Below are positions 1 to 17,093 of a DNA stretch of 17,093 nucleotides, in pieces. Positions within the stretch are counted from its first letter, which is position 1. Every line of letters begins with the position of its first letter. The translations under genes and the position numbers were made by a program. Origin of the DNA: an uncultured Chloroflexia bacterium (lineage in GTDB: Bacteria; Chloroflexota; Ktedonobacteria; Ktedonobacterales; JADMIN01). The DNA lies in the NCBI GenBank assembly GCA_963718915.1, contig CAVRAI010000016.1, positions 1-17,093 of the forward strand, read 5' to 3'. A model generated the notes under the pieces. It had not been told where the DNA came from. It searched no databases and saw only the letters and a list, made by a program, of their open reading frames with translations.

Positions 1-91
1 CTATAATTCGCGTAGGCCAGCGTCGTCAAGACATCGACAGCGCCGTCCCTGGACGGATATCAACCGAATGGCGTACCATTGCCTGACAACG

Positions 92-100
92 TGGTACAAT
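92..100 (+). promoter_or_regulatory. Possible extended -10 promoter element (TGgTACAAT) upstream of the pyrE-like gene
   Basis: TGnTACAAT motif about 135 nt upstream of the ATG at 237. There is no convincing -35. The same TGnTACAAT form occurs upstream of tatA (10275-10283). Confidence 0.3.
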
Positions 101-236
101 GCGGGCGGAAAGTTCTCCTGGCGCTCGCTGTACTCCACTCGACGATGCCGTCGGACAGTGCTGTGCATTGCCGCATGCGCATGGGTGTTCGCTTGCCAGC
201 GCGGATGAAATGGACAGGATTTCCGGAGGGTTGAGC

Positions 237-902
237 ATGAACAGAAATCAGGCGCTGGATAACCTGTGGCTGGCACGCGCATTGTACGACCTTGGCGCTG
301 TCTCGTTCGGCGATTTCACCCTGGGCGACAGCACCACTAACTCACCCGTCTTTATCAATCCCAAGCTGCTCATTAGCAATCCAATGGCGCTTCGGGTCGC
401 GGTCAAACTGATGCACCAGGAGGTCACGCTGGCGCAATCGTTGCGGCGCGCGCGGGTACATCCCTACGATGTCGTCGCTGGTGTGCCGGTTGGTGGCTTG
501 CTGCTCGCTACGGCGTTCTCGCTGGAATCATCGGTTCCACTGATTTATCCGCGTCTCAAGCCCGAAGGCACCGGCCCGCGCGGCATCGAGGGGCGCTTCC
601 AGCCGGGAGCGCGCGCGCTGCTGATTGACGACCTGATTACCGGCGGCAGGAATATTCTGGAGACAGCGCAATTTCTTCAAGAACACGATATTGTCGTCCA
701 CGACGCGCTGGTGCTGATCGACCGCGACATGGGCGCTCATGCGCGACTGAAGGCGCAGAGCATCAATCTCATCAGCATCCTCAAGCTGGAGGTGATGATG
801 AAATTCTACTCCTCACAGGGGCTGATCGACCCAGACGACTACCAGCGCTACGTCGACTACGCGCAACTCAACGCCCCCTCGCGCGCGCCGAGTGCTGAGT
901 AG
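237..902 (+). CDS. pyrE: Orotate phosphoribosyltransferase (type I PRTase, UMP-synthase-like OPRT domain)
   Basis: PRPP-binding loop ALLIDDLITGGRNILE. The N-terminal pattern LYDLGAVSFGDFTLGDSTTNSPVFINPKLL and the segment VAGVPVGGLLLATAF..PLIYPR resemble, from memory, the OPRT half of UMP synthase. The ORF track opens at 99, but the ATG at 237 is preceded by GGAGGG (224-229) at good spacing, and the 46 aa upstream are Cys/His/Ala-rich and do not look like protein. Confidence 0.8.
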   Translation: MNRNQALDNLWLARALYDLGAVSFGDFTLGDSTTNSPVFINPKLLISNPMALRVAVKLMHQEVTLAQSLRRARVHPYDVVAGVPVGGLLLATAFSLESSVPLIYPRLKPEGTGPRGIEGRFQPGARALLIDDLITGGRNILETAQFLQEHDIVVHDALVLIDRDMGAHARLKAQSINLISILKLEVMMKFYSSQGLIDPDDYQRYVDYAQLNAPSRAPSAE

Positions 903-908
903 GAGGAC

Positions 909-966
909 TGACCTCATTCCCAGCCCCCCTCTCCGCGAAGGAGAAGGGGAACCAGAGTCGCAGGTG
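909..966 (+). repeat. C-tract/G-tract hairpin element, copy A (stem-loop 926-949)
   Basis: GACCTCA..CCCCTCTCC gcgaa GGAGAAGGGG AACCAGAGT. It sits between the convergent pyrE and SPFH genes and starts 7 nt after the pyrE stop. It is related to the copies at 11485, 12612 and 16843. Confidence 0.7.
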
Positions 967-980
967 TCGCCGACCCTCAC

Positions 981-1910
981 TTACTGCTGAATATCAGGAT
1001 CGAGGGTGCGCGGCGCCTGAGGCAGCGGCGTGGTTGGTGGCTGTGGTTGCCCAAACGGCTCGGAGATCGCCGGTGGCGGCGTGCCCGAAGTCGGTGCGGA
1101 AGCTGGTTTCGCTGGAGGATTGCCGTTGGGTGCGATCCGATGGGATGCCGCCGTTAGTAACTCGCGTAGCGGCTCGATGAGATCAATGGGCAGGGGGAAA
1201 ATGATCGTTGAATTCTTTTCCACCGCGATCTCGGTCAGCGTCTGCAGATAGCGCAACTGGAGCGCCGCAGGCTCGGTCGAGATCAGATGGGCCGCATCGG
1301 CGAGCGTCTGCGCCGCCTGGAATTCGCCCTGCGCCAGCAGCACTTTGGCCCGCTTCTCGCGCTCGGCTTCCGCCTGTTTCGCCATCGCGCGCTGCATCGT
1401 CTGTGGCAGCTCGACGTCTTTCAACTCGACGGTGGTCACTTTAATGCCCCAACGCTCGGTATGCTCATCGATGATCTGCTGCACCGCGCGATTGATTTCC
1501 TCGCGGTTGGCCAACAGTTGATCCAGTTCTGACTGACCCATTACGTTGCGCAGCGTCGTCTGGGCAATCTGCACCGTCGCGCGGTAGTAGTCCAGCACGT
1601 TATTGACGGCGTCGTTGGGAGTGACCACGTAGAAGTAAACGACCGCGCTCACCCGCACCGTCACATTATCGCGGGTGACGCCCTCTTGCGGCGGTAGCTC
1701 GATGGTGACGATACGCAGGTCAATCTTGCGCATTGTGCTGATGAACGGCGGCACCCAGAAGACTCCTGGCCCTTTCGCGCCACGCAGACGTCCGAGCACA
1801 AAGATGACACCGCGCTCGTACTGATTCACCACGCGCAGCCCCGCCAGAAGGAACAGCAGGAGCAAAACCACAATGATAGCGCCCGCTACACTTAATGTAA
1901 CTGGATCCAC
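981..1910 (-). CDS. SPFH/band-7 (stomatin/slipin-like) membrane protein with a Pro-rich C-terminal tail
   Basis: N-terminal TM helix (AGAIIVVLLLLFLLAGL) followed by typical SPFH sequence (VVNQYERGVIFVLGR..., ..IKVTTVELKDVELPQTMQRAMAKQAEAEREKRAKV..). GTG start at 1910 with GAGGGGA upstream. It lies 33 nt downstream of nfeD, the classic operon pairing. Confidence 0.9.
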   Translation of the reverse strand: MDPVTLSVAGAIIVVLLLLFLLAGLRVVNQYERGVIFVLGRLRGAKGPGVFWVPPFISTMRKIDLRIVTIELPPQEGVTRDNVTVRVSAVVYFYVVTPNDAVNNVLDYYRATVQIAQTTLRNVMGQSELDQLLANREEINRAVQQIIDEHTERWGIKVTTVELKDVELPQTMQRAMAKQAEAEREKRAKVLLAQGEFQAAQTLADAAHLISTEPAALQLRYLQTLTEIAVEKNSTIIFPLPIDLIEPLRELLTAASHRIAPNGNPPAKPASAPTSGTPPPAISEPFGQPQPPTTPLPQAPRTLDPDIQQ

Positions 1911-1943
1911 CTCGTCCCCTCGTTTCTGTTATCACGTCCGCCG

Positions 1944-3347
1944 TTACTTATGACGACGTGACACTCCCACCACATCCGAAGTTGGCTCAACCAGGACTTT
2001 TAGTCCCTCCACGCGCACCACCCGAACCGACGCGCCCGCCTCGATGGGCGGCGCATCAACCTGCGTCAGACGAGCGCTCCAATCCTCTCCCATGACACGC
2101 ACGCGGCCCTCTGGCGCTAGCGATGTTAGCACCGTCGCCTGCTGGCCAACCAGTCCCGCGCTGCCAGTGCGCACCGGCCAGCGCTGCGAGCGGATCACGA
2201 ATTGCAGTACGATGAGCGCGATCAGGCCGACGCCAATTACCACCCCGCCGATGATCACTGGACTGAGTGGTTGCGAGCCCCGGTCCACACCAGTGTCAAA
2301 GAAGATAAACGAGCCGAGCGCCAGGCTGACCAATGCCCCTATCGAGAGGACGCCATGAGTCGGCACGCGCACGTCTATCCCCAGCAGCACAATCGCCAGC
2401 AGCATCAGCGCCAGCCCCGCCCAGTTGGGGTCGAGCGTTCCAGCGCCCAGCAGGAAAAGCACCAGCGCAATCGCGCCGATGGTTCCCGGCACGATAGCTC
2501 CGGGATGCGCCAGTTCGAGGTAGATACAGACCGCCGCGACGATGAAAACCAGGAAGAGCACGGTGGGATCGAGGAAAAACGCCTGCACCTGATCGGCGAA
2601 TGTCGGCTCCAGCACCGTCACTGGCAGCCCCACGACCTGCAGCAAGACAGTCTTGCCGCTGAACATCACCACCGATGTGTCGTCGAGTTGGCTGAGCAGA
2701 TCATCGCGGGAGGTGGCGCGGAGGTTGATCAGGCCGTTATCGAGCGCCTCCTCGTCGGTGAAAGAGGCGGCATTAGTCACCGTCTGCTCCGCCGGGGCTA
2801 TCGTGCGATGATATGCCTTCTGCACCGAACGCACCATCGCCAGCAGGTCATTCTTGACCTTGGCATCCAGTGTTGAGGGCAGGTTATCGCCCGCGCTATC
2901 CACCGGGCTGGCCGCGCCAATACGGGTGCCGGGCGCCATCGCGATAATCGGTGCGGAGTAGGCGATCAGCGCGCCCGCCGAGGCCGCTCTCCCGCCTGCG
3001 GGGGTAACGTAGACCGCGACGGGCACCGGACTGGCCAGAATCGCCTGCGAAATAGCCTTCATGGAGTCAAGATCGCCGCCGGGCGTATCCATCTCGATGA
3101 TGAGCAGCGCCGCCCCATCGTCATGCGCCGTCTGTATCGCGCCAGTCAAGAAGCGCGCCGACGCGGTATCTACCTCCTGATCGAAGGAGACCACATCGAC
3201 GTGAGGGCTATTGGCGAGCGCCGTGGGCGCGCCACCAACCAGAGCCGCCACCGCCAGCGCCGCAGCGCAGACGCCAATCAGCGTCAGCGACAGCGCGATG
3301 CCGCCAACGATCCATCCGCTTCGCGCAGAGAAGGATGCCACGCGCAT
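1944..3347 (-). CDS. nfeD: Long-form NfeD family membrane protease (ClpP-class serine protease domain, multi-TM region, C-terminal OB-fold NfeD domain)
   Basis: Signal/TM-like N-terminus MRVASFSARSGWIVGGIALSLTLIGVCAAALAVAAL, protease motif GGRAASAGALIAY, several TM helices, and a C-terminal GLVGQQATVLTSLAPEGRVRVMGEDWSARL..VRVVRVEGLKVLVEP. The start at 3347 is chosen because AAGGAGG lies just upstream. The ORF track extends to 3620, but that extension lies upstream of the predicted promoter. Confidence 0.85.
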   Translation of the reverse strand: MRVASFSARSGWIVGGIALSLTLIGVCAAALAVAALVGGAPTALANSPHVDVVSFDQEVDTASARFLTGAIQTAHDDGAALLIIEMDTPGGDLDSMKAISQAILASPVPVAVYVTPAGGRAASAGALIAYSAPIIAMAPGTRIGAASPVDSAGDNLPSTLDAKVKNDLLAMVRSVQKAYHRTIAPAEQTVTNAASFTDEEALDNGLINLRATSRDDLLSQLDDTSVVMFSGKTVLLQVVGLPVTVLEPTFADQVQAFFLDPTVLFLVFIVAAVCIYLELAHPGAIVPGTIGAIALVLFLLGAGTLDPNWAGLALMLLAIVLLGIDVRVPTHGVLSIGALVSLALGSFIFFDTGVDRGSQPLSPVIIGGVVIGVGLIALIVLQFVIRSQRWPVRTGSAGLVGQQATVLTSLAPEGRVRVMGEDWSARLTQVDAPPIEAGASVRVVRVEGLKVLVEPTSDVVGVSRRHK

Positions 3348-3429
3348 AGGAAGCCTCCTTACCCAAAACCAGCCGCTCTGCCTTCTCCGCCACATTCCAT
3401 AACACATCTCTGCTGGTGGCGCTAGCCTG

Positions 3430-3458
3430 AATATAGACCTACCGTTACATGCCGTCAA
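3430..3458 (-). promoter_or_regulatory. Sigma70-type promoter for the nfeD-SPFH operon (-35 TTGACG, 17-nt spacer, -10 TATATT on the minus strand)
   Basis: The minus strand reads TTGACG gcatgtaacggtaggtc TATATT. It lies about 80 nt upstream of the nfeD ATG, inside a visibly AT-richer 400-bp spacer. Confidence 0.5.
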
Positions 3459-3754
3459 GCGGCGAAACATTCGGCCACAATGCGCGAGTAACACGAGCAT
3501 GAACACGCCAATTGTTGCCGGGTTCATAATCTCGGCGCGTATCACTTCCTTATATGTTGAATCCAGCAACCAGCAAAGATACCCATAGGTATCGCTCGGA
3601 GTAACCAGTGTCATAAGCAAGGACGCTTCTCAGCTGCGCAAATTACTGGTCGTGTGCATAGCATGCGTCGAGATGTCGACACTCTTCGATACGCTCGCCG
3701 AAAAAATGGAACGGCCAGAACCGCACGGCCCCTCGCTGTTGAGTCAGATCCCGT

Positions 3755-5695
3755 TCAGCAAGTCGTGTCGATATCCAGCGCGTTGGCATCGCTGGCGGAA
3801 TGGTCTACGCTCAAGCGTTTGTAGCGGTTGAAATCGGCGACGATCCGTTCGGCGATGTCGCGGCTCTGGTGAAACCCTGGACGAATCTGGACGGTATAGG
3901 GCTTGCTCGACCCGATCCCGCTATTGGCAAGCGTGATGCCGCTGAAGGCGTCAGACGCCGTGATCGTCACCGTGCTCAGCGAGTCGTAGGGATGCTCAGA
4001 CAGACGTGCGGAGTTAAAAAAGATGATATAGCCTTCCGGCACTGTGATGATAGTGTCTGGATAGCGTAACCGGCGGCGCGTAAAGAGCAGGTTCGGCACG
4101 CCGATACCAAACAGCAGCACGCTGGCAATGAAGAGGGGATAGAGATTGCCAATCGCCAGCGCGAACAGAACGCCAAACGCCGCAACCGCCAGCAGAATAA
4201 TCGTCGAATAGATGAAACGCGCTGGCAGACTCGCCCGGTAGACGGCGCCATCGGGCGGAGTTATCCCACGAAGCGCCTGCGCCATGACCAGCGTGGAGCT
4301 CCGCGGCAGCCGTCCGCCGGGCAGCGCGCCGAAGGTCGCCGCTGGATGCGCGCCCGCCTGATCGAGCGCCTCGGCCAGGTTCAGGACGCCAAGCAAGAGG
4401 TTGTCGCGGAGGTCGCTACGCGGGCACTGGCGAAGCTCGGACGAAGGCTGGCGGGTCGTGCGAATCTTGGCGACGAGTACCGGCTTGCCAGCTTTCAGTG
4501 CGTGCTGATATTCGTTCCTGACGGCCGCCGACCGGAGCGCAGCTGGCGAGAGCGCGACGACCAGCGCGGCGCATTGATCAATCGCCTGGCCCACCTGCGC
4601 CGACCAGGCCTGCCCGGCCCGCAGATTGCTTCGATCCACCCAGACGTTGTACCCCGCCTGCTGCAGGCTCAGCTCAAGCCGGTCAATGATGCTGGCGTCT
4701 TTGCGCGAGTAGCTGATAAAGAGCAGGGGGGCCGCCGCAACCGTGGGCGCCAGGCCTGGTTCTCCAGATAGATAGCGCGCGACGTATGCCTGGTATTGTG
4801 CGAGCGCCTGCTGCCCCAGAATGCCCTCGCCCGGAAACTTGCTCAGCGTCATTGCAACGAATGGTCGCCCGTTTCTGGGGTCCACCTTCAGACGCACGTC
4901 ACTCGTGCGCGCCTGCGCAATCGGGATGTCTGTGGTCGCGTCGCGGAACGCCGCCGAGACTGCCCCGCCCGTTTTGGTCGTCACGATAAAGCCATCCGGC
5001 GTCAATATCACCATCGGACTGTTCTTCAGCGAACGGAGCGCGGTGGGGCTGTATTTGATATAGAGCTGATAGATGATGTACAGGGCTGGCGCCACGACGA
5101 GCAAATTTCGGCCTGTGGCAAAGTACGTCAGAATGGTAAGCACGACGGTGATCGTCGCCCCATAGATCGTCCAGCGCGAAAGCCGCCGACCGGCGCGAAC
5201 CGGAAGCCGACTCACATACCATGCCGGAGGCGTGATGCCGGAACGCGCGCGCGCCAGCACAACCTCGGCATCAAGATCAGGTGGCGTCGCAATGGGGTAA
5301 CGGGCGATACCCAGCGTATCGAGTGCGATCAGCAGCGCCGCCCAGCCCGCCTGCTCGCCCGCGGAAAAGTCAATCGCCTGGAGATGGCTCACATCGGCAG
5401 GCAGATCGTTAGCCGACGAGACAATCACTGGAATGACCTGCTGGTTGTGGGCCAGCGCATACTGATAATCCGCCGTCACCTCAGCGGAGCGCATGCTGGC
5501 GCGTGAAACGACGACAAGGACGACCTGGCAGGCATCGATATCGCGCTGTCTTTGATCGCGCGTCGCTGGCCCGCTCAGATCGCCGCCTTCGTGGATCGCC
5601 AAACCGCGTAATCGCAGGCGCTCGCACAGACTATCGACAAACGGGCGATCCTGGCCCGAGGCGCTCAGATAGAGTTGCGGTGGACTGTTCAGCAT
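3755..5695 (-). CDS. Tandem-duplicated TIR-domain membrane protein: (TIR, 2 TM helices, small beta-rich PH-like domain) x2
   Basis: TIR_2-like signatures occur twice: LYLSASGQDRPF...VVLVVVSRASMRSAEVTADYQYAL and LFISYSRKDASIIDRLE...ALVVALSPAALRSAAVRNEYQHAL. Each is followed by GITPP...LPxR, two hydrophobic helices and an ~85-aa beta-rich segment ending in a helix. The maximal ORF starts at 5737. I prefer the ATG at 5695 (MLNSPP...) because AAGAGG lies 9 nt upstream. Confidence 0.8.
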   Translation of the reverse strand: MLNSPPQLYLSASGQDRPFVDSLCERLRLRGLAIHEGGDLSGPATRDQRQRDIDACQVVLVVVSRASMRSAEVTADYQYALAHNQQVIPVIVSSANDLPADVSHLQAIDFSAGEQAGWAALLIALDTLGIARYPIATPPDLDAEVVLARARSGITPPAWYVSRLPVRAGRRLSRWTIYGATITVVLTILTYFATGRNLLVVAPALYIIYQLYIKYSPTALRSLKNSPMVILTPDGFIVTTKTGGAVSAAFRDATTDIPIAQARTSDVRLKVDPRNGRPFVAMTLSKFPGEGILGQQALAQYQAYVARYLSGEPGLAPTVAAAPLLFISYSRKDASIIDRLELSLQQAGYNVWVDRSNLRAGQAWSAQVGQAIDQCAALVVALSPAALRSAAVRNEYQHALKAGKPVLVAKIRTTRQPSSELRQCPRSDLRDNLLLGVLNLAEALDQAGAHPAATFGALPGGRLPRSSTLVMAQALRGITPPDGAVYRASLPARFIYSTIILLAVAAFGVLFALAIGNLYPLFIASVLLFGIGVPNLLFTRRRLRYPDTIITVPEGYIIFFNSARLSEHPYDSLSTVTITASDAFSGITLANSGIGSSKPYTVQIRPGFHQSRDIAERIVADFNRYKRLSVDHSASDANALDIDTTC

Positions 5696-6009
5696 CGGTG
5701 GCATCCTCTTTAACACCTGATGGCGAGACGACGGCAAAGGCCCGGCGATTATCTCTATTGTAACCGATAGCTACCAGGCGTGCCCCACATGACCGTGGGA
5801 TCGTTGCGCTGGATTGCATCATGGCACGGTCGATTCGCCTGAAATGACGCTGGCGGATCGGATGGGCTTACAGTCGGCGTAGGCAGCGCCGCGTGGCCCG
5901 CTGTATACTGTTGTAGGCGTGAACTGTCTGCAACAGCGTGGCCCACGGAGACCACCGCTCACTGGCGAGCGGGGCTGAGGCTGCGCTTGAATAGTCCGAG
6001 GAGGACGGC

Positions 6010-7440
6010 GTGGCTACAGGACAAACAGAGTTCGACGTGCTGGTGATCGGCACGGGCGTCGGCGGCTATCCGGCGGCGATTCGCGCGGCGCAACTGGGCG
6101 CGCGCGTGGGCATCGTCGAGAAGCAGTACATCGGCGGCACCTGCCTCAACGTCGGCTGCATCCCATCGAAGGCGCTGCTACACGTCGCCCATCTCTACGC
6201 GACATTTGACGAGATGGGTCAGATGGGCATCGTGGCGAGCAAACCCACAATCGACATGGGCGTTGCGGTCGCCTATAAAGAGAAGGTTGTCAAGCAGTTG
6301 ACTGGTGGAGTTGGCCAACTGCTCAAGGCCAACGGCGTCACCATCTTCGAGGGGACGGCTGAGATGCAATCGCCGACGCAGGTGCGTGTCACCCTCAAGG
6401 ATGGCTCAGTCCAGGATCTGCGCACCAACAAGCTCATTCTGGCCAACGGCTCGAAGGTGGCCCGCCCGCCGTTCCCCGGCATCGACGGGCGCAATGTCAT
6501 CTTCAGCGATGATGCGTTGACCCTGTCGTCGGTGCCATCCAGCCTTGTTTGCATCGGCGGGGGTGTCATCGCCGTCGAGCTGGCGTGCATGCTCAACGCC
6601 TTTGGTACCGAGGTGACCATCGTCGAGATGCTGCCCGCGATCATCGCCAATGAAGACGAGGAGACCAGGAATGCGCTGGCCCGGTCGCTGACGAAGCGCG
6701 GGGTGAAGATTGTCACCGGCGCGAAGGTCGAGTCTATCGAGGACGCCGATGGCAAGAAGCGCGTGACGGCGACGACGAGCGACGGCAAGGCGACTTTCGA
6801 TGGCGAGTATGTGCTGGTGGCAGTGGGCCGCCAGGCGAATCCGGTTGGGCTGGATGCGCTGGTGAAGGCTGGCCTGAAGATGGAACGCGGCTGCGTCGTG
6901 GCCAACGAGAAGATGGAGACGAATCTGCCAGGCGTCTATGCCGTCGGCGATCTGGTCGGGCGAACCTGGCTGGCGCACGTGGCGGAGACCGAGGGCGAGG
7001 TCGCGGGTGAGAACGCCACCGGCCATGAGGCGCAGATGGACTACAACGTCATCCCGCGCCCAATCTTCACCTTCCCGGAGATTGCCTCGGTCGGCCTGAC
7101 GGAGCAGCAGGCGCGCGAGCGCAACGCCAACATCAAGGTGGGCAAGTTCCCGTGGGCGGCCAATGGCAAGGCGCTGGCGTCGAACGAGGCCGAGGGCTTC
7201 ACCAAGGTCATCATCGGCGAGTATGGTGAGATTCTGGGCGCGACCATCTTCGGGCCGGACGCCACCAATCTGATTACGGAATACTCGCTGGCGATGCGCG
7301 CTGAACTGACAGTCGATGAGATCATGGCGACCGTCCATCCGCACCCGACCTACAGCGAGGCGCTCCGCGAAGCAGTGCTCGCCGCAGAGGGCCGCCCGAT
7401 CCACATCTACCAGCGGTCGGCTGCCGCCGCGCGCCGGTAA
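6010..7440 (+). CDS. lpdA: Dihydrolipoyl dehydrogenase (E3 component)
   Basis: FAD-binding DVLVIGTGVGGYPAAIRAAQLG, redox-active disulfide GGTCLNVGCIPSK, NAD-binding CIGGGVIAVELA, and C-terminal HPHPTYSEA. GTG start with GAGGAGGA upstream. Confidence 0.92.
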   Translation: MATGQTEFDVLVIGTGVGGYPAAIRAAQLGARVGIVEKQYIGGTCLNVGCIPSKALLHVAHLYATFDEMGQMGIVASKPTIDMGVAVAYKEKVVKQLTGGVGQLLKANGVTIFEGTAEMQSPTQVRVTLKDGSVQDLRTNKLILANGSKVARPPFPGIDGRNVIFSDDALTLSSVPSSLVCIGGGVIAVELACMLNAFGTEVTIVEMLPAIIANEDEETRNALARSLTKRGVKIVTGAKVESIEDADGKKRVTATTSDGKATFDGEYVLVAVGRQANPVGLDALVKAGLKMERGCVVANEKMETNLPGVYAVGDLVGRTWLAHVAETEGEVAGENATGHEAQMDYNVIPRPIFTFPEIASVGLTEQQARERNANIKVGKFPWAANGKALASNEAEGFTKVIIGEYGEILGATIFGPDATNLITEYSLAMRAELTVDEIMATVHPHPTYSEALREAVLAAEGRPIHIYQRSAAAARR

Positions 7441-7466
7441 AGACGGCTGGCGGCTAATGTACTTTT
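7423..7466 (+). terminator. Possible weak intrinsic terminator after lpdA
   Basis: Imperfect GC hairpin GCCGCC..GCCG gtaaaga CGGC.GGCGGC (7423-7454) overlapping the stop codon, followed by taatgtaCTTTT. The T run is short and offset. Confidence 0.3.
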
Positions 7467-7504
7467 AGAAATTGCGACGGACACGGGCATTGCGGTGGGG
7501 TGAG

Positions 7505-7696
7505 CAGGCCGGAGCCGATGAAGGCCCCGGCGCATGGGCCTGGGAGGCGGGAAATTCGCCGTAGCATTGATGCTACGGTCCGCCTCGCCTCCCACAACGT
7601 AAGGTGTTCGGAAGAATAAGTAAAAGCACATTATGCTACGGCCTGCCTCGCCCACAACGACGTGCGGTGTTCGGCGTAAATAGTAAAACCACATAA
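7505..7696. repeat. Modular intergenic repeat, locus 1: GCCGGGGCC hairpin module (inverted), CCGTAGC hairpin (7546-7584), and two tandem 63-bp units (7572-7634, 7635-7696)
   Basis: GGCGGGAAATTCGCCGTAGCattgatGCTACGGTCCGCC and the flanking GCCGGGGCCTTCA..GGCTCCGG recur inverted at 13543-13633. The unit ..CGCC.CACAACG...GTGTTCGG..TAA.TA.TAAAA.CACAT.A.GC recurs at 13625-13685. Confidence 0.7.
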
Positions 7697-7868
7697 GCCG
7701 CGCCTAAGAGCCTCATTCCTTTCGGCCGCCAAGGCCGCCTGCGCGGCCTCCCTGACTCGGAACTCTAATCTGGAGCCTGCGTAGGCAGGCTTCGCGGCGG
7801 AGCGGAGCGAGGCCCGTAGTCGCGCGTTCACGCGCCAGGCATCTGCCAGCATTGGCGTGTTAGCAACG

Positions 7869-8450
7869 TCACCCACCATCAGTCTGGGCGCGCTCCATAT
7901 CCTGCCATTCGTGATCGAGGATGGCATAGTGGAGCATGTCCCACCAGCCATCTCCCGCCCACTCGACCTCGCGCAGGCGGCCTTCATATGTCATGCCCAG
8001 CCGCTCCATCACCCGCGCGGAGGCGGTATTCGCGGGATGGCACTCGGCGAAGATGCGGTGGAGGCGCAGCCTGGTAAACCCCAGCCGTAGCAGGGCCGCG
8101 CCCGCCTCGGTGGCATAGCCCTGACCCCACCAGGCGCGGTGCAGCGTGTAGCCCAGTTCCGCCTGCCAGCGTTTCTGGTCGCCCGCCCAATACAGGCCGC
8201 CAAAACCGATCAACTCGTTCCGGGTGGTATGGACGAATGCGAATGGCCGGGCGCGTGGGGGGCGCTCCTGCTCCCAATCGCGCAGCATCTCGATCAGGTC
8301 GCGGGTCTCCTGCTCGGAGAGCGGCGCGCCTGAGATGTAACGCTGCACGTCGGCGTCGCTGGTGAAGGCATGAATCGCGGGCCAGTCCGCCGGATCCAGT
8401 GGGCGTAATGTGAGACGTGGCGTTATGAGCGGCGCCATTGATAGAAACAT
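7869..8450 (-). CDS. GNAT family N-acetyltransferase (RimJ/RimL-like)
   Basis: LTLRPLDPADWPAIHAFTSDADVQRYI, then ..GYTLHRAWWGQGYATEAGAALLRLGF..LHRIFAECHPANTASARVMERLGMTYEGRLRE. The ORF track starts at 8459. The ATG at 8450 has GGGAGGA at better spacing. Confidence 0.85.
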   Translation of the reverse strand: MFLSMAPLITPRLTLRPLDPADWPAIHAFTSDADVQRYISGAPLSEQETRDLIEMLRDWEQERPPRARPFAFVHTTRNELIGFGGLYWAGDQKRWQAELGYTLHRAWWGQGYATEAGAALLRLGFTRLRLHRIFAECHPANTASARVMERLGMTYEGRLREVEWAGDGWWDMLHYAILDHEWQDMERAQTDGG

Positions 8451-8542
8451 GCCCCACATTCCTCCCTGCCAGCCAGCGATAGTAGCTGCTTCTCAAGAGC
8501 CCCTCATAACATACCCTATCATACAGGCTGTGGCTTATGGCG

Positions 8543-8548
8543 TATAAT
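8543..8548 (+). promoter_or_regulatory. Possible -10 box (TATAAT) for the M16 peptidase gene
   Basis: Perfect TATAAT about 65 nt upstream of the ATG at 8615 in the divergent GNAT/M16 intergenic region. The -35 is poor. Confidence 0.35.
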
Positions 8549-8614
8549 GCTATGCCGGACTCGTCGTTGTCTCAACAAAGAGTCGGCGTGTGTATCCGTG
8601 ATTCATGAACAGGT

Positions 8615-9892
8615 ATGGCCCGCATGTATGTTCGCACAACTTTGCCAAATGGCTTGCGTCTGGTAACCGCCCCCATTTCCCACGTACGCTCGGTAAGCAT
8701 CGCGTTTTTCTTTGGCGTCGGTTCGCGCTACGAGCCAGACGAAATCGCTGGCGTCTCGCACTTCATCGAGCATATGGTCTTCAAGGGGTCGAAGCGTTAT
8801 CCCTCCGCTCAGCTCATCTCCGAGACCATCGAGGGCGTCGGCGGCATGCTCAACGCCGCCACTGACCGCGAGACCACCATCTACACCGCGCGGATTGCCA
8901 GCCGCTACTTCGAGCAGGCGATGGATATGCTGGCCGATATGGTGCGCCAGCCGCTCTTCGTGCGGGACGAAATCGGACGCGAGCGCCGCGTGATTTCCGA
9001 AGAGATCGGCATGTATATGGACGATCCCGGCTCGTGGGTGAGCGTGTTGGCCAACGAGCAGTTCTGGCTGAATACGCCGCTGGGACGCGAAATCGCGGGC
9101 ACGCGCGAGACGGTGCAAAAGATGCCGGAGTTTGCCATTCGCGAATATCACGCGCGCCACTACCTGCCCAACAACCTCGTCATCAGTGTCGCGGGCGACG
9201 TGACGCCGGAGCGCGTCGAGCAGGTGGCGACACAACTGCTGGGCGACTGGCAGTCACAGCCCGCTCCCGTCTGGACTCCCTGCCCGCCCGCCGCGGACGC
9301 GCCGCGCGTGCGGCTGGAGCAACGCGATACCGAACAGACGAACTTCGATCTGCTGATGCCGGGACTATCCTACGCCGACCCTGACCGTTACGCGCTCTCG
9401 CTGCTGAACACAATCTTTGGCGACAGCATGAGCTCGCGGCTCTTCCTGGAGGTACGCGAGCGGCAGGGGCTGGCCTACGATGTCGGCTCGGCGCCAATTC
9501 AGTATCATGATACGGGCGCGTTCGCGATTACGGCGGGGGTTGCCCCAGAGCAGACCGAGGCGGCGCTGACGGCGATTCTCCGCGAAGTGGCGCGCATCCG
9601 CGACGAACCGGTGACGCCTGAGGAGTTGGCGCGCGCCAAGGAGTATACACGCGGACGATTTACGCTTGGCCAGGAAAATACCAGCGCCGTCTCGGGTTGG
9701 TATGGCGCGCAGGAAATGGAACTGAACGAGATTCACGAACTAGACGAAGAACTGGACTATTTTGACGCCGTCACCCGCGAGGATATCCAGCGCGTGGCGA
9801 AACGTATGTTCGTCGAGGAGTGGTTGCGTCTGGCGCTCATCGGCCCGCATCAGGATGCCGAGACATTCGAGCAACTGTTGCGCCTGCCATAG
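8615..9892 (+). CDS. M16 (pitrilysin/insulinase) family zinc peptidase
   Basis: Inverted zinc motif HFIEHMVFKG (HxxEH), a downstream catalytic-type E in RERRVISEEIGMY, and the typical N-terminus TTLPNGLRLV. An alternative start at 8624 is possible. Confidence 0.88.
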   Translation: MARMYVRTTLPNGLRLVTAPISHVRSVSIAFFFGVGSRYEPDEIAGVSHFIEHMVFKGSKRYPSAQLISETIEGVGGMLNAATDRETTIYTARIASRYFEQAMDMLADMVRQPLFVRDEIGRERRVISEEIGMYMDDPGSWVSVLANEQFWLNTPLGREIAGTRETVQKMPEFAIREYHARHYLPNNLVISVAGDVTPERVEQVATQLLGDWQSQPAPVWTPCPPAADAPRVRLEQRDTEQTNFDLLMPGLSYADPDRYALSLLNTIFGDSMSSRLFLEVRERQGLAYDVGSAPIQYHDTGAFAITAGVAPEQTEAALTAILREVARIRDEPVTPEELARAKEYTRGRFTLGQENTSAVSGWYGAQEMELNEIHELDEELDYFDAVTREDIQRVAKRMFVEEWLRLALIGPHQDAETFEQLLRLP

Positions 9893-9925
9893 CGGCGTTA
9901 GCGCCTAGCGCCTCTTACTGCTCGC

Positions 9926-10225
9926 CTACATTGTATCCCTCGTGGTCGCGCCGTCCGGCTCGACGGGGCGCTCGATGCTCCCCTCGACGATATGTGGCGT
10001 CGTGGGCGCGACGGGCGTTATCGGTGTGACCCGCGAGGGGACGTTGTCATCCTCATCGTCGCTCTCTGTGCCAGATAGCATCTGCGAGAGATTGAGGTCT
10101 TTGGTCGACTCGCGAAACTCTTTAAACATTTTGCCAAGCGATGATCCCATCTCAACCATCCGCTTTGGCCCAAACACCAGTAGCGCCAGCAACAAAAGAC
10201 CTATAATTTCGAGCCAGTGTGACAT
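9926..10225 (-). CDS. tatA: Twin-arginine translocase subunit TatA/E
   Basis: The sequence is IIGLLLLALLVFGPKRMVEMGSSLGKMFKEFRES, meaning a TM helix, the FGPKR hinge and an amphipathic helix, followed by an acidic tail. GGAGGT lies 5 nt upstream of the ATG. Confidence 0.88.
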   Translation of the reverse strand: MSHWLEIIGLLLLALLVFGPKRMVEMGSSLGKMFKEFRESTKDLNLSQMLSGTESDDEDDNVPSRVTPITPVAPTTPHIVEGSIERPVEPDGATTRDTM

Positions 10226-10274
10226 ACCGCACCTCCGACAGCCAGTTTTGCGCAGTCCGTGCTTTCATCATCCT

Positions 10275-10283
10275 ATTGTAGCA
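10275..10283 (-). promoter_or_regulatory. Possible extended -10 promoter (TGcTACAAT) for tatA
   Basis: The minus strand reads aaTGcTACAATagg about 50 nt upstream of the tatA ATG. No clear -35. Confidence 0.4.
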
Positions 10284-10550
10284 TTACTCTTTTACCCGCA
10301 CTATGAAGACGTGTATCAGGGCGGCAGCGGCTTCACACCAGGAACAGATTCCCCCTGAATACGCGACCCGTGAATAGTCGGCGTCCACGCCTACCCGAAC
10401 GGCTAGTCAAGCTGCCCGCCGAACGGCGGGTGCTGGCCACATCACGCGCGACGTATGCTCCTGTTATCCAACGCCACCCGATGTGAGCGCCGGGTGACGA
10501 GCATATAAACGAGGCGAAGCCTCAGAGCTATTCAGAGGAGCGAGGACGAG

Positions 10551-11483
10551 ATGGCAGATAAGACGACAACCAACACGCTGGGCGCGTTCTCCGACCAACT
10601 GGCCGATGTGGTTGCCACGGCGGCCGGCTGGATTGTGACGGTGGTGGCGCGCCCCCGGCAGACCGCGACCGGCATCCTGTGGAAGACCGAAAACGAAGTG
10701 ATTGTGATGACCGCCGACCACGTGGTCGAGCGCGAAGATGATATCAAAGTGGTGCTGCCGGATGGCAAAGAGGTCAAGGCGCAGTTGATTGGCCGCGACC
10801 CTGGCACCGACCTGGCGGCGCTCCGGCTCCCTGCCGATTCCCTCGGCGCGGGCGCCCCGACCGCCGACGCTGGCGCGACCCTGCGGCCTGGCAATCTGGT
10901 GCTGGCGATTGGCCGCCCCGGCAAGGATGGCCCTCGCGTCTCGTTCGGCGCAGTCAGCGCGATTGAGGGGCCGCGCCGCTCGTGGCATGGCGGCGAGATC
11001 GAGGGCGTCATCTTCGCCGATGTGACCCTCTATCCCGGCTTCTCCGGCGGTCCGCTGGTTGACCTTTCGGGCAAGCTCGTTGGGTTGAATAGCTCGCACC
11101 TCACCCGCCAGAATAGCAGCGCCATCCCGCTGGTGACGGTGGATCGCGTGGCGAAGACACTGCTGACGCATGGGCGGGTGCGCCGTGGCTATCTTGGCAT
11201 TGGCACCCAGCAGGTACCGCTGCCCGAGGCGCTGGCGCAGAAGGCTGGCCTGACGCAGGAGGCTGCGCTGCTGGTGGTGAATGTCGAGGCGGGTAGCCCG
11301 GCGGAACAGGGCGGCCTGATGCTGGGCGATCTGGTGGCGCTGGTGGCCGATCAGCCGATCATCGACGTGGATAGCCTGCGCGCGCAACTGACCAGCGACA
11401 AGCTCGGCCAGACGCTCCCGGTGCGTATCATTCGCGGCGGCGAGGTGCAGAACCTGACCATCACCCTCGGCGAGCGACAATAG
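10551..11483 (+). CDS. S1C (HtrA/DegP-like) trypsin-fold serine protease with a C-terminal PDZ domain, no signal peptide
   Basis: Catalytic triad contexts TADHVV, GTDLAAL and GFSGGPLV. PDZ-like region GYLGIG...GSPAEQGGLMLGDLV. RBS GAGGAGCGAGGA upstream. Confidence 0.88.
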   Translation: MADKTTTNTLGAFSDQLADVVATAAGWIVTVVARPRQTATGILWKTENEVIVMTADHVVEREDDIKVVLPDGKEVKAQLIGRDPGTDLAALRLPADSLGAGAPTADAGATLRPGNLVLAIGRPGKDGPRVSFGAVSAIEGPRRSWHGGEIEGVIFADVTLYPGFSGGPLVDLSGKLVGLNSSHLTRQNSSAIPLVTVDRVAKTLLTHGRVRRGYLGIGTQQVPLPEALAQKAGLTQEAALLVVNVEAGSPAEQGGLMLGDLVALVADQPIIDVDSLRAQLTSDKLGQTLPVRIIRGGEVQNLTITLGERQ

Positions 11484-11484
11484 T

Positions 11485-11545
11485 TGACCTCACCTCACCC
11501 CCTAACCCCCTCTCTCGCGAGGAGAGGGGGAACCAGAGTAGGCAA
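11485..11545 (+). repeat. C-tract/G-tract hairpin element, copy B (stem-loop 11506-11530)
   Basis: GACCTCA..CCCCCTCTC tcgcgag GAGAGGGGG AACCAGAGT, starting 2 nt after the stop of the first HtrA-like gene. Confidence 0.7.
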
Positions 11546-11589
11546 AGAGGGGGTTGCATATAAACACTTCTCGAAAGCGAGCATAGAGC

Positions 11590-12609
11590 ATGGGAACGCA
11601 ATTCGTTGCATCTGAGCTTTCGGACGAACTGGCCACTCTGGCGCGGCGCGTTCGTGAGAGCATGGTGCAGGTGCAGGCGGGGCCGCGCGGCATGGGATCC
11701 GGCGTCATCTGGAGCGTTGGCGAGCCAGATGCGACGGGCGAGGCTGAGGCGAACATCATCACCAACGCCCATGTCGTTGCCGCCGCCCGCGCGCAGACGC
11801 TGACCATCCGCCTGCACGATAGCCGTGAGCTCACGGCCACCGTCGCGGCGGTTGATCCAACACATGACCTGGCGCTGCTACGCACAAAGGCATCGGGCCT
11901 GCGCGCGGCTGAACAGGGCGATTCGGCGGCGCTACGGGTCGGCGAACTGGTGCTGGCGGTGGGTAATCCGTGGGGACGCGAGGGCGCGGTCACCGTCGGT
12001 GTGGTAGAGTCGCGCGCGCCCGCCGATCCCGACCTGGAACTCGAGCCTGCCGAGGATGAGAATGTCCCCGAGCAGCCGCCTGAGCGCGACCCACGCCGCG
12101 CCTGGGGAGTCTGGCGGCCACGACGTATCGAGCTGATTCAGGCCGATGTCCGACTCTATCCCGGCAACTCTGGTGGCCCACTCGCCGATGCGCGCGGGCG
12201 GGTTGTCGGCATCAACGCGATGGTGGGCGGTGGGTTGGGATTTGCCATTCCCAGCCGCACAGTGCAACAATTCGTGGCAGAGGCCGATGGCATCGAGCAT
12301 CCAGTCCTGCTGGGAGTCCAGGTCCTGACGGCTCAACTGCCCGAAGCATTGCGCCAGCGTCTCGGCATCCAGCAGGAAACGGCGCCGCTGATTGCGGCGG
12401 TTGAAACGGGCAGCGCGGGCGAGCGGGCCGGGCTGCTGGTGGGTGACATCCTGCTGGCGGTGGATGATGTGGCGGTTCGTGCCGCCGAGCATCTCGGACG
12501 CGTCCTCAACCGGACGAGCACGCGCGAGCAGCCGCGCACACTGACCATCGTCCGTGGGGGCGAGCGTCAGACACTCACCGTCACCCCGGCGACGGCTGAG
12601 GCAGCGTAG
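11590..12609 (+). CDS. Second S1C (HtrA-like) serine protease with PDZ domain, carrying an acidic ~29-aa loop insertion
   Basis: Triad contexts TNAHVV, THDLALL and GNSGGPL. PDZ-like region GSAGERAGLLVGDILLAVDD. The N-terminus parallels the upstream paralog. Insertion ADPDLELEPAEDENVPEQPPERDPRR lies at about 12010-12123. Confidence 0.88.
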   Translation: MGTQFVASELSDELATLARRVRESMVQVQAGPRGMGSGVIWSVGEPDATGEAEANIITNAHVVAAARAQTLTIRLHDSRELTATVAAVDPTHDLALLRTKASGLRAAEQGDSAALRVGELVLAVGNPWGREGAVTVGVVESRAPADPDLELEPAEDENVPEQPPERDPRRAWGVWRPRRIELIQADVRLYPGNSGGPLADARGRVVGINAMVGGGLGFAIPSRTVQQFVAEADGIEHPVLLGVQVLTAQLPEALRQRLGIQQETAPLIAAVETGSAGERAGLLVGDILLAVDDVAVRAAEHLGRVLNRTSTREQPRTLTIVRGGERQTLTVTPATAEAA

Positions 12610-12611
12610 GC

Positions 12612-12662
12612 GAACCTCTCCCCCTACCCCCTCCCCTCGAGGGGAGGGGCCGCAGTCAGAGG
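12612..12662 (+). repeat. C-tract/G-tract hairpin element, copy C (perfect 22-nt palindrome 12628-12649)
   Basis: CCCCTCCCCTCGAGGGGAGGGG, starting 3 nt after the stop of the second HtrA-like gene. The tail is more diverged (GCCGCAGTCAGAGG). Confidence 0.65.
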
Positions 12663-12717
12663 ATCCGCCTGATCTGGATACTTATCGCTTAATGATCGGA
12701 TTTGAGGTGGGAACCGC

Positions 12718-13428
12718 ATGCTGGTCTACGTCGTCGCGAGCTACCCGACGGTGCGCGCTGGACTGGCGACACTGGTCGGCGCGTTGCCGGGCTGGAGCGT
12801 CGCTGGGCAGAGCGCGCCTGAGAGCCTGACCGCGCTCCCCGGCGGCGATGCCAACCGTGGCACGGTTCTGCCGCAGCCGCCCGATGTTGTGCTGGCCGAC
12901 CTCGACGACGAGACCGACGCGGCGATGGTCGATGGCTGGCTGGAGGCGTTGCGCCCCACCGCCGGGCTGGTGGCGCTTTCGGCGGAGGCCCAGGGACGGC
13001 GTGGCGAGCGCAATGCCAGTATCATGCTGCTCAACGAACTGGCGCATGTCGTGGGTGATCGTGGCCTGGCGTTTGGCGCGCTGCGGCGGGATGCGACGCC
13101 CGAAGAGATTGCCGCCGCCCTTGGCGCGGTGGCGGGTGGGCTATTGACGCTCGACCGGCGGTTCGCGCCGCTGCTGCTCCAGCCGACGATCACACTGGCG
13201 CCCGCGCCGGAACGGCTCACCGGGCCAGAAGAGCCGCTGACCGCGCGCGAGCTGGAGGTTCTGCAACTGCTGGCGGAGGGCCTGCCCAACAAGATCATCG
13301 CGACGCGGCTGCACATCACCGAACATACCGCCAAGTTCCACGTCTCCTCGATCCTGATGAAGCTGGGCGCGGCCAGCCGGACCGAGGCGGTGACGATGGC
13401 TGCTCGGCGCGGCCTGCTCATCCTGTAA
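12718..13428 (+). CDS. LuxR/NarL-family transcriptional regulator with an atypical (pseudo-)receiver domain
   Basis: C-terminal HTH LTARELEVLQLLAEGLPNKIIATRLHITEHTAKFHVSSILMKLGA. The N-terminal receiver-like fold has AS in place of the acidic DD pair (MLVYVVASYP) and R where the conserved K is expected. The DVVLADLD aspartate is retained. Confidence 0.85.
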   Translation: MLVYVVASYPTVRAGLATLVGALPGWSVAGQSAPESLTALPGGDANRGTVLPQPPDVVLADLDDETDAAMVDGWLEALRPTAGLVALSAEAQGRRGERNASIMLLNELAHVVGDRGLAFGALRRDATPEEIAAALGAVAGGLLTLDRRFAPLLLQPTITLAPAPERLTGPEEPLTARELEVLQLLAEGLPNKIIATRLHITEHTAKFHVSSILMKLGAASRTEAVTMAARRGLLIL

Positions 13429-13542
13429 GCGCGGATATCGTCCCAAAGATGACAGCAAATGACACAAGATGGCGGGAATGCTGTATCATAGTGTGCTGGC
13501 GGCAACATTCCCGCGATTGCGAACACCGCGCATGGCGGGCGC

Positions 13543-13685
13543 GGCAGACCGTAGCGTGAACGCTACGGCGAATTTCCCGCCGCTTCGCTGGCGCTCTCTG
13601 GTTCATTCGCCGGGGCCTTCAGGCTCCGGTTGGTTCGCCCTACGACACTGTTCGGAGTAAATCATGAAACTTCATTATGCTCCGG
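13543..13685. repeat. Modular intergenic repeat, locus 2: CCGTAGCG hairpin (13543-13581), GCCGGGGCC hairpin module, and one 63-bp-type unit (13625-13685)
   Basis: GGCAGACCGTAGCGtgaaCGCTACGGCGAATTTCCCGCC is the inverted counterpart of 7546-7584. GCCGGGGCCTTCAGGCTCCGG matches the reverse complement of 7508-7531. The terminal unit matches 7585-7634 in direct orientation. Confidence 0.65.
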
Positions 13686-13900
13686 CACGTCCACCCTGGC
13701 ACGCTATTTGGAGGTCATTCTTGAACTTCATCAGGCCAGGGCTCATCCTGAAATGAGCATACCCGCTCGCCCTCAATAAGGGCGCTGAGCGACGGGGATT
13801 AGCCTGCCGCTGGTACACCCAAGACACAGCGCGCCATGTGATTCAGTGTCCGCCTGTGCCGTTTGTCTGTCTCGTACAAAATAGAGGAAATCTAGACTCG

Positions 13901-15780
13901 ATGATATTCCCCTCGTCGCGGCGCTCCTCCTTTCACGGGCGCAGGCCATCGCCCAATGGCGAAGAAGATCGGCTGACACCGAAGAAAGTCTTCACCGCGC
14001 TCGCGAGTCTGCCGCGCGTGTTGCGGCTCGTCTGGCGTATCTCGCCCATCTTCACGGTGCTGCTGGGCGTGTTGTATATCCTGCAGGGCTTCCTGCCAGC
14101 CGCCACCGCGTTCATCGCGGGCACACTGGTCGACGCCGTCGTCCACGCGATCCAGTTTCGCGGCGCCAATGGCACGACCACCGTTGTCGTCTGGCTCGTC
14201 GTGGCGCAGTTCAGCATCCAGGGGCTTTCGAGCCTGCTCAGCACCCTCTCGAATATCACTCAGCAACTGCTTCAGGAGCGCGTCACGCAGCAGGTGCAGC
14301 TACTGGTGATGGAGAAAGCCAACACGCTTGACCTCTCCTTCTTCGAGGACGCGACATTCTATGATGCGCTGCAGCGGGCGCAGAGTGAGGCGGCGTCGCG
14401 GCCCACCAGCATGATCTCGCAGACCTTCGGCCTCGGCCAGACCATCGTGACACTGCTCTCGATGATCTTCGTGCTGACCCAGCTCGCCTGGTGGATGGCG
14501 CTGGTCGCGCTGATCGCGCCGCTGCCCGCGTTCTTCGCCAGCATGCGCTATGGCTGGTGGGGCTATCAGATGATGCGGCGGCAGTCGCCGCTCCGGCGCG
14601 AGATGAGCTATTACAACAACCTGCTCACCACCGACACCTACAACAAAGAGATCAAACTCTTCACGCTCGGCGATTTCTTCATCAGGCTCTATCGCACGCT
14701 CTCCAACCGCTATTATATCGAGGCGCGCAGCATTATCGTCCCGCGCTACCTCGCCGCGTTCTTCTGGGGACTGGGCAGCCTGGTGGTCAACGGTTTTATC
14801 TACCTCTACATCGCCCTCCAGACCGTCGCTGGGCATATCACGCTGGGCAAACTGACGTTCTACAGCCAGGCGGCGCTTTCGGTTGGCAACAGCTTCCAGT
14901 CGCTGCTCAGTGGCATCTCCTCGACCTATGAGAACAACCTCTTCATCAATACGCTCTTCGAGTTCCTGGACTACCAGCCGCGCATCGTCAGCCCGCCCAA
15001 CGGCCTCAAGCCCGAAGGCGACGACCTGACCATCGAGTTCCGCGACGTCAGCTTCACCTATCCGGGACGCGAGAGCGCGGGCGCGGCGCTGCGTCATGTG
15101 AGCTTTCGCATCGAGCCGGGCGAGGCCATCGCGCTGGTGGGCCGCAACGGCGCGGGCAAGACCACCATCGTCAAGCTGCTGACACGGCTCTACGATCCCG
15201 ACGAGGGGCAGATTCTGGTCAACGGCCACGACGTCCGCGAGTACGATCTGGCGGCGCTGCGCGACCGGATCGGCGTCATTTTCCAGGATTACGTCACCTA
15301 CTGGCTGACGGCGTCGCGCAATATCGGCGTCGGCAATATCGAGGAGATAGACGACCAGGAGGGCGTGCGCGCGGCGGCGGGCAAAAGCGGCGCGAGCGCG
15401 GTGATCGAAAAGCTGCCCGATGCCTATAAGACGATGCTGGGCAAGTGGTTCGACACGGGCCAGCAGTTTTCCGGTGGCGAATGGCAGAAGATTGCGCTGG
15501 CGCGGGCCTTTATGCGCGACGCGAGCCTGCTGATTCTGGACGAGCCGACCAGCTCGCTCGATCCTCAGGCCGAGTATGAGGTCTTCGCGCGCTTCCGCGA
15601 GCTGACGCGGGGAAGTCGGCCATCTTCATCTCGCACCGCTTCAGCACCGTCAGATTAGCGAACCGCATCCTGGTGCTGGAGAACGGCGGCATCCGTGAGA
15701 GCGGCACCCACGAGGAGCTGCTGGCGCTGGAGGGCCGCTATGCCCAGCTGTTCTCGCTCCAGGCCGAGGCGTACCGGTGA
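13901..15780 (+). pseudogene. ABC exporter (fused 6-TM permease and ATPase) interrupted by a 1-nt frameshift in a G run
   Basis: Walker A GRNGAGKTT, Q-loop VIFQD, signature FSGGEWQKIALARA and Walker B LLILDEPTSSLD lie in the first frame, which ends at 15658. The H-loop and C-terminus KSAIFISHRFSTVRLANRILVLENGGIRESGTHEELLALEGRYAQLFSLQAEAYR* read in the adjacent frame from 15613 to 15780. The switch is at GGGG 15609-15612. The likely start is the ATG at 13901 (MIFPSS...); the ORF track opens at 13838. Confidence 0.85.
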
Positions 15781-15828
15781 GGGGAGTGATCTGGACGGCA
15801 GAGCCAATGGCGTCACCTGTGGCTGTCG

Positions 15829-15941
15829 GCGTGTGACGGGGGATGTGGCGCACAGGGATCCCCAGCGGCTCCAGTTGTGGCCAAATCGTTCAGTTGTGGC
15901 CAATATCCAGGGTGGCCATAACTGATGCTGTTGGCCACAAC
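15829..15941 (+). repeat. Site cluster 1: 45-bp left flank plus four 11-bp sites (a-b-spacer-b'-a')
   Basis: GTTGTGGCCAA (15874-15884), GTTGTGGCCAA (15893-15903), spacer TATCCAGG, GTGGCCATAAC (15912-15922), TTGGCCACAAC (15931-15941). The flank GCGTGTGACGGGGGATGTGGCGCAC is identical to 16396-16420. Confidence 0.75.
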
Positions 15942-16060
15942 TGGCGCGACGCTCCTACAGTGGCGGTAGTTGCCATCGCCGTGGCCGTGGCCATGAGTAG
16001 TATGGGTCGGAACCGCACGAGAACGCGAATAGAACTGGAACCGGAACAGGAGCTTCTAAT

Positions 16061-16339
16061 ATGACAATGACTCTCGACCAGATGATTGCGGCGCGGCGTT
16101 GTCCGCGCTGTGGGCATGAGCATACCTTAGAAGCCCAGGACGTGGAGGAGACGCTTACAGTGGGGAGTACCGTGGTGCAGGTGTCTGTGCGCGCGGGCGT
16201 GTGTTCGTACTGTGGCGAGCGCGTCTTCGATCCAGTGGCGACGGGTAGGATTGATGCCGTCATCCGCGCGGTGCGTGAGGGCGATACCTCCCATCTCGTC
16301 CCCGTGGGACAGGTCTATCGGGTGTCTGAGCCAGTCTGA
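16061..16339 (+). CDS. YgiT/MqsA-N-terminal-type zinc-finger protein (92 aa), no HTH domain
   Basis: Two CxxC pairs in the family-typical context (CPRCGHE...TVVQVSVRAGVCSYCGERVFD). GGAG lies 9 nt upstream of the ATG. It is the only convincing ORF in the last 1.3 kb. Confidence 0.6.
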   Translation: MTMTLDQMIAARRCPRCGHEHTLEAQDVEETLTVGSTVVQVSVRAGVCSYCGERVFDPVATGRIDAVIRAVREGDTSHLVPVGQVYRVSEPV

Positions 16340-16353
16340 GCCAGTCTGAGCCT
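16324..16353 (+). repeat. 10-bp tandem repeat x3 (GTCTGAGCCA) spanning the zinc-finger ORF stop codon
   Basis: GTCTGAGCCA GTCTGAGCCA GTCTGAGCCT. The three TGA triplets (16327, 16337, 16347) fall in the three different reading frames. Confidence 0.85.
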
Positions 16354-16395
16354 GTATTTTGGCTTCTTCCGGCTTCTCCTGGCAAGCCGTGATGA

Positions 16396-16470
16396 GCGTG
16401 TGACGGGGGATGTGGCGCACGGGATGCCCAGCGGCGTCTGTTGTGGCCAATATCTCAGGTTGGCCACAAC
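16396..16470 (+). repeat. Site cluster 2: same left flank plus one perfect inverted pair of 11-bp sites
   Basis: GTTGTGGCCAA (16440-16450), TATCTCAGG, TTGGCCACAAC (16460-16470). The arms are perfectly complementary around an asymmetric 9-bp spacer. Confidence 0.75.
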
Positions 16471-16533
16471 TGAAAGCTGCATCTCCGCTGGGGTGGCTGC
16501 CTGCGGAATGTGGACAGGTGGCGAGACCGCTGG

Positions 16534-16589
16534 CATCAAAGGCAGATCAACGGCGCCAAAGGCGATCACTCTCTGAGGATGATCGTCTT
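16534..16589. repeat. Left arm of a nested ~55-bp imperfect inverted repeat
   Basis: CATCAAAGGCAGATCAACGGCGCCAAAGGCGATCACTCTCTGAGGATGATCGTCTT is the reverse complement (with indels) of 16888-16962. Confidence 0.7.
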
Positions 16590-16842
16590 TGAGCGTATTG
16601 ATCGCCTTTGATGGGCTGTCCTCTCCCCCGCGCTTGACCACCTCCCGCCCTGCCGCGCTCGGTGTGGTTCAATCCAGCAGCCACCATGCCCGGCCTGTGG
16701 ACGAGCGCCGCCACTGCCAGCGCGCCAGCGGATACAGCGGCTACATTCGACATCGCCCTGCTCGATAGCGAGGAGGACGACGAGGGTGACGAGGAGGAAG
16801 AGGCCGGAGGCGACTAAATCCCACGCCACTAGCGCATATTCT

Positions 16843-16880
16843 GGTTCCCCCTCCCCAAAAAGGGAGGGGAGAGAGCCACC
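16843..16880 (-). repeat. C-tract/G-tract hairpin element, copy D (inverted orientation, stem-loop 16848-16869)
   Basis: TCTGGTTCCCCCTCCCCAAAAAGGGAGGGG. Its reverse complement ends GGGGAGGGGGAACCAGA, matching the tail of copies A and B. Confidence 0.6.
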
Positions 16881-16887
16881 ACGCACG

Positions 16888-16962
16888 AAGACGATCATCC
16901 TCATCAAAGGCAATCATCCTCAGAGAGTGACTGCCTTCGGTAAACGTTGATCGCCTTTGGTG
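16888..16962. repeat. Right arm of the nested inverted repeat (carries a 19-bp internal duplication)
   Basis: AAGACGATCATCCTCA[tcaaaggcaatcatcctca]GAGAGTGACTGCCTTCGGTAAACGTTGATCGCCTTTGGTG. ATCATCCTCA occurs twice (16894 and 16913). Confidence 0.7.
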
Positions 16963-16973
16963 AAGATAAAGCA

Positions 16974-17042
16974 ATCATGGCCAACATCATCAGTTATGGC
17001 CAACCTGGGATATTGGCCACTACTGCGTGTGTTGGCCAAAAC
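16974..17042 (-). repeat. Site cluster 3: the four-site cluster in inverted orientation relative to cluster 1
   Basis: ATCATGGCCAA (16974-16984), GTTATGGCCAA (16993-17003), spacer CCTGGGATA (reverse complement TATCCCAGG), TTGGCCACTAC (17013-17023), TTGGCCAAAAC (17032-17042). The reverse complement aligns with 15872-15944 over about 75 bp with few mismatches. Confidence 0.75.
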
Positions 17043-17093
17043 TGTGACAAAACCACCGTCAAAAGCCGACAATTGCCCTACTCGACCGTGACG

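Follow-up and report, generated by a model that had tools for sequence, protein, structure and literature searches.

TIR enzymes are central to bacterial, plant, and animal immunity, and what keeps their self-association in check is an open question. In the TIR NADases SARM1, AbTir, and SPARTA, each active site takes in the BB-loop of an adjoining TIR to become complete. The plant pair RPS4/RRS1 is made up of two distinct NLR proteins, soluble or nuclear. Two-helix membrane elements occur in nucleotide- or TIR-based conflict systems, among them SLATT and the 2TM/1TM/TIR system of P2/P4 hotspots. The active site of SPARTA is composite, and only two of the four TIRs in its tetramer are competent (PMC10474274). 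In E. coli, single-protein TIR systems, some with transmembrane segments, give anti-phage defense (PMC11350192), while in Dictyostelium TirC a membrane tether restrains the TIR NADase, and removal of the tether unleashes toxicity (PMC13142454). Membrane-anchored bacterial PH domains have been proposed to form oligomeric rings that serve as transporters or pores (PMC2817789).

The window, by which we mean the whole 17,093-nucleotide stretch of DNA that was analyzed, encodes a protein in which a TIR domain, a short helix and strand, a hairpin of two helices, and a beta domain ending in a helix follow one another and are then repeated in the same order. Its parts are as follows.

3755..5695, minus strand: gene of the TIR/membrane protein, 646 aa, stop codon within the range
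3755..5737, minus strand: maximal open reading frame of the TIR gene, 660 aa, TTG start
5306..5683, minus strand: TIR1, aa 5-130, degenerate (Pfam TIR_2, 57.6 bits, E 2.2e-15)
4760..5305, minus strand: module 1, aa 131-312 (AlphaFold2 model, profile E 2.6e-69, hydropathy)
5117-5176 and 5051-5104, minus strand: predicted hairpin of module 1, aa 174-193 and 198-215
4769-5050, minus strand: predicted beta domain and C-terminal helix of module 1, aa 216-309
4349..4732, minus strand: TIR2, aa 322-449, canonical (Pfam TIR_2, TIR, and ThsB_TIR)
3797..4333, minus strand: module 2, aa 455-633 (AlphaFold2 models, Foldseek, hydropathy)
4151-4222 and 4064-4144, minus strand: predicted hairpin of module 2, aa 492-515 and 518-544
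3770-4063, minus strand: predicted PH-like beta domain of module 2, aa 545-642, its C-terminal helix reaching aa 642

The 660-aa frame on which the original prediction was based does exist, but a protein of 646 aa from the ATG at 5695 is likelier because this codon is preceded at Shine-Dalgarno spacing (~9 nt) by AAAGAGG, and because the resulting protein equals the database copy P0001 and has an N terminus that matches those of all homologs. Numbering of the 646-aa form equals that of the maximal frame minus 14 residues. The proposal that the protein consists of two copies of one module is well founded, as residues 15-330 and 331-660 of the longer frame match each other with 27% identity over 247 aa (BLASTP E 3e-12) across the TIR, linker, and hairpin, and one and the same profile of the region behind the TIRs recognizes each half (E 1e-69 to 1e-76). 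An AlphaFold2 model of the whole protein (pLDDT 80.6) has its four hairpin helices at the residues listed above, in agreement with the earlier placement of helices and beta domains once the 14-residue offset is applied. A Pfam domain search of the window protein revealed no NTPase domain (NB-ARC or NACHT). Two shorter natural forms, P0017 and P0023, were ruled out as frameshifts in long-read assemblies.

Both TIR folds that had been read from the sequence were recovered. Against Pfam TIR_2 (PF13676; cut-off 28 bits), the whole protein has a score of 125.1 bits spread over two stretches (E 2.8e-36). A Foldseek search with the AlphaFold2 model, whose TIRs have the flavodoxin-like fold, retrieves the TIRs of SPARTA, SARM1, MyD88, TRR-2, BtpA, and AbTir, the best figures being E 2.5e-6 and, for isolated TIR domains, a target-normalized TM-score of 0.76. 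Matches to PADLOC models all fall on the TIR portions of defense proteins, namely, Aga_TIR-PNTD1-PNTD2 (pAgo-associated), SAVED-TIR, and ThsB. The notion of twin TIRs holds for the fold but not for the motifs, since the two domains are not equivalent. TIR2 carries LLFISYSRKD, WVDRSN, and GQAW, and its catalytic-type Glu395 (codon 4511-4513), which had been singled out for mutation as E409 in the longer numbering, aligns with SARM1 E642 in a PDB profile alignment; its BB-loop region (aa 358-364) is modeled with low confidence. TIR1, modeled at a pLDDT of ~90, is degenerate, with Asp76 (codon 5468-5470) in the catalytic column, LYLSAS in place of FISYSR, and the WVDR motif gone.

According to a motif survey, this asymmetry extends over the wider family. 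Glu395 is invariant in 17/17 family members. In the wider set of two-module proteins, 19 of 21 second TIRs have kept the Glu, and the other two belong to proteins in which the TIR order is swapped. The partner TIR lacks the Glu in 18 of 23 cases, most relatives having Asp, Ala, His, or Lys in that column, and its core residues are invariant despite this loss, a sign that it is retained under selection. Glu395 leads us to predict that TIR2 is a catalytic-type TIR competent as an NADase. A Trp four residues before the catalytic Glu (W-x-x-x-E) is common in TIR NADases; the corresponding residue in TIR2 is Ala.

Module 1 opens with the helix DAEVVLARARSG followed by a 'PPxW-V-R' strand and module 2 with the helix 'STLVMAQALRG' followed by a 'PPDGAVYRA' strand, and the strand ahead of the hairpin is apparently part of the beta domain. 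The hairpins have loops of 4-5 residues and Arg/Lys-rich flanks, and on the Kyte-Doolittle scale that of module 1 is weakly hydrophobic (1.5-1.6) whereas that of module 2 is strongly so (2.1-2.6). Behind each hairpin AlphaFold2 places six strands and one long helix rather than a helical region, and in model m425410a55b07 (pLDDT 78) the post-hairpin domain is a PH-like beta sandwich with a helix closing it off at the C-terminal end. In a Foldseek search of the PDB with this domain, the best 50 matches were all PH-like (PH, PTB, FERM-C, and FACT-PH) with probabilities of 0.9-1.0 and E values that are weak (3e-3 to 6e-2) for a query that is itself a predicted model; the bacterial PH structures 3dcx and 3hsa are among the fold matches. 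Pfam families bPH_1 to bPH_6 and SLATT were found neither in the two modules (E <=10), nor in 10 diverse homologs (E <=0.1), nor in 32 stand-alone modules (E <=10). A module profile matched no PDB sequence below E 1, and a Foldseek search of viral structures with the module gave no informative match. Between the two folds considered in the original prediction, the modeled structure thus supports a PH-like domain rather than SLATT; the suggested likeness to YdbS/YdbT stands for fold and layout but does not extend to sequence membership in any Pfam bPH family.

Both halves match the profile of an unnamed family with the order helix, PPxW strand, two transmembrane helices, and PH-like domain, marked by the motifs G-x-x-P-x-x-W-x-V-x-R and L-V-x-x-P-x-G-F. 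Window-type and stand-alone modules are related at a probability of 99.6% (hhalign, E 1.2e-24), and the module occurs alone, in tandem, behind one TIR, and three times at the C-terminal end of P0074, a TIR-NB-ARC-TPR (NLR-like) protein that is the only relative with an NB-ARC NTPase. Every named member comes from Ktedonobacteria, and a word-indexed protein search with the stand-alone profile returned 11 proteins and added nothing. Judged by these profile comparisons, the hairpin and putative PH-like domain together are an independent, lineage-restricted domain family. Pfam, NCBIfam, and PADLOC hold no model of the module, and none of their curated family or defense models spans the architecture, in keeping with the earlier remark that this is not a described system. 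The P0074 fusion, whose gene adjoins a ThsB-like gene, links the module with architectures of the conflict type and with that end of such proteins where the sensor usually lies.

We tentatively propose, as the likeliest reading, that this single gene encodes a self-contained TIR NADase tethered to the cytoplasmic membrane, in which one TIR is catalytic and the other structural, and which is activated by clustering and likely to act in conflict or defense, a view that we consider quite possible, if a little short of probable. Since the hairpin loops are so short and their flanks rich in Arg and Lys, each hairpin would enter and leave the membrane on the same side, which would place the TIRs and PH-like domains all in the cytoplasm and leave the protein with no external sensor domain. 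Degenerate TIR1 may be the built-in structural partner of catalytic TIR2, a proposal made because the sites of SARM1, AbTir, and SPARTA need the BB-loop of a neighbor and only half of the SPARTA TIRs are competent. In the resting state, longer TIR assemblies would be held off by the anchor of four helices together with the PH-like domains. A cue, possibly infection, envelope damage, or a ligand of the PH-like domains or of the conserved 'G-x-x-P-P-x-W' element, would cause the PH-like modules to associate edge to edge as in the bacterial PH rings, and the resulting clustering of TIRs would switch on NAD+ cleavage, whereupon growth would stop, the cell would die, or a signal derived from ADP-ribose would be released. 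Conflict or defense would be the likeliest setting. This proposal draws on the PADLOC matches of the TIRs, the NLR-like fusion, the invariant Glu395, and, as set out below, the shifting contexts of distant homologs and a faster rate of evolution. Against it speak the Ala in place of Trp, the weak Foldseek E values behind the PH-like assignment, the marginal hydropathy of the module 1 hairpin, a fixed housekeeping locus, and the lack of phage, plasmid, and viral relatives.

In a bolder version, which we regard as rather doubtful, the module would be a membrane-embedded sensing and clustering domain, that is, a PH domain split by a hairpin, with which Ktedonobacteria would gate TIRs in this chain as well as in giant NLR-like proteins, and the pre-paired catalytic TIR and pseudo-TIR would make up a complete membrane immune or death switch resembling membrane TIR receptors minus their external domain.

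The surroundings of the gene bear on its role. Its immediate neighbors are NfeD and Lpd, and two elements lie between it and the nfeD-SPFH operon.

3703..3730, minus strand: terminator-like hairpin and T-run ~25 nt past the stop codon, GGCCGTGCGGTTCTGGCC then TTCCATTTTTT
3430..3458, minus strand: promoter-like site of the nfeD-SPFH operon, TTGACG, 17 nt, TATATT (10/12)

The nfeD gene runs in the same direction and starts near 3347 behind AAGGAGG, and both this promoter and the gap of ~407 bp had been recognized before. An operon with nfeD-SPFH was ruled out by the terminator and promoter, by spacers that vary among relatives through inserts, and by loss of the adjacency in distant homologs: none of the homologs at 39-48% identity or in the wider family has an NfeD/SPFH neighbor. 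The TIR gene is monocistronic and without a conserved neighbor; the terminator-like hairpin and the neighbor survey thereby uphold the view that it has no operon partner and is transcribed apart from nfeD-SPFH.

The same locus provides the case for the strongest alternative, namely, that the same TIR biochemistry serves an endogenous role, such as programmed cell death or developmental or envelope-stress signaling in multicellular Ktedonobacteria, and not anti-phage defense. The order lpd, TIR gene, nfeD-SPFH is steady across relatives of 67-89% identity, the surroundings in the window and close relatives are housekeeping and envelope-proteostasis genes with no mobile or defense genes nearby, and the GC and GC3 of the TIR gene are native, a combination that is unusual for a defense gene. 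Recent horizontal transfer into the window was ruled out by GC/GC3 and synteny. A whole-protein scan of viral contigs found no relative, nor did tblastn searches of plasmid and phage records with the two modules as queries; stand-alone modules adjoin ordinary genes, and the family is confined to one filamentous, multicellular lineage. However, distant homologs shift freely among unrelated contexts, one of them lying 52 bp upstream of the full-length PADLOC candidate PDC-S40 (E 1.4e-85) and another 3.6 kb from a phage-type integrase, and the TIR gene diverges faster than its syntenic neighbors (86% versus 90-96% and 67% versus 76-94% identity). Together with the module fusion to an NLR-like protein next to a ThsB-like gene, this leads us to consider a purely endogenous role unlikely.

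It is also conceivable, although we think it distinctly improbable, that the membrane part is the effector, with hairpins and PH-like domains forming a membrane-damaging ring or pore while the TIRs sense, oligomerize, or signal. Such a protein would parallel the membrane effectors of CBASS, Pycsar, and type II Thoeris as well as the proposed PH rings, and modules that occur alone or in tandem without any TIR imply that the module has a function of its own. Weak matches to holin families in 3 of the 32 stand-alone members point the same way, but with a best E of 0.16 they fall short of significance and are due to the hydrophobic nature of the helices. The strictly kept Glu of one TIR suggests an enzymatic output, and the NLR-like fusion carries the module at its sensor end rather than its effector end. 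Least likely of all, we believe, is that the TIRs are nonenzymatic interaction domains of a housekeeping membrane scaffold, possibly with NfeD-SPFH (stomatin-type) microdomains or envelope proteases, for although the co-directional adjacency to nfeD-SPFH down to 67% identity, the abundance of envelope-proteostasis genes nearby, and the missing Trp would suit it, the separate transcription signals, the variable inserts, the loss of this neighbor in more distant homologs, and the invariant catalytic-type Glu do not.

As a membrane-tethered, clustering-activated TIR NADase, the window protein would be a natural single chain that pins a catalytic TIR and its noncatalytic partner to the membrane, convenient for the study of asymmetric TIR active sites and of restraint by tethering. 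Its module represents a domain family absent from Pfam, NCBIfam, and PADLOC, through which PH-like domains of bacteria are connected with TIR and NLR-like proteins in a multicellular phylum that has received little study. Should the protein prove inactive or merely structural, its value would be that of a domain-annotation note.

Compared with known systems, the protein differs from SLATT in having a beta-rich, PH-like region where SLATT is helical after its two transmembrane segments, and from the three-gene 2TM/1TM/TIR system, whose parts are separate genes of an operon, in being encoded by a single monocistronic gene. A resemblance to Thoeris is limited to a generic match to Pfam ThsB_TIR at 31 bits; scores against the curated models fall short (NCBIfam ThcB4, 36 bits versus a cut-off of 220; PADLOC ThsB, E 0.03), and neither the window nor the homolog neighborhoods examined contain a ThsA-type effector gene (SIR2/SLOG or Macro-TM). 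With SARM1, AbTir, and SPARTA TIR-APAZ it shares the TIR fold and catalytic Glu, but those proteins, once triggered, are put together from copies of one chain, whereas the window protein hard-wires a catalytic-type and a noncatalytic TIR on a membrane anchor. The structure 4c6t, the RPS4/RRS1 plant TIR heterodimer, ranks 47th among the Foldseek matches of the TIR fold, and a competent TIR beside a divergent one may offer a functional analogy, although RPS4 and RRS1 are two proteins and the window protein is one chain with predicted membrane helices.

We know of no PHb family (DUF304/bPH_2, DUF1200, DUF2244) that is fused to a TIR. Like the module, the families DUF304/bPH_2 (YdbS/YdbT), DUF1200, and DUF2244 have two N-terminal helices followed by a cytoplasmic PH-like sandwich and a C-terminal helix (PMC2817789), but the pre-hairpin helix and 'PPxW-V-R' strand of the module appear to supply a first strand that is said to be absent there. 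TirC, which likewise joins a membrane tether to a TIR NADase, may serve as a model of restraint by tethering, although it is eukaryotic and has an N-terminal single helix, a single TIR, and no PH-like domain. Among the close parallels are the E. coli single-protein TIR systems, in which, as proposed here, one gene would combine a catalytic-Glu TIR with a membrane segment and need no partner gene; the window protein, from another lineage, departs from them in its two TIRs, one of them degenerate, its four predicted membrane helices, and its two additional PH-like domains.

The gene under study was confirmed as a minus-strand ORF at window 3755..5737, 660 aa when counted from TTG, and its signals suggest that translation likely begins at the ATG at 5695, with AAAGAGG about 9 nt upstream. 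From this ATG the product has 646 aa, the length of its database copy (P0001), and its N-terminus agrees with those of all homologs; residue numbers here follow the 646-aa scheme, which is that of the original prediction minus 14. The ORF had been described as two copies of one module, and its halves are indeed homologous, both by BLASTP (E 3e-12, 27% identity over 247 aa through the TIR, the linker and the hydrophobic helices) and by a profile of the post-TIR region that matches both (E 1e-69 to 1e-76). The structural reading offered there proved largely right, beginning with the two TIR-like domains. Pfam TIR_2 matches the whole protein twice (125 bits, E 2.8e-36), the weaker TIR1 on its own scoring 57.6 bits for a cut-off of 28, and a confident AlphaFold2 model (17 family sequences as input; mean pLDDT 80.6, pTM 0.77) recovers from the PDB with Foldseek the TIRs of SPARTA, SARM1, MyD88, Hydra TRR-2, BtpA, and AbTir. 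In a profile search of PDB sequences, TIR2 'VRNEY' aligns with SARM1 'VHKEI', so that Glu395, the residue proposed earlier as E409, falls on the catalytic E642.

Judged by their motifs, the two TIRs of the chain are not equivalent. TIR2 carries canonical LLFISYSRKD, WVDRSN, and GQAW motifs together with the Glu, while TIR1 has LYLSASGQD, lacks WVDR, and places Asp76 in the Glu column. Among two-module proteins (representatives at 50% identity), the Glu of the canonical TIR is present in 19 of 21 second-position copies, the two exceptions (P0050 and P0092) having their TIR order reversed, and the partner TIR shows Asp, Ala, His, or Lys at this column in 18 of 23 cases. In the TIR alignment the Asp at the TIR1 catalytic column (window 5468-5470) is nearly invariant in the close family, and in more distant relatives that column of the degenerate TIR holds Ala, His, or Lys. 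Mean pairwise identity is 0.57 for TIR1 versus 0.66 for TIR2; since TIR1 is still conserved and keeps its invariant core residues, it is retained rather than decaying, and it may have residual or altered chemistry.

In AlphaFold2 models of the window protein and of the isolated module, the module comprises four elements:

A short conserved helix, after each TIR
A strand, 'G-x-T-P-P-x-W/G-x-V-x-R'
Two long helices with a 4-5-residue loop between them
Six strands, then a long C-terminal helix

The module 2 hairpin (window 4064-4222) is clearly membrane-like, its helices being strongly hydrophobic (Kyte-Doolittle 2.6 and 2.1). That of module 1 (window 5051-5176) is Thr- and Tyr-rich and marginal (1.5-1.6), and module 1 may need module 2 for membrane insertion or may be peripheral. 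Because Arg/Lys clusters flank each hairpin on both sides and the inter-helix loops are tiny, the positive-inside rule would place all soluble domains on the cytoplasmic side, without an external domain. When module 2 was modelled separately (pLDDT 78.3), all 50 best Foldseek matches in the PDB were PH-like (probability 0.9-1.0, with weak E values of 3e-3 to 6e-2), including bacterial PH 3dcx and 3hsa, Sin1/Avo1 PH, PTB, FERM C-lobes, and FACT PH-like domains. The pre-hairpin strand stays a strand in this model, and since its only confident partner strands come after the hairpin, it would complete the PH-like sheet, making the hairpin a putative insertion in the first loop of the domain. A bacterial PH-type arrangement had been anticipated, with SLATT as the alternative; the PH-like fold is matched, and SLATT identity is ruled out by the beta-rich character of the region and the lack of hits to any SLATT model. 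Nor did the module hit any other Pfam model, whether in the window protein at E <=10, in ten diverse relatives, or in 32 stand-alone modules, and PDB sequences gave no sequence match.

A profile search run exhaustively over 1.84 billion representatives yielded 85 proteins at E <=1e-3.

Architectures of 108 proteins from the homolog and exhaustive profile searches, sorted by local profiles
(TIR-module) x2: 40
Module on its own, about 190-210 aa: 37
TIR-module, counting fragments as well as complete 325-357-aa proteins: 13
Module-module without TIR: 10
TIR-NB-ARC-TPR with three modules at the end (P0074, 2214 aa; domains by Pfam): 1
Other or incomplete: 7

Window-type and stand-alone modules align with each other by hhalign (probability 99.6%, E 1.2e-24), and both the invariant Trp of 'P-x-x-W-x-V-x-R' and the beta-domain start 'L-V-L-x-P-E-G-F-V' recur in the stand-alone modules. 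Their inter-helix loop has 20-30 residues (alignment A3, P0049 etc.) versus 4-5 in TIR-fused modules (A1), and fusion to TIR may have entailed the loss of an outward-facing loop. A semi-conserved Trp-x-x-x-Asp follows the loop of the stand-alone modules. All members with a source name are Ktedonobacteria (Chloroflexota); with one genome per GTDB species, the full architecture occurs at only three loci, all in Ktedonobacterales or 'Chloroflexia' MAGs, and none of 36 other fetched TIR loci has the module. Frameshift errors in long-read MAG assemblies account for two apparent short forms, P0023 (507 aa) and P0017 (529 aa), whose loci (L004 7998-9795 and L007 7917-9938) carry the remainder of module 2 in another frame; the adjacent lpd gene of L004 is split too. 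P0074 (L051 5891-12535 (+)) also carries a multi-helix hydrophobic stretch, and the TIR protein encoded by its neighbour (L051 4372-5346 (-)), 324 aa long, hits PADLOC ThsB1 with its C-terminal part (E 1.4e-42).

The following features surround the gene in the window:

6010-7440, dihydrolipoyl-dehydrogenase-type gene, divergent from the TIR gene
3730-3713, terminator-like hairpin, 3' of the TIR gene stop codon
3458-3430, nfeD promoter-like site, plus nfeD's own Shine-Dalgarno
1944-3347 and 981-1910, nfeD-SPFH pair, co-directional with the TIR gene
981-3347, 8615-9892, 9926-10225, and 10551-12609, envelope/membrane proteostasis cluster (NfeD-SPFH, M16 peptidase, TatA, two tandem HtrA-like PDZ proteases)

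Farther genes encode GNAT, the M16 peptidase, TatA, the two HtrA-like proteases, a LuxR-type regulator, and an ABC exporter; the proteostasis cluster is syntenic in relatives at 74-86% identity. Because a terminator-like hairpin follows the TIR gene and nfeD has its own promoter-like site and Shine-Dalgarno, these signals make the TIR gene most likely monocistronic, in agreement with the separate transcription first argued from the promoter at 3430-3458, a site we confirm. The maximal nfeD ORF (1944-3620 (-), 558 aa) is over-extended; translation probably starts at an ATG near 3347, preceded by AAGGAGG, for a product of 467 aa (447-484 aa in relatives). The 267-aa ORF at 99-902 (+), without a match in Pfam or PADLOC, encodes a conserved, uncharacterised protein that is 86-93% identical across three related genomes, L004, L006, and L007.

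The TIR gene is native in GC and GC3. Relatives of 67-89% identity hold it at the same position, with variable inserts, and there it encodes the most diverged shared product (86% versus 90-96%; 67% versus 76-94%). Homologs of 39-48% identity and the wider family lie in unrelated contexts (ADH/ETF, His_Phos_1, LppX/MFS, glycosyltransferases). The gene 52 bp downstream of one of them, P0024 (48% identity), matches the PADLOC defence candidate PDC-S40 over its full length (L001 7809-8429 (+), E 1.4e-85; also in L002 and L003); Pfam recognises no domain in it, and neither the window nor any other fetched locus contains it. In the two-module P0050 (L053 7001-9073) the degenerate TIR follows the canonical one, and a phage-type integrase (L053 2228-3343 (+), upstream) about 3.6 kb away, with an HTH_17 gene, suggests an integrated element. 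Searches of viral contigs, phage records, and plasmids turned up no relatives. No obvious partner gene had been noted in the window, and neither a conserved partner nor a ThsA-like effector occurs there or in the homolog neighbourhoods.

The analysis thus demonstrates how the chain is built, that its two TIRs are asymmetric, that a catalytic-type Glu is conserved, and that the gene lacks a partner. For its active site to be ordered and complete, a TIR depends on the BB-loop of another TIR beside it. Given this, and since only two of four TIRs are competent in SPARTA (PMC10474274), we infer that TIR1 would be a built-in structural partner for the putatively catalytic TIR2, and that whether TIR pairs cluster into an active assembly would depend on the membrane anchor and the PH-like domains. 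Dictyostelium TirC provides a precedent for a membrane tether as restraint (PMC13142454), and single-protein TIR systems, some of which contain TM segments, have been proven to defend E. coli against phage (PMC11350192). Our results lead us to propose, tentatively and at somewhat under even chances, that the window protein acts in conflict as an NADase switch tethered to the membrane. It seems unlikely that this predicted chemistry serves an endogenous role in death or development. The membrane part could instead be a pore effector, but this is rather improbable: the module lies at the C-terminal, sensor-side end of the NLR-like P0074, which favours sensing or clustering over an effector role. 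A non-enzymatic scaffold, possibly tied to NfeD-SPFH, is more doubtful still.

These findings should be weighed against the many and varied bacterial TIR architectures that are still uncharacterised, and function is predicted only. Taken singly, there is nothing new in TIR enzymes, in TIR-TM fusions, or in bacterial PH domains anchored to the membrane. What is new is the combination of TIR, TM, and PH-like domains in one protein, the duplicated chain with, as its motifs indicate, one catalytic-type and one degenerate TIR, and the recognition that hairpin and PH-like domain together form a lineage-restricted domain family, so far without a name, which is also found on an NLR-like protein. In fold and layout the module resembles the bacterial PH families with membrane anchors that Xu et al. 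(PMC2817789) described, and to that extent the suggested YdbS/YdbT-type likeness stands, but by sequence it is not a member of these families.
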